The notes under the pieces: generated by a model
Seen by the model: the letters and a program-made list of their open reading frames with translations, nothing else
Database searches by the model: none
Told to the model about the DNA's origin: nothing
Shown: positions 1-60,337 of the stretch, in pieces
Numbering within the stretch: the first letter of the stretch is position 1
Layout of the letters: every line of letters begins with the position of its first letter
Source of the DNA: Acidimicrobiia bacterium
Lineage (GTDB): Bacteria > Actinomycetota > Acidimicrobiia > Spongiisociales > Spongiisociaceae
DNA length: 60,337 nucleotides
Assembly (NCBI GenBank): GCA_041576165.1
Contig: JBFGLM010000030.1
Location: 1-60,337, forward strand
Reading direction: 5' to 3'
Position numbers and translations under genes: made by a program

Positions 1-647
1 ATCAGCGCTTGGAAACCATGGTCGAGGTGAAGCTCCAGCCAGTCATCCTCGGCTGCGTCACACACGACGATACGATCCGAACACAGCTCGTGTACCTGCA
101 TCAGATGCTCGCGCGGTTTTGGATTCTTGATGCCGCAGATGATTTCGAGATTTGCCAGCTCCGAGATCAGCGCAGGCGAGATGACGTATCCCGAATACGA
201 CGTGTTGAACAGGAACGTCGGGATCGAGGTGCGGGCGTCGAGGGCTTGGTACCAGGCACGGACCAGGTCGTCTGACGGGTGCGGCGGGAAATACGGGTTC
301 ATGACGATGGCAAGATCCATCCCGATCTCAGCCGCGTGATTAGAAAGGGCGACGCACTCGCCAAACACATGCGAGCTGGTTTGGGCCATCAACGGTATGC
401 GACCGGCGGTCGTGTCGGCCACGATCTCGTGCACCCGTCGGCGCTCATCGATCGACATCGACCAGAACTCGCCCATGACCCCACCGCAGAAAATCCCGTC
501 GACGCCGAGCCCGTCGATGTAGTAGTCGACCGAGCGCCGGATCCCTGCTTCGTCGACCTCGAATTCGTTCGTGAACGGAGTAGGGATGGCCAACCACAAG
601 CCTCTGACCTTCTCGAACGCCTGCATTTTGGCCTTACTCAACTTCAT
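1..647 (-). CDS. Dihydrodipicolinate synthase (DapA/NAL) family class I aldolase, 3' end beyond the window edge
   Basis: Not in the ORF track; hand-translated MKLSKAKMQAFEKVRGLWLAIPTPFTNEFEVDEAG...GIFCGGVMGEFWSMSIDER...VMNPYF...FLFNTSYSG...ICGIKNP. TPF, GxxGE, PYF and Schiff-base GIK motifs; AGAGG RBS upstream of ATG at 647. Confidence 0.85.
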   Translation of the reverse strand, partial: MKLSKAKMQAFEKVRGLWLAIPTPFTNEFEVDEAGIRRSVDYYIDGLGVDGIFCGGVMGEFWSMSIDERRRVHEIVADTTAGRIPLMAQTSSHVFGECVALSNHAAEIGMDLAIVMNPYFPPHPSDDLVRAWYQALDARTSIPTFLFNTSYSGYVISPALISELANLEIICGIKNPKPREHLMQVHELCSDRIVVCDAAEDDWLELHLDHGFQAL

Positions 648-804
648 CGGTGACCTCTTGACCCGCGGCCAGATCCTGCATGATATGTGGTACCACCGCT
701 GGTCGTGCACCGCGTCACAGAGGGACGGCGGCGCCAGCTGGATCGGCCGGCCTCGACCGACGATCGATGTTGGCTCAGCGTCCGAGCCGCCACCGCCCCC
801 AGCC

Positions 805-2019
805 TCAGTGAGCGGCTCGATGCAGCTCCGGGCTGAACGTTGGCCGGCTGGCTTCCGCGTCTGAGACCCTGAACGGGGCATCGTCACCTGTGAGCAATCG
901 GTAGGCGGCGGCCAGCTCGTCCGGGGAGCTTTCTTCGATTCTCAGGAGCCGCCGGGTCTCGGTGCCGTCACCGTCGATCCAGCGTACGGTTGTTTCGCGG
1001 TCCATCAGCGCCCACGTCAGGGTCTCGGCCGCGTGTTCGGTGGCCCGTTGATTCCAGTCCTGGCCGTGGTCGTTCCAGTCGGCGAGACCCCGCAGCTGAA
1101 CGAACGCCCGCCGGTCTCGGTCGGTCAGGTTGTGGTCGGCCCAGGCGTGTGCCAGCTCGTGCAGCACGCTTTTCTTGTCCAGGCGGCACACATGCAGCTG
1201 GTTGGTGCTGGTGACGTAGTAGCCGACGTGCCCGCCGCAATCTGCGGTGGAGCCATGGACGATGATGTCCAGTTCGGGCAGCTCCAATCCTGCCAATCGA
1301 AATCGATCGAGGGCCCACGCCAGCATCGGCTCGGTGGAGCCGTCCCGGCCTGACGAGAGACCGGTTGCGAGCGAGCTCGCGCCAACCACGTCACCGGTCG
1401 CTTCCGGCGTCTCACATTCAGCGAGCGGCCCTCGACCGACCAGCACGAGATAGGCCACTGCCAGCTCGGCGCAGGTGTTGTTGTCGAATCGCCACGTAGC
1501 CTGCGAGCTGCCGGTCAGGCCCCAGCGGATGATCTCGGCCGCGTGTTCACTGGCCCGCGCCGCCCAGTCCTCGGCCGGATCGCTCCAGGTTTCCAGTTGC
1601 CGGAGTTCGACGAACCGGCGTCGGGCCGCATCGTCGAGGGAGGCGTCCAGCCACGCATGGGCCAGCTCGTGCGTGAGGATCCGCTCCCAGGCGATCCGCT
1701 GAGCTTCGGGGATCAGCGGATTGTCGAATGTGGAGCACACATCGATCCGGTTCGGCTGCTGGTCGCCGTAGCGACGGTGGAGTCCCTCGTTGCCCTTGCA
1801 CGGGGTTCGGTCGGACCAGAAGTAGATCTCGACGGCCGGGATGTCGAGATCGGCTTCGGCAAACATCTGTTCGATTGACACGACGACTTCGTGCTGCTCG
1901 GCGGTGTAGACGACTGGGGGCCGCTGAACGGCGCCGGCTGGGCGGATGATGGCAACGGTTACGACGGCTACCGAGGTAACCAGGATACTGATGGCGATGG
2001 TGCGGGCTGTTGGTGACAT
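805..2019 (-). CDS. Exported/membrane-anchored protein with two tandem HExxH zincin-like domains
   Basis: Hydrophobic N-terminus; HELAHAW...EHAAE occurs twice in homologous halves. Confidence 0.75.
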   Translation of the reverse strand: MSPTARTIAISILVTSVAVVTVAIIRPAGAVQRPPVVYTAEQHEVVVSIEQMFAEADLDIPAVEIYFWSDRTPCKGNEGLHRRYGDQQPNRIDVCSTFDNPLIPEAQRIAWERILTHELAHAWLDASLDDAARRRFVELRQLETWSDPAEDWAARASEHAAEIIRWGLTGSSQATWRFDNNTCAELAVAYLVLVGRGPLAECETPEATGDVVGASSLATGLSSGRDGSTEPMLAWALDRFRLAGLELPELDIIVHGSTADCGGHVGYYVTSTNQLHVCRLDKKSVLHELAHAWADHNLTDRDRRAFVQLRGLADWNDHGQDWNQRATEHAAETLTWALMDRETTVRWIDGDGTETRRLLRIEESSPDELAAAYRLLTGDDAPFRVSDAEASRPTFSPELHRAAH

Positions 2020-2766
2020 GCCGGCACCGTCCGCCCCGGCCCTTTCAGGCCGATCAGCTCGCGCCTAACGCCTGATTGGAGCCACTGAAAGGGGGCTGTA
2101 AGGCTCACGGCCGCTCACGCTCGGGCCGGACAAAGCCGGGGTTGGATCTCAGCGCGCCCTACCAACCGCGCACGCGGATTCCGTTCTAACTACGTGGGAC
2201 GACCGTTCGGTCTTCAGGACTGCTCGCGCGGCAGGCAGGCGCTCGCGCCCGCGAGACCATCGGATTCTGGTGTCGACGTCGCTCCGTGCAGGCCGAGCGG
2301 AAAGGCAAAGCCGGCAGATCGCCGGAGGTGTGACCGGCTCACGCCGGCCGTCGGCGGTGGGAGGAGACCGCATCTGACCCAGTTTGCGCCGACGCCGGAT
2401 CGGTGATCCTGGCGGGTCACGCATCAGTGTTCGGACTGATCCCGCCCTTGTGTGTCCGGCTCGCCCGTCCGAGCCTATGATCCCGCGCCGGATGGGTAAC
2501 GGTGGCCGCACTCGGGCGCCGCAATGGTGCAGAGCTGCCACTCCTGCGTTCCGCGGTCGGTGGTGAGATCGTCGAACTCTTCAGCTTTGAACTCAGTGAG
2601 CGGGAGGCGCGCCCGTCCTTGCCGCAGGCTTCTGAGGGCGGCAGAGGTTGCTGGGTGCCGTGTCACCCCGGGCCGTGTTGCCGGGCTACGGTTTGTCCGC
2701 TTCTGAAAGGCTTCATGGTCGGTGCGAGTGCGGGCACGAATATCCTGCGCTCGGCACGAAGCCGCT

Positions 2767-4182
2767 TCACCCAGCCGGCTCGAGTTGTACCGGATACTCG
2801 CGAACCGCAATCTGCGTGCCATCCTTCGCGGACACGGCCCAGGCGATCAGGGCCCCGGTCTGGGGTGTATCAACCGCATACGGCACGTCCACATCGAAGG
2901 ATGTCCACAGTGGCCCATCGGGAATGGAGATCTGCTCGCCGCCGGCGGTGACCGTCTGCTCGGTCACGATCAGACCGTCGGCATCGACCACCGCAACCTC
3001 GAATGTTGCTTCGAAGGCGGCCGTCCAACCCACCACACGAACCGGATTCGCCGCCTCACCGCCGTACGACGGCCTGTCGACGAATACGAGCGGAAGCTGA
3101 TCGAACAATTCTTCTCGGGAGTTGTAGTCCTCGAGGATGATGCCCTCTCCGCCGAGCACATCGATGGGGTCGCCGTCGAGTTCGAACGCCACCTCGTCGA
3201 CCGTTGAGTACTGCGTGAGAGTGAACACCACCTGCGCAACCCGGCCCAGCATCGAGGCGCTGCCACCCCCCGAAGCGAATGCCCCGGACAAATCGACGGT
3301 TGCCACACCGTCTGCGATGGCAATGCCCAGCAATTCGGTGGATGGGGGCACCTCAGTCGAGATCGGAGGGATCGAGGCAGCCTCGTCGCTGGTGGGACCC
3401 TCGAGTAACGCTCGCATTGTGAAAGTGGCCGGCATGGTTGTGGCCGCGATTCGACGATGCACCGGGACGAGGAAACCTCCCTGCCCCAGCGGATCGTCGC
3501 CGAGTGATCCAAGGAAGAAATAGACGGTTGTGGGCATCGGCACCGGTGGTATCACCGGATCCAATCCGAGAGCCCGGGCGAGGAAGGTGGCCATCTGGCC
3601 TCGGGTCACCGGGATCTGCGGCCGGAACGTGCCATCGCTGAACCCGATCGTGATGCCGTTCTCGGCGATGACGTTGATATTGGCCTCATGAACATTGACG
3701 TCGTCGTCACCAAACCAGTCGCGAGTCGCCGGATCCAGACCCGGCAGCGCCCGCGCCAAAAACGTGGCCATCTGGCCACGAGTCACCGGGATCTGCGGCC
3801 GGAACGTGCCATCGCTGAACCCGATCGTGATGCCGTTCTCGGCGATGACGTTGATATTGGCCTCATGAACATTGGCGTCGTCGTCACCAAACCAGTCGCG
3901 AGTCGCCGGATCCAGACCCGGCAGTGCCCGCGCCAAAAACGAAGCCATCTGCCCACGAGTCACCGGCTCTTGCGGACAGTACCGATCGTCGGTGCAGCCC
4001 ACCGTCAATCCAGCGGCAACGATGGCCTCGATCGCGGGCTCGTGCACGCTTCCGTCGTCGTCTATGAACGTGCCGCCTGGAGGAAGGTCACCCTGTCCGG
4101 CCGCAGGTGCAGCCGGTAGGGCCCCAATCAACACGAGGACCGTCGCAGCGGTCACGAACCTTCGTAGCTTCAACATGCTCAC
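2767..4182 (-). CDS. S-layer homology (3x SLH) protein with GerMN and Gmad2-like Ig domains
   Basis: Signal peptide; three F.DDD...E..I..I...G.T.G...P..PVTRGQMA.FLARAL units; LLEGPT..E / ATVDLS / QVVFTLTQY GerMN signature; AFEATF..AVVDADG C-terminal domain. Confidence 0.9.
   Translation of the reverse strand: MSMLKLRRFVTAATVLVLIGALPAAPAAGQGDLPPGGTFIDDDGSVHEPAIEAIVAAGLTVGCTDDRYCPQEPVTRGQMASFLARALPGLDPATRDWFGDDDANVHEANINVIAENGITIGFSDGTFRPQIPVTRGQMATFLARALPGLDPATRDWFGDDDVNVHEANINVIAENGITIGFSDGTFRPQIPVTRGQMATFLARALGLDPVIPPVPMPTTVYFFLGSLGDDPLGQGGFLVPVHRRIAATTMPATFTMRALLEGPTSDEAASIPPISTEVPPSTELLGIAIADGVATVDLSGAFASGGGSASMLGRVAQVVFTLTQYSTVDEVAFELDGDPIDVLGGEGIILEDYNSREELFDQLPLVFVDRPSYGGEAANPVRVVGWTAAFEATFEVAVVDADGLIVTEQTVTAGGEQISIPDGPLWTSFDVDVPYAVDTPQTGALIAWAVSAKDGTQIAVREYPVQLEPAG
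3587..3940. repeat. Near-perfect 177-bp tandem duplication (2 copies) encoding SLH repeats
   Basis: 3587-3763 vs 3764-3940; I count 4 substitutions, one non-synonymous (A/V). Confidence 0.92.
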
Positions 4183-4415
4183 TCCCCCCGAGGTGGAGAT
4201 GCAACCTTCTCACCGGACAGGACGCCGGAGACGCGAGCAGCCGACGATCGCCGGACCGCCATCCGACGCGGGCGGCGTCGCGGCACCTGCACCGGTTCGT
4301 GGCTCGTGCCAGGCAGTTGACATCCGCCTGCCAATGCACTCATATTTTTAACTGTCCCTACTCAGCATGGAACGCGCCATCACCCCCTGCATAGGGCCGA
4401 TCGACAGATAGGTCT

Positions 4416-5690
4416 TTACCGCCGGCCGGACCGCCGCCCGCCGGAATGCAACGACTGATCCCGCAGGATCGACGCCGCGGCCGTCGCCAGCACCTGGCAT
4501 CCCAGGACCAGATCATCCTCGGCGGTGTCCTCCGCGAAATCGTGGCTGATCCCGCCGATGCTCGGCACGAACAGCATGGCAGCTGGTAATCGTCGCGCCA
4601 GCACCTGGGCGTCATGTCCGGCGCCGCTCGGCATCCGCATCCACAGACCCGGAGCGTGGAGTTCGGCGGCCTCGTCGAGATGGCGTAGCAGGTCTGCATC
4701 CATTGTCGCCGGCTCGACGCTGTCGGCATCGGTCGTGGCCTCGACCGAGACAGGTCCCGCCGCATCTGCTTCGGCAACCAGGCGGCGGACGTGCGCCTCC
4801 AGCGCGTCCATGCGTTCGAGCTCAGGGTCTCGGAACTGCAGCGTGAGCTCGGCCGCCCCCGGGATGATGCTGCTCGCTCCGGGATCGAGGTGGATCCGGC
4901 CGATGGTCCACACCGACCGCTCCCCCACTAGTGACGGGAACTCGGTGTGGAGGCGGCTGGCGAAGGCGACCAGCGCCACCCCGGCGTCCTTCCGAAGCGG
5001 CATGGGCGTAGTGCCGGCGTGGTTCTGCACGCCGCGGAACCGGATCTGCATGGTGCGTATGCCGACGATGCCGGTCACCACTCCGATCCGGTTCCGAGTG
5101 ACCTCTAGGTGGGGGCCCTGTTCGATATGCGCTTCGACGTAGCCGATATAGCGGCCTTCCTCCATCCGAGCCACCGGCCGCCCGGCCAGGCCGGCTCTCT
5201 CCAGTGCATCGGTCAGCCGCTCACCGACCAGGTTGGTGGCGGTCTCGATGAGAGCTGGGTCCTGGTCGCCGCAGAACGAACGAGCCCCGAGGAACCCGAG
5301 ATAGGTGCCCTCTTCGTCGATCCACGAAGCGACGTCGACCGCAAGATCGGCAGTCTCCTCGTTCTCGGCCAGCGTCCGGGCCACCTCCAACGCCGAGACG
5401 ACACCGAACGCGCCGTCGAGCCAGCCCCCGCGCGGCTGGGTGTCGGTGTGGGAACCGAGCAGTAGCGCCGGGCCATCATGCCGGGACCGGCCGAACACGG
5501 TGCCAGCGCCGTCGATGGAAGTGTCCAGTCCGGCTTCCACCATCCCTTCCCGCAGCCACTCGCGGGCCGCAAGATCGACTTCGGAGAGCGATGGCCGGAT
5601 GACACCAGTCCCTCGGGCACCAAAGGTCCGCAGCCGATGGAGGTCTGTCAGGAGGCGCTGTGGGTTTATCTGCGGCATGGTTCGGTCCAT
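4416..5690 (-). CDS. Zn-dependent amidohydrolase, hydantoinase/carbamoylase (M20) family
   Basis: GSHTDT...DG, EEG, EAHIEQG, HAGTTPM, SGAGHDA and GGISH motifs; start could be 5678. Confidence 0.92.
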   Translation of the reverse strand: MDRTMPQINPQRLLTDLHRLRTFGARGTGVIRPSLSEVDLAAREWLREGMVEAGLDTSIDGAGTVFGRSRHDGPALLLGSHTDTQPRGGWLDGAFGVVSALEVARTLAENEETADLAVDVASWIDEEGTYLGFLGARSFCGDQDPALIETATNLVGERLTDALERAGLAGRPVARMEEGRYIGYVEAHIEQGPHLEVTRNRIGVVTGIVGIRTMQIRFRGVQNHAGTTPMPLRKDAGVALVAFASRLHTEFPSLVGERSVWTIGRIHLDPGASSIIPGAAELTLQFRDPELERMDALEAHVRRLVAEADAAGPVSVEATTDADSVEPATMDADLLRHLDEAAELHAPGLWMRMPSGAGHDAQVLARRLPAAMLFVPSIGGISHDFAEDTAEDDLVLGCQVLATAAASILRDQSLHSGGRRSGRR

Positions 5691-5995
5691 TCAGAACGCG
5701 GGCGTCCGATCGTACAGCGCCGGCCGGATCCCAGACCCGTGTGACTCCTGGGGTTTGACGATTTCTCCCGGGCGGCGGCCGACTAATCACGGGTTGCGGC
5801 CCATCGGCAGTCGCCCGTGCCGGCTTGCTCGCGCTGAGTGCCACAAATAGTGGTCATACCTACACATCCTGAGGCCAAGTACCCAACTTATTGGCCACGC
5901 AACGTGGCGCCTGCTAAAACGGGCTTAGCCACTGGCGCGTCTCGGTTCGGCGCTCGGCTGGCATTCATTGGGGCGAATCGAATTGGGAGGGGACC

Positions 5996-7720
5996 GTGAC
6001 CAGGATTCGAAGAAAAACACTGATAGTGGTTGTAGCGCTCATCGCGCTCGCCATGCTCATGCCGGTGCCAGCGACGTCGGCCGACTCCGACGTCAAGGAC
6101 ACCGTCGATCTACAATTCATCACGATTTCGGACTGGCACGCCCAGCTCGACCCGCTGTTTGTTTTCGGGGAAGGCACCTTCGGCGGGGCGGCAGAGCTCG
6201 CCACCTACTTCGACACAGAGCGCGCCAACAACCCGAACACGCTCATCTTCACGGCGGGCGACGCCTACGGCGGCTCGCCGCCCCTGTCCGGCTTCTTCAA
6301 CGAGGAGCCGGCGGTCCGGGCGATGCGCATGATGGGCGTCGACTATGACACGTTCGGTAACCACAACTTCGATCGCGGTTTCCAGCATCTCCAGCAGATG
6401 ATCGACCTCGCTCGCTCCGGTCCGGGTGATGAGCCGGGTGAGCCCTTCAAGTACGTGGTGGCGAACCTGGAGAACCGGGACGCCAACCTGAAGCACGTCA
6501 AGGATTTCGACATCATCAAGGTCGGCGGCGTCAAGGTTGCGGTCATCGGCGTCATCAATCCCGAGGCACCGACGCTGGTATTCCCCGGTTCATTCGGGAC
6601 CATGGTGCCGACCGACCCGGTGGCTGCTGCGAATGCGGCACGGGCTCGGGCGAAGCAGAAGGGCGCCCAGATCTTCGTACTGCTCGCTCACATGGGCGTC
6701 ACCGGGTTCGACGGGGGCGGCAACGCGTTCGGCCCCCTGGTGGACCTGGCCAACGGCGTCCAGGGCTTCGACTTGATCGTCGGCGATCACACCAACGCCG
6801 AGTTCAGCGACACCATCAACGGCGCGGTTGTGGTCGAGAACCGCAGCCGCGGCCGCACCTACGCCCGAGTGTCGATGACGGTCGAGGTCGGCAAGCAAAA
6901 GGCGACCACGGTGACGTCGAGCTCGGTGGAGTTCGTCGACCCGGTGAGTGCCGCCGTGACCCCGGACCTCGAGATCGTGGCATTCCTGGCGCCGCTCAAG
7001 GCAGAGCTGAACGAGCTGCTCGGACAGGTGATCGGCCAGTCGACGGTCTTCGTCCCACGGGCCGACTCCTGCGGGCAGAGCGCGGGGCGCACCTGTGAGT
7101 CGCTGGTCGGCAACGTCGTGACCGACGCCATGCGCGACCGTTACGGTGTCGACTTCGCCATCACGAACTCGGGCGGTTTGCGGGCCGATCTCACGTGTCC
7201 GACTGCCGATCTCCCCGACGATTTCTGTCCGGCGCCGGACGGTGGCGATCACGAGATCACCGCCGGACAGGTTCTCACCGTGCTGCCGTTCGGCAACTCG
7301 GTGGTGACCCTGAGTGTCACCGGTGCCGAGCTGAAGGCGCACTTGGAGCGAGGCGTGTCGGCAATGCCGGGCGTGAGCGGCCGGTTTGCCCAGGTGTCGG
7401 GCCTGTGCTTCACATACGACATCCACGCTGCGGCGGGCAGCCGGGTGACCGGCGCCGTGTTCCAGGAGGCCGACGGGTCGTGTGGTACCACCGCCGTCGA
7501 CCTCACAGCGGGGTCGACGTACACGCTGGCGGAGAACGACTTCATGGCGAGCGGCGGTGACGGCTACCCCGTCGACATCGGGTCGGCCGCCACGCGAGAC
7601 TTCATGGACCAGGTCGTGATCGACTACATCACGGCCAACACGCCGATCTCCCCGGCAATCCAAGGCCGGATCAACTGCACCAGTTCCGGCGCGACGGCGT
7701 GCCCAACGATCCTGCCGTAG
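5996..7720 (+). CDS. Secreted bifunctional metallophosphatase/5'-nucleotidase (UshA-like)
   Basis: Signal peptide; SDWH, GDA, GNHNFD, AHMG, GDHT metallophosphoesterase motifs; NSGGLR, LPFGN, FAQVSG, GGDGY in the C-domain; GGAGG RBS. Confidence 0.93.
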   Translation: MTRIRRKTLIVVVALIALAMLMPVPATSADSDVKDTVDLQFITISDWHAQLDPLFVFGEGTFGGAAELATYFDTERANNPNTLIFTAGDAYGGSPPLSGFFNEEPAVRAMRMMGVDYDTFGNHNFDRGFQHLQQMIDLARSGPGDEPGEPFKYVVANLENRDANLKHVKDFDIIKVGGVKVAVIGVINPEAPTLVFPGSFGTMVPTDPVAAANAARARAKQKGAQIFVLLAHMGVTGFDGGGNAFGPLVDLANGVQGFDLIVGDHTNAEFSDTINGAVVVENRSRGRTYARVSMTVEVGKQKATTVTSSSVEFVDPVSAAVTPDLEIVAFLAPLKAELNELLGQVIGQSTVFVPRADSCGQSAGRTCESLVGNVVTDAMRDRYGVDFAITNSGGLRADLTCPTADLPDDFCPAPDGGDHEITAGQVLTVLPFGNSVVTLSVTGAELKAHLERGVSAMPGVSGRFAQVSGLCFTYDIHAAAGSRVTGAVFQEADGSCGTTAVDLTAGSTYTLAENDFMASGGDGYPVDIGSAATRDFMDQVVIDYITANTPISPAIQGRINCTSSGATACPTILP

Positions 7721-7732
7721 AGAACAGCTGGT

Positions 7733-7769
7733 CGGGTGCGGAATCACGCCCCCCGTGGTTTCGCACCCG
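7733..7769 (+). terminator. Hairpin terminator after the first 5'-nucleotidase
   Basis: cgggtgcggaatcacg-ccccc-cgtggtttcgcacccg stem with G-U pairs, 12 nt after the stop. Confidence 0.65.
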
Positions 7770-7923
7770 CTCCTAACAACCGGGTCCGCTCGCACGGCTG
7801 ATCGCCCACTACCCCGCCACTGACTTCCGCCTCTGTTGTAGGTGTCCGTTCCAAGCGCAGTATGGGGTTTGACAGGCAAAACGAGGTCTCGCCATGGCCG
7901 TCGAGACCCGGTGTGAAAACGAT

Positions 7924-8373
7924 ATGGCACCCGTTTGGACGCGCCCTGCTGCCCTGTTCACCGTCAAGCTCGTCCACTCGGCGATCTTCTGGCTCGTCGA
8001 AGTCGCCCTGGCCAGGGTTCTGTGGGACGGCGTCCGGCGGCGGGCAAACCGGATGACCGGTGTTGCCACAGCGACTGTGGCGATTGAGTCCGTCATCTAC
8101 GCCGCAAACGGCTCCCGGTGTCCGCTCTCCGAGGTCGCCGAGAGGCTCGGCGACGAGCGCGGGTCCGTGACGGACATTTTCCTGCCGCGACTGGTGGCCC
8201 ACTGGCTTCCTGCGATCCATGTGCCACTCGTGGCCACGGCAATCTGGCTCCACCGTGACCAATTCATCCGCGCGGCTCGCCGGCCCACCCAAGGAGATTC
8301 GGATCATGCAACATCTGAGACTGGCCGGTTGGAAGACCGAGGCCGGACGCCAGGAGTATCTCGCCGCGTATGA
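7924..8373 (+). CDS. Small membrane protein (DUF2784-like, CPL motif)
   Basis: VKLVHSAIF...ANGSRCPLSEVAERLG...DIFLP with hydrophobic segments; tail overlaps the next gene by 68 bp. Confidence 0.65.
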   Translation: MAPVWTRPAALFTVKLVHSAIFWLVEVALARVLWDGVRRRANRMTGVATATVAIESVIYAANGSRCPLSEVAERLGDERGSVTDIFLPRLVAHWLPAIHVPLVATAIWLHRDQFIRAARRPTQGDSDHATSETGRLEDRGRTPGVSRRV

Positions 8374-9241
8374 CGCAGCGCTGGCGCTCTGGACCGCCCC
8401 CTACGAAAAAGTCGAAATCTCGACGCGGTTTGGACCGACCGGTGGCGTCGTGTCCGGGCCACCAGACGCACCACCACTGTTCTTGCTGCCGGCGGCGACC
8501 GGAATCGGAGCGATCCAGTGGTATCCGAACGCCGGGCGGCTGGCCGCCGACCATCGCGTCTATGCGCTCGATTTCGTAGCCGGGCCCGGTGGTGGAACCC
8601 AGACACAGCAGATGATCGACCGCTACGACTACGCCGCATGGCTGACAGATGTTATCGGCGGGCTTGGCCTGGACCGCGCTCGATTCATCGGTTCTTCGCA
8701 AGGCGGGTGGTTCGTCCTCAATCTGTGCGTCGCGGAGCCCGACCGGGTCGAGGCAGCCGCGCTGCTGGCTCCGGCTGCATCACTCGCTCCGTTCTCGACG
8801 ATGACCTCCATCTCCTTGCGGCTTCCGATGCCGCCGGGATGGGTGGCCAAGCCGGCGCTGAGGGCGGTGGTCGGACCCAGTGTCGATATCGACGATCGGG
8901 TCTCCCAGGTCATGGCGATGGGTCTCAAACATTTTCGCTACCAGGAACGTGCGGTCTTTCCCGATGTGTTCAGTGACACCGCGTTGCGCAGGGTGACGTC
9001 GCCGGTGTTGGTGATGGTCGGCGACCGGGAGATCATCTACGAGCCGCAAGCCGCGGTGGCCAGAGCCGCCCATGCGATTCCGAATGTCGAAACCGAACTC
9101 GTCCCCGGCGCACGCCATCTCCTGAACGTTCAAATGCCGGAGCTGGTGAACGAGCGCATCCTGCGCTTCCTCGCAGCAGCGACGCCCCGAGTCGGGCAGC
9201 CGGCGCCGCAAGAACCAGGTGGGGCGGACACAGCCACATGA
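8306..9241 (+). CDS. Alpha/beta-fold hydrolase (carboxylesterase-like)
   Basis: GSSQGG nucleophile elbow, VYALD, C-terminal ARH; AAGGAG RBS before ATG 8306. Confidence 0.88.
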   Translation: MQHLRLAGWKTEAGRQEYLAAYDAALALWTAPYEKVEISTRFGPTGGVVSGPPDAPPLFLLPAATGIGAIQWYPNAGRLAADHRVYALDFVAGPGGGTQTQQMIDRYDYAAWLTDVIGGLGLDRARFIGSSQGGWFVLNLCVAEPDRVEAAALLAPAASLAPFSTMTSISLRLPMPPGWVAKPALRAVVGPSVDIDDRVSQVMAMGLKHFRYQERAVFPDVFSDTALRRVTSPVLVMVGDREIIYEPQAAVARAAHAIPNVETELVPGARHLLNVQMPELVNERILRFLAAATPRVGQPAPQEPGGADTAT

Positions 9242-9340
9242 CCTCATGCATCGCAGTACTGCTCCCCGGACGATTGGCCGGCCCATGCCGCGTGGTCGGC
9301 GCGCGTTGGCAGCCTAGACGCAGTCCTACCCAGGCGTCGG

Positions 9341-9616
9341 TCAGTCCACCCGTTCGAGGACGAAAAACCCGAATCTGGCGGTGGTCGACGCGGGATCGGT
9401 ACATGGCATAGCCGCCGTCCACGCGGCGGGAGGCACCAAGCACCTCCCCCGTCTCGCCTTCATCGGCAGGCCGGGCGGCCACAACGCTTCGGCCGCGGAA
9501 AGCCACCATGGCAGATGGATCCGCCGCCGGGTTGTAGACCCAACCAGGCGTTGGCTTCCGGCCGAAGTTGGTACCGATGAGTGCCAGGTCGGCGCGCCGA
9601 CCGGGATACAAAGTAC
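9341..9616 (-). pseudogene. Frameshifted, 5'-truncated remnant of a deazaflavin (F420)-dependent nitroreductase-family (DUF385/Ddn) gene
   Basis: VLCIPVG / frameshift / DLALIGTNFGRKPTPGWVYN.AADP.A.V...YRSRVDHRQIRV / extra T in the run at 9363-9367 / FVLERVD*; no recognisable N-terminal half. Confidence 0.75.
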
Positions 9617-9864
9617 TGCCGGGCGGCATCAGCAAGTCGATTGGATGCCTGCGATTATCACGTCGAGCATTGGACCTGCCTTGTGGGGGATGGTTCCCCA
9701 TGCAAACCAGGTGAGGCAGGTGTCTCACCATGCGCCTCCAACCGGGAGCCTAACCACCCATGCGACCGGCCGCTGCCAGGCTCAGCGCTTGCTCACGCCT
9801 GCCTCCCCGTGCCCCGGCGGAGGTGGGTAGTTTCATCCCGGTATCCAATCTGGGGGGCCAGGTC

Positions 9865-11532
9865 ATGCCAACCGCTGCAACAAGGCTCCGCCGAAGCGTC
9901 CTCTCTGTCGCACTGGCACTGGTTCTCGCCGCAACAATGCTCATGCCCGCGGCCGGCGCGGACGAACCGAGCCACGCAGCCGAAGCACCGCGCCCCACCG
10001 TCCGCTGGCGGCCTTGCGGGCCTGAGTTTCCCGGGATTCAGTGTGCAACTGTTCGGGTCCCTCTCGACTATGACTTGCCCGCCGGCCCGACCACCCAGAT
10101 AGCTCTGGCGCGGGTACCTGCGAGCGACCGGCGCAATCGGGTCGGCAGCGTGTTCGTCAACCCCGGAGGACCGGGTGGATCCGGAGTCGGCCTCGTGCTC
10201 GGCGGATTCGGAGAATTCCTACACCAGAATCTCAACGGACGGTTCGACGTGATCGGGTTTGACCCGCGTGGAGTGGGGGCGTCTGACCCGCTGCATTGTT
10301 TCGACAGCGAAGAGCAGTTGGTGGCGTTCATCCTGGCCGTGCCGGTATTTCCCTACCAGGCCGGCCAGTATGGGCCTTTCTATGACCACTTTGCATCGTT
10401 GGCCGATCGGTGTTTGACGCGAGGTGACGACATCGCTCAGCACATGAGCACTGCCGATGTCGCCCGGGATCTGGACACGCTCCGCCAGGCCGTTGGTGAT
10501 CGCAGATTGACCTACCTTGGCTTCTCCTACGGCAGCTACATCGGCAACACATACGCCAACCTCTTCCCCGGGAACATCCGGGCGCTCGTGATCGACGGGG
10601 TGCTGGACCCGCGTTTGTGGTCCAGTGGACGCCAGGTCGAGGCGGACCGGTTCGCTACCCAGGCGGTCATGGACGAATTCCTCCGGTTGTGCGCCGAGGC
10701 AAGGAGGAAATGTGCGTTTGCCTCGCGGCAGGGCACGGCAGACCGATGGGAAACACTCGCCGAGACCGTCGAACAACAGCCAATCGATCTGGGCGACGGC
10801 TTCATGTATACGTACGACTTCCTGATCGGCGACGCGGCGGGGGCCATGTTTGTACCCGAGATATGGGCCGGGTCGGACGGATATGCGGCATTCCTAGATT
10901 TCCTGGCCGACGCTGCGTTGGGTGATCAGCGGGCCCGGGGCCAAGCGCGGACCGTGCGGCGCCACCTCGTCGAAGAGATCGATCGCCGACGGGCACGCGA
11001 AGCGGACTACCCGAACGGATTCGATGCCTATTTCGGCAACCAGTGCTCGGACACGGAGTATCCCGGGACCTTCGCCGAGTTCGTCGATATCGACGAGTTC
11101 GCTCGAGCGGGGTCACGCTTCGGGCCTTACTGGTGGTGGATCAACGCCGGGTGCACGGACTGGCCGACGGCAGATGACCGCTACACGGGGCCATGGCAGA
11201 CGAGCACGTCGGCGCCCGTGCTTGTCGTCGGCAACTTCTTCGACAATGCGACGGACTATGCGGGTGCACAGGCAAGCGCCCAACTGCTGCGTAATAGCCG
11301 GTTGCTCAGTTATGCGGGCTGGGGGCACACCGCCTACGGCCGCAGCGATTGCATCACTGGTTTTGTCGATCAGTACCTGCTCGACGCGTCGTTGCCGCCG
11401 GCCGGCACCGTGTGCCCGGCGAATCCCAACCCGTTCCTGGCGACCACCGGCGCCGGAAGGACGGCGCCCGACATGCCGAACGTGGGGCTCCCGCCGACCT
11501 GGCTCCTCCGGCCCGAGCCCGGGCGAAGTTGA
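9865..11532 (+). CDS. Secreted alpha/beta hydrolase, tripeptidyl aminopeptidase (TAP)-like peptidase
   Basis: Signal peptide; CATVRVPLDY, NPGGPGGSG, FDPRGVG, GFSYG, DNAT, GWGH motifs. Confidence 0.92.
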   Translation: MPTAATRLRRSVLSVALALVLAATMLMPAAGADEPSHAAEAPRPTVRWRPCGPEFPGIQCATVRVPLDYDLPAGPTTQIALARVPASDRRNRVGSVFVNPGGPGGSGVGLVLGGFGEFLHQNLNGRFDVIGFDPRGVGASDPLHCFDSEEQLVAFILAVPVFPYQAGQYGPFYDHFASLADRCLTRGDDIAQHMSTADVARDLDTLRQAVGDRRLTYLGFSYGSYIGNTYANLFPGNIRALVIDGVLDPRLWSSGRQVEADRFATQAVMDEFLRLCAEARRKCAFASRQGTADRWETLAETVEQQPIDLGDGFMYTYDFLIGDAAGAMFVPEIWAGSDGYAAFLDFLADAALGDQRARGQARTVRRHLVEEIDRRRAREADYPNGFDAYFGNQCSDTEYPGTFAEFVDIDEFARAGSRFGPYWWWINAGCTDWPTADDRYTGPWQTSTSAPVLVVGNFFDNATDYAGAQASAQLLRNSRLLSYAGWGHTAYGRSDCITGFVDQYLLDASLPPAGTVCPANPNPFLATTGAGRTAPDMPNVGLPPTWLLRPEPGRS

Positions 11533-11599
11533 CATACTGGGACGGGAAGCACGATACGCACCCGTGATGTAGCGTCTCCTGATCGCGAAGAGGTGGACC

Positions 11600-11953
11600 T
11601 TGCGGATCCAATCCGGACAACTGGTTGCGCTCGGCTACGGGAAGTACGTCCGCTCTGACGAGGTGATCGCCGTTGAGCCCATCACCGACAAACGTGGACC
11701 GGGGCGCCGCTCACTGGTGTGGGTGCGGGGCATGCCGGAGCCCATGGTTGCGTCGCGCGCCGAGGGCTCGATCGTGGACGACCTGGTCACGCCGGCTGAC
11801 GAAGCGGCGCGTATGAAGGCGCAGCGGACGGTACTGCGCAACCTCGTCCGGGCGGTGGAAGCTGCCTCACCAGGTGTCCGCCGTGTCTTGGACGAGGAGA
11901 GTGAATCCGACCTCGACGGTCTGATCGCCGACGCCAATCGGGTCCTCGGCTGA
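11600..11953 (+). CDS. Hypothetical small protein, possibly RemA/DUF370-like N-terminal domain
   Basis: GAGG RBS + TTG; LVALGYGKYVRSDEVIAVEP...GRRSLV resembles the RemA pattern INIGFGNIVSANRIVAI...GRRTRAV. Confidence 0.6.
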   Translation: MRIQSGQLVALGYGKYVRSDEVIAVEPITDKRGPGRRSLVWVRGMPEPMVASRAEGSIVDDLVTPADEAARMKAQRTVLRNLVRAVEAASPGVRRVLDEESESDLDGLIADANRVLG

Positions 11954-11961
11954 GAGGATCA

Positions 11962-12001
11962 CGCGACAGAGGCGGCCGCTGCAGCGGCCGCCTCTGTCGC
12001 G
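11962..12001. terminator. Perfect 40-bp palindrome, likely terminator hairpin
   Basis: cgcgacagaggcggccgctg|cagcggccgcctctgtcgcg, 8 nt after the stop at 11953. Confidence 0.75.
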
Positions 12002-12212
12002 GGTCCACCTAGGTCAGAGCCGCTTCACTTACACCCCGCCTGTGGGATGCACAACGAGAACCCGATGTGCGCATCCGGCCGTCGTTGCACGGCCCACGTT
12101 GTCATCGGCCATCGCGGCTGGTGCCAGGCCGCACTCCCCCTCCGTCTCGCTCGCCGACCCGGCGACCGATCCAGCTTCCCCGCTGGGGGAGGAAACCGTT
12201 GCCGGGCGCGGG

Positions 12213-12247
12213 AAGGGCCGGGGGTGCTCATCGGCCCCCCGGCCCTT
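12213..12247 (-). terminator. Hairpin terminator after the SH3/SLH lipoprotein gene
   Basis: aagggccggggg...cccccggccctt 12-bp stem, 15 nt past the stop at 12263. Confidence 0.65.
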
Positions 12248-12262
12248 GCGTCGCGCTTGCCG

Positions 12263-13753
12263 CTACTTCTTGGCGATGCCGGCGGCAGTGATGGCGTTGA
12301 TGTCGGCCTCGAAAGCCGAACCATTGTCGTCGGTCCAGAAGTCCTGGCTTGCCGGCGGGATATCGAACCCCCGCACCAACCAGGCGGCAATCTGAGCCCG
12401 GACGATCGGCTTGTCGGGGCAGAACTTGGTGTTGTCCGGCGGGTTGCAGGCACGGGCGATACCGGCGGCGGCGACGCGGTTGATCTCCGCCTCGAAAGCC
12501 ATCCCGTTGTCATCCGTGAACCAGTCCTTCCCGCCATCGTCGGTCAGGCCCAGCGCCCGGCTGAACAGGACCGCCACCAGCCGGCGAGAAGCCGGATCAT
12601 TGGGGCAGACCTTGCCGGTGTCACAGCCCTGCAGGATCCCGGCGGCCGCCAGGCGATTGATCTCGGCCTCGAACGGAGTTCCGTTGTCATCCGTGAACCA
12701 ATCTTTGCCGCCATCACTCGTCAGGCCCAGGGCCCGCGACAGGAAGGCGGCGGCCATGCCGCGGCTCACCTCGAGCTGCGGGCAGAACGTCTCGCCTCCC
12801 GGCTTACACGGTTGTGCCGGTGGCGGTTCCGTTGGCGCCGGTGGTTGCAGCTTGAGGAAGGTGGCGTTTACCCAGCCAACCTTGCCATCCGCCAGCTCGA
12901 CTTCCCGCCAAAGCGAGCCGCTCACTTCAGCCCGGTTGCCCGTGCTTTTGATGTCCTTGGCGTCGGCGGCCAGCGTGGTGATAACCGCCTCGTGGGTGCC
13001 GGGGCCCTTGCGGACGTTCAGCCGCTCGGAGCCTTCCAGGCTGGTGACCTGATAGACGGCCGGCTGATCGTCGGGCAACGTTATGACCTCGGGAGTCAGG
13101 AATCGTGAGTTGACCCATCCGGTCTTGCCAATGGCATATTCAACCTCAAACCAGATCGCATCACGCACTTCGGCGCGAAGACCGGTCGTTTGGACCGTTG
13201 TATCCAGCGCCAGGGTGGTGAGCACGGCGTGACTGACGCCGGGGTTGGTCCGCACGTTCAGCTTCTCGCCGGCCGAGAGGCCCGTCACGACGAACTTGCC
13301 GGGCCGCACTGAGCTCAACTCGTTGATCTGCGGGACCAGGTTCGAGGCCGGTATCCAACCCACCTCATCGCCCGGCAGCTCGACCTCGAGCCAGATCACA
13401 CCATCGACCTCGGCTGTGTCACCGGTGGTCATGATGTCGCGAGCGGTAGGCGTGAACCGGTGGACGGCAGGATCAGTCGAACCCGGCTCGGAACGTACGA
13501 GGACGTTGGTGTTGGTGTTCGACACCTGGAACAGGCCGACTTCGCCGTCACGCGTGATCTTGATCGGCGCAACCGCGATCGTCGTGGTGGTGGTAGAGGT
13601 CGGGGCGGTGGTCGTGGAGGTGGTGGAGTCCGGTGGCTGTGTGGTGGGGGGAGGCGAGGTGATGGTGGTGGTGTTGCCGGTCTCACTGCTCTGGCAGGCG
13701 GCGGCGATGACGCCGATGACCAGAGCCAAGACAAGGAATCTCCAGGCACGCAA
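12263..13753 (-). CDS. Lipoprotein with three bacterial SH3-like domains and C-terminal SLH domains
   Basis: IAAAC lipobox, Thr/Pro linker, three LxVR..PG...W.EVE...GW repeats, then WFTDDNG..FEAEIN..AAAGI SLH repeats; AAAGGAG RBS + TTG. Confidence 0.88.
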   Translation of the reverse strand: MRAWRFLVLALVIGVIAAACQSSETGNTTTITSPPPTTQPPDSTTSTTTAPTSTTTTTIAVAPIKITRDGEVGLFQVSNTNTNVLVRSEPGSTDPAVHRFTPTARDIMTTGDTAEVDGVIWLEVELPGDEVGWIPASNLVPQINELSSVRPGKFVVTGLSAGEKLNVRTNPGVSHAVLTTLALDTTVQTTGLRAEVRDAIWFEVEYAIGKTGWVNSRFLTPEVITLPDDQPAVYQVTSLEGSERLNVRKGPGTHEAVITTLAADAKDIKSTGNRAEVSGSLWREVELADGKVGWVNATFLKLQPPAPTEPPPAQPCKPGGETFCPQLEVSRGMAAAFLSRALGLTSDGGKDWFTDDNGTPFEAEINRLAAAGILQGCDTGKVCPNDPASRRLVAVLFSRALGLTDDGGKDWFTDDNGMAFEAEINRVAAAGIARACNPPDNTKFCPDKPIVRAQIAAWLVRGFDIPPASQDFWTDDNGSAFEADINAITAAGIAKK

Positions 13754-14148
13754 ATCTGAATCTCCTTTACTCGGGTGCGTGCGCGCACGTTTTCCTTGTG
13801 CCGATGAGTTGTCGCAAGAGGTGTTGGCTCTGACGGCCTCCGTTGGGGCGTTCCGGGAACCCCTTCAATGATTAGACGCGTGGGAGGGGCGGAAGGTTTC
13901 CAAGATCTCCAAGAAAGTGGATCGCCGGCGGCGGGTGCGGACGGAGGCCCGTCCGCCCGGATGCTGCCAGGCCATCGCAGGCGGACGGGGACACTCCCGA
14001 GAAGTGGCCTCCCTAGTGCCACCCCTCGCTCCGGAGCAGTGTACTGGTATGAACTGCCAAAAGTCATACTCGGCGCACATAACGTTTCGCGGCCATCTGC
14101 CGCACGAAGTACGCTCGCCCTCGGGCCACGAATCAAGCTGAGGACAAG

Positions 14149-15126
14149 ATGGCGGGGATTCTCGGTTTCGGCGGGTACACCCCCAAGCAGGTCGTGAGCA
14201 ACGACGATTGGGCACAGCGGCTGGACACGTCCGACGAATGGATCACCCAGCGAACAGGGATCAAGCGTCGCCGCTTCGTCGCTGAGGACGAAACCACGGT
14301 TGATCTGGCTGCGGCTGCTGCGGAACTCGCCATCGATGACGCCGGCCTGACCGCTAGCGACATCGACGAGATCATCGTGGCCACCGACACCCCTGAGATG
14401 CTCACGCCGGACACGGCGTCCTTCCTGCAGCAGCAGCTGGGATGCCGGGAGATCCCGGCGTTTGACTTGGGAGGCAGCGGCTGCGCGGGGTTCGTGCTGG
14501 GTCTCGACATCGCCCGGGCCCGGGCCCATCTCAAACCCAAAGTAGTGCTGATAGTGGGAGTGGAGGTGATCAGCCGCATGATCTCCCTGGAGGATCGGAG
14601 CACCGCAGTGCTGTTCGGCGACGGGGCGGGCGCGGTCGTCGTGGGGCCCGCACCGGGCCGCGCCCGATTGCTGGCTGCCACGGCCGGGACCGACGGCGCG
14701 CAGAGCCACATCCTGAATGTGCGGGTGGGAGGAACCCGGTTCCCATTCTCTCAGGCCACCATCGACGATGGATCCGTCGGCCACCTCATCATGGACGGCC
14801 AGGGAGTGTTCAAACACGCAGTCCAGCGCATGAGCGCAGCTGTCGAGGATGTCATCGGTCAGATCAACCGTACCGTCCGAGACATTGCGCTGATCGTGCC
14901 CCACCAGGCCAATGTGCGGATCATCGACGCGGTCCGCCGGCGAGCGGGCCTCGAGCCCGACCAGGTCTACGTCAACGTGGACGAATACGGCAACACCGGA
15001 TCGGCGTCGGTGCCCCTGGCGCTGTGGGAGGCGGTAGAGACGGGTCGTGTGCATTCTGGCGACCTGGTGGTGCTGACCGCATTCGGAGCCGGATTCCACT
15101 GGGCGGCGGCCGCCCTACAATTCTGA
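14149..15126 (+). CDS. fabH: 3-oxoacyl-ACP synthase III
   Basis: DTSDEWITQRTGI, FDLGGSGCAGF (Cys), LFGDGAGA, PHQAN (His), YGNT (Asn), FGAG. Confidence 0.93.
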   Translation: MAGILGFGGYTPKQVVSNDDWAQRLDTSDEWITQRTGIKRRRFVAEDETTVDLAAAAAELAIDDAGLTASDIDEIIVATDTPEMLTPDTASFLQQQLGCREIPAFDLGGSGCAGFVLGLDIARARAHLKPKVVLIVGVEVISRMISLEDRSTAVLFGDGAGAVVVGPAPGRARLLAATAGTDGAQSHILNVRVGGTRFPFSQATIDDGSVGHLIMDGQGVFKHAVQRMSAAVEDVIGQINRTVRDIALIVPHQANVRIIDAVRRRAGLEPDQVYVNVDEYGNTGSASVPLALWEAVETGRVHSGDLVVLTAFGAGFHWAAAALQF

Positions 15127-15256
15127 CGCTGAGTCCACCTGTTCGCGCGAAGAGCGAACAGACCACTCACAGTCAAACGGGTGAAGTTTCGGAATCGTAA
15201 TGCCGAGAAACTCGTTGACGGATAAGTAGCATCGCCGCACTTCCCCGGAGGAATGC

Positions 15257-16198
15257 GTGGTCACTCGACGCCGACGCGAAGAATTAGAGGGCTCCGAAGA
15301 TCCGGTACGCCAGTACCTCGATGAGATCGGCGCGTACGACCTCCTCACTGCCGAGGACGAGGTTCGGCTCGCCAAGGCCATCGAGCGGGGTAAGAAAGCC
15401 GAACGCGCGCTGGAGAATCAGTTAGATCTGGGCGACGAGGAGCGGGCGAAGCTCACCGCCGTCGTCCGCAGGGGTCAGGCGGCCCGCCAGACATTCATCC
15501 GCGCCAACCTGCGCCTCGTGGTGTCCATTGCCAAGCGATATGCCCGGTCCGGCCTACCGTTGCTCGACCTGATTCAGGAAGGCAACCTGGGATTGATTCG
15601 GGCGGTCGAAAAGTTCGAGTACCGCAAAGGCTTCAAGTTCTCCACATATGCCACCTGGTGGATCCGTCAAGCGATCACTCGGGCGATCGCCGACAAAGGC
15701 CGGACGATCCGGGTGCCGGTCCACATGATGGACACCATCACCCAGGTGCACGCTACGGAGAACAACTTGCTGAAGCGGCTGGGCCGTAAGCCCACCCCCG
15801 GAGAGATCGCTGAGGAGTCGGGCCTGAGCGAGGCCAAGGTAATGGAAGCGATCAAGGTGTCCCCCGAGCCGGTATCCATCTTCGAGCCCATCGGAGAAGA
15901 TGACGCGGTGCTGGGCGATTTCATCCAGGATTCCGAAGCTGACGCGCCGTTCGATCTGGTAGCCAAAGGTCTCCGGCGTCAAGATCTGGAACGAGTGCTG
16001 GCCAAGCTCAACGAGCGGGAACGAACGGTTCTCACGATGAGGTATGGGCTCGACAACGGAATCCCACGGACGCTCGACGACGTCGGACGCCACTTCAATC
16101 TGACCCGGGAGCGAATCCGCCAGATAGAAGCCAAGGCCCTGGCCAAGCTGCGCCACCCCAGCTCCCCCGGCGGCGCCAAAGGCCTCTTCGCCCTCTAG
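15257..16198 (+). CDS. RpoD/SigA-family sigma-70 factor lacking region 1.1 (probably group 2)
   Basis: [57 protein letters not shown]; only 313 aa. Confidence 0.92.
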
Positions 16199-16294
16199 AT
16201 CGGCTCCGCTGCTCGAACCCGACGACCCAAAGACTGGCACGCTCCTAATCGCGCCTCAATTGGCGTCCGGCGGGGACACGCCGGGCGACGAACC

Positions 16295-16393
16295 ACCAAC
16301 CCGGGCCGAAACCCGCTTGGCGCGCATCGTCAGCCGGCCACAGCAGGAAAACGAGTACGGCCGCGGGCCCTACGACCAACCCGGGCCGAAACC
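16295..16393. repeat. 19-bp direct repeat ACCAACCCGGGCCGAAACC, two copies 80 bp apart
   Basis: Exact copies at 16295-16313 and 16375-16393 between convergent genes. Confidence 0.85.
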
Positions 16394-16405
16394 TGTTCGG
16401 GCCCT

Positions 16406-16864
16406 CTACACGACCATCCAATCGGTCTGAACGGTGGTTTCCTCGACCGTACAGCGGATGCTGACTGGTCCGACGGGAACATCGAGGAACGTGAACCGGC
16501 CCAGGGAGTCCGACGAGGCGTTGCGCACCTCGCCCTGATAGAGGAGCTCGATCTCGGCGGCCTGCGGCGGGACCAGCTGACCTACGAGGCGGCGGGCGCC
16601 TTCCGCCATCACCACCACCTCGATCTCCAAGCCCGGCGCCCGGAAGGTCATCTGGCGCGCCCCGCCGGCAGAGCGAACTCCCGCCAGCTGATCATCAGCC
16701 GAGTCGAACACCAGCTCGGCGAGTTCCGCGTCGATGCTCCGCCAGGTGAAGGCGGCTCGGGCGAATTCGGTTGCCACCGCCGGAACCGGATCCAGCTCGT
16801 CGAGAGTGATACCCAGCTCGGCGAGCAGCTGTTCCTCACTCCAATGCGAAGCATCAACGTTCAT
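16406..16864 (-). CDS. Soluble ECF-associated protein (acidic helical N-terminus, beta-sandwich/carboxypeptidase-regulatory-like C-terminus); putative anti-sigma
   Basis: Overlaps the ECF stop by 11 bp; DPVP...ARAAFTWR.IDAELAEL.FDS, LVGQLVPP, D.LGRF.F..VP.GP; no TM segment. Confidence 0.75.
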   Translation of the reverse strand: MNVDASHWSEEQLLAELGITLDELDPVPAVATEFARAAFTWRSIDAELAELVFDSADDQLAGVRSAGGARQMTFRAPGLEIEVVVMAEGARRLVGQLVPPQAAEIELLYQGEVRNASSDSLGRFTFLDVPVGPVSIRCTVEETTVQTDWMVV

Positions 16865-17423
16865 CGTTCTGGTCCTTTCCTTCTGCCGCCTCCAGCAGCT
16901 GCCGGAGCCGCTTGATGCACCGTCCGCGGGTCGGACCGATGCTCCCTACCGGGCGGCCGATCAGTTGGCTGATCGTTTCGTAGTCGAGTGGTGGGTCGGC
17001 CGTCAGCAAGCGCATGAGCTGCTGACAGTCGTCGCCCAGTGTCTGAAAAGCGCGTGCCATGGCGGCCCGCTCCTCGGAGCTCATCAAACCGTCATCCACC
17101 GGGGCGGCTGAGACGTCTGCAACGTCGTACTCAAAAGCTGAGGGGGTTTGCCGTTTCATCCGATTCAGGGTCCTGATCGACTCGTTGCGGGCCGTGGTTG
17201 CCAGCCACGACGGCAGGCTCTGCGGGTCCCGGATTCGGGCGTGATGTTCAACCAGTCGAAGCCAGACGGTTTGTGTCACGTCGAGCGCCGACGCTTGATC
17301 CAGGCGAAACGAACGCACTACCGACCAGACGAGGCGCTCGTATCGCGCAACGATCGCGTTCCACGCCTCCTGAGAGCCGGTCGCCGCTTCCGCGAGCAGC
17401 TCCGCCACGGATTGACCTTCCAT
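16854..17423 (-). CDS. ECF sigma-70 factor
   Basis: AWNAIVARY, DVTQTVWLRL, WLATTARN (region 2); YETISQLIGRPVGSIGPTRGRCI (region 4). Start chosen from TAGGCT -10 8 nt upstream. Confidence 0.92.
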   Translation of the reverse strand: MEGQSVAELLAEAATGSQEAWNAIVARYERLVWSVVRSFRLDQASALDVTQTVWLRLVEHHARIRDPQSLPSWLATTARNESIRTLNRMKRQTPSAFEYDVADVSAAPVDDGLMSSEERAAMARAFQTLGDDCQQLMRLLTADPPLDYETISQLIGRPVGSIGPTRGRCIKRLRQLLEAAEGKDQNDER

Positions 17424-17553
17424 GGCCGCGCAGCCTAAACGTGTGCCCCGCAGGGCCGCTGTTTCCGATGTCATGGACAAATCTCCATTCCGCCCAGAAC
17501 AGGACTCCGGTCACCCCCGCCAAATACCCCCTTTTCGCCGGTTGTAGCGATGG

Positions 17554-19002
17554 TCACACGAGGTTGATGACCGTTCCCAAATCCGGAAGTCGGAAGAGGC
17601 CATGCCGGTGCACCACCCGATCGGCAGCCGTCGTTGCGTTTGATTTCGATTGCGCCATCTCGGCGGCGATCGCGGCGGCTACCTTCGGCGCCGCAAACGA
17701 GGTACCCGACCACATCGCAAATCCCTCGTAGTCGTCCGGGTCGTCACCCTCAGCGAGTTCGGGCCCGAAGTTGTGGTCGAAGAAGGTGGAGATGACGTCG
17801 ATCCCGGGGGCGCAGGCGTCGACCCACGAGCCGTAGTTGGAGAACCAGGCCCGCTCTGAGCAGTCGAGGGCTCCCACCCCAATCACGTTTTCGAGCGCAG
17901 CCGGCCAAGCCTTCCGACAGGTGTTGCTGTTGCCCGCCGCCGCCACGACCACGGCGCCTTGTGCTGTGAACTCCTCGATGACGGTGGCCAGCAGCGGCGG
18001 CGGCTGGTCGCCCTCTGTGAAACCACTGAGCGACATGTTGATGATTGCGTCGGACAAGTCCCTTCCGTTGCCGGCGAGGCGACGCCGGAACTGGTTGAGC
18101 GACGCGGAAATGGAGGCGTCGTCGCCGTCACCGAAACTGGTGAGGCATCCTTCGATCTCGACGTTGCAGGTCGGCGCCAGCCGTCGCACGATGCCGGCGA
18201 TGAATGTGCCGTGTCCGGCCTGGCGGTCCAGCAGACCGTCACCGTTCTCATCCATGAGGTCCTCGTCGGCGCCTCGCAATACAGCACCCTGCCGGAACCG
18301 CTCGACCACCTCCCATCGGCTGTGCACCGTCACATGCCGCAGGTCCGGATGCGCGGGCCGGCGGCGCCCGCCCCGGACGGTGGTCGTGGCCAGGCCGGTA
18401 TCCAAGACGGCCACGATCGGGTGATCCTTGGGTCTGGTGGAAGGCCACTCCCCCGGTTTGGTCACAGGAACCGCGTTGTTGATGTTGGGGTTGGCGAAGT
18501 AGGCCGGGTTGGCGAAATAGGCCGGGTTGGCGAAGTACGCCGGGTTGGCGAAATAGGCCGGATTGGCGAAGTACGCCGGGTTGGCGAGATAAGCCGGGCT
18601 GCCCTGGAAATCCTGGGCGAAGAAGACGTGGTTGAGCCACGCCTCGGACACGCTGCCGGATGTGCGCAGCTCGCCGACTGCTACCTCCGCCAGGGGCTGA
18701 TCAAAGTTGGCACCGTTCCTCAGGAACAGCAACGATCGTCGGCCCGGCACCCTGATGCTACGAGATACCTCGATTTCGCATCGCGCGAGCACTTCGGTGG
18801 CGGACCCTACTTCCGCCCTGGGCACGATCACCTGGCTGGTCCGATGCGTCGCACCGTCGCTGCTGACGGCGATGCCCCGGTGGGCCAGCTCCCACTGATA
18901 CAGGTTGGCCTGATATCTCAGATGCTCTTCCAGCGGCGCGCTCTCGCCGGGCGGCTCCGGTTGCGGCTCGTTCGTATATCCGTTCGCCTCCTGTTTCGCC
19001 AT
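17554..19002 (-). CDS. Cytoplasmic S8 family subtilase with hexapeptide-repeat insert
   Basis: VAVLDTG (Asp), GHGTFIAG (His), AAAGN (oxyanion), WSGTSFAAP (Ser); no signal peptide; AGGAGG RBS. Confidence 0.93.
   Translation of the reverse strand: MAKQEANGYTNEPQPEPPGESAPLEEHLRYQANLYQWELAHRGIAVSSDGATHRTSQVIVPRAEVGSATEVLARCEIEVSRSIRVPGRRSLLFLRNGANFDQPLAEVAVGELRTSGSVSEAWLNHVFFAQDFQGSPAYLANPAYFANPAYFANPAYFANPAYFANPAYFANPNINNAVPVTKPGEWPSTRPKDHPIVAVLDTGLATTTVRGGRRRPAHPDLRHVTVHSRWEVVERFRQGAVLRGADEDLMDENGDGLLDRQAGHGTFIAGIVRRLAPTCNVEIEGCLTSFGDGDDASISASLNQFRRRLAGNGRDLSDAIINMSLSGFTEGDQPPPLLATVIEEFTAQGAVVVAAAGNSNTCRKAWPAALENVIGVGALDCSERAWFSNYGSWVDACAPGIDVISTFFDHNFGPELAEGDDPDDYEGFAMWSGTSFAAPKVAAAIAAEMAQSKSNATTAADRVVHRHGLFRLPDLGTVINLV
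18487..18594 (-). repeat. 18-bp tandem repeat x6 encoding AY(L/F)ANP
   Basis: SP-AYLANP-(AYFANP)5-NINN; DNA units differ mostly at synonymous positions. Confidence 0.97.
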
Positions 19003-19033
19003 TGTGCAGACCTCCTACCGCGTCGATCGACCA

Positions 19034-19058
19034 GAGCAGTCGGACCTGGCGGTGATAC
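19034..19058 (-). promoter_or_regulatory. Putative ECF promoter of the subtilase gene (GTATCA-N15-GCTC)
   Basis: Same motif and spacing recurs at 21806-21830; lies about 30 nt upstream of the S8 start. Confidence 0.5.
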
Positions 19059-19077
19059 GTCTTCTAGCATCCCGGCG

Positions 19078-21732
19078 ATGTCAGGCGCCGACCCCAATCT
19101 GACACGGGCGCACTCGCTAGTCGAGTCCGCCCAGGGTGACCCGGCTGCAGTCAGAACCGAAGCCGAGGCAATCATCGAAGCTACACCGGGCAGCGCAGCA
19201 GCTGCGGTCGGATTGTGGGCCCGGGGCCTCGCCGAACGTGAACTGGGTGAGCTGGCCGTCGCGCTATCCAGCCTGGAACAGGCCGTCAGCCTGGCCAGCG
19301 AGCTGCAGCGATCGGTGGACGCGGCCCGCATGCGTGAGAGCCTGGCGTTCGCTTTGTTCCTCGCCGGCGAACATCAGGAAGCCCTGCACCAAACGGAGCT
19401 GGCGGCGCGGCATCTCACCGGACCGGATGCCGCCCGGCTGAGGATGCAACAGGGTTTGATCCAACAACGGATGGGCGATCTGGACGCTGCGCTCCGCTCG
19501 TATCGCCACGCACTGGCGGGGCTGTCGCGAGCCGGCGACAAACTGGGCGAGGTGCGGCTTCGCCTCAACCGATCGATCCTTCACTCGTATCGCTGGGATG
19601 TCAGCGCAGCCCTTTCCGACTTGGAACGTGCCCACCAGCTGGCGAAGGAGCTCGGCCAGCGGATGCTGGTCGCGGGATGCGAGCACAACCTCGGTTTCAA
19701 CGAGGGCCGCCGGGGAAACGTGCCGGCCGCGCTGGAATGGTTCGCACGGGCCCGGGAGAGCTACCGGGCCGCCGGTGTGGGGGGCGGCAACGCGGCAGTG
19801 CTCGAAGTCGATCATGCCCAACTCCTGCTGGATGTCGGACTCAGCGAGGAGGCACTGGCGACGGCGCAGCGTGCAGCCGACCTGTTGAGCGACGCCGGCA
19901 ACGAAGCCGACCGATCGGAGGCTGTACTGCTCGCCGCTCAGGCGGCCCTCGCGGCTGATCAGATCGAAACGGCCGGCCGGCTGGCGACGGAGGCCACGGC
20001 CTCATTCTCCCGGCAGCGCCGCGGTGCCTGGCGCACGCTGGCCGAGTACGTCGGATTGCAGGCCCGGTTGGCCGCTCTGATGAGCCGACCTGATCCGGGC
20101 GACGTCGATTCCCGGAATTTGGCAGCAGCCGCCCGCCGGGCCGCCGGCGCGCTGCGTCGTCACGGATGGCAGGTCGAGGCCTTACACGCCCTAACGATTG
20201 AGGCGCGCGCCGAGATCGCAGCCGGCAATCCCCGCCGGGCGCAACGGGTGCTCGACACGGCCGGCGCAGCCCGCCGCCGCGGGACTATCGATCAGCGCAT
20301 GCGGGCCTGGCACGCAACCGCGTTGCTGCGCATGATCGAAGGAAACCGACAAGGTGCCCGCCGGGCGGTGCGGGCCGGGTTGCGCCTGCTCGATGAACAG
20401 CGCTCGAGTCTGGGCGCCACCGAACTGCGGGCTTCCACGGCCGCTCACGGGAGGGACCTGGCGGAGCTGGGCGTGGCAGTAGCGCTGGCCGATGGCCGCC
20501 CGGACCAGCTGCTGGAGTGGGCCGACCGGGCCCGGGCCGGGGCCATACGCCTGCATCCTGCCACCCCGCCGCGAGACCGCCACCTGGCGGCGGACCTCAC
20601 GGAGCTACGGAGGGTCGAACAGGAAGCATCGGAGGCAGCTCTGTCCGGCCTGCCGACCGACCAGCTGATCCGGCGCCGGGCGGCGATCGAGCACCGCATT
20701 CGCAGCCGGGTACGCCAGCATCGGGGAGGAGGTGAGCCGCACACGTCCATTAGGGCCGACCGGATCCGGCACTACCTCGGGCATCGCCGCCTGCTCGAGT
20801 ACGTGGAACACCACGGGCATCTATATGCCGTGACGGCCGATGCCCGCGCGTACGCTCGACACGATCTCGGTCCGGTTGGGGATCTGGGTGAACTGATCGA
20901 CCGGGCCCGCTTCGACCTCAGTCGCCTGGCGCACGGTCGGGGCAGCGGTGCGGCGCAGGAGGCCGCCGAGCGTTCCTTGGCCGACGTGAGCCGCTTGCTC
21001 CAGGTCCGAATCCTCGACCCGATCGCGGCGAACGAAGAGGAGTTGGTGATCGTGCCCGCCGGCCGGCTCCACGGGATGCCATGGCGGGTCCTTCCGGCCC
21101 TGGCCCGGCGCGCCTTCACAGTGGCGCCATCCGCCCACGCCTGGCTCCAGGCACAGTCGCGGCAGCGGCGAGCACCGGCCGCCGGCATCCTGCTGATTGC
21201 CGGCCCCGATCTAGACCATGGCGCCCGGGAAGTCGCATCGATCGCGCGGCTCTACGACCGAGCGACGCGCCTGAGCGGTCGCAATGCCACGGTTGACCGG
21301 GCGCTGGAGGCGCTCGAGCTTACGCCCAGCGCCCACATCGTGGCGCACGGACACTTCCGGGCCGACAATCCGATGTTCTCATCCCTGCAGATGTCTGATG
21401 GTCCGCTCACCGTGTACGACATGGAGCGGCTCAAGCGGGTTCCCCAAACGATCACTCTGCCCGCATGCGACGCAGCCGTCACCGGCCTGCGGCCCGGCGA
21501 CGAACTATTGGGCCTGGCGGCTGCGCTGGTTGCGTTGGGCGTGCGAACGCTGATCGTGCCCCAGGTGCCTATTCCCGACGCGGATACTCCGGCGTTGATG
21601 CGCGCCTTGCATCGCAACCTGCTGCGCGGGTTGTCCCCGAGCCGGGCGCTGGCGGAGGCCGTGGTTACGGCCGACCGGTCCTCCCCGGCTGCCCGCTCTA
21701 CGGCGATGTCTTTCATCGTCATGGGGGCCTAG
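19078..21732 (+). CDS. TPR repeat - CHAT domain (caspase-fold, clan CD) protease
   Basis: Ala/Leu-rich TPR-like helices; LVIVP.G.LHGMPW, AHIVAHG (His), TLPACD (Cys), GDELLGL, FIVMG. Start at ATG 19078, 7 nt after TAGCAT. Confidence 0.92.
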   Translation: MSGADPNLTRAHSLVESAQGDPAAVRTEAEAIIEATPGSAAAAVGLWARGLAERELGELAVALSSLEQAVSLASELQRSVDAARMRESLAFALFLAGEHQEALHQTELAARHLTGPDAARLRMQQGLIQQRMGDLDAALRSYRHALAGLSRAGDKLGEVRLRLNRSILHSYRWDVSAALSDLERAHQLAKELGQRMLVAGCEHNLGFNEGRRGNVPAALEWFARARESYRAAGVGGGNAAVLEVDHAQLLLDVGLSEEALATAQRAADLLSDAGNEADRSEAVLLAAQAALAADQIETAGRLATEATASFSRQRRGAWRTLAEYVGLQARLAALMSRPDPGDVDSRNLAAAARRAAGALRRHGWQVEALHALTIEARAEIAAGNPRRAQRVLDTAGAARRRGTIDQRMRAWHATALLRMIEGNRQGARRAVRAGLRLLDEQRSSLGATELRASTAAHGRDLAELGVAVALADGRPDQLLEWADRARAGAIRLHPATPPRDRHLAADLTELRRVEQEASEAALSGLPTDQLIRRRAAIEHRIRSRVRQHRGGGEPHTSIRADRIRHYLGHRRLLEYVEHHGHLYAVTADARAYARHDLGPVGDLGELIDRARFDLSRLAHGRGSGAAQEAAERSLADVSRLLQVRILDPIAANEEELVIVPAGRLHGMPWRVLPALARRAFTVAPSAHAWLQAQSRQRRAPAAGILLIAGPDLDHGAREVASIARLYDRATRLSGRNATVDRALEALELTPSAHIVAHGHFRADNPMFSSLQMSDGPLTVYDMERLKRVPQTITLPACDAAVTGLRPGDELLGLAAALVALGVRTLIVPQVPIPDADTPALMRALHRNLLRGLSPSRALAEAVVTADRSSPAARSTAMSFIVMGA

Positions 21733-21805
21733 ACGCCGGCACCCGAGGGGCAGCGGTGAAAAGAGGAACGCGGTCCGGGCATGAGATCTGCTTTTCAACA
21801 AACCT

Positions 21806-21830
21806 GTATCACACGGCCCGTTCTGAACTC
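21806..21830 (+). promoter_or_regulatory. Putative ECF promoter (GTATCA-N15-ACTC) downstream of the CHAT gene
   Basis: Matches the motif upstream of the subtilase; followed by about 115 nt ending in a hairpin. Confidence 0.45.
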
Positions 21831-21914
21831 CTATGCTTGAGCCAAGGAACAAGGGGGTGGCTCGGCAGGGCCCGCCAAACTCGGGGGTACGGTGGGTCGC
21901 TGCGATGTGGCTGC

Positions 21915-21944
21915 GGAGGCTGGATCCGGGGGGATCCGGCCTCC
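21915..21944. terminator. Hairpin, possible terminator
   Basis: ggaggctggatcc-gggg-ggatccggcctcc 13-bp stem with one G-U pair. Confidence 0.6.
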
Positions 21945-22069
21945 CGGCCCGCTCAGCTTCCCCCTCGTAGCGTTCTATCGCTCCCGCGGAGTGCATCCCC
22001 CGTGGCGAGCGAGGTGGCGGGTGCCGGCTGCAGCGGCACCCGCCCCACTTCTAGGCCGGTCCCGGCCGC

Positions 22070-23254
22070 CTATCCGGTCCGCACCGCCTGCGCGGGCGGG
22101 ATCTGCGAGGCCCGCATCGCCGGATAGAGCCCGGCGACAGCCCCGATCAGCAACGCCGCGCCCACACTGGCCAGCAGTCCGTCGATTGGTACCGCAAGCG
22201 TGAGATCTTGGGACGCGGCGTAGCCAATGGTGATAGCCGCGCCCAGGATCGTGCCAATGATGCCCCCGACGCCGGCCAGCAGCACCGCCTCCAGCAGGAA
22301 CTGGATACGGATGTGACGTTTGGTGGCGCCGAGCGCCCTCCGCACGCCGACCTCCATGCGCCGCTCTAGCACCGACATGACCATGATGTTGGCTATCGCA
22401 ACGCCACCTACCAGCAGAGCGACCGAGCCGAGACCGATCAGCAATCGGGTCAACGCCGTCTCGGCGGCTTCCCGCGCGGCCAGGGCATCAGACGGTCGCG
22501 TCACCGCAACCCTGTCGGGGTTCTCCGGGTTCACTGTCGAAGGAATCACCTCGACGACATCGTTGACCTCGGAGAGCGCAGCCCGTGCGTACAAGGCGGT
22601 CGGTCGCAGGTCCGGATCGAACAGCGTCCTCGCCACACCCTCCCCGATCAGTACCGACCGCTCGATATCCGGGTAGAGCGTGGCCTCATCCAGGATGCCG
22701 ATCACGGCAAACCGGGTATTGCCGATCACGACTGTGGCGCCGATGTCCAGATCGACCAGCCCTAGGCGCTCTGCGGCCGTGTAGCCCAGCACGGCGGCCG
22801 GCACCTGGGCGGTGGCGGCGTCCAGGAATCTGCCGTCGAGGATATCGATCGCCAGCACTTCGGGCAGCTCCGGCCGGGTGGCCAGCACCGAGATCCCGCC
22901 CGTCTCCAGGTCCGGAATCAGCTCGTTCTTCCTCACCGACGCGTCGATCAGGCTCGTGGCCGACACGCGCTGGATCGGCCCGACCCGACCCAGCATCTCC
23001 GGCGACTCCTGCGGCAGGTCCAGAGCCTCGCCAAACACGCCCTGGCCGGGGGTGACGCGTAGCAGGTTCGTGCCGAGCCGGTCGAGGGCGGCGAGCAAGT
23101 CGGCCCGCCCGGAGGCGGAGATGCCGAGCACCGCCACGATCGCGGCGATCCCGATGGCGATGCCCAGAGCCGTGAGCGCCGAGCGCCCGGGGCGAGCTCG
23201 TAAGCCGGTGAGACCGAGGTCGACGGCATCGGCGAACCTGAGCCGGCTCTTCAC
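22070..23254 (-). CDS. ABC transporter permease, MacB/FtsX family
   Basis: RSALTALGIAIGIAA, large extracytoplasmic loop, VGGVAIANIMVMSVLERRMEVGVRRALGA, GLYPAMRA. Confidence 0.93.
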   Translation of the reverse strand: MKSRLRFADAVDLGLTGLRARPGRSALTALGIAIGIAAIVAVLGISASGRADLLAALDRLGTNLLRVTPGQGVFGEALDLPQESPEMLGRVGPIQRVSATSLIDASVRKNELIPDLETGGISVLATRPELPEVLAIDILDGRFLDAATAQVPAAVLGYTAAERLGLVDLDIGATVVIGNTRFAVIGILDEATLYPDIERSVLIGEGVARTLFDPDLRPTALYARAALSEVNDVVEVIPSTVNPENPDRVAVTRPSDALAAREAAETALTRLLIGLGSVALLVGGVAIANIMVMSVLERRMEVGVRRALGATKRHIRIQFLLEAVLLAGVGGIIGTILGAAITIGYAASQDLTLAVPIDGLLASVGAALLIGAVAGLYPAMRASQIPPAQAVRTG

Positions 23255-23946
23255 GCCGCCGAGCCCTCGGTCAACCGACCGTCGAGGATTTCGAGGCGCC
23301 GCGGCATGCGCCGGGCCACGTCGTGATTGTGGGTTATGACCAGGATGGTCGAGCCCGCTCGATTGAGATCGAGCAGCAATTCGACAATCCCGTTACTGGT
23401 TTTCGAGTCGAGGTTGCCGGTCGGCTCATCGGCGAAGACGACCGCCGGATCACCCACCAGGGCCCGGGCGATGGCGACGCGTTGGCGCTCCCCTCCGGAC
23501 AGCTGGCTGGGGACATGTTTCAGGCGGTGCCCAAGCCCCACCCGCTCGAGGGCAGCCACAGCCCGCCGCCGGCGCTCCCCCTTGCCTATCCCCCGATACA
23601 GCAAGCCATCCGCCACATTGTCCACGGCGGTCGTGCCGGACAGCAAGAAGAACTCCTGAAAGATGAATCCGAGTCGGGTAGCCCGGATACCCGACAGTGC
23701 CCGGTCTCCCAGCTTGGCGATATCGCGCCCCTCGATCTCAACGGTTCCTTCGGTGGCGACGTCGAGCGCCCCCATCACGTTGAGGAGGGTGGACTTGCCA
23801 GATCCGGACGGACCGACCACCGCAACCATCTCACCGCCGGTCACCTCCAGTTGAATGTTACGCAGAGCCTCAACCGGCGGTGGGCCCGGATAGACCTTCG
23901 ACACGTCTGCGAGCCGGAGAACGACGTCCGTGGAGACATCTGACAC
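23251..23946 (-). CDS. ABC transporter ATP-binding protein (LolD/MacB-like)
   Basis: GPSGSGKST, LSGGERQRVAIARAL, ADEPTGNLD, ITH; GTG start at 23946. Confidence 0.95.
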   Translation of the reverse strand: MSDVSTDVVLRLADVSKVYPGPPPVEALRNIQLEVTGGEMVAVVGPSGSGKSTLLNVMGALDVATEGTVEIEGRDIAKLGDRALSGIRATRLGFIFQEFFLLSGTTAVDNVADGLLYRGIGKGERRRRAVAALERVGLGHRLKHVPSQLSGGERQRVAIARALVGDPAVVFADEPTGNLDSKTSNGIVELLLDLNRAGSTILVITHNHDVARRMPRRLEILDGRLTEGSAA

Positions 23947-23950
23947 GGGA

Positions 23951-25030
23951 TTACCTCGGCACGACGACGAGGTCGCCCTCGCTGATCTCGCCGTCGATCT
24001 CCACCAGCGTGTCGAGGAACGTGCCGATCTCCACCCCGACCAGCCGCCGCTGATCGCCATCGATCAGCTGCACGCCGTAGCCCCCTTCGGCCAGCGCTAC
24101 CAGGGCGTTCACCGGCACCGCCAGCACCCCTTCGGCCCGATCGGATTCAAGCTCCACATCAACAGGCGCCCGGTCAACGCCTCCCGCCTGGGAAGGGTCG
24201 TCAAGTTCGATCGTCACCTCCACCACGTCGATGGGTTCCCCCGGACCAGGGACGCTGGTCACCACCCGGCTGATGTCGGTAATCGAGCCCGTCACCTCAG
24301 TGTCGTCGGGCAGCACCACCACTACCGCACCGCCGACGCTGGCTAGATCCCGGTCGTCGACCGGCAACTCGAGGCGCACATGCTGCGCCGTCGCCGAGAC
24401 CTCCATCAACGGAACGCCGGGGCCGACCACGTCGCCCGGATCGACCAGCACATCACCCACCCGAACTGGCTCGGTCAAAAAGACCACCCGACCCAGTTCG
24501 AGCTGCCGCCCTTCGCTCAAGCCGACGTCCTCGCGCCACTGTTCGACCGCGTCCGCCGTCGTGTCGTCGAATTCGTCGTCGGGCTCCACAGCGGTGTCCG
24601 AATCGTCCAGCAGGTAGCCGCCGGCGACCAGATTCTCCTCCAGCTGGACCACATCGGGCCCCGGATCGATCCCGTCGGCCAGCGGCCGCCACATCGGCCG
24701 GACGCCGGCCATGACGATCACGGGAGAGCCGTCGATCTCGATGAGGGTGTCGCCCGGGCGGACGATCTGGCCGCCTGCCGGAATCTGCGTGATCGTCCCC
24801 GCTAGTTGGGCGGCGAGGACCTGGCGATCGCGAAACTCCAGAGATGCCGGGAACGACGCCCGCTCGATCAGATCGGTCCGGACGACCGGGGCCGAGCCGA
24901 GGTCCGGCTTGTCGACCACCGTCGCCGCTCCCGAGTCGCTGTTGGTGAGCTGACCTGCGAGCGTGATACCGAGGACCACTCCGGCGGCGAGCAGCACCAG
25001 GCCGAGCAGGATCGACAGGATCCGGGGCAT
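23951..25030 (-). CDS. Membrane-fusion/adaptor subunit with peptidoglycan-binding domain
   Basis: N-terminal TM; GPDVVQLEENL...FDDTTADAVEQW PG-binding pattern; VLAVPVNAL, VEIG...VEI...EGD.VV adaptor tail. Confidence 0.85.
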   Translation of the reverse strand: MPRILSILLGLVLLAAGVVLGITLAGQLTNSDSGAATVVDKPDLGSAPVVRTDLIERASFPASLEFRDRQVLAAQLAGTITQIPAGGQIVRPGDTLIEIDGSPVIVMAGVRPMWRPLADGIDPGPDVVQLEENLVAGGYLLDDSDTAVEPDDEFDDTTADAVEQWREDVGLSEGRQLELGRVVFLTEPVRVGDVLVDPGDVVGPGVPLMEVSATAQHVRLELPVDDRDLASVGGAVVVVLPDDTEVTGSITDISRVVTSVPGPGEPIDVVEVTIELDDPSQAGGVDRAPVDVELESDRAEGVLAVPVNALVALAEGGYGVQLIDGDQRRLVGVEIGTFLDTLVEIDGEISEGDLVVVPR

Positions 25031-25031
25031 G

Positions 25032-25592
25032 TCACTCTCCGACGGTGGGGAATGCCAGCAGATCCTGGCAGGCGTCCAGCGCGTCAACCAATCTCGGATC
25101 GCTCGGGTTCAGAGCACTCAGCGGAAACGGCGAACCAGAGCCGTCGAAGGCGGGATTCGGGTCGGGAAAGTCGGGCACGCCGTTCGCCCGCATGCACGCA
25201 GCGAAATCGGTCAGCTGGTCTTGAACGACCCCCAACAGCTCCGGGTCGCTCTGCAGGGACACCACCCCGGCATCGGTCAAGATCGAAGCACACTCGACGA
25301 ACGCGGAGGTGAACTCCGCCGACTCGGTGTCGATGTCAGAGAGGGCGGCGGCCGGTATTCGCGGCTGGCCCTCGGCGTCCACCTGCAAATCGGGCATGTC
25401 GACGCCATTGGCTCGCATGCATTGGGTGAAGCCCAGGACGGCGTCCTCGAAGCTGAGTCGCTCCGTGGGTTGATCGGCACCGGCTTGACCGTCATTCAGC
25501 GATGCGACCTCTTCCACTGCGGGCTCGTCATCGCCGCCGCACGCGGCGGCGATGACGATGAGCACCAACAGAACAGCTAGACGGCGTAGCAT
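25032..25592 (-). CDS. Lipoprotein with duplicated F..CMR.NGV..PD motif
   Basis: IAAAC lipobox; FTQCMRANGVDMPD and FAACMRANGVPDFPD; first gene of the ABC operon. Confidence 0.85.
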   Translation of the reverse strand: MLRRLAVLLVLIVIAAACGGDDEPAVEEVASLNDGQAGADQPTERLSFEDAVLGFTQCMRANGVDMPDLQVDAEGQPRIPAAALSDIDTESAEFTSAFVECASILTDAGVVSLQSDPELLGVVQDQLTDFAACMRANGVPDFPDPNPAFDGSGSPFPLSALNPSDPRLVDALDACQDLLAFPTVGE

Positions 25593-25705
25593 TGCTCGCT
25601 TTTCAGACCAGTGCTCTCACGTTAGATCAGCTCTGGTCGTACCTGAGTCGGACCAGCCGGGCGGCCGCCGCATCGTTCGGCGAACGCCCGGCAGGAGGTA
25701 CCGGC

Positions 25706-26008
25706 TCATGCCGACTTCACCGCTCGCCACAACTGGGAACGATCGGCTTCCAGTGGCTTGTTCGCATCCACTTTGCGCGGACGGCCGCGTCCGCGGCGTC
25801 GCCAGAACACCTGGCCGTCCCAGAAGATGACGCCGCCCCAGACGCCCCATTCCTCCTTGCGGTCCAGGGCCGACTCCAGGCATCGCAGCTGCACGGGGCA
25901 TTCCGCACACAGCGCCTGCGCCTGGGCAAGCTCGTCCGGCCGATCAGAGAAGAACAGGTGATGGAAATCACCACCCGTACATCGGCCCTGTGTGTAGATC
26001 TCGTGCAT
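25706..26008 (-). CDS. whiB7: WhiB7/WblC-type Fe-S transcription activator
   Basis: Four Cys (C...CAECPVQLRC), EEWGVWGG turn, C-terminal AT-hook RGRGRPRK; GAGGAAG RBS. Confidence 0.88.
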   Translation of the reverse strand: MHEIYTQGRCTGGDFHHLFFSDRPDELAQAQALCAECPVQLRCLESALDRKEEWGVWGGVIFWDGQVFWRRRGRGRPRKVDANKPLEADRSQLWRAVKSA

Positions 26009-26059
26009 CTGAACTTCCTCTCGTAAATGGTGTTCCGTGGCGGTGGCGGGTGTTTCGCC

Positions 26060-26092
26060 AAAAGAAAAACCGCCTGGGCTGGGGCCCGGCGG
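26060..26092 (-). terminator. Intrinsic terminator (attenuator) in the whiB7 leader
   Basis: CCGCCGGG-cccca-GCCCAGGCGG followed by TTTTTCTTTT. Confidence 0.85.
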
Positions 26093-26123
26093 CTGCTCCG
26101 TAACGGTTGATCTGGAGGGAAGC

Positions 26124-26207
26124 TCAGAGGAGCAGCACGCGCGGGCACGCGACGATGTTCGGGTTGGCAAACCCGAGGTGCGTCGACGTGCGCATGTACT
26201 GCTTCAC
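26124..26207 (-). CDS. whiB7 leader peptide (uORF), 27 aa
   Basis: AGGAGA RBS then GTG: MKQYMRTSTHLGFANPNIVACPRVLLL*; alternative ATG at 26195; stop 31 nt before the terminator. Confidence 0.7.
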   Translation of the reverse strand: MKQYMRTSTHLGFANPNIVACPRVLLL

Positions 26208-26230
26208 CAATGTCTCCTGAAGTTTCCCTG

Positions 26231-27907
26231 TCAACCTATCGGACCCTGCCGGGCCCGGTCAAGCGAATTACCGACATCCTCGTGCTCAGGATCGTGGACA
26301 CCGGGCAAGCTGAGCCGGAACACCGTATCGCCCTGATCCCGCAGATACTCGAGCGTCCCACCCATGAGCAACGCCAGCTCCCTTGACACCGCCAGGCCCA
26401 GCCCGACCGACATGCGCTTGGGGGAGGAAACGGGCGCCCGGCCGTACGGCTGGAAGACCGCATCGACCATCGAAGCCGGGATCCCGGGACCGTCATCCCG
26501 AACATCAATCTGGATGTTGTTCTCGACCGAACGAGCTTCGATCTGGCGGTTTGGGCCGCCGTAGCGGATAGCGTTGGTGACGAGGTTCCGCACGATTTGA
26601 CGGAATCGGTACGGGTCGGTGAATGACGAAAGCCCCGGCTCGACCGCGCAGGGCACTCCATCGGGCACCGCCGGAGCCAGCGCCGCAGCAACATCCATGT
26701 ATTCGGGTATGACCGTGATGTTCCCGGTGTCGATGCGGGCCGCCACCAGCAGGTCTTCCACGATGTGAGCCACGTCCATGGACTGCGAGGCGATCATCTC
26801 GACCAGCTCGGTCGACTCTTCCGCCGTGAACCGGAATGGCGAGTCGCGCAGTTCCTGCGCCAGGCCAACGACAACCGCCAGCGGGGTGCGCAGCTCGTGA
26901 CTCACCGCCGCAATGAAAGTGTCCTTCTGTTTCACCTGGTCTGCAAGCATCTCAGCCGCGGCTTTCTGCGCGATCAGGTTCGTGGCCGCCACGATGACGC
27001 TCGAGTAATCAAAGCCGTTGCGATCCCGGGTGGGAGACCAGCTCTGGAGTAGCCACGCAGGTTCGCGACTCTGTGTGCTCGATTCGACCTCGCGCTGGAA
27101 ACCGCCCGAGCCATCCCAGATCGCGTGCAGCTCCAGAGCGAGCAGCCGCAGACTCCCCTCTCGTTCGATCCGACCGTGGTAAACCAGCGGAAGCCCGGGA
27201 GCCGGCAACCCGAACAGCTCCACCGCCGCAGGATTCGCTCGCCTGACCCGCACCCGATCGGCGAGAGCAGACAGCCGCTTGGGGTCCGACGATAGGTATG
27301 GGGTCAGGTCCGTGACGCCCTCGGACTTCAGCTTCATCAGTCTCCGAAAGACTTCCGAGTAGTCGACCTCCCAGGTGGGTATCGGCGAACGCTCGAACAA
27401 TGTGTCGCTCTTGGCCGTGACCGCTCCCACCGCCCAGCTCAGCCGCCAGACGAGCCACACTGTGATCCACATGATCGTGATCGCGCCGAACGCTTCGACG
27501 ATTCGGGCGGCATAGTCCTGGGTCGATGCGAAGATCTCGATGATCACGACGACGGCGCTGAATATGACCGCGAGGCGCCACCAGTCACGAACCATCGTGG
27601 CTCCGATCACCGGCATCACGACGCTGGTGAGGATCAGCAGAGGAAGCATGCTGGGAATCGGGTCGACGAGCACGCTCACCACAAGCGCGATTGCCGCCGC
27701 CATCAACATGGCGGCGCCGCTGGGCCGCCGCAACAGCAGGAGGGTGCCGCCGAACAGCGCGTAGGCGCCGCCCATCGATGCCGGAACTGCACTCACCGTA
27801 TCGGTCACACCGGTGCCCACGGAGAGCACGATGGTGATGAGCGCCGCAACAGCGGTCCCCCCGGCGGTGACGACGAGGTCAATGCGGTTGCTGACAGAAC
27901 GGTGCAC
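26231..27907 (-). CDS. Membrane sensor histidine kinase with PAS-like domain
   Basis: Several N-terminal TMs, LFERSPIP.WEVD, SHELRTPL, NLVTNAIRY, DDGPGI, GLGL. Confidence 0.92.
   Translation of the reverse strand: MHRSVSNRIDLVVTAGGTAVAALITIVLSVGTGVTDTVSAVPASMGGAYALFGGTLLLLRRPSGAAMLMAAAIALVVSVLVDPIPSMLPLLILTSVVMPVIGATMVRDWWRLAVIFSAVVVIIEIFASTQDYAARIVEAFGAITIMWITVWLVWRLSWAVGAVTAKSDTLFERSPIPTWEVDYSEVFRRLMKLKSEGVTDLTPYLSSDPKRLSALADRVRVRRANPAAVELFGLPAPGLPLVYHGRIEREGSLRLLALELHAIWDGSGGFQREVESSTQSREPAWLLQSWSPTRDRNGFDYSSVIVAATNLIAQKAAAEMLADQVKQKDTFIAAVSHELRTPLAVVVGLAQELRDSPFRFTAEESTELVEMIASQSMDVAHIVEDLLVAARIDTGNITVIPEYMDVAAALAPAVPDGVPCAVEPGLSSFTDPYRFRQIVRNLVTNAIRYGGPNRQIEARSVENNIQIDVRDDGPGIPASMVDAVFQPYGRAPVSSPKRMSVGLGLAVSRELALLMGGTLEYLRDQGDTVFRLSLPGVHDPEHEDVGNSLDRARQGPIG
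26233..26270 (-). promoter_or_regulatory. WhiB7-type autoregulated promoter
   Basis: TAATT-cgc-TTGACC-N18-TAGGTT: AT-rich patch 3 bp upstream of the -35. Confidence 0.7.
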
Positions 27908-27969
27908 GCCGATCCACTTCGCGGTCTCCTCCAGAGGTATCGGCGGGAGCTACGAGTCGCTGAAGCGGC

Positions 27970-29427
27970 TCAGCGACGGCGAATGGTCCAACGGTCCCCG
28001 CCGGGGGCGGGTAATTCGTCGCTCCGTTTCGGCCCCCACGATCCGGCGGGATAGGGGTCGGGGACCAAACCGGCGTCGAGCAGCGGCGTATAGAGACGCC
28101 ACGACTCCTCCACTTCGTCGGAGCGGACGAACAGGGTCTGGTCGCCGGTCATCACGTCCAGAATCAGGGTCGAATAGCCATCGGGGATCGCGCCGAACGC
28201 GTCCTCGTACCGGAAGTCCAGGGGGATGCGCTCGAGCCGCGGGATCTCGGCGGGGGATTTCACGTCGATCATCAGATCGAAACCTTCATCAGGCTGGAGC
28301 GTGATCAGCAGCACGTTCGAGTGGCGCTGGCCCCGCTCAAAGGTCTGGAAGAGCCCGACCGGTGGCTCCCGGAAGGTGACCGCCACCTGGGTGAGCCGCG
28401 CCTCCATTCGTTTGCCGGTCCGAAGGTAGAACGGCACTCCCTGCCACCGCCAGTTGTCGATGCTCAGGCGCAGCGCAGCAAAGGTCTCGGTTGTCGAGTC
28501 CTCCGGCACTCCCTCTTCGTCGAGATAGCCCGGAGCCTCCCCACCATCGATCGAACCAGCGGTGTACTGGCCGAGCACCATGGCGTCGCGGTCGATCTCG
28601 GCGATCGAGCGCAGGACCTTGACCTTTTCATTCCGGATGGACTCGGCGTCGAAACGGGCCGGAGGTTCCATGGCCACAAGGGTGAGAACCTGAGTGAGGT
28701 GGTTCTGCACCATGTCACGCAGTGCTCCCGTCCCGTCGTAGTAACCGGCCCGAGTGCCGATGCCGAGATCCTCGGCCACGGTGACTTGCACGTTGTCAAC
28801 CCGATCACGGTTCCAGGCCGATTCGAAGAGAGCGTTGGCGAAGCGGAACACCAACAGGTTCTGCACGGTTTGTTTCCCCAGATAGTGATCGATCCGGTAG
28901 ACCTGGGACTCGTCGAAGTGGGCATGAACAACGTCGTTGAGTGATTCCGCCGACGCCAGGTCTCGGCCAAAAGGCTTTTCGATCACCAGGCGGGTCCATC
29001 CGACGCTGGTGGATAGGCCGGCACGGCCGAGGGATCTGATGACAGAAGGGAAGGCGCCGGGCGGCAACGCGAGGTAGAAGATCCGGTTTCCGTCCATGCC
29101 ATGCTGTCGCTCCAGGTCTTCGATCCGGGCCCGCAGCGCAACGTAGGATGCAGGATCGCGTGAGACCGGGTGGTAGTAGAGGACCTGCTCGCACCAGGTG
29201 TCACATGAACGGCCCCCATGCCCTGCCCCGGTCAGTGCCTCATTGGACATAGCTCGGAACTCTTCATCCGACAGATCGGTCGTGGCTGCGCCTACGAGCA
29301 CGCAGCTGTCATCCAATCCGAGTTCGTTGATGAGTCGGTAAAACGCAGGCAGCAGCTTGCGCCGGTAGAGGTCACCGGTGGCACCGATGATCACGAAGAC
29401 ATGCCGTTCGACACTCTCGGAGTTCAT
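27970..29427 (-). CDS. zwf: Glucose-6-phosphate 1-dehydrogenase
   Basis: GATGDL, EKPFG, RIDHYLGK, DMVQNH, RWQGVPFYLRTGK. Confidence 0.97.
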   Translation of the reverse strand: MNSESVERHVFVIIGATGDLYRRKLLPAFYRLINELGLDDSCVLVGAATTDLSDEEFRAMSNEALTGAGHGGRSCDTWCEQVLYYHPVSRDPASYVALRARIEDLERQHGMDGNRIFYLALPPGAFPSVIRSLGRAGLSTSVGWTRLVIEKPFGRDLASAESLNDVVHAHFDESQVYRIDHYLGKQTVQNLLVFRFANALFESAWNRDRVDNVQVTVAEDLGIGTRAGYYDGTGALRDMVQNHLTQVLTLVAMEPPARFDAESIRNEKVKVLRSIAEIDRDAMVLGQYTAGSIDGGEAPGYLDEEGVPEDSTTETFAALRLSIDNWRWQGVPFYLRTGKRMEARLTQVAVTFREPPVGLFQTFERGQRHSNVLLITLQPDEGFDLMIDVKSPAEIPRLERIPLDFRYEDAFGAIPDGYSTLILDVMTGDQTLFVRSDEVEESWRLYTPLLDAGLVPDPYPAGSWGPKRSDELPAPGGDRWTIRRR

Positions 29428-30338
29428 AGTGAGGCATCCCGGTGAATCGTGTGACCACCGAACTTGTTGCGCATGGCGGAGAGCAGGCGGTCGGAGAACT
29501 CGGTCTCATCGCGAGAAGCTATGCGGCGGAAGAGTGAGGTGGCGATGACCGGCGCGGCCACATTGAGATCGATCGCCTCGAAAACGGTCCAGCGCCCTTC
29601 CCCTGAGTCCGGCACATACGGCGCAATCCCCTCCAGGCCCGGGTTCTCATCGAGAGCTTCGGCGGTGAGATCGAGCAGCCAGGACCGCACGACCGAGCCA
29701 CGCCGCCAGATCTGAGCGATTTGGGCGAGATCCAGCCCGAATTCCTTCTTCTTCTCGAAGATGGCGAATCCCTCGGCATAAGCCTGCATGAGCCCGTACT
29801 CAATGCCGTTGTGCACCATCTTCACATAGTGACCGGCGCCGCTGGGGCCAACCAGGCCCCAGCCGGTGTCGGGCGTTGGAGCCAGCGCCTCGAAGACGGG
29901 CCTGAGTTCCTCGACGCTCGCCTCATCGCCGCCGATCATCATCGAGTACCCCTCGGTCAGCCCCCACACCCCTCCGCTCACACCTGCGTCGAGGAAACGG
30001 AGCCCGTGATCGTCCAGTGTGCGCTGCCGCCGGAGGGTGTCGTGATAGTTGGAGTTGCCACCGTCAATGATGGTGTCACCCTGGGCGAGATGCGCGATCA
30101 GCGACGCAATGGTGGCGTCGACGGCATCGCCGGCCGGCACCATTATCCATACCGCCCGCGGCGGATCGAGCTGGGCCACGAGATCTTCGACGTTCTCGGC
30201 GGCCTGTGCACCCACTTTTGCCACTGCCTCGACAGCAGAGGGGTTCAGGTCGAATCCAGACACGGCGTGGCCGGCTTGTATGAGGCGCTCGGTCATGTTC
30301 GCGCCCATCTTTCCCAACCCGACCATCCCTATGTGCAT
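29424..30338 (-). CDS. gnd: Decarboxylating 6-phosphogluconate dehydrogenase (short form)
   Basis: GLGKMG, IDGGN, GVSGG, GHYVKMVHNGIEY, DSGEGRW, MRNKFGGH; ATG at 30338. Confidence 0.96.
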   Translation of the reverse strand: MHIGMVGLGKMGANMTERLIQAGHAVSGFDLNPSAVEAVAKVGAQAAENVEDLVAQLDPPRAVWIMVPAGDAVDATIASLIAHLAQGDTIIDGGNSNYHDTLRRQRTLDDHGLRFLDAGVSGGVWGLTEGYSMMIGGDEASVEELRPVFEALAPTPDTGWGLVGPSGAGHYVKMVHNGIEYGLMQAYAEGFAIFEKKKEFGLDLAQIAQIWRRGSVVRSWLLDLTAEALDENPGLEGIAPYVPDSGEGRWTVFEAIDLNVAAPVIATSLFRRIASRDETEFSDRLLSAMRNKFGGHTIHRDASL

Positions 30339-30354
30339 CTGGATTCCCTTCCCT

Positions 30355-30966
30355 TCAGAGTTCAATACCCAATTCGGCCAGCGACCGGCGGAGCTGATCG
30401 ACATCTTCATGCAACACGGTCCCCATCCCCTCGAGGGCCGCACATTGGAGATTCAACTCCCGGTCATCGATGAATAGACATTCGGTGGCCGATCGCATGG
30501 TGACCGAAAGTGCAATGTCGTAGATCGCCTTGTCCGGTTTCCGCACGCCGAGTGAACCCGAGCTGAAGAACGCCTGGAAAAAGCGTCGGAGCCCGAACGT
30601 CGTGACGCGATAGTGGTTGAGCTCCAACGACTCGTTGTTGAGGGTGGCGAGATAGTACCGCCCGGATGCCGCCAGCTCGCCCAACAAGTCGAACATGCCA
30701 GGTAGCGGGGCGGACTGGGCGTACATGAACTCGGTCAGGTCCTGGGGATCGAAGGGGCGATCTCGGTGAAAGACCGTACGCTCCAGATAGGCGTCGAGGC
30801 TCAGATCACCTGTTTCCCATTGGGCTGCCACCAGGTCGTGGCGATCCGCGAACTCTTCCCAGTCGAGCTCGAATCGCTCGGCTGCGGCACGGCGCTGATC
30901 CCGATCCCAGCCGTTGGTCAGGACGACCCCGCCGACATCGAAGAACAGCGTCGTGGTCTCGGCCAT
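30355..30966 (-). CDS. HAD family phosphatase
   Basis: FFDVGGV, LNNE, RKPD, FIDD motifs. Confidence 0.88.
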   Translation of the reverse strand: MAETTTLFFDVGGVVLTNGWDRDQRRAAAERFELDWEEFADRHDLVAAQWETGDLSLDAYLERTVFHRDRPFDPQDLTEFMYAQSAPLPGMFDLLGELAASGRYYLATLNNESLELNHYRVTTFGLRRFFQAFFSSGSLGVRKPDKAIYDIALSVTMRSATECLFIDDRELNLQCAALEGMGTVLHEDVDQLRRSLAELGIEL

Positions 30967-31008
30967 CCAGTTCCTTCCGATCAAGCAGCGCGGGCGTCGG
31001 CCGTCAGC

Positions 31009-31431
31009 CTATTCCGCGGACAGATCCGCCGTCTGAGCGGTGGAAGCGAGCGCGAGCAACGCGAGGATGTAGACCACCCCCGCCACCCCGATCACGACGG
31101 CGTCATCGGACAGCAGAAAGCCGATCACGGAGGTCAAGAATCCGGCCTCGGCCAGTGCCGCGGCCACCACCGTTCCCGAGAGGTATCGCCACGGATGGGT
31201 CGGCTTGGTGGTGACCCTGACGCGCCAGCGAATGGCGAACACCAGTGAGGCCACCACAACACCCGCCCCCACCCCTTGTATCCAGCGGGTCAACGTCACT
31301 GAAACCGTGACTTCGGGCGGACCGACGAGAACCAGGACAGCCGCTACCGCCAGCGAGCCGAGGCCAATTGCGGTCAGCAGCACTGTGACGGTGCGGCGAA
31401 CCGGAGCTCCGAGTCTGCCGCTCGATGTCAT
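31009..31431 (-). CDS. Hypothetical membrane protein (about 4 TM)
   Basis: Hydrophobic segments; ATGA overlap with the aceK stop. Confidence 0.65.
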   Translation of the reverse strand: MTSSGRLGAPVRRTVTVLLTAIGLGSLAVAAVLVLVGPPEVTVSVTLTRWIQGVGAGVVVASLVFAIRWRVRVTTKPTHPWRYLSGTVVAAALAEAGFLTSVIGFLLSDDAVVIGVAGVVYILALLALASTAQTADLSAE

Positions 31432-33119
31432 GGGCCCAAGCGGTAGCTCGGTGGGTACGGGAAGATCTCTATCACCTCCCCGTCAAGGATACGTCGCTGG
31501 CATTCGAGCCACGTGCGGTGGTCGAAGAGGTCGGCGTGGACGCGATTGAATGCGGCCCGGACGTCGGGAGGCAAGCCCATGAACCGGGGGAATTCTTCCG
31601 GGAACACGTCGCTGTCGGCAACGGAAAACCACGGCACTGCTGCCATCTCGTCCTCGATGGATGGGGCCTCAGGAATCTTGCGAAATGAACAGTCCCGCAT
31701 GCGGGTCAACTCGTCGTAGTCGTAGAAGACCACCCGGCCGTGACGAGTGACTCCGAAGTTCTTGAGCAGCATGTCACCGGGGAAGATGTCGCTCGCCATC
31801 AGGTCGCGGATGGCGTCGCCGTAATCGATGATGGCGGCGATAGCCGCTCGCGCGTCCCGGTCCCGTATGTACAGATCGAGCGGGGTGACCTTGCGTTCGA
31901 TGTAGGCGTGGTCGATGATCACCCGGCGGCCTTCCACCCGAACGGTACGGGCGGCGTCCTCCGCGAGGTGGTCGAGGAGCTCGGGGGCGAATCGGTCTTG
32001 GGAAAGTGACAAATGTTCGAACTCCTGGGCTTCCACCAGCCGCCCGGCCCGGTCGTGGCGGTACACGAGCCGGTATTTCTCCCGGATCTGACCGCGCGTC
32101 GTCCGTTTGGGAGGTGGGAAGGTGTCCTTGATCACTTTGAAGACGATCTCGTAATCGGGCATGCCGAACACTGTCATGACCAGTCCGGGCTGGCCGGGCG
32201 CAATGCGGAAGCACTGGTCGGTGGTCTCGAGGTGCTCGAGCAGGTCGCGGTACAGCTCGGTCTTGCCGTGCTTGTCGAACCCGATGGAGTTGTACAACTC
32301 GGCCACACGCTTGCGTGGCATCAGCAACGCCAGGAAGGCCACAAGGGCATCTGGGTGCTCGGTCCGTACGTGGAAATACGACCGGGTGAAGCTGAACAGA
32401 ATGCTCGCCCTGTCCTCATCCGTGATCACCGCGTCGAGCACCAACCGCCCGTCCGGGTTCCTGATCGAGTAGATGAGGGGCACTGCTCGCTCGGGCCACG
32501 CAATCCGGCCCACCAAATAGCAGCCGTGCCCGCGAAAGAAGGGCTCGGGGGCCATCTCGATCCGGGCCGGCCCGCCCCGCCCGGTCGTTGCCATGATGCG
32601 GGACACGCACCGCCTGAGGTCGCGATTGAAGTCGACCCACGGCACGTTCGGGGCGAGCTCGCGGATTGACTGCGCTACGAGGCCGGCGAGATCGGGGCCC
32701 TCTACAACGACGGGCTGCAGTTCGGTGGATCCGGGCCGCCGATCGGATGCGATGAATTCGATTTCGGGATCAACCCCCACAGTGTCCCACACCCGCCTGG
32801 TCATCGAGTTGAACCAGGTCTCGCCCAGGCGGCGATTGGTGCAGTCGCTCAGCAGCACGTCATACGCGTCATGGAGCTGCACCCACGTCGCCCGCTCGGT
32901 ACCAGCTGCTCCGAGCGGGGTCATCACCGCAGCAAGCGTGTCGTCGAGCACGCTCCGGTACAAGTCCAGGCGTCGGTCGATGTCGCGGCGGGCTGCTTCC
33001 CAAGAGCAGGTGGCGAAATGGTCGTGGGCCCGCCGAGTCACATGATCGAACTCGACGAAGTAGCGGTCGAAGCCGCGCATGATTTCGTGAGCTGCAGCTT
33101 GGATCTCGGCAGGCGCCAT
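31428..33119 (-). CDS. aceK: Isocitrate dehydrogenase kinase/phosphatase
   Basis: ETWFNS, FSFTRSYF, KHGKTELYR, APGQPGLVMTVF, VFKVIKD, HDRAGR, IFPGDMLLKNFGVTRHGRVVFYDYDE, DVFPEEF. Confidence 0.95.
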   Translation of the reverse strand: MAPAEIQAAAHEIMRGFDRYFVEFDHVTRRAHDHFATCSWEAARRDIDRRLDLYRSVLDDTLAAVMTPLGAAGTERATWVQLHDAYDVLLSDCTNRRLGETWFNSMTRRVWDTVGVDPEIEFIASDRRPGSTELQPVVVEGPDLAGLVAQSIRELAPNVPWVDFNRDLRRCVSRIMATTGRGGPARIEMAPEPFFRGHGCYLVGRIAWPERAVPLIYSIRNPDGRLVLDAVITDEDRASILFSFTRSYFHVRTEHPDALVAFLALLMPRKRVAELYNSIGFDKHGKTELYRDLLEHLETTDQCFRIAPGQPGLVMTVFGMPDYEIVFKVIKDTFPPPKRTTRGQIREKYRLVYRHDRAGRLVEAQEFEHLSLSQDRFAPELLDHLAEDAARTVRVEGRRVIIDHAYIERKVTPLDLYIRDRDARAAIAAIIDYGDAIRDLMASDIFPGDMLLKNFGVTRHGRVVFYDYDELTRMRDCSFRKIPEAPSIEDEMAAVPWFSVADSDVFPEEFPRFMGLPPDVRAAFNRVHADLFDHRTWLECQRRILDGEVIEIFPYPPSYRLGP

Positions 33120-33162
33120 ACCGATCAGTGTGCCAGGGTCCAGGTCAAAGCCCGTGACGAGC

Positions 33163-36100
33163 TCACCCGGCGATCAGCATCGGCAGCACGGGGAATTGGT
33201 CCGGCCTCAGATCCTCGACCGACCCCATCGTCACTGCGGGATAGTCGGACAGCAGCGACTCCTGCTCACCGCCGGTTGCCCACGCCACGTCGAAGATGCG
33301 CGTGTGGTTGATGTCGGCCGGGGCGCCCCCCGCTCGCCACAAGGCCGCCTCCGGTGCGATGTCTCGGATGCGTCGGACTCCCGATGTGGGGTAGCCCTCG
33401 TGACTCATGACCGCCGCCGTGTACCCCCAGCCGACAGGATCGCCATCACCCAGCAGTTCCTGGGGGACACGGACCACAACCCTGCCCTTGTCGCCGAACA
33501 CGATAACGTCGAACGGAGGTGTCGTTTCCCGGCTCGCTCCCTCCCGGTCGGAGACGTACAAGGCCGGATCCCAACCTTCGATCGTGATGCCGTATTCCCA
33601 GCCGTTGCCTTCGGGCAACGCGGCGTTCCGGCCGGGAAGCAGCGTACGAGCTCCGGTTCCCGCCCCTGGATCGGTATCGATGTACACGTCGAACGTCTGC
33701 AGCGACAGTTCACGTGGAGATGCCCATGGATTCCGAATCGGACCGAGCAGCTCGAACGTGAAGACCATGTCACCGTCGTCGGTGCCGGCCTCGAACAAGG
33801 TGAGATCGTAGGTCCCGGCCCCGAAGACGCGCTCCGTCGGATACGTGTAGGTCCCGGGGCCGTGATCGTCGCCCCGAGGATCGGCCACCGATAGGAAAAC
33901 GTCCACATCGGACATGTCGGGCACCTGCGCCCGGGCCGGTCCGGTGGCCGGGAACATATGGGTGTCACGAAAGATGTCGTTGGGGAGCACGCGGAAGTGG
34001 ATCCGGTCACCGCTTTCCACCGGCCCCACCGACCGCAAAGGAACGGCGAATTCGACGCTGTTGCCGTCGAAGCCGGCTGGAGCTCTGACGCAATCCCGGG
34101 CCAACGCCTCGTCCCCGATCGCCGGCAGCTCCTCATGCCGGCAACTCTCGATCGGCGTAGCTCCGCGCCATTCCAGCATCACGTGCGCTGGGAAGCCGAG
34201 CAGCGATCCGCGCAAGCTCCGACCCCTCCCATCCGAGGCCGACGGCCCGCCGAGATACACCTCGAGGCCGACGTCATCATTGCCCAACAGCTCGAGCTCG
34301 AAATCGACCCTGAGGTAGAGGTTCTCCCGGTCGAACCCGTAGAACACGCGGTCGACGATCTCACCGTCACCGTCGTAGCGGCCAGCCGGCGCCCACTCTC
34401 GGGATCCGGCGTCGAAGTCCACGGTTGGGGTGAATAGATCCGCTGGGGTGGCGCCCGGCGGCACGGCCGGCTGCGGAACTATTGGGACTTCCAGGAAACC
34501 GGGAACGTCTTCGCCCAAGGCCACGTATACCTCCGCCAGCAGGTCGCGGAAAGCGCCGTCGAAGTACGGGTCGTCACCGGATTCTTGATCGGCGCCGTAC
34601 CACCAAAACCAATCAGACCCTTCTGCGAGCAGCATGGACTCATACGCCGCCGCCACCTGCTCAGGGCGGTAGTTGGTCGAGCGCTCGGCCTCTCGCAAGT
34701 CGCCACGAACTCGCTGGAGATACTCCCAGGCGGCGGACTCTTCCGGTTCACCGATCCATGTCGCGAAGTTCGATCCGAACCACGAGCCTGGGTATACCGC
34801 ATCGAGGCCATCCGGGGCGGGGTACTCGGCCAGGTATTCGCTCGGGGTGATGGTTCGGACGAAGTCGACCGCCGACAGGTTCGAATACAGCGCGTTGAGA
34901 AAATCCTTGCCGTCGTTGGGATAGTGCTCCCAGGCATTCTCTCCATCGAGCACCACCGTAACCACCGGAGGTCGGTCCCCTTCCAGCGCGCCGGCCTGGT
35001 GGAGATACTCTTTGATATCCCGCAACCGTGCCATGAAGTCGGCCGCCGCGCCCGGTCCGGACATTCCGGCGTATTCAAACCCGATGAGGTCGGAGAGGTG
35101 GGTATCGCGGAAGAACATGGGGACGGAGTCGTCGCCACCGGCCGGGCCGCGCCAGGGCCGGTACAACAGGTCGGCTTCGGCCACCAGGTCCTTCGTGTCG
35201 CGGGTAAACGATTCCAGTGCGAGGCTGGACGCAAGAACCTGCTCGCCGGTGGCAATCCATTCGACCTCGTTGCGGGTGAACAACGGCATGATCTGCTCCG
35301 CCACTGAGCCTTCGGCCGGCCACATGCCTGCCGGCCGCCGTCCTAGCAACCGCTCCGCGACCGCGAGACCGCGTGCAACCTGTTGGTCGGCATCTGCGGC
35401 CTCCTGAAACGGGTCCGCGGACGAAAGTTCGCTCGGTTCGCCCGCTTCTCCAATCGAGGCGTCGGCGATCAGGGGCAGGATTGGATGCGCCAGCGGGCTG
35501 GTCGTGACCTCGATCTGGCCGGATTCCCACATCTCAGAGTGGAGCGGGATCACCTCTTCGATGATCCGCACGTGCTCGGCGAACAGCGTCGCCTTGTCTT
35601 CTTCGGTGAAGTCGCGGCCCCGGGTGACCAAGCTCTCCAAGGGTTGAATCGCGAGGAGGTCCGGATCGGTCCAGGCCAGGTTGAAGAGAATCTGCAGATC
35701 CCGGTAATCGGCCTCGCCAAAGACCCGGAGGGCGTTGCGTGGTCCGCCCGCCTCGTCCCTCCTATCCAGGAGCTCCTGGAATCGAGGGAACCCCGAGATG
35801 ACCCGGCGGTTGGCGTCGAAGAATCTCTCCAGCAGGAACAGCTTGTCTTCTTCTGTCAGGTCCGTTGCGGGGATCTCCGCAACAGCCCAATAGATGTCCT
35901 TGACGCCACCGGCGAGTTCTTCGAGTTGCAGCAGGAGCGTCGGCGTCAGGTTGAAGACCGCTGACACGTCGGGGTAGCTCGCGAGTGTTGCGGCCATGTC
36001 GTAGTAGTCCTTGATGGCGTGGAGCCGGACCCACGGACGAGTTACGGAACCATCGTCGCCCAATGGATATCGTGGTTGGTGCTGGTTCCACATCAGCACC

Positions 36101-36285
36101 AGAAAGAACTCGGGTTCGACCTCTGGCGGTTCGGCGACGGCCGTGACGGAAGTGGTCGTCGCCGCCACGCTGGTCGGCGGCGCCATGGCGGTCGAAGGCG
36201 AGCTCGCCTCGCCATTTGTGCATGCGGCGGCCAAGATTGCGACCGCCACCAGCCCCACGACCTTGCGTACCCATGCGGGGGTCAC
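33163..36285 (-). CDS. GH57 amylopullulanase-type lipoprotein with C-terminal glucodextranase DOMON-like domain
   Basis: ILAAAC lipobox; WNQHQP, PWVRLH, HPILPL, MWPAEG (Glu), LDGENAW (Asp), AEGSDWFWW; DPRGDDHGPGTYTYPT, NPW, QTFDVYID; AGGAGG RBS + GTG. Confidence 0.92.
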   Translation of the reverse strand: MTPAWVRKVVGLVAVAILAAACTNGEASSPSTAMAPPTSVAATTTSVTAVAEPPEVEPEFFLVLMWNQHQPRYPLGDDGSVTRPWVRLHAIKDYYDMAATLASYPDVSAVFNLTPTLLLQLEELAGGVKDIYWAVAEIPATDLTEEDKLFLLERFFDANRRVISGFPRFQELLDRRDEAGGPRNALRVFGEADYRDLQILFNLAWTDPDLLAIQPLESLVTRGRDFTEEDKATLFAEHVRIIEEVIPLHSEMWESGQIEVTTSPLAHPILPLIADASIGEAGEPSELSSADPFQEAADADQQVARGLAVAERLLGRRPAGMWPAEGSVAEQIMPLFTRNEVEWIATGEQVLASSLALESFTRDTKDLVAEADLLYRPWRGPAGGDDSVPMFFRDTHLSDLIGFEYAGMSGPGAAADFMARLRDIKEYLHQAGALEGDRPPVVTVVLDGENAWEHYPNDGKDFLNALYSNLSAVDFVRTITPSEYLAEYPAPDGLDAVYPGSWFGSNFATWIGEPEESAAWEYLQRVRGDLREAERSTNYRPEQVAAAYESMLLAEGSDWFWWYGADQESGDDPYFDGAFRDLLAEVYVALGEDVPGFLEVPIVPQPAVPPGATPADLFTPTVDFDAGSREWAPAGRYDGDGEIVDRVFYGFDRENLYLRVDFELELLGNDDVGLEVYLGGPSASDGRGRSLRGSLLGFPAHVMLEWRGATPIESCRHEELPAIGDEALARDCVRAPAGFDGNSVEFAVPLRSVGPVESGDRIHFRVLPNDIFRDTHMFPATGPARAQVPDMSDVDVFLSVADPRGDDHGPGTYTYPTERVFGAGTYDLTLFEAGTDDGDMVFTFELLGPIRNPWASPRELSLQTFDVYIDTDPGAGTGARTLLPGRNAALPEGNGWEYGITIEGWDPALYVSDREGASRETTPPFDVIVFGDKGRVVVRVPQELLGDGDPVGWGYTAAVMSHEGYPTSGVRRIRDIAPEAALWRAGGAPADINHTRIFDVAWATGGEQESLLSDYPAVTMGSVEDLRPDQFPVLPMLIAG

Positions 36286-36504
36286 TGTTCCTCCTGCATT
36301 GCTCTCCCAGCAGTACCCCCGCCGACCACCCGATCGTCGCAACGAGAACGACGGCGTTGGCGAGGGCGCCGAATGTGGATCGTCCCGCAATTGATATCGG
36401 CAGATCATGCGGTGACATGCAGTATTTCAATTGAGCGGAGGATCAATGCCGAGTTCGCTCAGCGGGCCGGGGTGCCGGCCGCGGCGCCGCGCTACAGGCG
36501 CCGG

Positions 36505-37863
36505 TCAGCCGGACAGCGCGGTTTCGATCGCCTCTTGGGCGTTCGTCATCGCGTCGGCTGGTGAGATCTCTCCGTTCCGGACCCCCAGCAAGTTCACCCC
36601 CAGCGGGCCCCAAACCGAGCTCATTTCCGGGATGTTGGGCCGAGGCAGGCCGGTGGCCGCAGAGGCGGCAAATACGGCTTGGGCCGGGTCGGACGATGTC
36701 GCCGCCAGCGTCGGCTTGTGGGCCGGTGGACGAGGATCGGCCTCGAAGAGCGCTTGCATTGTCTCCTGCGTGGCCACGTAGTCCAACAAGAAGGTCTCTG
36801 CAATCACCGCATGTTCGGCATGGGCGCTGACGAAGAAACCGAGTCCTCCGACCAGCGGCGGCGGAGTGGTGCCATCCACGCGTGGGATCGTCGTGACGCC
36901 CCAGTTGAGGTCGCTGTCGTTGAGCGGCCCCAGCTCCCACGGACCGGTGATCCAGAACGGTTGCTTCTGCTCGTAGAACAGCGCCTTGGCCGCTTCGTAG
37001 TCGACCGATCTCACGATGCCTTCATCCACGAGGGCCGCCAGCGTCTGGACACCTGCGATGGTCTCCGAAGAGTCGAGCTGCACCGTCGAGCCGTCGTAGC
37101 CGGTCGAGCGGTCATAGGCAAAGATCCCACCGCCCTGCGATGCAATGAATGGGAAATTGTGAAAGGCGTCCGCCACCGTGCCGCCTCCCGGCAAGCCGAT
37201 GCAGTTCTCGATGGCGGGGAGCTCCTGGCAGGCCAAGGCGACCTCGTCCATAGTCGTCGGGACGTCAGTGACGAGGTCTGCGTTGTAGTACATGGCGATG
37301 GTCTCGGTGGAGTACGGCAACGCAAACAACGTGCCATCAAGTGAGAACATCTCCAGGGCCACGGTTTCGAACTCGGTAGCCCGACTGTCGAGATCGACCG
37401 GCGCTATAAGCTCGTTTGCTACCAACTCGCCGGTCCATTCACCAGAACCGACGAAGATGTCGGGACCCTCACCCGCCGGAGCGGCAACCTGGATCTGGCT
37501 GCGGATCTCACTTAGCTCAGTGGTCTGGATCACAACCCCAACCCCGGTCGCTTCCTGAAACGCCGTGCCGATCTCCTGAATCACGTTGGCCCGGGTTTCG
37601 TCCGCCCAGATGACAAGCTCAATCGTCTCTTCTTCCTCAGATGTTTCAGCGGCCTGCGCTTCGGTGGTGTCGGTTGTCTCGGCATCTTCGGTGCCCGATT
37701 CGGCCGCAACCGTGGTTTCGCTACCGGCCGCGTCCGAGTCCGCCAGGGGTTCTGTCACGACGGTGATCGACTCGTCCACTGGCTGGGTCGTCTCGGACCG
37801 ACCGCACGCGGCGACCACAAGTGTCAGCGCCACCAATACAAGCCACATTCGATTGGGTTTCAC
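36505..37863 (-). CDS. Maltose/maltodextrin-type ABC substrate-binding lipoprotein (MalE-like)
   Basis: VVAAC lipobox, acidic linker, APAGEGPDIF, LFALPY, YYN, ITGPW, PNIPEMSSVW; AAGGAGG RBS. Confidence 0.9.
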   Translation of the reverse strand: MKPNRMWLVLVALTLVVAACGRSETTQPVDESITVVTEPLADSDAAGSETTVAAESGTEDAETTDTTEAQAAETSEEEETIELVIWADETRANVIQEIGTAFQEATGVGVVIQTTELSEIRSQIQVAAPAGEGPDIFVGSGEWTGELVANELIAPVDLDSRATEFETVALEMFSLDGTLFALPYSTETIAMYYNADLVTDVPTTMDEVALACQELPAIENCIGLPGGGTVADAFHNFPFIASQGGGIFAYDRSTGYDGSTVQLDSSETIAGVQTLAALVDEGIVRSVDYEAAKALFYEQKQPFWITGPWELGPLNDSDLNWGVTTIPRVDGTTPPPLVGGLGFFVSAHAEHAVIAETFLLDYVATQETMQALFEADPRPPAHKPTLAATSSDPAQAVFAASAATGLPRPNIPEMSSVWGPLGVNLLGVRNGEISPADAMTNAQEAIETALSG

Positions 37864-38210
37864 GTGATTCCTCCTTCACGGGTGACGCGGCGCGCTGCCG
37901 TGCGGTGAGCTAGCAGCGGACTAGCCCGCCTTGCGATTTGCCGGGTCGCAAGACCTGCTGGGAGAGCATCCGCCCGATCCAGGGCTCAAGCGTCATTGTC
38001 ATGCATAGATCTCGACCCGCCTAGCGCGAAGCCGGCATGACGCTGGCCTGTCCCGTCGCAATTCGCGTTGCCGGGCGGTGCACGTTATCCGGTTGTTTCG
38101 ATCGAGGTCAGGAACCTCGAGTCCGTCACCTCCAGCTATCTCTCGCCTGACCCCGGCGCCGACGTTTACTGCCACGGCTCGTCCTCACGCAGACCGCCGC
38201 CTCTCGTCAA

Positions 38211-38226
38211 TCGAACATATGTTCGA
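38211..38226. promoter_or_regulatory. LexA (SOS) box
   Basis: Perfect TCGAAC-ATAT-GTTCGA directly abutting a TATAAT -10 (38227-38232). Confidence 0.92.
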
Positions 38227-38238
38227 TATAATAGGGGG

Positions 38239-39735
38239 ATGGCGCAACTCCGCTGGACCACCGTCGATGCCCCCTCCACACAGCGCAAGCTCTTCGGAAA
38301 CGCAATCGAACACCATGTCGGCAAGGGCGAGTACCGCGGGCTCGAGTTCTTTCACGTCGAAGCTCGCCGCCTCATCAATCAAGTACCCAGCTTTTTGCCC
38401 TTCGAATACACGGTCAACGTATACCGGGGGTGCAGTCACGCCTGCGCGTATTGCCTCGACGGCGACACGCAGATCCTGATGGCCGACGGCGCCCAGCGAC
38501 CGTTGCGGTCGCTGGAAGTTGGCGACGCCGTCATCGGCACCAGCGCGCTGGGCCGCTACCGGAGGTATCGCCCAACCACCGTCGTAGACATTTGGAGTGC
38601 GCGCAAACCGGCCTACCGGCTTCGACTGCGGAACGGCCGGCAGATCATCGGCAGCGGAGAGCACCGGTTCTTGACCGACTACGGCTGGATGCACATAGCG
38701 GCTTGTCCGGGCGGCAATGGCCCTGCGCTGGCATTCGGAAGTCGACTTCTCGGATTGGAGGAGATCCCGCCGGTCGCTGCGGAGGATGAGCTCTCTCGCC
38801 TGATCGACGCAGCCGTGGTCGGACCGCGCGAACTGATCGTCGAGAGCGTCGAGGATCTCCATGAGGAACGGGAGATGTTCGACATCGCGACCGGTAGCGG
38901 CGATTTCGTCGCCAACGGACTCGTGTCGCACAATTGCTTCGCCCGTCCCACCCACGACTACCTCGGTCTGGGCATTGGAGCCGACTTTGATTCGAAGATC
39001 GTGGTCAAGGTCAATGCGGTTCACCTGGCGCGGGCAGAGACCGAGCCCGGGCGGTGGGCCGGCCACCGCATCGCGATGGGAACCAATACGGATCCATATC
39101 AGCGGGCCGAAGGCAAATACCGGCTCACCCGGGGCGTGGTCGAAGTGTTGACTGAGCGCCGCAACCCGTTTTCGATTCTGACCAAATCGCCGCTCGTGCT
39201 GCGAGACCTCGACGTCCTCTCCGACGCGGCCGCAACGATGGACGTCGTTGTGGACTTCTCCATCGCCACCCTGGACGAGGCCGTGTGGAAGAAGACCGAG
39301 CCGGGCACGCCACATCCTCGACAGCGGGTCGAGGCGCTCCGCAAACTGAACGAGGCCGGCGTCCCGTCCGGCGCGCTCATGGCCCCCATCATCCCCGGAC
39401 TTTCCGACGATCCCGCCCAGCTGGCCGAGACTGCTCGGGCCCTCGTCGACGCCGGCGCCCGGTTGGTGAGCCCCATGTACCTCCACCTCCGCACCGATCC
39501 ACTCAAGCGGCACTGGTTTGACTGGCTGGACCAAAACCACCCGGAACTGGCCGCCCAGTTTCGCCGTGACTACGGCACCCGCGGCAACGCCCCCTCCGCC
39601 GCGGAACAACACTTGACCGAGACCGTCCAACAAGCCATAACCGCGGCCGGCGGCCTGACCAACCCCTGGCGCATGCCCCGCGCGGACCCGACCACCGAGC
39701 CAGCCCCGGCGGACCAGCTCAGCCTGGACCTCTAG
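38239..39735 (+). CDS. Intein-containing Rv2578c-family (SplB-like) radical SAM protein
   Basis: NVYRGCSHACAY-[intein]-CFARPTH, MGTNTDPYQRAE, SILTKS, EPGTP; leaderless ATG 6 nt after TATAAT. Confidence 0.92.
   Translation: MAQLRWTTVDAPSTQRKLFGNAIEHHVGKGEYRGLEFFHVEARRLINQVPSFLPFEYTVNVYRGCSHACAYCLDGDTQILMADGAQRPLRSLEVGDAVIGTSALGRYRRYRPTTVVDIWSARKPAYRLRLRNGRQIIGSGEHRFLTDYGWMHIAACPGGNGPALAFGSRLLGLEEIPPVAAEDELSRLIDAAVVGPRELIVESVEDLHEEREMFDIATGSGDFVANGLVSHNCFARPTHDYLGLGIGADFDSKIVVKVNAVHLARAETEPGRWAGHRIAMGTNTDPYQRAEGKYRLTRGVVEVLTERRNPFSILTKSPLVLRDLDVLSDAAATMDVVVDFSIATLDEAVWKKTEPGTPHPRQRVEALRKLNEAGVPSGALMAPIIPGLSDDPAQLAETARALVDAGARLVSPMYLHLRTDPLKRHWFDWLDQNHPELAAQFRRDYGTRGNAPSAAEQHLTETVQQAITAAGGLTNPWRMPRADPTTEPAPADQLSLDL
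38452..38934 (+). mobile_element. Mini-intein (161 aa, no homing endonuclease)
   Basis: CLDGDTQILMADG (block A), SGEHRFLT (block B), MFDIATGSGDFVANGLVSHN/C (blocks F/G). Confidence 0.95.
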
Positions 39736-39822
39736 CCACAGCCGGACTGAGCGGAGCCACAGGCGAGCGGCCGGCACGCCCGAACAGGGGGCGCGCGAGG
39801 GGGAAAGGCTCCACCGTCCCCA

Positions 39823-39865
39823 TCGTGCAGATTTCCAGCGACCTATGCGGTGCAAATCTGCACGA
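39823..39865. repeat. Inverted repeat (REP-like/terminator) between convergent genes
   Basis: tcgtgcagattt-N19-aaatctgcacga 12-bp arms. Confidence 0.7.
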
Positions 39866-39949
39866 AACAGTGCGGCCGTAAGGCCGCTCCCTCAACGAAG
39901 GCCACTGAAGGTGGCCCGAGCGGCCCGATCTTGATCGGGCAGCAAACCA

Positions 39950-41146
39950 TCACCCGTACTCGAAATGCATCGGGTCGGGGACAAGCCAGTCGCCGCCCCA
40001 GGTGAAGCCGGCGTCCAGCATGATTTCGACCAGGCGGGGGTCCTGAGTGCCGGTGGAACCCATGGGGTTGGCGGGGGCATTGAGGTCGACCGCCGCGCCC
40101 CACGCGTGGCGTGAAACTCCGGAGGGCAGGCCCGTTGCCGAACGGATGAAACGCGGGTACCAGCAGCCCGCAAAACCTGCCGGATCGACGAGGTGAGCTA
40201 GACCCTCTTCCACCAGACGGGTCATGGCCGTGGTGAGCATCTCCACGACGATCCGATGGCAGACCACTTCCCCCAGGATCGGCACGTTGGCGGTGACGAT
40301 GTTCTGATCCCGGAATGACTGGTCCTGCCGGAATTCGGCGCCGGCCAGGCCGGTGTACGAGAACTCTCCCAGCGCTTCCTTGATGTAGACCTGCGGCAGG
40401 ACCGCATCGCCGTGCCGGAGCCACGGTGTCTCGCCTGCCGCCCGGATCCGGAGTGAGGCGGGGCCGTCGTAGAGGGATCGGGCCATCTCCTCGATCTGCT
40501 CCCGGGGCATCACGGTGGCCACAAGGGCGAAGCGTGGTGTGACGACCAGCGGGTCAGGATCGGCGCGGTGAAACACCACCTCGGCCGCACTGACGACCTC
40601 GTCAGGGACGATCGCCGTCACGCGATACGGTCGGTCCTCCAGCATCAGCGTTGCGCCAATCTCGGCATCCCGGAGGCGGGCCGAGGTCGTACTGAGGGCC
40701 ACCGTGCCCGGCTCCAGCGCGGATAAGGTGTCGGCCGGATCGAACGGACGATGCTCGACCGGGTCGATCGCCAGGGCGTCCAGGGGCACGACTCCGCCGG
40801 CCACATCCAGTTCGACGACATCGCCGTACACGATCGATGTATTGGGGAATAGGCCGGGTAGGCCCTCGACCAGCGGCGGTGTGAGACCCCCGGTCGACCA
40901 GATGAGATAGGTGGTCGCACCGCTCCCGGTGTCGTTTGGGGCCGCAGCCGACGTGGGGGGAGACGTCGTTGTCGTGGAGGTGCGAGAGGCAGCCGCTTCG
41001 GTCGGCGAGGTGATGGTGCTGACCTGCAGCTGTAGCGTGGGCGTGGACGCAGGTTCGACCGGCTGCGGTGAGCTCAACACGATCGCAGCCGCGTAGCCGA
41101 CGGCCACACCCATCAGCAACACCGCCACGACCAGGCCACGCCTCAT
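39950..41146 (-). CDS. Exported M15 family metallopeptidase (D,D-carboxypeptidase-like)
   Basis: N-terminal TM/signal, Thr-rich linker, SRHAWGAAVD (SxHxxGxAxD), FTWGG.W, DPMHFE; ATGA overlap with upstream gene. Confidence 0.88.
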   Translation of the reverse strand: MRRGLVVAVLLMGVAVGYAAAIVLSSPQPVEPASTPTLQLQVSTITSPTEAAASRTSTTTTSPPTSAAAPNDTGSGATTYLIWSTGGLTPPLVEGLPGLFPNTSIVYGDVVELDVAGGVVPLDALAIDPVEHRPFDPADTLSALEPGTVALSTTSARLRDAEIGATLMLEDRPYRVTAIVPDEVVSAAEVVFHRADPDPLVVTPRFALVATVMPREQIEEMARSLYDGPASLRIRAAGETPWLRHGDAVLPQVYIKEALGEFSYTGLAGAEFRQDQSFRDQNIVTANVPILGEVVCHRIVVEMLTTAMTRLVEEGLAHLVDPAGFAGCWYPRFIRSATGLPSGVSRHAWGAAVDLNAPANPMGSTGTQDPRLVEIMLDAGFTWGGDWLVPDPMHFEYG

Positions 41147-42912
41147 CGGGGCGACATGGTGTCGGCCAGCGCCACCAGCTCGTCCATCCCCACAGTCTCG
41201 CTTTGCATTCTGACTATGCGACCACCCTCGACCCACTCGAGCGCGGCCGCAGCATCGTCGAAGCGGCCGGTGACATCGCGCACCTCGACCGCCAGGAAAT
41301 CTGCCCCGATGGGAGGGTCGAGCCGGTCACCCGCTTCTTGGGTGATCAAAACGGTGCGGCTCCCACTCCCCGTCAACAGCACAGAGACGCGTTCGTCACC
41401 GGCGATGCCCAATTTGGACCAGCCGTCCGCGTCGGGGATGAGGGTGCCGGGCGGCAGATCGCCGGCGTCCAAAACAGCCGCTTCTACCCAATCGTCCGGC
41501 ACTGCGAGTCCGTCGAGTCCCAGCGAAGCTGCGGTCGCAATCAGCACTTCACGAGTCACAGAACCCGACACCACAACATCGAGGTCTCCGGTATGTATCG
41601 CAAGTGCATCGCCGCCGGGATCGAGATAACCGACCGAGCCGTCTCCGAGCTCGACTCGGCGAACAAAAGGCATGGACAGGCCGAACAGTTCGGATTCGGT
41701 CCATGACTCGGTCGCCTGCACCATCAACCACGATCGTCCATCACTCCACGTCGCAACATCGACGGCGCCACCGTTGGGAAGTGACCAGTGTCCGGTCCGG
41801 TGCGGGACGAAGCCGGGCCCCAGGATGGGTTCCGGTGTCGTGGCCGGACCGTCGATGAATCCCCCGACGGGCGATCCCTGTGGGATCTCCAGGTCGACCG
41901 ATACGGGGCCGGGGTTCAATCCATCGAGCTGAATGATGAAGATGGGAACGGAAGGACCGTCGTCGTAACCGCGACGAAGCTGCCACAGCTCGCGAGTCGG
42001 TGAATCGCCCGCGAAGACCTCGATTCTCACCGGCACCAACGTCTGGGCGTCGAGCCACATCAGCACCCGGTCGGTCGGGTGAAGTTCGCGCCAAGCGCCG
42101 GCGTCGGTGATCGCTCGGATGAGGTCGGCCGCCGCCACAGTGGTCTCCAGCTGAATCGTGGACCGGCCATCGAGCGTCGGCTCACCCACTACTTCTATTC
42201 CGCTCCACCAGGCCAGGCTCCGGGCAGGACCGATGATCTCGAGCGGGACCAGCACCCCCTCGTCGAAGGGGCGCAGTCCTTCCAAGGCCCGTGCCGACGC
42301 CGGCTGCAGGCAGCCCGGCATCGCACCAACCGGGCAGCGGGAGGACGCCTCCCCCAGCCACGATCCGTCTGCGATCGCCAGCCGCACGTTGTTGGGGCGC
42401 CACTCGCTGCTGGGATATGTCGTCGCGTCGACAAGCTCGATCGCCAGCTGCTCCGGAGCGCCGAATTCGAGCGAACCCACATACACCCGCTCGTCCACAT
42501 CCGGATGGATGCCCCGTTCGACCACCAGCAACTGCGCGGTGAGACCTTCGACCGACGGGCTGGCGGTGTGCAGGCGATCGTTGAGGTCCTGGGCTTCCAC
42601 GACACCGAGCCGGCTGCCGATGCCACCCACAACGGAGCCGATCAGCACGCCCACGACGGCCGCGGCGGCTACCGACCACCAGCCTCGCCGGGACCGCTGA
42701 AGCCGCCTCATGACGCCTTGAATGAGGTCCGGGGCGAGATCGGTCGCACCTGGATTGAGCCGGCGGTCGAGATCAGCTAGCCATTCGGAGAATTGCGAGC
42801 ACTCGGCGCACGATGCTGCGTGGTCGACGGTCGGGCGACCGACCTTGCGCCCCTCATCATGAGCCCCCGAGAGCTCGAGTTGCGCGGCGTCGCAGGTGCG
42901 GTCAGGAGACAT
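41143..42912 (-). CDS. ZAS-type anti-sigma factor with large extracytoplasmic domain
   Basis: C...LS..HD, HAASCAEC (HxxxCxxC), single TM, about 480-aa external region; overlaps ECF stop. Confidence 0.8.
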   Translation of the reverse strand: MSPDRTCDAAQLELSGAHDEGRKVGRPTVDHAASCAECSQFSEWLADLDRRLNPGATDLAPDLIQGVMRRLQRSRRGWWSVAAAAVVGVLIGSVVGGIGSRLGVVEAQDLNDRLHTASPSVEGLTAQLLVVERGIHPDVDERVYVGSLEFGAPEQLAIELVDATTYPSSEWRPNNVRLAIADGSWLGEASSRCPVGAMPGCLQPASARALEGLRPFDEGVLVPLEIIGPARSLAWWSGIEVVGEPTLDGRSTIQLETTVAAADLIRAITDAGAWRELHPTDRVLMWLDAQTLVPVRIEVFAGDSPTRELWQLRRGYDDGPSVPIFIIQLDGLNPGPVSVDLEIPQGSPVGGFIDGPATTPEPILGPGFVPHRTGHWSLPNGGAVDVATWSDGRSWLMVQATESWTESELFGLSMPFVRRVELGDGSVGYLDPGGDALAIHTGDLDVVVSGSVTREVLIATAASLGLDGLAVPDDWVEAAVLDAGDLPPGTLIPDADGWSKLGIAGDERVSVLLTGSGSRTVLITQEAGDRLDPPIGADFLAVEVRDVTGRFDDAAAALEWVEGGRIVRMQSETVGMDELVALADTMSPR

Positions 42913-43438
42913 CACGTTCTCCGCGTCGAAGCGTCTGCGAGAGCTGAACACGCGCCCGGAATACCCGGCTCTTGACGGTTCCCTCGGGAACACCGATCGA
43001 CACGGCCACCTCGTCGTACTTGAGGCCGATCACTCCTACCAGCACAACCGCCTCCCGCAGCTCCGGATCGAGCCGGGCCAGAGCGTCGTACACCTCAATA
43101 TCCAGGTGCGGGTCCGGACTGGTGCGCTCGACCAGGAATTCCTGATCCCCGACCAGCTGAAGCGGCCGCCGCTGCTGCGACCGCCCGGCGTCGTAGGCGG
43201 CGTTCCGGGCCATGGTGAGCAGCCACGGAACGAACCGGTCGGGGTCGCGCAGAGTGCGGAGTTTGCGATGGACCCGAAAGAACACTTCCTGCGCCACATC
43301 CTCGGCCAACGCGTGATCTCCCAACAGGTGCACGATGTATCGCCACACACTGCCCTGCATCGTCCGGACCAACCGCTCGAACGCGGCATCATCTCCGGCC
43401 GCAGCCGCCGCGACATCGGCGACGTCAGGTCGATCCAC
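42902..43438 (-). CDS. ECF sigma-70 factor
   Basis: AFERLV, LAEDVAQEVF, WLLTMARN, YDEVA..IGVPEGTVKSRVFRAR; GAGGAG RBS + GTG. Confidence 0.93.
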   Translation of the reverse strand: MDRPDVADVAAAAAGDDAAFERLVRTMQGSVWRYIVHLLGDHALAEDVAQEVFFRVHRKLRTLRDPDRFVPWLLTMARNAAYDAGRSQQRRPLQLVGDQEFLVERTSPDPHLDIEVYDALARLDPELREAVVLVGVIGLKYDEVAVSIGVPEGTVKSRVFRARVQLSQTLRRGERDVS

Positions 43439-43531
43439 CTGCCTGCTCCTCGCACCGTCACCTACATCTTCGCTTACACGCGCGCGCCCAACGCATGGCC
43501 GCGCTCGCCCATCGTCTTCTTCGTAGACAGA

Positions 43532-43557
43532 GACGTCGCACGAGCCACCCTGGTTCA
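43532..43557 (-). promoter_or_regulatory. Putative autoregulated ECF promoter
   Basis: TGAACC-N16-CGTC upstream of the ECF gene, fitting the general AAC/CGT ECF pattern. Confidence 0.6.
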
Positions 43558-43622
43558 TCCGAATACGGGTGAACGTTCCGATAGCTAAGAGCGTCTTCTG
43601 AAATACAGAAGGAGGTCGCAGG

Positions 43623-44987
43623 ATGCTGAATCGGGGCCGCCGATATTCCGAAGCCGAATCTGCCGGCCCGATCGGTGCCCGGGCGGAGGACGAAACGGGC
43701 CGGCGGCCGGGCGGGCGGACGAGCGTGACCAAAGCGGGCACAGTGGGCGGCCGATCGCCGGCCACTGTCCGTCCACCTGACGGCACCCGGAACGGACGGA
43801 TGGTGCAGGTCTTTGGCCTCGCCGTGCTGGCGTTGGCGGCAGGGCTCGTGATCTTTGCTGCCGGCCCATTCAACCCGAGCAGCGATCAGAACGACGCGAG
43901 CACCGGTCAGGAGCAGGCTGCAGGAATCGCCTCCAGTCCGCCCAGGCGGCCGGCGGCCGGCGCGGTGTCCACGCCCGGGACGCAACCTCGAACCACCGCA
44001 GCCACCGCGGCCTCCGAACGGATCTTCAGCGAGACGACGGGGGACGTATTGGTCTTCGACAACGGCTTCGACGGCGTCACGGTCATAGACCTCGATCGGG
44101 GTACGACGACGCATGCGGGCGTCGATGGTCAGCTGGGTGGTGACCAACCGTACCGGATCCACCGCGTAGCGTCGTCGCTGCTGTTCGGCTGGGGTGAGAT
44201 CACCACCTTCGACCTCGAGACGCTCGATTCACAGCTCCTCGGTGCCGCCACAATCTTTGTACCGGCCACCGAGCCCGACCGGGTGTGGATGATCGAATTT
44301 CCGGGCGGATACCTCAGCAATGAGGAGCCGGTCGTCTGGCAGGTCAACATGACTGGAGATGCCGTGACCGAGACCGTGCCGCTCGGCTTTAGCGGATTCC
44401 CGGTTCACGGCTTGCCGGATGGGTTGGCCGTGGAGACCCGAGACGGGGTCATGCTATGGGACGCCGACTCGAGGTCAGTCGTCCGCCAGCTTGGTCGGGG
44501 CCAAGGCATTGTCGCCGACGTTTCGTCACATTCGATAGCCTGGTGCGCCGAGCCGTGCACCCAGCTCCGCATCTCTGATCTCGCCGGAACGTTCCACGTA
44601 CAGGTGCCGGCAGCGCCGACGGATGTGCCAAACGCCAGGTTCTCGCCCGACGGCGCGTACCTGGCGGTGCCGACCCCATCTGGCGCCGACATCTTCGAGG
44701 CCACGAGCGGCAATCTGGTGCTGAGCAGCACCGACGGGGCGAGTCACCAATCTCCACGGCTCGCCGGCTGGGACGATGGATCCGAGATCGTGTATACGAG
44801 CACGTATTCATACCCACTCTCCGAGATGACGCTGAGCCGAATCGACTTGTCGGAGGCCACGTCTGAGGCCGTGACCCTGCCGGTCGGGGGCGGTCTGGCC
44901 TTCGTGGTTGTGCCACGGGATGAGGCGGGAGTGCTGTTGGCAGCTCACCGAGCTATTCCCATCGGCGACATCGGCGCAGGTGATTGA
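43623..44987 (+). CDS. Membrane-anchored hypothetical protein, probable beta-propeller
   Basis: One TM, linker, beta-rich region with LWD and FSPDG.YLA; start uncertain (43623 or 43800). Confidence 0.65.
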   Translation: MLNRGRRYSEAESAGPIGARAEDETGRRPGGRTSVTKAGTVGGRSPATVRPPDGTRNGRMVQVFGLAVLALAAGLVIFAAGPFNPSSDQNDASTGQEQAAGIASSPPRRPAAGAVSTPGTQPRTTAATAASERIFSETTGDVLVFDNGFDGVTVIDLDRGTTTHAGVDGQLGGDQPYRIHRVASSLLFGWGEITTFDLETLDSQLLGAATIFVPATEPDRVWMIEFPGGYLSNEEPVVWQVNMTGDAVTETVPLGFSGFPVHGLPDGLAVETRDGVMLWDADSRSVVRQLGRGQGIVADVSSHSIAWCAEPCTQLRISDLAGTFHVQVPAAPTDVPNARFSPDGAYLAVPTPSGADIFEATSGNLVLSSTDGASHQSPRLAGWDDGSEIVYTSTYSYPLSEMTLSRIDLSEATSEAVTLPVGGGLAFVVVPRDEAGVLLAAHRAIPIGDIGAGD

Positions 44988-45024
44988 GGGTGGCCACCGC
45001 GCCGGAAAAAACATCGCCTCTCAT

Positions 45025-45050
45025 GTTTGGCTCGGCATGGAACTGGATAT
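45025..45050 (+). promoter_or_regulatory. Possible SigB/SigF-type stress promoter
   Basis: GTTT-N16-GGATAT upstream of a csbD-family gene. Confidence 0.4.
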
Positions 45051-45084
45051 CCAGTCCGGGTCCGCTACCAGAGAGGAGGCCGTA

Positions 45085-45321
45085 ATGGCCACTGAGCATT
45101 ACAGCGCTCATGACACGGACTACGACTGGAACGACCGTCTCCAGGACGAGGGTTCCTGGAACCGGATGAAGGGCAAGGCCCGCGAGCGGTGGGCCGAGGT
45201 TACCGACCAGGAGCTGGAAGAAGCCCGGGGTAACTGGGAACAGTTCAAGGGCTACGTCCAGCAGAAGACCGGCGAAACGGCCGACGCGATCGAGCGTACC
45301 TTCCGCGACCTCTTCAACTAA
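45085..45321 (+). CDS. CsbD/YjbJ family stress protein
   Basis: EGSWNRMKGKARERWAEVTD.EL....G..EQFKGYVQQKTG; GAGGAGG RBS. Confidence 0.9.
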   Translation: MATEHYSAHDTDYDWNDRLQDEGSWNRMKGKARERWAEVTDQELEEARGNWEQFKGYVQQKTGETADAIERTFRDLFN

Positions 45322-45340
45322 CGACAGCCGATATTCGCCA

Positions 45341-45370
45341 TTGGGGGAGACCCGCATGGGTCTCCCCCAA
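45341..45370 (+). terminator. Hairpin terminator
   Basis: ttgggggagaccc-gcat-gggtctcccccaa perfect 13-bp stem. Confidence 0.75.
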
Positions 45371-45421
45371 CGCGTGTGCACCTTTGGGCGCAGCAGCTGC
45401 AACAGCCGGTAATGTCCCCGA

Positions 45422-46909
45422 ATGCATCTGCGTTTCCCCGTGCCGAGTCTGATCTTGCTCGTGGGTCCGTCGGCCAGTGGCAAGTCACATTGGGGCGAAG
45501 CCAACTTCCGGGAGGGGCAGGTCCTGTCGTCCGATCACTTCCGGGCGCTGGTCGGGAGTGGCCCGCACGATCAGGAGGCCAGCGGACGGGCATTCCAGCT
45601 GCTGGACCAGCTGATCGAGGAGCGACTGGACGCCGGTCTTCTCACAGTCGTGGATTCGCTCGGACTGAACCAGGCTCAACGGGAACGCCACCTGCGGATG
45701 GCACTTGCCCGGGACATCCCGGTGTTCGCGGTCGGGTTCGACGCCGACCCGAAGCTCTGCAGGCAACGCAACGATGCTCGCGGTCGGCCGGTCCCGGTCG
45801 GGGTTCTCAATCAGCAGCTGAAACGCTGGTCCGTGGTGCGCGACCTTGAGCTACAAGCCGAACCATTCGAGGCGGTACATGTTTCTCCATCGCCGCCGAA
45901 AGTTGGACTCGTGCCAGCTTCGATGTGGAAGACGCTGCCGATGGCCGAGCGCCAATCGGACGACCCGCTGACCCTGTCATTCGGTCTCCAGCTGGCCAAG
46001 TTCCCATGGGAGGACTCGGAGATCGGTCCCGCAGTCAGCGCCATCGCCCAGCGGGCGGAAGAGGTCGGATTCCATTCCTTCTGGGTGATGGATCACCTAC
46101 GCCAGATCCCGCAGGTCGGCCAGGCATGGGAGCCCTTGCCAGAGGCCTACACGACCCTTGCCTATGCGGCGGGCGTCACGGAACATATCCGCCTCGGGAC
46201 CATGGTCACTGCCATCACGTATCGAAATGTCGGGCTGCTGGGCAAGATGCTTGCCACCCTGGACGTCATGTCGGGTGGACGGGCCCTTTGCGGAATCGGC
46301 GCCGGGTGGTTCGAGGCCGAGGCGGTCGGATACGGCTACGAGTGGAAAAGGCCGGGCCGGCGGCTCGATGTCCTCGAAGACGCATTACAGGCGCTGCCGC
46401 TGATCTGGGGACCCGGGTCGAAGCCGTTCCACGGGAAGATGATCGAAATCCCAGAGACCCTCTGTTACCCCCGCCCGCTCCAAGACCCGATCCCCATCCT
46501 GGTGGGAGGCGGAGGTGAAAAGCGTACCCTGCGGCTGGTCGCCCAGTACGCAGACGCGTGCAATCTGTTCGGCAGCCCCGATCAGATTCGACACAAGCTC
46601 GATGTCCTGCACGCTCACTGCGTTGACGTGGGACGGGACCCGGCCGAGATTCAAGTCACGGTGTTGGCGACGGCGTTGACCCGCGCCGATCCGGATTCGC
46701 TCCGTCGGGCGATACAGGCCCTCGCCGGCGAGCGAGGCGATCCCGAGTCCTTCGCCCGTGAGATCGGCGCTGGAACCCCCGAGGACCAGGTCGGCCGTTT
46801 TCGAGCCTTCGCGGACGTCGGAGCCGACACAATGATTCTCGGCGTGGCCGGTCTGACTACGCCTGACGATCTCGAGCCCTATCGCGACGTCATCGCCGCG
46901 TTTCGTTAG
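45422..46909 (+). CDS. Fusion: polynucleotide-kinase-like P-loop domain + LLM class F420-dependent oxidoreductase
   Basis: LVGPSASGKS, LSSDHFR, TVVD, CRQRN; then WVMDHL.Q, RLGTMVT, LDVMSGGR, GIGAGW, ILVGGGGEKRTL. Confidence 0.9.
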   Translation: MHLRFPVPSLILLVGPSASGKSHWGEANFREGQVLSSDHFRALVGSGPHDQEASGRAFQLLDQLIEERLDAGLLTVVDSLGLNQAQRERHLRMALARDIPVFAVGFDADPKLCRQRNDARGRPVPVGVLNQQLKRWSVVRDLELQAEPFEAVHVSPSPPKVGLVPASMWKTLPMAERQSDDPLTLSFGLQLAKFPWEDSEIGPAVSAIAQRAEEVGFHSFWVMDHLRQIPQVGQAWEPLPEAYTTLAYAAGVTEHIRLGTMVTAITYRNVGLLGKMLATLDVMSGGRALCGIGAGWFEAEAVGYGYEWKRPGRRLDVLEDALQALPLIWGPGSKPFHGKMIEIPETLCYPRPLQDPIPILVGGGGEKRTLRLVAQYADACNLFGSPDQIRHKLDVLHAHCVDVGRDPAEIQVTVLATALTRADPDSLRRAIQALAGERGDPESFAREIGAGTPEDQVGRFRAFADVGADTMILGVAGLTTPDDLEPYRDVIAAFR

Positions 46910-46932
46910 CAGCCGCTTGTTCGCAGCCGCAA

Positions 46933-48294
46933 TCAGGTCACGACCGGGACTCGCTCCATTGCCGCCGCCACTTTCTCCTCCGGGTAGTCGTGGTCGACCA
47001 GTTCGTTGGCCAGGTAGGCGTCGTAGGCGCCGAGGTCGAAATGGCCATGTCCGCACAGAGCGGCGAGGATCACCTTCTCCTCACCCGATTCTCTGCATGC
47101 GTTGGCTTCCCGCACTGCGGCCGCAATCGCATGGGTGGGCTCGGGAGCAGGGATGATCCCCTCGGTGCGGGCGAACTGAAGGGCCGCATCGAAACATTCG
47201 TTCTGCCCGATTGCCAGCGCCTCCATCAATCCCAGCTCGTACAAATGGGAGATCAGCGGGGCCATGCCGTGGTAGCGCAGCCCACCGGCGTGGATGGGGT
47301 CCGGGATGAAGCCATGCCCCAAGGTGTGCATCTTGACCAGCGGAGTCATTCCGATCGTGTCACCGAAGTCGTACCGGTACTCGCCTTTGGTGAGCGACGG
47401 ACAGGCGGCAGGCTCGACCGCCCGAATGACCGGGTCGATGTTCCCGGCCAACTTCTCCCGGATGAACGGGAACGACAGCCCGGCGAAGTTGGAGCCCCCA
47501 CCGGTGCAGCCAACCAGCACATCGGGCGTTTCTCCCACCTTCTCCAGTTGCTTCAGGGCCTCTTCTCCAATCACGGTTTGATGCATCAGCACGTGATTCA
47601 GCACGCTCCCCAGCGAGTACTTGACGTCATCGTTGTGGACGGCGGCCTCGACGGCTTCCGAGATGGCGATCCCGAGCGAGCCCGGGCTGTCGGGGTCATC
47701 CGCCAAGATCATTCGTCCGGCCTCGGTCTTGTCAGACGGCGATGGGTGGATGGTCGCGCCCCACGTCCTCATCATGAGTCCGCGATACGGCTTTTGGTCG
47801 TATGAAGCGCGGACCTGCCACACCTCACATTCCAGTCCGAACATGGAACATGCCAGAGCCAGTGCACTCCCCCACTGGCCGGCGCCGGTCTCGGTGGTGA
47901 GTTTTCGAACCCCGGCCTGTGCGTTGTAGTAGGCCTGAGGCACAGCCGTGTTGGGCTTGTGGGACCCGGCCGGACTCACTCCCTCGTATTTGTAGTAGAT
48001 CCGGGCCGGGGTATCGAGCGCCTTCTCCAGTCGATGGGCCCGAAAGAGCGGCGAGGGCCTCCACAAGCGATAGATGTCGCGCACCGCTTCGGGTATCTCG
48101 ACGAAGCGGTCCTGGGAGACCTCCTGCAGGATGAGGTCCATCGGAAACAGCGGGGCGAGGTCGTCTGGACCAATCGGCTCGTGGGTGCCGGGGTGCAGCA
48201 CGGGCGGTGGCGGAGCCGGCAGATCTGGCGTGATGTTGTACCAGTGGGTGGGTATCTCGGATTCGTCCAGCAGGATCTTGGTTTGTTCGGTCAT
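46933..48294 (-). CDS. trpB2: TrpB2 (stand-alone tryptophan synthase beta-like PLP enzyme)
   Basis: [54 protein letters not shown]. Confidence 0.93.
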
Positions 48295-48410
48295 CGGGGC
48301 CTCCTCCGATCAGCCTGCACGCCGCCGAGGCACCATACCGGCCGTTCCGGCCCCGGGCACCCCCAAGGGCAATATTCATCCAGCCTCAGCGCCCGCTTCG
48401 TAGTATTGCC

Positions 48411-48863
48411 ATGATCCACCTCAAAGAGATTGTCGAGGTTCCTCGCCCCAGGGCAGACGCGTTCGCCTACGTTGCCGACTTCACGACCACGATGGAATGG
48501 GATCCGGGCATTTCTCACGCCGAGCAACTGTCCCCGGAGGGACCCGGACTGGACTGTCGCTACGAGGTAACCGCAGTCTTCAACGGCAACGAGCGACGGC
48601 TCACATATGTGACCGAGGTTTACGAACCGCCTGAGCGCGTCGTATTCCGCGGCGGAGACCGCCGATTTGAGAGCGTCGACACCATCACCTTCGAGACCAT
48701 GGAAAACGGCACGCGCATCATCTACGCCGCGGACTTCCGGATGAAGGGACTGCTGGCGGTCCTGGAGCCGATGCTACGGAATCGGTTCCAGAAGGTTGCC
48801 CGGAAGGGTGCATCTGGCCTGGCTGCCGCGCTGGAAGGCATCCGCGTCGAGCGCGCCGTCTGA
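48411..48863 (+). CDS. SRPBCC/START family protein
   Basis: AFAYVADF....EWDP, YEPPERVVF, GTRIIY. Confidence 0.85.
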   Translation: MIHLKEIVEVPRPRADAFAYVADFTTTMEWDPGISHAEQLSPEGPGLDCRYEVTAVFNGNERRLTYVTEVYEPPERVVFRGGDRRFESVDTITFETMENGTRIIYAADFRMKGLLAVLEPMLRNRFQKVARKGASGLAAALEGIRVERAV

Positions 48864-48887
48864 GCCGTTCCGGTGATGCGAAGCCGG

Positions 48888-50570
48888 TCAGTGATCGGAA
48901 GACTCGATCTCATCCGGTAGAACGAACCAGCGCAGGGATTCGAAGTGCTCAGACACCTCCACCCGGTCGCACGGCTGACGTGCGGTGTCCGATGCCCCTT
49001 CCAGTATTGACTTGGCGTCGGCAAGAAAAGCACTCAGCTCTTCGTCTCCGGCTGTCGCTCTATGGTCGCGGTGCCGGACGCCGCCGGCCGTGAACTCCAC
49101 GTCACGAAGACTCATTGGTGGTTCTACCAGCCCGTCCTTGTGCCGCCATAGACCGGTGGCCACCTCGAAGCGGTAGTCGGGCAGCAGCTTCCATCCATCC
49201 GAGGCCACCATCTCGACAGCCGACAGGATGTACTCGAATACGGGCTCGGTGATGAAGTAGTTGAAGTTGACCCTGACCCAGCCAGGTTTGATCCCTTCAC
49301 AGCCCAGCACGATCTCGCGTTCGAACTCGTGCGACGTTTCGAGATCGATACCCAGCAGGCGGTGTCCGTAGGGTCCGGCGCAACTGCACCCGCCGCGGGA
49401 CTGCACACCGAAGAGGTCATTGAGCACCGCCACTACGAAGTTGTGGTGGAGGTGTTTGCTGCCATGCCGGAGGACGAAAGAGACGATCGACAGTCGTTCC
49501 GCCTCGTGGTTGCCCAGAATCTCGATGTTCGGATGCCGGCGCCACCGCTCGATAGCTCGATGCACGAACCCCTCTTCCAGCTCTCGAATGCGCTCCGGAC
49601 CTACGGATTCTTTGAGCTTGAATACCAGCCCGCACCTGATCGACTCAACGATTGCGGGCGTGCCGCCCTCCTCGCGATGCTCGATGTCGTCGAGGTAGCG
49701 ATGCTCGAGCGAATTGACGTAGCTCACGGTGCCGCCCCCCGGTACCGAAGGCACTCGGTTGTCGAACAGCTCCTTGCGTGCGATCAAAACCCCAGGGGTG
49801 CCCGGACCTCCGATCATCTTGTGCGGCGAGATGAATATGGCGTCTTTGTATGCGAGCGGCTCGTCCGCCATCTCGATGTCGATTGCAACGTACGGGGCCG
49901 CCGCTGCGAAGTCCCAGAAAGAGAGCGCCCCGTACTCATGCAGCAGCCGGGCGATGGCACGGGTGTCGCTGATGATTCCGGTGACGTTCGACGCCGCGGA
50001 AAAGCTGCCGATCCGGAGCGGCCGGTTGACGTGGGTGATCAGCTCCTTCTCGAGGGTGTCCAGATCGATGTGTCCATCGCGGTCCTCGGGAATGATCACG
50101 ACATCGGCAATCGACTCCCGCCAGGGCAACTCATTCGAGTGATGCTCGTAGGGGCCGACGAACACAACCGGGCGCTCTTCCAGCGGGATCAGCGCCGAGA
50201 GTCCATACTGCTCGTCGAGTTGCTGGGGGACACGCAGTCCCAGCACCCGGATCAAACGATCAATGGCTCCGGTCGACCCGGAGCCACTGAAGATCACCGC
50301 ATAGTCGTCACCCGCACGACAACACTCGCGAATGATTTGACGCGCATCCTCCCGGAAGCGCGTGGTCTGGAGGCCGGTTCCCGACGACTCGGTGTGGGTG
50401 TTGGCGTACAAGGGCAGGACTGCAGTACGGATGTAGTCCTCGATGAACGACAACGACCGGCCCGAGGCCGTGTAGTCGGCATACACGACCCGGCGGGCTC
50501 CGTACGGCCCGTTGACGACCTCGTGTTCACCGATGATCGAGGACCTGATCAGGTCAAGGACGTCATTCAT
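48888..50570 (-). CDS. Class V PLP-dependent aminotransferase (cysteine desulfurase-like)
   Basis: YADYTASGR, YANTHT, EHHSN, SNVTG, SPHK, EGGTP, RGGCSCAGPY; leaderless ATG 7 nt after TACCAT. Confidence 0.92.
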   Translation of the reverse strand: MNDVLDLIRSSIIGEHEVVNGPYGARRVVYADYTASGRSLSFIEDYIRTAVLPLYANTHTESSGTGLQTTRFREDARQIIRECCRAGDDYAVIFSGSGSTGAIDRLIRVLGLRVPQQLDEQYGLSALIPLEERPVVFVGPYEHHSNELPWRESIADVVIIPEDRDGHIDLDTLEKELITHVNRPLRIGSFSAASNVTGIISDTRAIARLLHEYGALSFWDFAAAAPYVAIDIEMADEPLAYKDAIFISPHKMIGGPGTPGVLIARKELFDNRVPSVPGGGTVSYVNSLEHRYLDDIEHREEGGTPAIVESIRCGLVFKLKESVGPERIRELEEGFVHRAIERWRRHPNIEILGNHEAERLSIVSFVLRHGSKHLHHNFVVAVLNDLFGVQSRGGCSCAGPYGHRLLGIDLETSHEFEREIVLGCEGIKPGWVRVNFNYFITEPVFEYILSAVEMVASDGWKLLPDYRFEVATGLWRHKDGLVEPPMSLRDVEFTAGGVRHRDHRATAGDEELSAFLADAKSILEGASDTARQPCDRVEVSEHFESLRWFVLPDEIESSDH

Positions 50571-50614
50571 GCTCCCAATGGTACGGTTCCGAGCCGCCCA
50601 ATTGCGCTGGAATC

Positions 50615-51871
50615 TCAATTCCCAGCGGGGTTGTCGCTGCGAGGGCAGATGACCTGAAGCTCGATCTCATCCGAGATGACATTTGCGTCCGCCCCTATCA
50701 CACCCACGTTTGCAACCCACAACCGGCCCACGTAGTCCGCGATGTCCGCCACGGATGGGTCGGGTCGAGGCGAGAGGTGCGGGCAGTCTACGAACTCGGC
50801 ATACGCTCCTCCGACGAGCAGCCCGGCCGCGATCCGCCACAGCGAGTCGCCGGGTTCGACCCTCATGCGGCCGTCGCCTCCCACATATTCGGTCGACAAG
50901 TGAGCATCGATCCGGCCATCTGCGGCGTCCACCAACGCGCCAACCCAAGAAAACCCCGGTTCGCCGGCGAGCTGCAGGACCGCCCCAACCTCGGCCGCCA
51001 CCTGCTCCAACGGTTCGATTCCGTGTGGGTCGTCGGCCGCCTGATGCTCGTCGAGAGCCGCCAGCGCCTGGTTGGCCCGATCGCGAGCTTGCTCGAGCTC
51101 CGCCACAGCGACCTCGAGCTGGTCCTGGATGCGAGCGAGAGCAGACGCGGCCTGGTCCGCAGTGGTCTCTGCCTCCCGCGCCGCCGCCTGAGCATTGTTC
51201 GCGACAACGGCCCCTGTGCCGGCGACCGCTGATGCAACCACCACTGCGCCTGCCAGAGGAGCGACGAGCGCGGACCTGGCGGCCGACGTGAGCTGTCCGG
51301 CAGCCAGCGACAGGGCACGGACCTCCCCGGGAATCGCACCGGTGGCGGCCACCTCGCCGATGTATCGACGAATCGCCCGCCGAGCGCGGAGATTCAGCAT
51401 GCGCGCGAGACCTTGGATCCGGCGGGTGATCTCCCGCTCCACACTGTTGGTCGCCTCCCGGACCAAACCCCGGACCTCGTCGTGAACCTGGGCTTTGACC
51501 CGACCGGCACCGGCCTCGAGCTCAACCTGCGCGGCGCCGGCCGCACCTTTGATCCCGGCCTCGACCTCGGCCCGCAGCGCCTGCGACAGCTCCCGCACGC
51601 GAGCCCACACGATACGGGCGTCCGGGCTGGTCAGCTCGACTGCGGTCGAGTCGGCGGCTCCCAGTTCGGCCAGGGTGGCCGATGGTGGCCAGACTTCATC
51701 GGACCCGGCCGCTGTCAGGTCGTAGCGCAACGGTCCACCGGCCGGGGTGGTGCGTGGCAATCCGTGGGTGGCGACCAAACCGTCGACTACCTCAGAGACC
51801 GTGGCCGACCGCTCGGCTCGTACCTCGACGTCTGTGTCACGCACTCGGTCTCGCACCACCAGAGTGATCAT
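50615..51871 (-). CDS. Hypothetical protein: YukD/EsaB-like ubiquitin domain, coiled coil, TM, C-terminal LysM-like domain
   Basis: N-term TVSEVVDGLV...GLP...PLRYDL...TLAELG..D; C-term VEPGDSLWRIA...LWVAN..VIG.DANVI; GGAGG RBS. Confidence 0.65.
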   Translation of the reverse strand: MITLVVRDRVRDTDVEVRAERSATVSEVVDGLVATHGLPRTTPAGGPLRYDLTAAGSDEVWPPSATLAELGAADSTAVELTSPDARIVWARVRELSQALRAEVEAGIKGAAGAAQVELEAGAGRVKAQVHDEVRGLVREATNSVEREITRRIQGLARMLNLRARRAIRRYIGEVAATGAIPGEVRALSLAAGQLTSAARSALVAPLAGAVVVASAVAGTGAVVANNAQAAAREAETTADQAASALARIQDQLEVAVAELEQARDRANQALAALDEHQAADDPHGIEPLEQVAAEVGAVLQLAGEPGFSWVGALVDAADGRIDAHLSTEYVGGDGRMRVEPGDSLWRIAAGLLVGGAYAEFVDCPHLSPRPDPSVADIADYVGRLWVANVGVIGADANVISDEIELQVICPRSDNPAGN

Positions 51872-52022
51872 CAGCGCAGTACCTCCCCATCCGACCTGGA
51901 CGTGCGGAGCTTAGGTGCCGGCCGGCCGAACGGCCGGGGACTCGATCATCACAGAGCGGCGCCAGCCGCAGCCGATCCCCGACATGGCACAATGGCGGCC
52001 ATCGCAACGCGAGGTCTCGCCC

Positions 52023-53207
52023 ATGACTGAATCCCGCCGGCACGGAACCGTGAACCCACACGATTTCCTCGAGATCGACGAGCTGCTCACCGCAGAGGAG
52101 CGGCTCCTGCGCGACACCGTACGCCGCCTGGTTGACGAACAGATCCAGCCGCACGTCGCCGAGTGGTTCGAGGCCGGCGCGATGCCGCTCGAGCTGATTC
52201 CGGAGTTGGGCAAGCTGGGCCTGTTCGGCATGCACCTCGACGGGTATGGATGTGCCGGCTCCAGCGCAGTCGATTACGGCCTGGCGTGCATGGAATTGGA
52301 GGCGGGGGACAGCGGAATCCGCAGTCTTGTGTCCGTCCAGGGCTCGCTGGCGATGTTCCCGATCTGGGCGTACGGGTCGGAGCAGCAGAAGGAGGAGTGG
52401 CTTCCCCGGATGGCAACAGGCGAGATAATCGGCTGCTTCGGGCTGACCGAATCCGATGCAGGCTCCGACCCGGCCGCGATGCGCACCCGGGCCCGGCGCG
52501 ACGGGTCGGACTGGGTGATCACCGGGTCAAAGATGTGGATCTCCAACGGACCGTTTGCGTCGGTGGCCATCGTGTGGGCTCGCACCGAGGACGGCGTTGC
52601 CGGCTTCATCGTCCCCACCGACAGCCCCGGCTTCTCGGCCCCCGAGATCAAAGGGAAACTCTCGCTACGGGCTTCAAAGACGTCGGAGCTGGTACTCGAG
52701 GATGTGCGCGTGCCCGACGAGTTCCGCCTGCCCGGGGTTGGCTCGATGCGCGGTCCACTGTCATGCCTGTCCGAGGCGAGATACGGCATCGCCTGGGGAG
52801 CCATGGGTGCCGCCCGCACCTGCTACGAAACGGCCCTCGCGTATGCCAAGGACCGTGTCCAGTTCGACAAGCCAATCGCCTCATTCCAACTCACCCAGCG
52901 CAAGCTGGTCGACATGATGGTCGCGGTGAACCGCGGGTCGCTGGTCGCGCTGCACATGGGCCGCATGAAGGATGGGGGCACGCTGGCGCCGGAACATGTT
53001 TCCTTCGGCAAATACGACAACGTACGTAATGCGCTGGAGGTCGCCCGCTCCGCCCGTTCGATCCTGGGCGCGAATGGGATCACTCTGGAGTATCCGGTGT
53101 TCCGGCACATGGCAAACCTCGAGACGGTCTACACCTATGAGGGGACTAACGAAATCCACACGCTGATCCTGGGTCACGCAATCACGGGTTACTCGGCGTT
53201 TGGCTGA
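52023..53207 (+). CDS. Acyl-CoA dehydrogenase (glutaryl-CoA dehydrogenase-like)
   Basis: DSGIRS.VSVQ, GCFGLTE, GSKMWISN, ARYGIAWG, TYEGT. Confidence 0.93.
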   Translation: MTESRRHGTVNPHDFLEIDELLTAEERLLRDTVRRLVDEQIQPHVAEWFEAGAMPLELIPELGKLGLFGMHLDGYGCAGSSAVDYGLACMELEAGDSGIRSLVSVQGSLAMFPIWAYGSEQQKEEWLPRMATGEIIGCFGLTESDAGSDPAAMRTRARRDGSDWVITGSKMWISNGPFASVAIVWARTEDGVAGFIVPTDSPGFSAPEIKGKLSLRASKTSELVLEDVRVPDEFRLPGVGSMRGPLSCLSEARYGIAWGAMGAARTCYETALAYAKDRVQFDKPIASFQLTQRKLVDMMVAVNRGSLVALHMGRMKDGGTLAPEHVSFGKYDNVRNALEVARSARSILGANGITLEYPVFRHMANLETVYTYEGTNEIHTLILGHAITGYSAFG

Positions 53208-54498
53208 GCCGAGGGAGGACACGCTGGAGCGGAGTGTGCTCGTCGAGCGCACTCCGTTTTTCTACGGCTGGCTGATCCTCGGGGCCACCACCCTGACCAC
53301 CATGGCCACGTTGCCGGGCCAGACGGTCGGCATCTCCGTTTTCCTCGACGGCATGATCGAGGACCTTGGATCGAATCGCTCCGTGGTCGCCAGCCTGTAC
53401 ACGGCGGCCACGCTCGCCGGCGCCATGATCCTCCCCGTTGTCGGCCGGTTTGTCGATCGGCGAGGGCCGCGCCTGGGTGTCGCGATCGTGGGTGCCGGCC
53501 TCACTCTCGCTTGTCTGCTTATGAGTGCCGCTGGAACTCTGGTGGTGCTGGCCTTCGGCTTCTTCGGGCTACGGGCGATGGGACAGGGCTCACTCACGTT
53601 GGTGAGCCAGTACACGGCCAATCAATGGTTCGTCCGGCGCCGGGGACTCGCGCTGGGCATGTCGGTCGCCGGGTTCTCGCTCGGTGTAGCGCTGGTGGGC
53701 CCTGTCTTCACCTCGCTCTCGGATCAGTTCGGCTGGCGCGGCTCCTACCGAGTGCTGGCACTGGCAGTCTTCGTGATTGTGGGCGCCGCCGGGGTGGGGA
53801 TCTTCCGGAACCGGCCTGAGGTGTACGGCCTGGAGCCGGACGGCGGCGCCGCACCTGCGCTGCGCCCGGGTGTCTCCCAGTCCGAGCCGTCTACTTCGGC
53901 GGTAGCGGCACGCCAGACCGCCATCTTCTGGCTGTTCACGCTCGGAACTGCGACAACGTCGGCGCTCGGGACCGGTCTCCAGTTCCACCATTTCTCAATA
54001 CTGCAAACTGCAGGGATCGATCGAACCACAGCCGCGCTGTTCTTCGTACCGTTTGGTCTCACTTCAGGAATCGCCACGCTGCTGTCGGGGTGGCTCGTCG
54101 ATCGGTTTCCCCACCGGTATGTGCTCGCTGCTTCTCAGGCGTGTTTGGTCCTGGCGCTGTGGGGAGCGCCGGTGCTCGGCAATGGCGCCCAGGTCGTGGC
54201 ATACGGCATGGTCGTCGGCGCGATGTTGGGGATGGCGGGCAATGTCGCCGCTACCGTCTACGCCCACCATTTCGGCCGTCGCCATCTGGGTGAAATCAAA
54301 GGGGTTGCGTCCACGTTCACGATCGCGGCTTCGGCCCTGGGTCCACTGCCCTTTGCTCTCGGATTCGATCTCGCCGGCGGCTATCTGGAAGTCCTACGTG
54401 GATCGGCCTTGATCCCGCTCGGCATCATCGCGTGGGCGCTCAGGATCCGGGTCGGGCCGGGGGCTCGGCCGGAATCGGTCGAGCCTGGCGGCGCCTGA
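53200..54498 (+). CDS. MFS transporter
   Basis: FFYGW, GRFVDRRGPR motif A, WF.RRRG, about 12 TM. Confidence 0.92.
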   Translation: MAEPREDTLERSVLVERTPFFYGWLILGATTLTTMATLPGQTVGISVFLDGMIEDLGSNRSVVASLYTAATLAGAMILPVVGRFVDRRGPRLGVAIVGAGLTLACLLMSAAGTLVVLAFGFFGLRAMGQGSLTLVSQYTANQWFVRRRGLALGMSVAGFSLGVALVGPVFTSLSDQFGWRGSYRVLALAVFVIVGAAGVGIFRNRPEVYGLEPDGGAAPALRPGVSQSEPSTSAVAARQTAIFWLFTLGTATTSALGTGLQFHHFSILQTAGIDRTTAALFFVPFGLTSGIATLLSGWLVDRFPHRYVLAASQACLVLALWGAPVLGNGAQVVAYGMVVGAMLGMAGNVAATVYAHHFGRRHLGEIKGVASTFTIAASALGPLPFALGFDLAGGYLEVLRGSALIPLGIIAWALRIRVGPGARPESVEPGGA

Positions 54499-55645
54499 AA
54501 CCCAGCATCGTGAGCATCGCCAGCGCGAATATCAGCGTCACTGCGGTGAACCCGGGCAGATAGGTCCCGAGCTGATCCACCGACCAGCCGAAGATCGGCG
54601 GCGCCAAGCCCAGGCCGGCGAAGAACCCCATCAACACAATGCCCGAGGCGCGGCCGGCAGATCTCGCACCGGCTTCCACGATGACCGAGAGCATCGCAAC
54701 CGAATTCCATGCAGAGATGCTGAGGAAGCCGAGGATTGCGGAGACCCACAGCATTGCAACACCTACCGGCTCGGCCAAGATCGTTGCGACGCCGGCCGTG
54801 ACCGCAATCGCCGCAATCGCCGACAGCGGTCCTGCAAACTCTCCGCGGCGCTCGCTCACGATGCTCCACGCGATGCGGGCGAATACTCCGATCAGCGCCG
54901 TCGATCCCACTATGAGGCCGGCGTACTGCTCACTGACGCCTACCGCTTCCACTCCGTACAGCGGGAGAAAAGAGAAGACGGGACTGCCGCCGAGACCCAT
55001 GAGGAACGCATAGAGCGCGATCCACCAGGTGGAGGGCGGCAGCGGTCCTGCGGCGACGGGAGCTTCGCCCGGCTCGACCGGGTGGTGCGGAAGTGCCCAC
55101 CAGGCGGTGACAAAAACCAGGCCGAGGGCGGCTGCCAGGAGCAAAGGTACACCTCTCCAGCCGAGCACCCCGGCGAATGCGGGAAACGTGACACCACCCA
55201 CGAACGTGCCGGCCTGCACTCCCGACTGCTTGATCCCTGTGACCAGACCCCGCCGGCCTCCGACGACTTCGTGGGCGATCATCTTGTTGGTCGCGGGGTT
55301 GGCCAGTGACTGCCCAACCCCGACAACCGCTGCGGCTGCGATCATCGCCAGTACACCGGGCGCCCCAGCGAACCCGGCAAAGCCAACCGAGGTCGCAGCG
55401 AAGATCGCCAGCATCCCCACACGGGCACCGATGCGATCGGCTATGCGCCCGATGACTGGTGACGTCAGAGCGCTTATCACTGCGTAGAGGCCCAGGACCC
55501 ATCCCAGCTGAGCCCGGGTGATTCCCAGGTCCTCGATGATGAAGCTCGCCAGGACGCCGACGAGGGTGTAGAGAATCGTGCCTGCCGCCATGGCCACGGG
55601 TAGCAGACCGATCGTTATTCGGTAGTTCCAGTGCGGTCCACTCAC
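54440..55645 (-). CDS. MFS transporter
   Basis: GRIADRIGAR, NPATN, GIKQSG; about 12 TM; TAACGT -10 6 nt before GTG. Confidence 0.92.
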   Translation of the reverse strand: MSGPHWNYRITIGLLPVAMAAGTILYTLVGVLASFIIEDLGITRAQLGWVLGLYAVISALTSPVIGRIADRIGARVGMLAIFAATSVGFAGFAGAPGVLAMIAAAAVVGVGQSLANPATNKMIAHEVVGGRRGLVTGIKQSGVQAGTFVGGVTFPAFAGVLGWRGVPLLLAAALGLVFVTAWWALPHHPVEPGEAPVAAGPLPPSTWWIALYAFLMGLGGSPVFSFLPLYGVEAVGVSEQYAGLIVGSTALIGVFARIAWSIVSERRGEFAGPLSAIAAIAVTAGVATILAEPVGVAMLWVSAILGFLSISAWNSVAMLSVIVEAGARSAGRASGIVLMGFFAGLGLAPPIFGWSVDQLGTYLPGFTAVTLIFALAMLTMLGFRRRQARPIPAEPPARPGS

Positions 55646-55786
55646 TTGGGCACGTTAGCTCCAGTACGCTCGGCGGTATGGAGCGAGCTCACTGATCACC
55701 TTTGCGGCGAGGCGAGTTTTGCGGCCTCGTGGGGTTGGGTGGGTGACGCCAGAGATGCGTATTGCGGAATCGGGCCTTCTGAGCAG

Positions 55787-56989
55787 ATGACGGGGCCATT
55801 TCCCACCCGCGACATAGTGGTGCTGGGCCTAGTGACCATCGCAGCCTACGGCGCGTGGTATTACTCGTTTGGAGTGCTCCTGGATCCAATCCTGGATGAC
55901 ACCGGCTGGTCGGAAAGCTGGCTCAGTGGAGGGTTTTCGATAGCGTTCGCAGCGGGTGGAGTGATGGCGATACCGGCAGGGCGGCTGCTGGATCGGGTCG
56001 GGAGCCGGCCGGTGTTTCTCATCGCTGCGTGCGTCTCCACTGCGTCATTCGTGACGGCGGCGTCAGCAAGGAGTTTGCTCGTCTTCACGGTGGCGAGCGC
56101 CATCGGCGGAGCCACCCTCGGCGGGTTGGGTTTCTATCACATCACGCAAACCACTGCGGTGCGGGCCGCTCCCCGCGATCCGGCCCGGGCGATTGCTCTC
56201 CTGACCGTCATCGGTGCCTTCTCGAGCACGATCTACGTGCCGTTGTCTGCCTTTCTGGTCACCCAGACGAACTGGCGCTGGACAATCCGAGTACTGGCCG
56301 GCATCACGGGTGCCGTGCTGGTTTTGGGCGCCTCGAGCGTGGTCGAGCGGGAACGGCCGGTCCTCTCCCGAGAGCGTTTCCGCGTCTCGGACGATCTGGC
56401 GAGGCCCGAAGTGAGGCGATTCGTCATCGCTGCTGCGATCGTGGGGTTGGCGGTGGGAGTCATTCTCGTCTATCAGGTACCACTCATGACCGCCGCTGGC
56501 CTGCCGATCACGACTGCGGCGTGGGTGGCAGGCGCCCGCGGGCTGGCGCAGATCACGGGAAGGGTCCCGCTGCCGTGGATCATTCATCGGCTCGGGGCGC
56601 GCGGTGCCCTCCGCGTGGCATTCGGGGCAATCACTGTGGGCGTAGCGACGCTGGCGTTTGCCGGCAACGTGCTCCTTGCCGGGCTCTACGCCCTCGTCGC
56701 CGGTTTCGGCATCGGCGCGACGTCGCCCCTCCAGGGCATCTACACCGACGAGCTGGTGGAGCGGGCCAGCCTCGGAGCGTCAATGGGCGCCATGACCACT
56801 GTCTTTGCAATCACTGCGGCAACCGGTCCGGCGATTGTCGGAATACTGGCCGACGCCACTGGAAGTCGCTGGTGGGGCGTCATCATCGCCGTTTGTGCCG
56901 GAGTGGCGGCGACGGCGCTCCTCAGGCCCGGCCCGACCCCGTCACGCCGTCCGACCCGTCGGCCCCCGGCAGGCCGCCACCCCAGCTAG
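55787..56989 (+). CDS. MFS transporter
   Basis: GRLLDRVGSR motif A; about 12 TM; start chosen at ATG 55787. Confidence 0.9.
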   Translation: MTGPFPTRDIVVLGLVTIAAYGAWYYSFGVLLDPILDDTGWSESWLSGGFSIAFAAGGVMAIPAGRLLDRVGSRPVFLIAACVSTASFVTAASARSLLVFTVASAIGGATLGGLGFYHITQTTAVRAAPRDPARAIALLTVIGAFSSTIYVPLSAFLVTQTNWRWTIRVLAGITGAVLVLGASSVVERERPVLSRERFRVSDDLARPEVRRFVIAAAIVGLAVGVILVYQVPLMTAAGLPITTAAWVAGARGLAQITGRVPLPWIIHRLGARGALRVAFGAITVGVATLAFAGNVLLAGLYALVAGFGIGATSPLQGIYTDELVERASLGASMGAMTTVFAITAATGPAIVGILADATGSRWWGVIIAVCAGVAATALLRPGPTPSRRPTRRPPAGRHPS

Positions 56990-57305
56990 TCCTCTCCTCA
57001 ACCGTGGTCTTGTCCACGGGCCCGACGCCGATGTCCAACCGCCCTCTGCTTGGCGACGCTGGCGCCTGCGCCCACAAAAGTGCGACACCGGTCATTTCCA
57101 CTGTGAGCAGATCGGTTGGGCAAGGTGCCGAGAAGTCCGCTATGTTGCACCTAGTTGGGGGCCGATTCGGGGCATTCGGGGAGACAAGGGGGGCATCGTG
57201 ATGCGTACCAGCTCACTCCGCTCAGCCGGCACCTCAGGGAACAGCCCAGAGCGAGATGGAGTCGCGTGGTCGAGCTTCTCCTTCTCAGGCTAAGGAGGGA
57301 GTTAT

Positions 57306-59210
57306 ATGCCAACCCGTATCACGAGCCGGCGCCGGTCATGGCTTGCGCTGCTGATGGCGCTGGCGCTCATGCTGGCGTTGATGCCACCGGCCACCGCCGG
57401 GGCCGACGACGATGACGACGATGACGACGTCGAGTTCTGGCTCACGATCCTGCACAACCACGACGGCGAGTCGGAGCTGCTTGCCTCTGACGTGGAGGAT
57501 GCAGAGGGCAACGTCATCGGGACCGAGGGCGGGGTGGCATTCTTCGCCACCGTATTGAAGGATGCGCGCAGAGCGGCGAAGCAGATGCCGGACGACGACG
57601 ACGATGACCACGACGACGATGCCAAGCGCGGTTCGATGTTCGTATCATCGGGCGACAATTTCCTAGCCAGCCCATCGTTCACCGCCAGCGTCGCCGATGG
57701 AATCTTTTACGACGCAGTTGCTCTCGATCGGTTGCGATACGACGCAATCATCATCGGCAACCACGACTTCGACTTCGGCCCAGAGCTGCTGGCCGACTTC
57801 ATCTCCGAAGGGTTCAGAAAGCCGGGTAGGCCGCCTTATCTCAGCGCCAACCTCGACTTCAGCGGCGAGCCGACTCTCCAAGCGCTGGTCGACGACGGTG
57901 TTATTGCGGCCAGCACTGTGGTGAAGATCAGAGGTGAGAAGTTCGGCGTCGTCGGCGCCACCACCGAAAACCTTCCGTTCATCTCGTCCCCCCGTAACGT
58001 CGTCGTGAATGCAGTGCAACCGGCCGCCCAAGCGGAGATCGACGCCTTGGAGGCGAAGGGCATCGACAAGATCATCTTCGTATCCCACCTCCAAGACATC
58101 GACGGGGACATCGCCCTGGCCGGTCTGCTGAGCGGTGTGGACGTAATGGTGGCCGGAGGCGGTGACGAACTCCTCGCCAACCCGGACGATCTGTTGTTGC
58201 CAAGCGACGCACCCGGCGATGTGTTCGGTCCCTATCCGCTCTCGGCGACCACCGCCGACGGCGCCAACATTCCGGTTGTTACGACCTCGGGCCAGTACGG
58301 CTATTTGGGCAATCTGGTCGTGGGCTTTGACGACGGCGGAAATGTCGTGACGATCGATGGAGATCGGAGCGGACCGATCCGAGTAGTCAGCGAATCGATC
58401 GGTCCCGATGGGGTGAAGCCCAATAGGTTCCTGAACAGGAAGGTCGTGGAGCCGGTCGAAGCCTTCGTGGCGGATCTGGCCGCGACCGTCATCGCCAACT
58501 CGGAAGTGGCGCTGGACGGAACCCGAGGCTCGATCCGGAGCGTGGAGACCAACGAGGGCAACCTGATCGCCGACGCCCTGCGGTGGCAGGCGGAACAGAG
58601 CGCAGCAGAGTTCGGGGTCCCGGTGCCTGATGTCGCTTTGCAGAACGGCGGAGGAATCCGGAACGATTCAATCATCCCGGCCGGTCCCATAACGGAGCTG
58701 GATACCTTCGACATGGTGCCGTTCCCCAACTTCTTGACCGTATTTCCGGCGATCAGCCGGGCGCAGTTCAAGGAGATCCTGGAGAACGCCGTGTCGCGGA
58801 TCGATCCGCCGGCACTCCCCGGTGGCACGGGCCGATTCGCGCAAGTCTCGGGCTTCAGCTTCACGTTCGACACGGCAGGTACGCCTTACTGTCAGGACAC
58901 GGTGAACTGCACAGCGGTGTCCACCGGTTCGAGAGTGACCGAAGTCGAGCTGGACGACGGCACCGTGCTCGTGACCGGTGGTGCAGTGGTCGCCGGACCC
59001 GATATCACGGTTGCCACCATCGACTTCCTCGCCCGGGGCGGGGATGAGTATCCGTTCGGCATGGCGCCATTCACGGTGCTCGGATCGAGCTACCAGCAGG
59101 CGCTGTCGAACTACATACAGGCGCCAACCGCTGACGGCGGTTTGGGCGGCACGATCACGGCTGCCCAATATCCCGAGGGAGGTCAGGGGCGGATCACGCA
59201 GCTGCCGTAG
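57306..59210 (+). CDS. Secreted bifunctional metallophosphatase/5'-nucleotidase with poly-Asp tracts
   Basis: Signal peptide; HNHDGES, SGDNF, GNHDFD, SHL; NGGGIR, PFPN, FAQVSG, GGDEY; AAGGAGG RBS. Confidence 0.92.
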   Translation: MPTRITSRRRSWLALLMALALMLALMPPATAGADDDDDDDDVEFWLTILHNHDGESELLASDVEDAEGNVIGTEGGVAFFATVLKDARRAAKQMPDDDDDDHDDDAKRGSMFVSSGDNFLASPSFTASVADGIFYDAVALDRLRYDAIIIGNHDFDFGPELLADFISEGFRKPGRPPYLSANLDFSGEPTLQALVDDGVIAASTVVKIRGEKFGVVGATTENLPFISSPRNVVVNAVQPAAQAEIDALEAKGIDKIIFVSHLQDIDGDIALAGLLSGVDVMVAGGGDELLANPDDLLLPSDAPGDVFGPYPLSATTADGANIPVVTTSGQYGYLGNLVVGFDDGGNVVTIDGDRSGPIRVVSESIGPDGVKPNRFLNRKVVEPVEAFVADLAATVIANSEVALDGTRGSIRSVETNEGNLIADALRWQAEQSAAEFGVPVPDVALQNGGGIRNDSIIPAGPITELDTFDMVPFPNFLTVFPAISRAQFKEILENAVSRIDPPALPGGTGRFAQVSGFSFTFDTAGTPYCQDTVNCTAVSTGSRVTEVELDDGTVLVTGGAVVAGPDITVATIDFLARGGDEYPFGMAPFTVLGSSYQQALSNYIQAPTADGGLGGTITAAQYPEGGQGRITQLP

Positions 59211-59448
59211 CGGCGGACGACCGATGGGCTCGGGTGCTCCGGCGCCCGAGCCCCAACCGAGCCGGCGGTCGGCACCGGCAACCTGAACAGCGCAGAGTCC
59301 GGCGTCTCCCGGCGACGAACGCACTGCTCAAGCTGAATGCCGGAGATCCGGATGTAGCTATGTGTGTGGGTTTCCGGACTTCGGCGGTCCGTTACGACCC
59401 CGCTCGTGGTCGCGTCAACTTGTAGCGGCGAAGAGGAAGCGCATAACA

Positions 59449-59481
59449 ACCGGGGGTGGATCGTTCCGATCCACCCCCGGT
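59449..59481. repeat. Perfect 15-bp-arm inverted repeat
   Basis: accgggggtggatcg-ttc-cgatccacccccggt. Confidence 0.8.
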
Positions 59482-59582
59482 CAACGTCACGACGTGCCAC
59501 CTCACTGCCGTCGAGACTCCACAGGCCCGGGGCCGAGACCACAGACCCGCCGCGAGGCCGTCGTGGTCGGTATCGTCGAGGC

Positions 59583-59830
59583 ATGCGGGATGAGCGGCTC
59601 CGCTCGGGCGAGCTGATGGCGGCGCTGCCTGTTGCCATGGATCTCGGTTGGGTCAGCCGCTCGATTACGTACTGCGCTGCGCTTTCGTCAGCAGCCGCTT
59701 CGCCGAGCTCGCCGGCGCGACGGAGCCAATCGGTCTGCCGTCTTCTACTTGTCCTTGTTGCACCACCTGGCGTGCGCGTCAACCGCCAGTGAGGAGGCGG
59801 CCCAATTCGGCAGCGAATTCCTCGCGCCCG
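59583..59830 (+). pseudogene. Frameshifted N-terminal remnant of an HD-GYP(-LuxR) type regulator
   Basis: Three frames join as MRDERLRSGELMAALPVAMDLG / LGQPLDYVLRCAFVSSRFAELAG / RSAVFYLSLLHHLAC.STASEEAAQFG, matching the ELxxALSxAxDLGxGQP...YYxxLLxxxGC pattern. Confidence 0.65.
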
Positions 59831-60337
59831 AGGGCCTGTGCCGCGTCGGGCTATGAGTTCGATCCAGGCTGAGGCAGGCATAGCGATACTGCAGAGAAGA
59901 CCCAGACGTTGCGGGTGAAGCCGGCCGCGTCGGCGTCGTTCTCGGCAATCAACAGCGACAGCGCCGAACACCCAGCACCGGGGGGGTACGAACGCTATGA
60001 GCCGGATGACCGGGAGGGCGGTATGACCTGCCAGCCGATCAGGGCTCGCCAGAAATCATCGGCCGCGATCGGGCGACCGCCTGCGGTCGCCCGACACCGG
60101 CGTTTTGAGGGTCTGGGGGCGGCCGCAGCGGACCCTGTCTGATCACATCGAGCAGACAGACCTGCCAGGCGTTTCTCGATGTGGGATCAGGATTGCTCCT
60201 ACGACTCCGGTCGCACCCTTGAGTGAACCCAAACCAGCCCTCCAAGGCGCGGCTCTGATGACACTCCTAGGGGAGTTTGCGGCTCCGAGCCAATTTGGAG
60301 GCCGGGCGCGGCCCGAGCCCGCGATTCAAACACGGGC

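Follow-up and report, generated by a model that had tools for sequence, protein, structure and literature searches.

What holds the ECF sigma factor of this four-gene locus inactive, and what do the two proteases encoded beside it contribute to its control? The locus belongs to an Acidimicrobiia bacterium and spans positions 16406-21732 of the window, i.e., of the whole stretch of DNA analysed (60,337 nucleotides). It includes:

16358..16378, minus strand: terminator-like hairpin past the small gene (consensus match only)
16406..16864, minus strand: small soluble protein gene, 152 aa (ORF and translation)
16854..17480, minus strand: ECF sigma factor gene (Pfam, NCBIfam)
17554..19002, minus strand: putative pro-subtilase (S8) gene, 482 aa (Pfam Peptidase_S8)
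19078..21732, plus strand: TPR-CHAT protease gene, 884 aa (Pfam CHAT and TPR)

The S8 and TPR-CHAT genes are head-to-head, with 75 bp between them (19003-19077), and the sigma and small genes overlap by 11 nt. This is the arrangement given in the first-pass annotation, including both the divergent pair and the overlapping small gene; only its end coordinate, 21944, is off, lying 212 nt past the CHAT stop at 21732. The hairpin is the probable end of the operon; the region contains four terminator-like hairpins against a shuffle mean of 2.4. A crude hydropathy scan found an N-terminal hydrophobic stretch in none of the four proteins, as expected from the earlier description of S8 as lacking a signal peptide and of the whole set as cytoplasmic. 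CRISPR independence, also claimed there, holds: tandem and direct repeat searches found no CRISPR-like array in the whole 60-kb window, and no cas gene or NTPase sensor is present among the ten neighbours scanned (at 9.7-27.9 kb), where the sole ATPase is part of an ABC transporter. The genes around the module look like housekeeping ones (FabH, a histidine kinase, an ABC exporter and a member of the sigma-70 family). Rfam gave no match within 16000-22300 at E <= 1 and none in eight related loci at gathering score.

A neighbourhood of this kind already has a name. In the catalogue, the actinobacterial ECF54 group (Huang et al. 2015; Casas-Pastor et al. 2021; review PMC8999054) has a conserved context with genes for a CHAT protein, a subtilase and a carboxypeptidase-regulatory-like protein; control by proteolysis is proposed, and these accounts give no characterised member (PMC8999054, PMC7826278). 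ECF54 is listed among the ECF groups flagged as having no known regulator, and our literature search found no experimental study of an ECF54-type module. The module described here shares the actinobacterial ECF sigma factor and the three-protein context and appears to be of ECF54 type, an assignment made from gene context and sigma domains. Two differences concern the description by Casas-Pastor et al., in which ECF54 has no anti-sigma factor and a 4Fe-4S protein is found nearby: our model makes the carboxypeptidase-like protein an anti-sigma factor, and none of the ten scanned neighbours (9.7-27.9 kb) is a 4Fe-4S protein. The first-pass annotation had mentioned similar actinobacterial neighbourhoods without a mechanistic description. 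That statement was accurate, but the degree of novelty it assigned was too high, since the neighbourhood is already known as ECF54.

The conservation search that had been proposed as a check found the four genes to co-occur widely in shuffled order. All four are present in 57 of the 84 loci seeded with the small protein or CHAT, in 46/80 sigma-seeded loci and in 14/20 distant loci across the phylum, and their order takes at least seven forms. S8 and CHAT are nearly always adjacent and divergent, the small gene lies directly 3' of sigma in nearly every locus, and in 29 loci CHAT immediately precedes sigma, both on one strand. Some loci carry sigma and the small gene with no protease inside the fetched flanks (14/80 small-seeded, 9/80 sigma-seeded), and in 16 of the 80 sigma-seeded loci CHAT is present but no S8 could be detected. 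There is no sign of a fifth conserved gene, as no further family occurs in more than 16 loci. At least 587 sigma relatives were found in species-representative genomes; by their record titles, nearly all of the loci come from Actinomycetota, and the module occurs in the cultured, tractable genera Amycolatopsis, Micromonospora, Dactylosporangium and Catellatospora. The small-protein family has 845 matches, each named one being labelled hypothetical. Its distribution is patchy: it is present in 30/301 genomes of the class and 43/401 sampled Actinomycetota genomes, and varies within genera.

In its AF2 model the small protein begins with helices, which a disordered but conserved linker joins to a beta-sandwich of CarboxypepD_reg type. 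The Pfam CarboxypepD_reg match is sub-threshold for the window protein, and 32/32 family members compared match this domain. Modelled together with the sigma factor, the small protein gave an ipSAE of 0.85 in each of three runs (best of three controls 0.00), a mark attained by 58/80 solved complexes and 2/110 mismatched pairs, though this calibration is only rough, given custom alignments and a possible model memory of solved ECF/anti-sigma pairs. The runs share at least 75% of contacts, and the partner pLDDT is 83. The modelled interface joins small protein residues 5-57 to sigma residues 32-107 and 137-200, with the helices held in the gap separating sigma domain 2 from domain 4 and in contact with both. 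A helical part bound in this place is, as far as the model goes, what class I anti-sigma factors have; unlike them, the small protein has no match to a known anti-sigma family (none in 32/32 family members with Pfam at E <= 1), and the window protein lacks the zinc-binding H-x3-C-x2-C motif.

The confident interface and the near-obligate pairing of the sigma and small genes suggest that an ECF54 anti-sigma factor does exist after all, and the small "carboxypeptidase regulatory-like" protein is probably this missing component. The earlier proposal that the small gene product is the sigma partner is in line with the model. Two other identities were considered and rejected: a zinc anti-sigma factor, with motif and family matches absent, and a Csx30 relative, on size and for want of a family match. 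Against PDB sequences, a profile search gave nothing better than E = 0.31, and in a Foldseek comparison of the small-protein model with the PDB no match reached E <= 0.001, the hits being Ig-like sandwiches of a generic kind.

The sigma factor itself matches Sigma70_r2 (Pfam, 8.8e-13) and TIGR02937 sigma70-ECF (NCBIfam, 3.4e-21, residues 38-196), and its matches among solved structures are generic ECF ones. A bipartite sigma-type family motif, GTATCA-N16-CTC, was found on the sense strand upstream of sigma in 63/84 regions, as against 9 on the antisense strand; 200 shuffles gave 0.51 on average and never more than 2. It also precedes S8 in 23/57 loci other than the window, being absent from the search window in 34/57 S8 genes, and precedes CHAT in just 2/69. 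The elements of the window are:

17502..17527, minus strand: GTATTT-N16-GTCC, predicted sigma-type promoter (P1) of the sigma gene
17480, minus strand: TTG, start of the long sigma form (window coordinates)
17432..17437, minus strand: putative promoter P2, housekeeping-type -10 TAGGCT, 8 nt before ATG 17423
17423, minus strand: ATG (residue 20), probable start of the short sigma form (start-codon inference from conserved TAnnnT + 8 nt + start)
19033..19058, minus strand: GTATCA-N16-CTCT, predicted sigma-type promoter of S8, with 30 nt between its end and the ATG
19065..19070, plus strand: housekeeping-type -10 box TAGCAT, 7 nt before the CHAT ATG
21806..21830, plus strand: third sigma-type motif, GTATCA-N16-ACTC, 74 nt past the CHAT stop, directed away from CHAT

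P1 of the window is a weak variant of the family motif (GTATTT and GTCC deviate). The S8 promoter has the second-best PWM score of 15 strict genome-wide matches and is separated from the S8 ATG by a stretch containing a GGAGG ribosome-binding site; together with the 23 other loci, it fits the sigma-driven feedback on subtilase transcription that had been suggested earlier. The third motif occupies a position shared by 11 of the 23 loci in which CHAT is not followed by sigma, and neither a convincing ORF nor an Rfam match was found after it. Base-composition arithmetic gives about 16 strict matches per genome by chance, so the 15 found do not allow the regulon to be read from the motif alone, and we restrict it to S8 and sigma.

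The sigma gene seems to be served by two promoters and to yield two isoforms. In 46 of 63 P1-bearing loci an in-frame start lies 3-15 nt past the -10 element, which would add 14-29 residues, and in 59/63 the TAnnnT + 8 nt + start arrangement occurs at the short-form position; P2 would then drive a leaderless short sigma. This layout bears on the published ECF54 proposal, in which there is no anti-sigma factor and the proteases keep sigma low through degradation, as put forward for ECF54 in review PMC8999054 and compatible with the group description by Casas-Pastor et al. A variant, with a precedent in sigma-R (PMC7826278), would have the induced subtilase remove an unstable long isoform (46/63 loci with long starts, 59/63 with short ones) in a sigma-R-like negative feedback. 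However, the N-terminal extension has no sequence conservation evident by eye, and such feedback is compatible with a sigma/anti-sigma switch rather than a replacement for it. As the modelled interface and the gene pairing argue for an anti-sigma factor, we regard the anti-sigma-free proposal as highly doubtful.

CHAT looks different from both sigma and S8. A TAnnnT box followed by an in-frame start 5-9 nt on occurs in 25/58 CHAT orthologues and in 0/9 testable S8 orthologues, and the TAGCAT box of the window is a putative leaderless, constitutive promoter. Since the sigma motif is missing upstream of CHAT, this gene does not seem to be a sigma target. The protein, to which Pfam assigns CHAT (6.8e-29) and TPR and no other domain, is organised as follows:

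TPR-CHAT residues ~1-560, plus strand: TPR region (Pfam)
TPR-CHAT residues 643-867, plus strand: CHAT domain with the dyad H757/C797 (Pfam, alignment)

H757 is kept in 56/56 orthologues and C797 in 55/56. The gene is single copy in the genome, and the hydropathy scan found neither an N-terminal nor a membrane-like segment outside the CHAT core.

One may ask whether the proteases are cargo rather than machinery. The signal would then enter via the small-protein beta-sandwich or through how sigma is folded or its redox state, S8 would be a regulon member with an ordinary proteolytic task, and CHAT would be linked but separate in function. Loci with sigma and the small gene but no proteases would agree with this, as would the lack of a fifth gene hinting at another output, and regulators are described as hard to separate from targets in such contexts (PMC7826278). 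Yet the CHAT linkage survives at least seven rearrangements and puts CHAT directly upstream of sigma in the 29 loci mentioned, CHAT lacks the motif of a target, and the strict conservation of both active sites and of the pairing suggests a joint function. We find the cargo explanation decidedly improbable.

S8 (Pfam Peptidase_S8, 1.1e-21) has an invariant catalytic set, D201, H264, S435 and oxyanion N358, in 52/52 aligned orthologues; the intact CHAT dyad and full S8 triad of the first-pass annotation are thus both present and conserved. Its parts are:

S8 residues ~24-128, minus strand: predicted prodomain (AF2 model)
S8 residues ~140-175, minus strand: tandem-repeat linker
S8 from residue ~195, minus strand: catalytic domain (AF2 and Pfam)
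18488..18598, minus strand: 18-nt tandem repeat, 6.2 copies (TRF and direct repeats), encoding (NPAYFA)x6

In the AF2 model (pTM 0.88) residues 24-128 form a beta-alpha-beta-beta-alpha-beta domain for which Pfam reports no I9 match. In Foldseek the model is most like unprocessed pro-subtilisins, the alignment spanning prodomain and catalytic domain over ~465 columns. On the strength of this model, S8 is probably a cytoplasmic pro-enzyme (zymogen) with an I9-like prodomain. It has the S8 catalytic domain of pro-subtilisins, with a predicted inhibitory N-terminal prodomain resembling theirs, and like intracellular subtilisins it lacks a signal peptide. A secreted subtilase was rejected: the window S8 has no signal-like segment, and a hydrophobic 19-mer exceeds the threshold in 1/57 orthologues.

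The (NPAYFA)x6 array sits at the junction of prodomain and catalytic domain. Orthologues have different repeat units in the same place, forming a tandem Pro-x-aromatic array of 3 to ~14 units, which suggests quick diversification of the linker; the segment after the repeats reads STARP in most of them. A regex census found repeats in at least 26/73 orthologues, a lower bound because 23/96 sequences (among them L031 and L032, in which repeats are visible by eye) were left out and ADPMHF-type repeats with longer imperfect periods were missed. We know of no described equivalent of a Pro-x-aromatic tandem array at a subtilase pro-junction. Intracellular subtilisins have a short N-terminal pro-peptide with a proline-aromatic LIPY motif, said to be inhibitory (PMC6220982); the array distinguishes S8 from these enzymes and from pro-subtilisins, and the part of the LIPY literature covered here holds no counterpart to it.

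The prodomain and the conserved linker with its STARP segment, along with the almost constant divergent pairing of S8 and CHAT, would also suit a two-step cascade. CHAT would cut the zymogen in or near the repeat linker, and the freed subtilase would destroy the anti-sigma factor and perhaps many other proteins, by analogy with SAVED-CHAT, which cleaves and activates PCaspase (bioRxiv 2023.06.23.546230). We consider this rather unlikely: S8 looks sigma-dependent and would act downstream of sigma release unless a basal S8 pool exists, and CHAT does without a detectable S8 in the 16 sigma-seeded loci noted above.

Three known systems help to place the module. In type III-E CRISPR, Csx29 cleaves a Csx30-type inhibitor, which is proposed to relieve CASP-sigma inhibition, and the locus contains autoregulatory sigma motifs (PMC10028731). 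Our module likewise has a TPR-CHAT beside an ECF-like sigma factor and a sigma-binding inhibitor, the binding being modelled and the inhibition proposed in our case. It differs in having no Cas7-11, CRISPR array or RNA guide, in an inhibitor that at 152 aa is not Csx30-sized, and in a subtilase, while no Csx31-like gene was found. The analogy with Craspase drawn earlier is apt for the circuit logic and fails at the sequence level: TPR-CHAT and Csx29 have only domain types in common, and phmmer against solved chains (E <= 0.1) matched TPR proteins and no protease chain. In the Haliangium type III-B system, SAVED-CHAT and PCaspase form a proteolytic cascade in which the activated PCaspase cuts a sigma factor and its inhibitor, leading to abortive infection (bioRxiv 2023.06.23.546230). 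Here too CHAT, a second protease, sigma and a small inhibitor are encoded together, but TPR takes the place of SAVED as the sensor, so that cyclic oligonucleotides are no input; the second protease belongs to the serine subtilases instead of the caspases and appears transcriptionally downstream of sigma; and there is no kinase. DdvA of Myxococcus xanthus is a TPR-CHAT anti-sigma factor controlling a defence island (PMC11506125). It shares with our module the tie between TPR-CHAT and ECF sigma control; DdvA, however, combines an N-terminal, zinc-binding anti-sigma domain and a periplasmic TPR-CHAT in a single transmembrane polypeptide, whereas CHAT here is separate, soluble and predicted to be cytoplasmic, and the small protein has no zinc motif.

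These parallels raise the question of whether the module, however it is wired, is an anti-phage or cell-fate system (abortive infection or dormancy) with the intracellular subtilase as effector. The patchy distribution, the fast diversification of the linker repeats, the DdvA precedent and a circuit logic resembling the CRISPR-linked protease/sigma modules (bioRxiv 2023.06.23.546230, PMC10028731) would be in keeping with such a function. Against this, PADLOC gave no system-level defence match on the module (only a generic subtilase match, 3.5e-9), the window neighbours are housekeeping-like, and no defence gene recurs next to the module across loci. On balance, such a defence or cell-fate role seems unlikely.

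The reading that we tentatively prefer, at somewhat short of an even chance, is an ECF54-type, wholly cytoplasmic sigma/anti-sigma switch wired to two proteases, in which the CHAT sensor triggers the loss of the anti-sigma factor and so releases sigma. At rest, the N-terminal helices of the small protein, inserted between sigma domains 2 and 4, would keep sigma inactive. TPR-CHAT, made constitutively from its housekeeping, probably leaderless promoter, would serve as the sensor; a cue read by the ~560-residue TPR region would lead CHAT to inactivate the anti-sigma factor, most likely by a cut within residues ~40-66 of the small protein, a disordered yet strongly conserved segment at the junction of helices and beta-sandwich. 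Released sigma would then use GTATCA-N16-CTC promoters to express the pro-subtilase and the operon that encodes sigma itself. The zymogen, whose Pro-x-aromatic array lies at the counterpart of the classical subtilisin autoprocessing junction, would be the main output of the module and possibly also its shut-off device. [quoted passage not shown] Gene content, active sites, the sigma/anti-sigma interface and promoter distribution are backed by computation; the cue, the CHAT substrate and the subtilase targets are what we infer.

Several observations were counted against this mechanism: the missing anti-sigma Pfam match, the published anti-sigma-free status of ECF54, the protease-free loci, the 34/57 S8 genes without the motif, the off-consensus P1 of the window and the chance-level genome-wide motif count.

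A wider and quite unlikely extension is a guide-free circuit deciding actinomycete cell fate, in which the caspase-like CHAT senses an intracellular danger or developmental cue and cuts a new class of soluble anti-sigma factor, sigma floods the cell with zymogen, and the unstable long sigma acts as an off-switch. In this joint speculation, the pseudo-substrate array would be a counted fuse or tripwire, for stepwise self-activation or for a foreign protease. If it were true, the circuit would stand alone, ancestral or akin to the type III CRISPR protease/sigma arms.

With the neighbourhood already known as ECF54, what this analysis contributes, all of it computational, is the anti-sigma model, the motif distribution, the isoform layout and the S8 repeat array. 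They provide a concrete and cheap hypothesis for the group: the carboxypeptidase-like neighbour as anti-sigma factor, CHAT as constitutive sensor and the subtilase as sigma-driven output. If true, protease-released sigma factors, so far tied to type III CRISPR, would also exist as stand-alone cytoplasmic switches, and the known anti-sigma folds would gain a new one, alongside an unusual zymogen gated by repeats.

The S8 pro-subtilase, ECF sigma factor, small protein and TPR-CHAT protease (CHAT) genes of the window are arranged as follows:
16406-16864, minus strand: small protein gene (152 aa)
16854-17480, minus strand: ECF sigma gene, sharing 11 nt with the small gene
17554-19002, minus strand: S8 subtilase gene (482 aa)
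19078-21732, plus strand: TPR-CHAT gene (884 aa), head-to-head with the S8 gene at a distance of 75 bp

This four-gene arrangement, proposed in the first-pass annotation together with an intact CHAT dyad and S8 triad, is borne out by the reading frames, Pfam and NCBIfam domain matches and orthologue alignments; the end coordinate proposed for it, 21944, overshoots the CHAT stop codon by 212 nt. GC content by codon position marks all four as real genes. Alignment of 52 S8 orthologues shows no change in any of them at the triad D201/H264/S435 or the oxyanion N358, and the CHAT dyad is conserved at H757 (56/56) and C797 (55/56). As a simple hydropathy scan found no signal-like or membrane segment in the four proteins, all of them are probably cytoplasmic, and the claim that S8 lacks a signal peptide stands. 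So does the absence of a CRISPR array, as no CRISPR-like array was found anywhere in the window.

The source genome (5.1 Mb, 161 contigs) has one copy each of CHAT, S8 and the small protein. The module has a housekeeping-like neighbourhood: the ten neighbours scanned comprise FabH, an ABC exporter set, a histidine kinase, a sigma-70-family gene, an alpha/beta hydrolase, an SH3/SLH protein and two ORFs without a Pfam match. The full-length sigma-70-family gene (regions 1.2, 2, 3 and 4; 15257-16198, plus strand) adjoins the module convergently, and in the gap between it and the small gene a 41-nt direct repeat occurs twice (16280-16320 and 16360-16400; 78% identical, 80 nt apart), the second copy overlapping a terminator-like hairpin. 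A tandem repeat is located at 3587-4062 (177-nt unit, 2.1-2.7 copies, 84-96% matches).

The first-pass annotation had proposed a neighbourhood conservation search, and in it the genes do co-occur. In species-representative genomes the other three genes lie beside all four closest CHAT relatives, in differing orders. The small-protein family is tight (845 clusters at E <= 0.001), and all its named members are annotated as hypothetical. Among 84 loci, 80 seeded by the alignment of this family and four by CHAT, 57 have all four genes, 12 sigma, small protein and CHAT, 14 only sigma and small protein, and one the small protein only. A sigma alignment search gave at least 587 relatives; the best 80 loci, taken with 6-kb flanks, include 46 with all four genes, 16 with small protein, sigma and CHAT, three with small protein, sigma and S8, nine with small protein and sigma and six with sigma alone. 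All four genes are also present in 14 of 20 loci from other classes of the phylum (tblastn, E <= 0.001). The module is real and widespread. Its genes are arranged in at least seven orders, of which S8 divergent from CHAT-sigma-small is the most frequent, with 29 loci; the order of the window, CHAT divergent from S8-sigma-small, is found in 10. Clustering of all ORFs from the first 84 loci and the window revealed no fifth gene family in more than 16 loci. Considering the loci that have sigma and the small protein only, the proteases could, less probably, be mere cargo.

The distribution of the small-protein family is patchy: among the genomes sampled it occurs in 30 of 301 from the class and 43 of 401 from the phylum (a tally which takes in genome G000 and one unpublished genome, G462), and presence or absence differs inside genera. 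One locus (L099, G415:C3) has two tandem S8-CHAT pairs inside 12 kb, which looks like a local duplication of the protease pair; there are two small-protein matches in that genome. Three MAGs labelled Acidobacteriota (loci L114, L115 and L117) code for a sigma 53-57% identical to that of the window, with the small gene and CHAT, reflecting either transfer beyond Actinomycetota or mis-binning.

This neighbourhood is already catalogued as ECF54, and the window is a further member of this uncharacterised kind, its sigma being putatively assigned on gene context and taxonomy. The ECF54 passage of a review (PMC8999054) cites two studies, by Huang et al. (2015) and by Casas-Pastor et al. (2021). The main text of the second counts ECF54 as one of the groups lacking a putative anti-sigma and notes a 4Fe-4S protein nearby (PMC7826278). 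Our literature searches found no experimental work on the module or ECF54.

Structure prediction points to the small protein as the probable missing anti-sigma of the ECF54-type sigma. Pfam finds CarboxypepD_reg (best 1e-6) in 32 of 32 aligned members, hence the "carboxypeptidase" label in the literature, and an anti-sigma family in 0 of 32. The CarboxypepD_reg domain is a non-catalytic beta-sandwich. AlphaFold2 modelling of the protein alone (mean pLDDT 70.4) predicts helices at 10-24 and 29-38, a low-confidence stretch at 40-66, where the most conserved family motif (W-R-x-x-D-A-E-L-A-E-L-V-F-D-S) sits, and the sandwich at 68-151. The sigma and small protein pair, one of the AlphaFold pairings proposed earlier, was modelled from our own alignments of both families. 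It gave an ipSAE of 0.85 in three of three runs versus 0.00 for the best of three controls; among solved complexes 58 of 80 attained that mark, among mismatched pairs 2 of 110. At least 75% of contacts recur between runs (partner pLDDT 83), with residues 5-57 of the small protein in contact with both sigma-2 (32-107) and sigma-4 (137-200). The modelled arrangement corresponds to that seen for class I anti-sigma domains, and since solved examples of these exist, part of the score may reflect the model's memory of them. The anti-sigma role claimed for the small overlapping gene thus gains a predicted binding mode, though no known anti-sigma family match. Alternatively, though less probably, the sigma itself may be degraded, as the review proposes for ECF54 (PMC8999054). 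The beta-sandwich might bind the subtilase too, by analogy with the Bacillus protein that inhibits Isp1, an intracellular subtilisin, and is described as having an all-beta Ig-like fold (PMC3901451).

Regulatory regions offer further clues to how the putative sigma/anti-sigma pair would operate. By reading, a recurrent GTATCA, 16 nt, CTC was seen upstream of sigma. In 84 such regions (83 loci and the window), GTAT[CT][ACT]-N16-[ACG]TC is present on the sense strand in 63 and on the antisense strand in 9 (200 shuffles: mean 0.51, maximum 2). It also precedes S8 in 23 of 57 loci and CHAT in only 2 of 69, each about 384 nt off. A TAnnnT box followed by an in-frame start 5-9 nt on occurs in 25 of 58 CHAT orthologues versus 0 of 9 testable S8 orthologues. 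The corresponding signals of the window are:
19058-19033, minus strand: sigma-type motif before S8, its end 30 nt from the S8 ATG and GGAGG in between
17527-17502, minus strand: weaker variant of the sigma-type motif before sigma
7 nt ahead of the CHAT ATG, plus strand: TAGCAT
17480, minus strand: TTG start of the long sigma form, with GGAG ahead
17423, minus strand: ATG start of the putative short sigma form, preceded by TAGGCT and 8 nt

From this distribution of putative promoters we read CHAT as constitutive and sigma, anti-sigma and S8 as sigma-dependent. The earlier idea of sigma feedback on subtilase transcription fits the predicted promoters upstream of S8 in the window and related loci. 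A strict genome-wide scan ranked the S8 site second among 15 hits, about the number expected by chance from base composition, so a wider regulon cannot be claimed.

In 46 of the 63 loci with a sigma-type promoter, an in-frame start codon follows the -10 element at a distance of 3-15 nt, as expected of a leaderless transcript, and would lengthen sigma by 14-29 residues. In 59, TAnnnT is placed at the equivalent of window residue 20, mostly at exactly 8 nt from an in-frame ATG or GTG that follows it; 43 have both. We infer two putative sigma isoforms, a layout recalling sigma-R, whose induced long isoform is described as unstable in a passage of PMC7826278.

Among 23 loci in which CHAT is not followed by sigma, 11 also have a sigma-type motif 6-53 nt beyond the CHAT stop (L015, L017, L018, L022, L024, L028, L029 and L079 among those noted), and the window has one downstream of CHAT at 21806-21830 (plus strand). 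A conserved non-coding stretch of about 140 nt comes after the motif in one group of related loci; an Rfam search of window positions 16000-22300 and of eight related loci found no match. The motif could mark a sigma-dependent small RNA or be a relic of an ancestral CHAT-sigma junction.

The presumed output, S8, is modelled as a gated zymogen (pTM 0.88): an alpha/beta domain (24-128) and a low-confidence stretch (133-160) precede the catalytic domain, and the closest structural matches are unprocessed pro-subtilisins and PCSK9, over about 465 columns with the prodomain included. An (NPAYFA)x6 array follows a conserved P-N-H-V-F-F-A strand and precedes the catalytic domain; it is encoded by:
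18488-18598, minus strand: 18-nt tandem repeat

Orthologues have NPSFFG, NPTYLG, NPQYLG, SPTFLG, GNPGVI or ADPMHF (three units) here, or NPAFA (up to about 14 copies), SPVYA (about 13), TPVYA, SPFHA or NPLHA. The evaluation covered 73 of 96 family members, and in 26 or more of these there are at least three copies, a lower bound as imperfect longer repeats escaped. A classical subtilisin junction comprises a small residue, an aromatic P1 and then Ala. The post-repeat segment (window: A-V-P-V; most orthologues: S-T-A-R-P) is at the expected mature N-terminus; this position and the resemblance to the classical junction suggest that each unit may be a copy of an autoprocessing or pseudo-substrate site. 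Intracellular subtilisins are described as inhibited via a proline-aromatic pro-peptide motif (PMC6220982). Just ahead of the array, many orthologues (P0163, P0187, P0191, P0204, P0208, P0226, P0228 and others) have a cysteine-rich C-C-P-P-H-P, missing from the window S8, which may be a metal or redox site. In a rival reading, CHAT may act on S8 in a protease cascade, for which SAVED-CHAT/PCaspase (bioRxiv 2023.06.23.546230) is a precedent.

Most likely, CHAT would act as the sensor upstream of the anti-sigma: always present, it would use its long TPR region to sense a cue and would remove the anti-sigma, whereupon sigma would boost its own expression and that of the pro-subtilase, the output and possibly also the off-switch. 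Linkage, active sites, the sigma/anti-sigma interface and promoter distribution are computationally supported; the cue, the CHAT substrate and the maturation and targets of the subtilase are what we infer.

PADLOC found no system-level defence match for the module. Nevertheless, its patchy distribution and parallels with Craspase (PMC10028731), CalpL/T/S (bioRxiv 2023.06.23.546230) and DdvA (PMC11506125) make a role in defence plausible, with stress or development as alternatives. What is new for this family are testable predictions on the role of each component of the module.

Follow-up and report, generated by a model that had tools for sequence, protein, structure and literature searches.

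Subtilases are the classic model of propeptide-controlled proteases, and pro-subtilisins process themselves at the junction that follows the last propeptide strand. An iterated, selected and lineage-specific peptide cassette at this junction is not part of that model. The protease described here, P0001, is encoded in a window of 60,337 nucleotides (the whole stretch of acidimicrobial DNA that was analyzed). It is predicted to have the same beta-alpha-beta-beta-alpha-beta propeptide on its S8 domain as the pro-subtilisins (subtilisin E/BPN', Tk-subtilisin, and PCSK9). However, pro-subtilisins possess a single junction tail and are mostly secreted, whereas here the tail occurs in 3 to 17 copies, no signal sequence was seen, and the protease is genetically linked to a TPR signaling protein. 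The borosin OphMA is likewise an enzyme fused to its own peptide substrate, although it is a methyltransferase with a single C-terminal core, in contrast to a protease with a multicopy internal array.

Four further systems invite comparison. The ISPs are cytoplasmic S8 proteases silenced by a short cleft segment with a Pro plus an aromatic residue, the N-terminal motif [LVI]-[IFLV]-P-[YFH] (according to passages of PMC6220982). They have a single motif and no I9 domain, whereas P0001 combines an I9-like domain with an array in which Asn precedes Pro (...F-A-N-P-A-Y...). Both the motif misfit and the I9-like domain place P0001 outside the ISPs. In the RRNPPA systems, including Rap/Phr, some precursors carry several pheromone copies, such as tandemly duplicated Phr propeptides (passages of PMC11343458). 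Here, the likeness would lie in TPR receptors that read 5- to 7-residue peptides excised by subtilisin-type proteases, and in the pair-specific diversification of the two. Rap/Phr peptides, however, are exported, cut outside, and reimported; they come from a small separate precursor gene and are read by Rap or HTH receptors. In the present case, the "precursor" is the zymogen linker of the protease itself, apparently cytoplasmic, and the TPR occurs with CHAT or cyclase-STAND domains. The locus is therefore not an RRNPPA member, as P0001 has no visible signal sequence and CHAT or cyclase/AAA domains accompany the TPR in its partners.

Kex2-processed repeat proteins and alpha-factor-type precursors contain tandem identical peptides in variable copy numbers that are released by S8-family proteases (passages of PMC7329392 and PMC9769878). 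These systems are eukaryotic and secretory, with dibasic sites between the units and a precursor separate from the protease, whereas here the two are fused. Finally, Craspase (Cas7-11, the TPR-CHAT protein Csx29, Csx30, and RpoE) and the type III-B SAVED-CHAT cascade, as covered in passages of PMC10028731 and bioRxiv 10.1101/2023.06.23.546230, resemble this locus in encoding a CHAT protease linked to a TPR or sensor together with an ECF sigma factor and a small partner protein, and in signaling by proteolysis. In those passages the second protease is caspase-like and no peptide array is reported, whereas this locus has an S8 protease with an array and is likened to them by its gene content.

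The S8 pro-protease and its junction array

At an E value of ≤0.01, PF00082 is the sole Pfam family matched by P0001 (77.9 bits; E = 1.1e-21; cut-off, 21.8), and Inhibitor_I9 gives no match at this threshold. D201, H264, N358, and S435, which represent the Asp-His-Ser triad and the oxyanion Asn, are invariant among 81 aligned S8 sequences (alignment A1), and P0001 belongs to peptidase family S8. The profile for mycosins, the S8 proteases of type VII secretion (TIGR03921), scores 73 bits against a cut-off of 278.75, which does not support membership. Judged by eye, P0001 shows no hydrophobic N-terminal signal sequence. In its AF2 model (overall pLDDT of 86.3, pTM of 0.90), the N-terminal domain has pLDDT blocks of 87 to 96 and the order E52-61, H62-74, E78-85, E89-95, H104-115, E122-128, equal to beta-alpha-beta-beta-alpha-beta. 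With the whole model as query, Foldseek ranks unautoprocessed pro-subtilisin E, pro-Tk-subtilisin, and PCSK9 highest (about 450 to 458 columns), and the domain is thus predicted to adopt an I9-type propeptide fold. Within its last strand, N124 and V126 of the NHV motif are nearly invariant across the alignment of 81 S8 sequences.

Table 1. Features of the S8 locus in the window, with their coordinates, strand, and basis
Feature	Coordinates	Strand	Basis
ORF152 (152 aa), overlapping the end of the sigma gene by 11 nt	16406..16864	-	Synteny
ECF-type sigma factor gene, directly downstream of the S8 gene	16854..17480	-	TIGR02937, Sigma70_r2
S8 pro-protease gene (482 aa)	17554..19002	-	ORF and translation
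S8 catalytic domain, residues 194-450	17653..18423	-	PF00082
Six 18-nt units, AYLANP + 5 x AYFANP, P0001 residues 137-172	18487..18594	-	Read from sequence, TRF
Degenerate leading unit DFQGSP, residues 131-136	18595..18612	-	Read from sequence
WLNHVFFAQ, last propeptide beta-strand	18613..18639	-	DSSP E122-128 in AF2 model
I9-like propeptide domain, residues about 44-128	18619..18873	-	AF2 fold, Foldseek
TPR-CHAT gene (884 aa), divergent	19078..21732	+	PF12770, TPR_12; ATG 19078 is the only start codon

A first-pass annotation of this DNA had described six AY(F/L)ANP units at the junction between prodomain and catalytic domain, which the minus-strand reading, the ORF frame, and TRF all confirm. 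The array lies in frame within the S8 gene and, read from 18594 to 18487, opens with GCT TAT CTC GCC AAC CCG (AYLANP), followed by five AYFANP units. Codons differ among the units at GCT/GCG/GCC, TAT/TAC, AAC/AAT, and CCG/CCC, with one CTC/TTC (L/F) change. TRF reports a period of 18 at 18488-18598 (6.2 copies; score, 166) and, inside the array, a period of 36 (3.1 copies; 93% matches; score, 194). Units 2 and 4 and units 3 and 5 form near-identical pairs, so that part of the array reflects a recent two-unit block duplication. TRF found no other short-period array scoring above 56 in the window, and no CRISPR-like array, which it is not designed to find. Between WLNHVFF (residues 122-128) and the array stand AQ and DFQGSP, the latter having, in our reading, an x-aromatic-x-[G/A]-[S/N]-P pattern in common with the array units.

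The six-unit array recurs letter for letter, without indels, in contigs of public runs from two studies, X1 and X3 from one and X5 from the other. Since these contigs span it, the array is not an assembly artifact of the window. These contigs showed no copy-number variants; contigs lose rare variants, so a fixed copy number is not implied. Elsewhere in its own genome, AYFANP has one exact in-frame copy in a succinate-dehydrogenase/fumarate-reductase-like flavoprotein (0.08 matches expected by chance, a rough estimate; reversed-pattern control, 0), and a biotin-carboxylase-like protein contains AYFGNP, with one mismatch. Each of these housekeeping enzymes has just one copy, and both matches were treated as chance.

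Arrays in relatives and selection on the unit

Arrays occupy the propeptide/catalytic junction in 35 of 37 related loci (Acidimicrobiia, class and order genome samples) and in 27 of the 82 assessable metagenomic homologues (among 120 listed), with 15 distinct units. The other 55 have no array under the rule applied (≥2.5 copies, period of 4 to 12), which misses short or irregular arrays; those of P0004, P0011, L048, and L054 escaped it and were seen by eye. The relatives' arrays consist of 3 to 17 copies of a 5- to 7-residue Pro/aromatic unit, invariably before the catalytic Asp. The unit itself differs among orthologues (NPAFLG, NPSFFG, NPAYLG, SPAYA, NPFYA, NPLHA, and others), with periods of 5, 6, 7, or 10 to 12 in relatives against 6 in the window. 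P0001 has no Pfam match to the pentapeptide-repeat family PF00805 and no strict period of 5. The first-pass annotation would have been undermined by homologues without a conserved short motif at this site; homologues instead carry arrays in the same place.

The arrays of CHAT-linked relatives follow the last propeptide strand in register, starting from its end, as in NHV-LFGEP-AYLGNP..., NHV-FFANP-QYLGNP..., NYV-YFAGP-SYFGNP-SFVGNP..., and NHV-FFTNP-TFLGSP.... This register suggests that the unit is a copy of the substrate-like tail of the propeptide, and we read the conserved junction motif (P)NHV-aromatic-aromatic-[A/G] as a putative "zeroth unit" that the relatives' arrays continue. The idea of a self-encoded multicopy substrate, raised in the first-pass annotation, gains support from these arrays, which directly iterate the propeptide C-terminal tail. 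Nearly every unit contains, in this order, a large hydrophobic or aromatic residue, G/A, N/S/T, and P. Subtilisin prefers a large P1 and a small P1' residue, and the unit chemistry fits this preference, as the large residue precedes G/A. In some units (FPNPGA, TPYPGG, and PPTPAA) Pro comes immediately after the aromatic residue. Subtilisins cleave aromatic-Pro bonds poorly, and such units rather resemble pseudo-substrates that resist cleavage. An alignment of the NHV motif with DHV of subtilisin BPN' would place the canonical cut before the conserved Pro, an unlikely scissile bond.

Codon variation within arrays indicates how the unit is maintained. The window array alone contains four synonymous codon variants and one nonsynonymous variant. 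Across 17 arrays, we counted 65 synonymous and 19 nonsynonymous distinct codon variants on 70.3 and 211.7 sites, respectively (dN/dS = 0.10; binomial, 1e-23). When L038 is left out, in which the parser merged two different arrays, the counts are 62 and 10 and dN/dS equals 0.05. This synonymous excess within arrays shows that the peptide is under selection, as the first-pass annotation had supposed from the codon differences among the window units. Purifying selection acts on every unit, and the array is a selected multicopy short linear motif rather than slippage debris. At the homogeneous end, the L041 array holds one variant in eight units.

The TPR-bearing partner proteins

The S8 gene stands beside a gene for a TPR protein in all 37 loci. 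In 23 of them, including the window, the partner is a TPR-CHAT protein (22 with a CHAT match, plus L036, which is cut), and in the other 14 it is a cyclase-AAA/NB-ARC-TPR (cyclase-STAND-TPR) protein without CHAT. The S8 protease thus pairs throughout with a TPR-bearing signaling protein, and the two make up a conserved module. TPR is the only domain common to both partner types, and BLASTP between them returns generic TPR similarity only (E = 0.025). The window partner matches PF12770 CHAT with 101.6 bits and TPR_12 with 38.8 bits. Its candidate caspase-like His and Cys, H773 and C813, are invariant in the TPR-CHAT alignment A2 (numbered on a 900-aa translation from 19030, 16 too high relative to ATG 19078).

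The array is found with both partner types, in 21 of 23 TPR-CHAT loci and in all 14 cyclase-STAND-TPR loci. In the S8 tree, the cyclase type forms one clade (support, 88/86) nested within the array clade (95/96), which indicates that the array survived a swap of the partner's output domain in which the TPR was kept. TPR-CHAT-linked S8 proteases without arrays also exist (L003-L009, L042, L062, L063, and L064), so the TPR partner does not require an array.

In CHAT-type loci, the sigma gene (TIGR02937, 75.6 bits against a cut-off of 42.9; Sigma70_r2 match) is kept together with ORF152. The latter has no curated family (CarboxypepD_reg scores 20.6 bits, under the cut-off of 32.3), and its Atlas neighbors are unnamed actinobacterial clusters; it is a candidate cytoplasmic anti-sigma factor or CHAT substrate. 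The array marks a conserved, uncharacterized cytoplasmic module, composed of S8, TPR-CHAT, and ECF sigma or of S8 and cyclase-STAND-TPR. A literature search returned no description in print of this module or of junction arrays in S8 proteases, and neither did the passages of PMC7159879, whose supplementary gene-neighborhood tables may list the module.

The expectation that the repeat both varies among orthologues and covaries with the TPR domain held in its first part; for the second, the TPR domain is the best of the domains compared, in exploratory Mantel tests only. In these tests, run on 15, 13, and 11 systems, the correlation of unit edit distance is r = 0.40 to 0.53 with the TPR, 0.33 to 0.46 with the propeptide, 0.25 to 0.43 with the CHAT domain, and 0.01 to 0.32 with the S8 catalytic domain. 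The partial correlation between unit and TPR is 0.43 to 0.57 given the S8 catalytic domain (permutation p of 0.001 to 0.009) and 0.26 to 0.31 given the propeptide (p of 0.02 to 0.09), values whose significance a partial Mantel test on 11 to 15 related systems overstates. A marker that evolves fast may also follow the fast-evolving unit simply because of its own rate. The C-R-P loop that follows the oxyanion Asn has a near-invariant Arg, for which members of the NPFYA/NPFLA clade carry L, M, V, or I. The change is confined to this clade, probably happened once, and cannot serve as evidence of covariation between cleft and unit.

Complex prediction of TPR-CHAT (alignment A2) with S8 residues 120-185, run without controls, scored 0.00, which speaks neither for nor against binding. 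A role of the array as mimic of a site in the co-encoded TPR-CHAT, sigma, or ORF152 proteins is not supported, as 4-mers of a system's own unit gave one match there in 16 systems (mean of 0.063), equal to foreign units (0.064).

Possible roles of the array

We favor, tentatively and with some doubt, the reading that the array arose by tandem amplification of the substrate-like C-terminal tail of the propeptide and is a selected motif read by the TPR partner after self-cutting. The zymogen would be held by its own propeptide and, once fired, would cut within its own iterated junction, likely between the aromatic or large hydrophobic residue of each unit and the small residue behind it (...AYF|ANP...). 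Such cutting would free the propeptide and yield a tail of units or free hexapeptides, which the TPR domain of the partner would read. In this way, S8 activation may be coupled to CHAT proteolysis and sigma release, and to the cyclase output in the other clade. We infer that the units are bound or cut by the S8 cleft; their reading by the TPR and the direction in which the signal runs are speculative. Points against this reading are the units with Pro directly behind the aromatic residue, the improbable cut implied by an NHV/DHV alignment, the homologues (55 of 82) and TPR-CHAT-linked S8 proteases without arrays, the low pLDDT of the array, and the S8 catalytic domain being the domain that follows the unit least. 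If units are indeed cut out and read by the TPR, the cell would have a new route for producing and amplifying an internal signal, and TPR reading would supply a ready set of orthogonal peptide-receptor pairs.

An unlikely extension of this reading treats the zymogen linker as the store of an intracellular peptide messenger. A fired S8 would cut its own array and those of neighboring zymogens in a trans-autocatalytic burst, releasing n peptides per molecule. These identical 5- to 6-residue peptides would be the ligand of the TPR sensor, which would then switch the CHAT protease (releasing the ECF sigma factor) or the STAND-cyclase. Unit and TPR would codiversify in the manner of pherotypes, possibly driven by phage mimics. 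To our knowledge, a protease-encoded, ribosomal, cytoplasmic peptide second messenger has not been described.

Against TPR reading of the units, the array could be a purely intramolecular device, either an auto-inhibitory pseudo-substrate array or a "fuse" for staged autoprocessing, which we consider possible but rather unlikely. The units would occupy the cleft one after another and silence a dangerous cytoplasmic subtilase, a new solution for the latency of such enzymes if true. The array does copy the propeptide tail, and a protease with no visible signal sequence needs tight control. The blocking segment of the ISPs is centered on a Pro that moves the scissile bond out of reach (passages of PMC6220982), and FPNPGA and TPYPGG likewise place Pro directly after the aromatic residue; the window unit, with Asn before Pro, does not fit. 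Moreover, a cleft holds one unit at a time, yet all units are under strong purifying selection and copies reach about 17. Among the domains compared, the S8 catalytic domain also shows the weakest correlation with unit sequence and the TPR the strongest (exploratory). In the AF2 model of P0001, the array has a pLDDT of 42 to 50 and is not confidently docked anywhere; for a natural relative with a short array, the unit values are 79 and then 55.

This low array pLDDT would also suit a passive spacer, a slippage-prone, Pro-rich flexible linker of which the length matters and the sequence does not, as would the variable copy number, the period-36 block duplication in the window, and the homogeneous L041 array. 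Such a spacer is improbable given the within-array dN/dS of about 0.05 to 0.1, the recurrence of the aromatic/Pro/small pattern over at least 15 different units, and the register with the propeptide strand.

We regard as quite improbable that the CHAT protease docks on the units or cleaves them, freeing the S8 from its propeptide in a protease cascade. The S8 and TPR-CHAT genes are divergent and conserved together, and passages of bioRxiv 10.1101/2023.06.23.546230 and PMC10028731 describe CHAT-started cascades with ECF sigma modules in CRISPR type III systems. However, every cyclase-STAND-TPR-linked S8 keeps its array with no CHAT nearby, and CHAT-linked S8s without arrays exist. In addition, TPR-CHAT homologues were sought genome-wide in five genomes and were absent at E ≤ 1e-10 from four (G374, G166, G300, and G218; 95 to 98% complete), all with array S8s of the cyclase type. 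The CHAT-specific role that the first-pass annotation had entertained for the repeats is weakened by these partners without CHAT (14 of 37 loci).

PatG cuts between Pro or thiazoline and AYDG, and the first-pass annotation had drawn an analogy to it. A PatG-like S8 that cuts after Pro and cyclizes the units to penta- or hexapeptides, an enzyme fused to its own multicore precursor, would fit units that end in Pro before AY, that are hypervariable among orthologues and identical within an array as in multicore precursors, and a weak PatA/PatG-family match, but it is highly improbable: this match (TIGR03895) reaches 31 bits against a cut-off of 421.05, which does not support family membership, PatG/PatA chains are absent from the 50 best Foldseek matches listed, many units have no AY start (NPLHA, NPFYA, and TPYPGG), all components appear cytoplasmic, and the conserved neighbors of the S8 gene are signaling proteins, with no conserved export or tailoring genes beside it and no cyanobactin precursor gene seen among its immediate neighbors.

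Among the PADLOC profiles of known anti-phage defense systems, the S8 protease matched only a generic "subtilase" profile, weakly (34.6 bits), and IetS, marginally, and TPR-CHAT, sigma, ORF152, and the cyclase-STAND-TPR protein gave none. The module is patchily distributed: none of 28 other genomes of the family has it, and it occurs in 17 of the 401 class-sample genomes and 31 of the 401 order-sample genomes, a distribution typical of accessory stress or defense systems.

Junction array and its host protease

The tandem array of one AYLANP and five AYFANP units that the first-pass annotation had described in a subtilase was confirmed in frame in P0001, the S8 protease of the window, together with all the synonymous codon differences reported for it and the lone L/F change. 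TRF calls the array with a period of 18 (6.2 copies, score 166) and again with a period of 36 (3.1 copies, 93% matches, score 194). Units 2 and 4 are near-identical, as are units 3 and 5, so part of the array stems from a recent duplication of a two-unit block. Public runs from two separate studies yield contigs with the identical array and no indels.

Features of the S8 protease locus in the window
Feature	Position	Strand	Remarks
152-aa ORF (ORF152)	16406-16864	minus	downstream of S8 gene; without curated family
ECF sigma gene	16854-17480	minus	downstream of S8 gene
S8 gene (P0001)	17554-19002	minus	482 aa
Hexapeptide array	18594->18487	minus	AYLANP, then AYFANP x5; six in-frame 18-nt units; inside S8 ORF
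TPR-CHAT gene	19078-21732		divergent from S8 gene; start codon checked; CHAT 101.6 bits plus TPR_12

The Peptidase_S8 match of P0001 spans residues 194-450 (77.9 bits). An alignment of 81 sequences shows no variation at D201, H264, N358 or S435, and the pro-subtilase is firmly taken to be catalytically intact. No hydrophobic N-terminal signal sequence was seen by eye in its translation, and the protein is apparently cytoplasmic. A Pfam sequence search returned no I9 propeptide match for the N-terminal domain. In the AlphaFold2 model (81-sequence alignment; pLDDT 86.3, pTM 0.90), residues of about 44-128 adopt a predicted beta-alpha-beta-beta-alpha-beta fold whose last strand (E122-128) is WLNHVFF, and the best Foldseek matches are unautoprocessed pro-subtilisin E (3whi; E 2e-16, 458 columns), pro-Tk-subtilisin and PCSK9. 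Based on this predicted fold and these pro-subtilisin matches, rather than on a Pfam sequence match, the domain is assigned as an I9-like propeptide, making P0001 an S8 family member with an I9-like propeptide. The features tested did not place P0001 among PatA/G, mycosins, ISPs, pentapeptide-repeat proteins or RRNPPA.

In subtilases, the substrate-like tail of the propeptide normally enters the active site at this junction. The P0001 array (residues 133-172, pLDDT 42-50) is placed where this tail would run into the active site, and is preceded by HVFFAQ and a degenerate DFQGSP.

Origin, selection and distribution of the array

In CHAT-linked relatives, the last propeptide strand runs into the start of the array in register (NHV-LFGEP-AYLGNP-AYLGNP, NHV-FFANP-QYLGNP, NYV-YFAGP-SYFGNP-SFVGNP, NHV-FFTNP-TFLGSP, NQV-FFGEP-VYLGNP), and the strand end plus turn reads as a "zeroth" unit, aromatic-aromatic-[G/A]-x-P. 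This register argues firmly for an array derived by tandem duplication of the C-terminal tail of the propeptide.

The codon test covered 17 arrays with DNA, scoring distinct variant codons against the consensus of each array. Synonymous changes number 65 on 70.3 sites and nonsynonymous ones 19 on 211.7 sites (dN/dS 0.10; binomial 1e-23). L038, a locus where the parser merged two different arrays, accounts for nine of the latter; without it, the counts are 62 and 10 (dN/dS 0.05). The window array alone has 4 synonymous and 1 nonsynonymous changes (p 0.01). The low values indicate that every unit within an array is held to the same peptide, as the first-pass annotation had proposed, while the peptide differs between orthologues: L026, the nearest relative of the window S8 (66% catalytic-domain identity), has the unit AFLGNP. 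Judged from these codons, the array is with confidence a selected, multi-copy short linear motif.

The finding is genuine and reaches far outside the window. Variation of the repeat among S8 homologues, which the first-pass annotation had put forward as a check, was indeed found. With an array defined as a short unit repeated in tandem 2.5 or more times ahead of the catalytic Asp, arrays occur in 27 of the 82 homologues with enough N-terminal sequence (among the best 120 of 2913), with 15 distinct units including NPAFA, NPAYA, SPVYA, TPVYA, NPLHA, NPFHA, SPFHA, SPMFA, SPVFA, NPLYG, NPVYG, SPVYG and HPGTFLP; the other 55 have none so defined, with short or irregular arrays in a few. Junction arrays of 3 to about 17 copies are present in 35 of the 37 loci fetched, the exceptions being L042 and L062. 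The more distant CHAT-linked S8s L003-L009, from Actinoallomurus, Herbidospora, Nonomuraea and uncultured Actinomycetota and Acidimicrobiia MAGs, have none, nor do the two tandem S8 genes in each of the CHAT-type loci L063 and L064. Two more CHAT-type loci, L028 and L044, carry a tandem S8 pair with an array in only one paralogue; in L044 (G533:C130), an N run interrupts the NPAYAG array, with a change of frame across the run. Short-read assemblies may often break or collapse such arrays, so database array counts are lower bounds. The S8 gene itself is patchily distributed: the window's own genome has a single copy, none of 28 further genomes from the same bacterial family has one (E<=1e-30), and it is found in 17/401 genomes of a class sample and 31/401 of an order sample, the latter including the window's own genome and one unpublished genome.

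Two types of TPR partner

TPR-CHAT, with invariant candidate catalytic His and Cys in the alignment, is present in 22 of the 37 fetched loci, and the layout of the four genes recurs. The sigma gene and small ORF are found, adjacent to each other, in most CHAT-type loci, including L036, which ends ahead of the CHAT position and was grouped with this type. In the window, these two genes overlap by 11 nt (16854-16864, minus strand), suggesting translational coupling. The divergent start codons of S8 and TPR-CHAT are 75 bp apart (19003-19077), so their promoters overlap or sit within coding sequences. In the other 14 loci, a gene on the same strand as S8, immediately upstream of it and about 870-960 aa long, encodes Guanylate_cyc, AAA/NB-ARC and TPR domains, and CHAT, sigma and small ORF are all absent at the locus. 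Of the five genomes searched in full, four lack any TPR-CHAT homologue at E<=1e-10; all four are of the cyclase type and 95-98% complete.

TPR is the sole domain common to both partner types, whose TPR regions share generic similarity only. Arrays occur in 21/23 CHAT-type versus 14/14 cyclase-type loci. The S8 catalytic-domain tree (49 rows; midpoint rooted for drawing only) has array-less CHAT-linked sequences (9 rows) on one side and an array-bearing clade (40 rows; support 95/96) on the other, with the cyclase-linked S8s nested in the latter as a single clade (88/86). The simplest reading is a single array origin, with the array kept when the output domain of the partner was exchanged. One firm point is that the protease shares a module with a TPR signalling protein. 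PADLOC has no model for this module, and neither it nor junction arrays in S8 proteases were described in the literature searched, taken without supplements. It resembles, from partial sources, the CRISPR type III CHAT/ECF-sigma proteolytic switches.

The cyclase-linked clade has a conserved Cys-rich spacer, GCCPPHP, between propeptide strand and array (L032, L033, L037, L053, L054, L056, L058, L060; also L001/L010), and in many cyclase-type S8s a second Cys cluster (e.g., CGCC..CSCSG or GGCCCCGG) cuts the array in two. These motifs may form a metal site or redox switch.

Proposed cleavage and reading of the units

Most units place a large hydrophobic or aromatic residue before G/A-N/S/T-P. 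This order fits subtilisin cleavage preferences. The most likely mechanism, which we propose tentatively, would have S8 cleave within its own iterated junction and the TPR of the partner read the freed tail or free peptides. S8 firing would thereby be coupled to cyclase output in the cyclase clade and, in CHAT-type systems, to proteolysis of the sigma/ORF152 pair by CHAT. The array would work most like a pro-subtilisin autoprocessing tail combined with a multi-copy peptide precursor, such as Kex2-processed repeat proteins, cut by S8 enzymes, or the tandemly duplicated Phr propeptides, read by TPR receptors (PMC11343458).

Whether the TPR is the reader was explored by covariation in 15 CHAT-type systems (13 without near-duplicates, 11 hexamer-only). 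Unit edit distance correlates with TPR distance at r 0.40-0.53, with propeptide at 0.33-0.46, with the CHAT domain at 0.25-0.43 and with the S8 catalytic domain at 0.01-0.32. The partial unit-TPR correlation is 0.43-0.57 with the catalytic domain held constant (permutation p 0.001-0.009), 0.37-0.38 with CHAT (p 0.012-0.034) and 0.26-0.31 with the propeptide (p 0.02-0.09); in the reverse direction, partial r is near zero or negative. The TPR covariation that the first-pass annotation had suggested testing gives the highest r, but in few, related systems, with liberal partial Mantel tests, and rapid evolution of both a region and the unit may by itself make one track the other; it leans weakly towards the TPR domain as reader, and the units as TPR ligand are unproven. 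The units do not recur in co-encoded proteins of their own system.

The main rival, a rather unlikely one in our view, would have the array act purely within its own molecule, as a pseudo-substrate or "fuse", with a precedent in the Pro-centred LIPY/F motif that blocks intracellular subtilisins (PMC6220982). Units with Pro directly after the aromatic residue, such as FPNPGA and TPYPGG, fit this rival better. A passive linker is improbable given the dN/dS result, and units serving as CHAT cleavage or docking sites are quite improbable given the CHAT-free clade. PatG-like macrocyclisation is highly improbable: TIGR03895 gives 31 bits where its cut-off is 421, and the neighboring genes are signalling genes. 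The first-pass reading of a selected, self-encoded multi-copy substrate or signal was right in kind, its CHAT- and PatG-specific parts being probably wrong.

The S8 of L048, a natural short-array relative (2.5 units), gives a model with pLDDT 91.3, its units scoring 79 and then 55. At the R363 column of P0001, the clade with units NPFYA, NPFLA or SPFLA has L, M, V or I in place of a near-invariant Arg of the C-R-P loop, which closely follows the oxyanion Asn. This is possibly a cleft change matching a bulkier unit, though confined to one clade. Outside the array, the window's own genome has a single in-frame AYFANP in a succinate-dehydrogenase/fumarate-reductase-like flavoprotein (G000:C12:80642-80658, minus; ...KRGAYFANPCFTQIHPT...) and AYFGNP in a biotin-carboxylase-like protein (C25:26563-26579, minus), in both cases probably a chance match to a conserved enzyme motif. 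By TRF, the strongest repeat of the window by far (score 711) is a tandem repeat at 3587-4062 with a 177-nt unit (59 codons if coding), in 2.1 copies at 96% matches or 2.7 at 84%.
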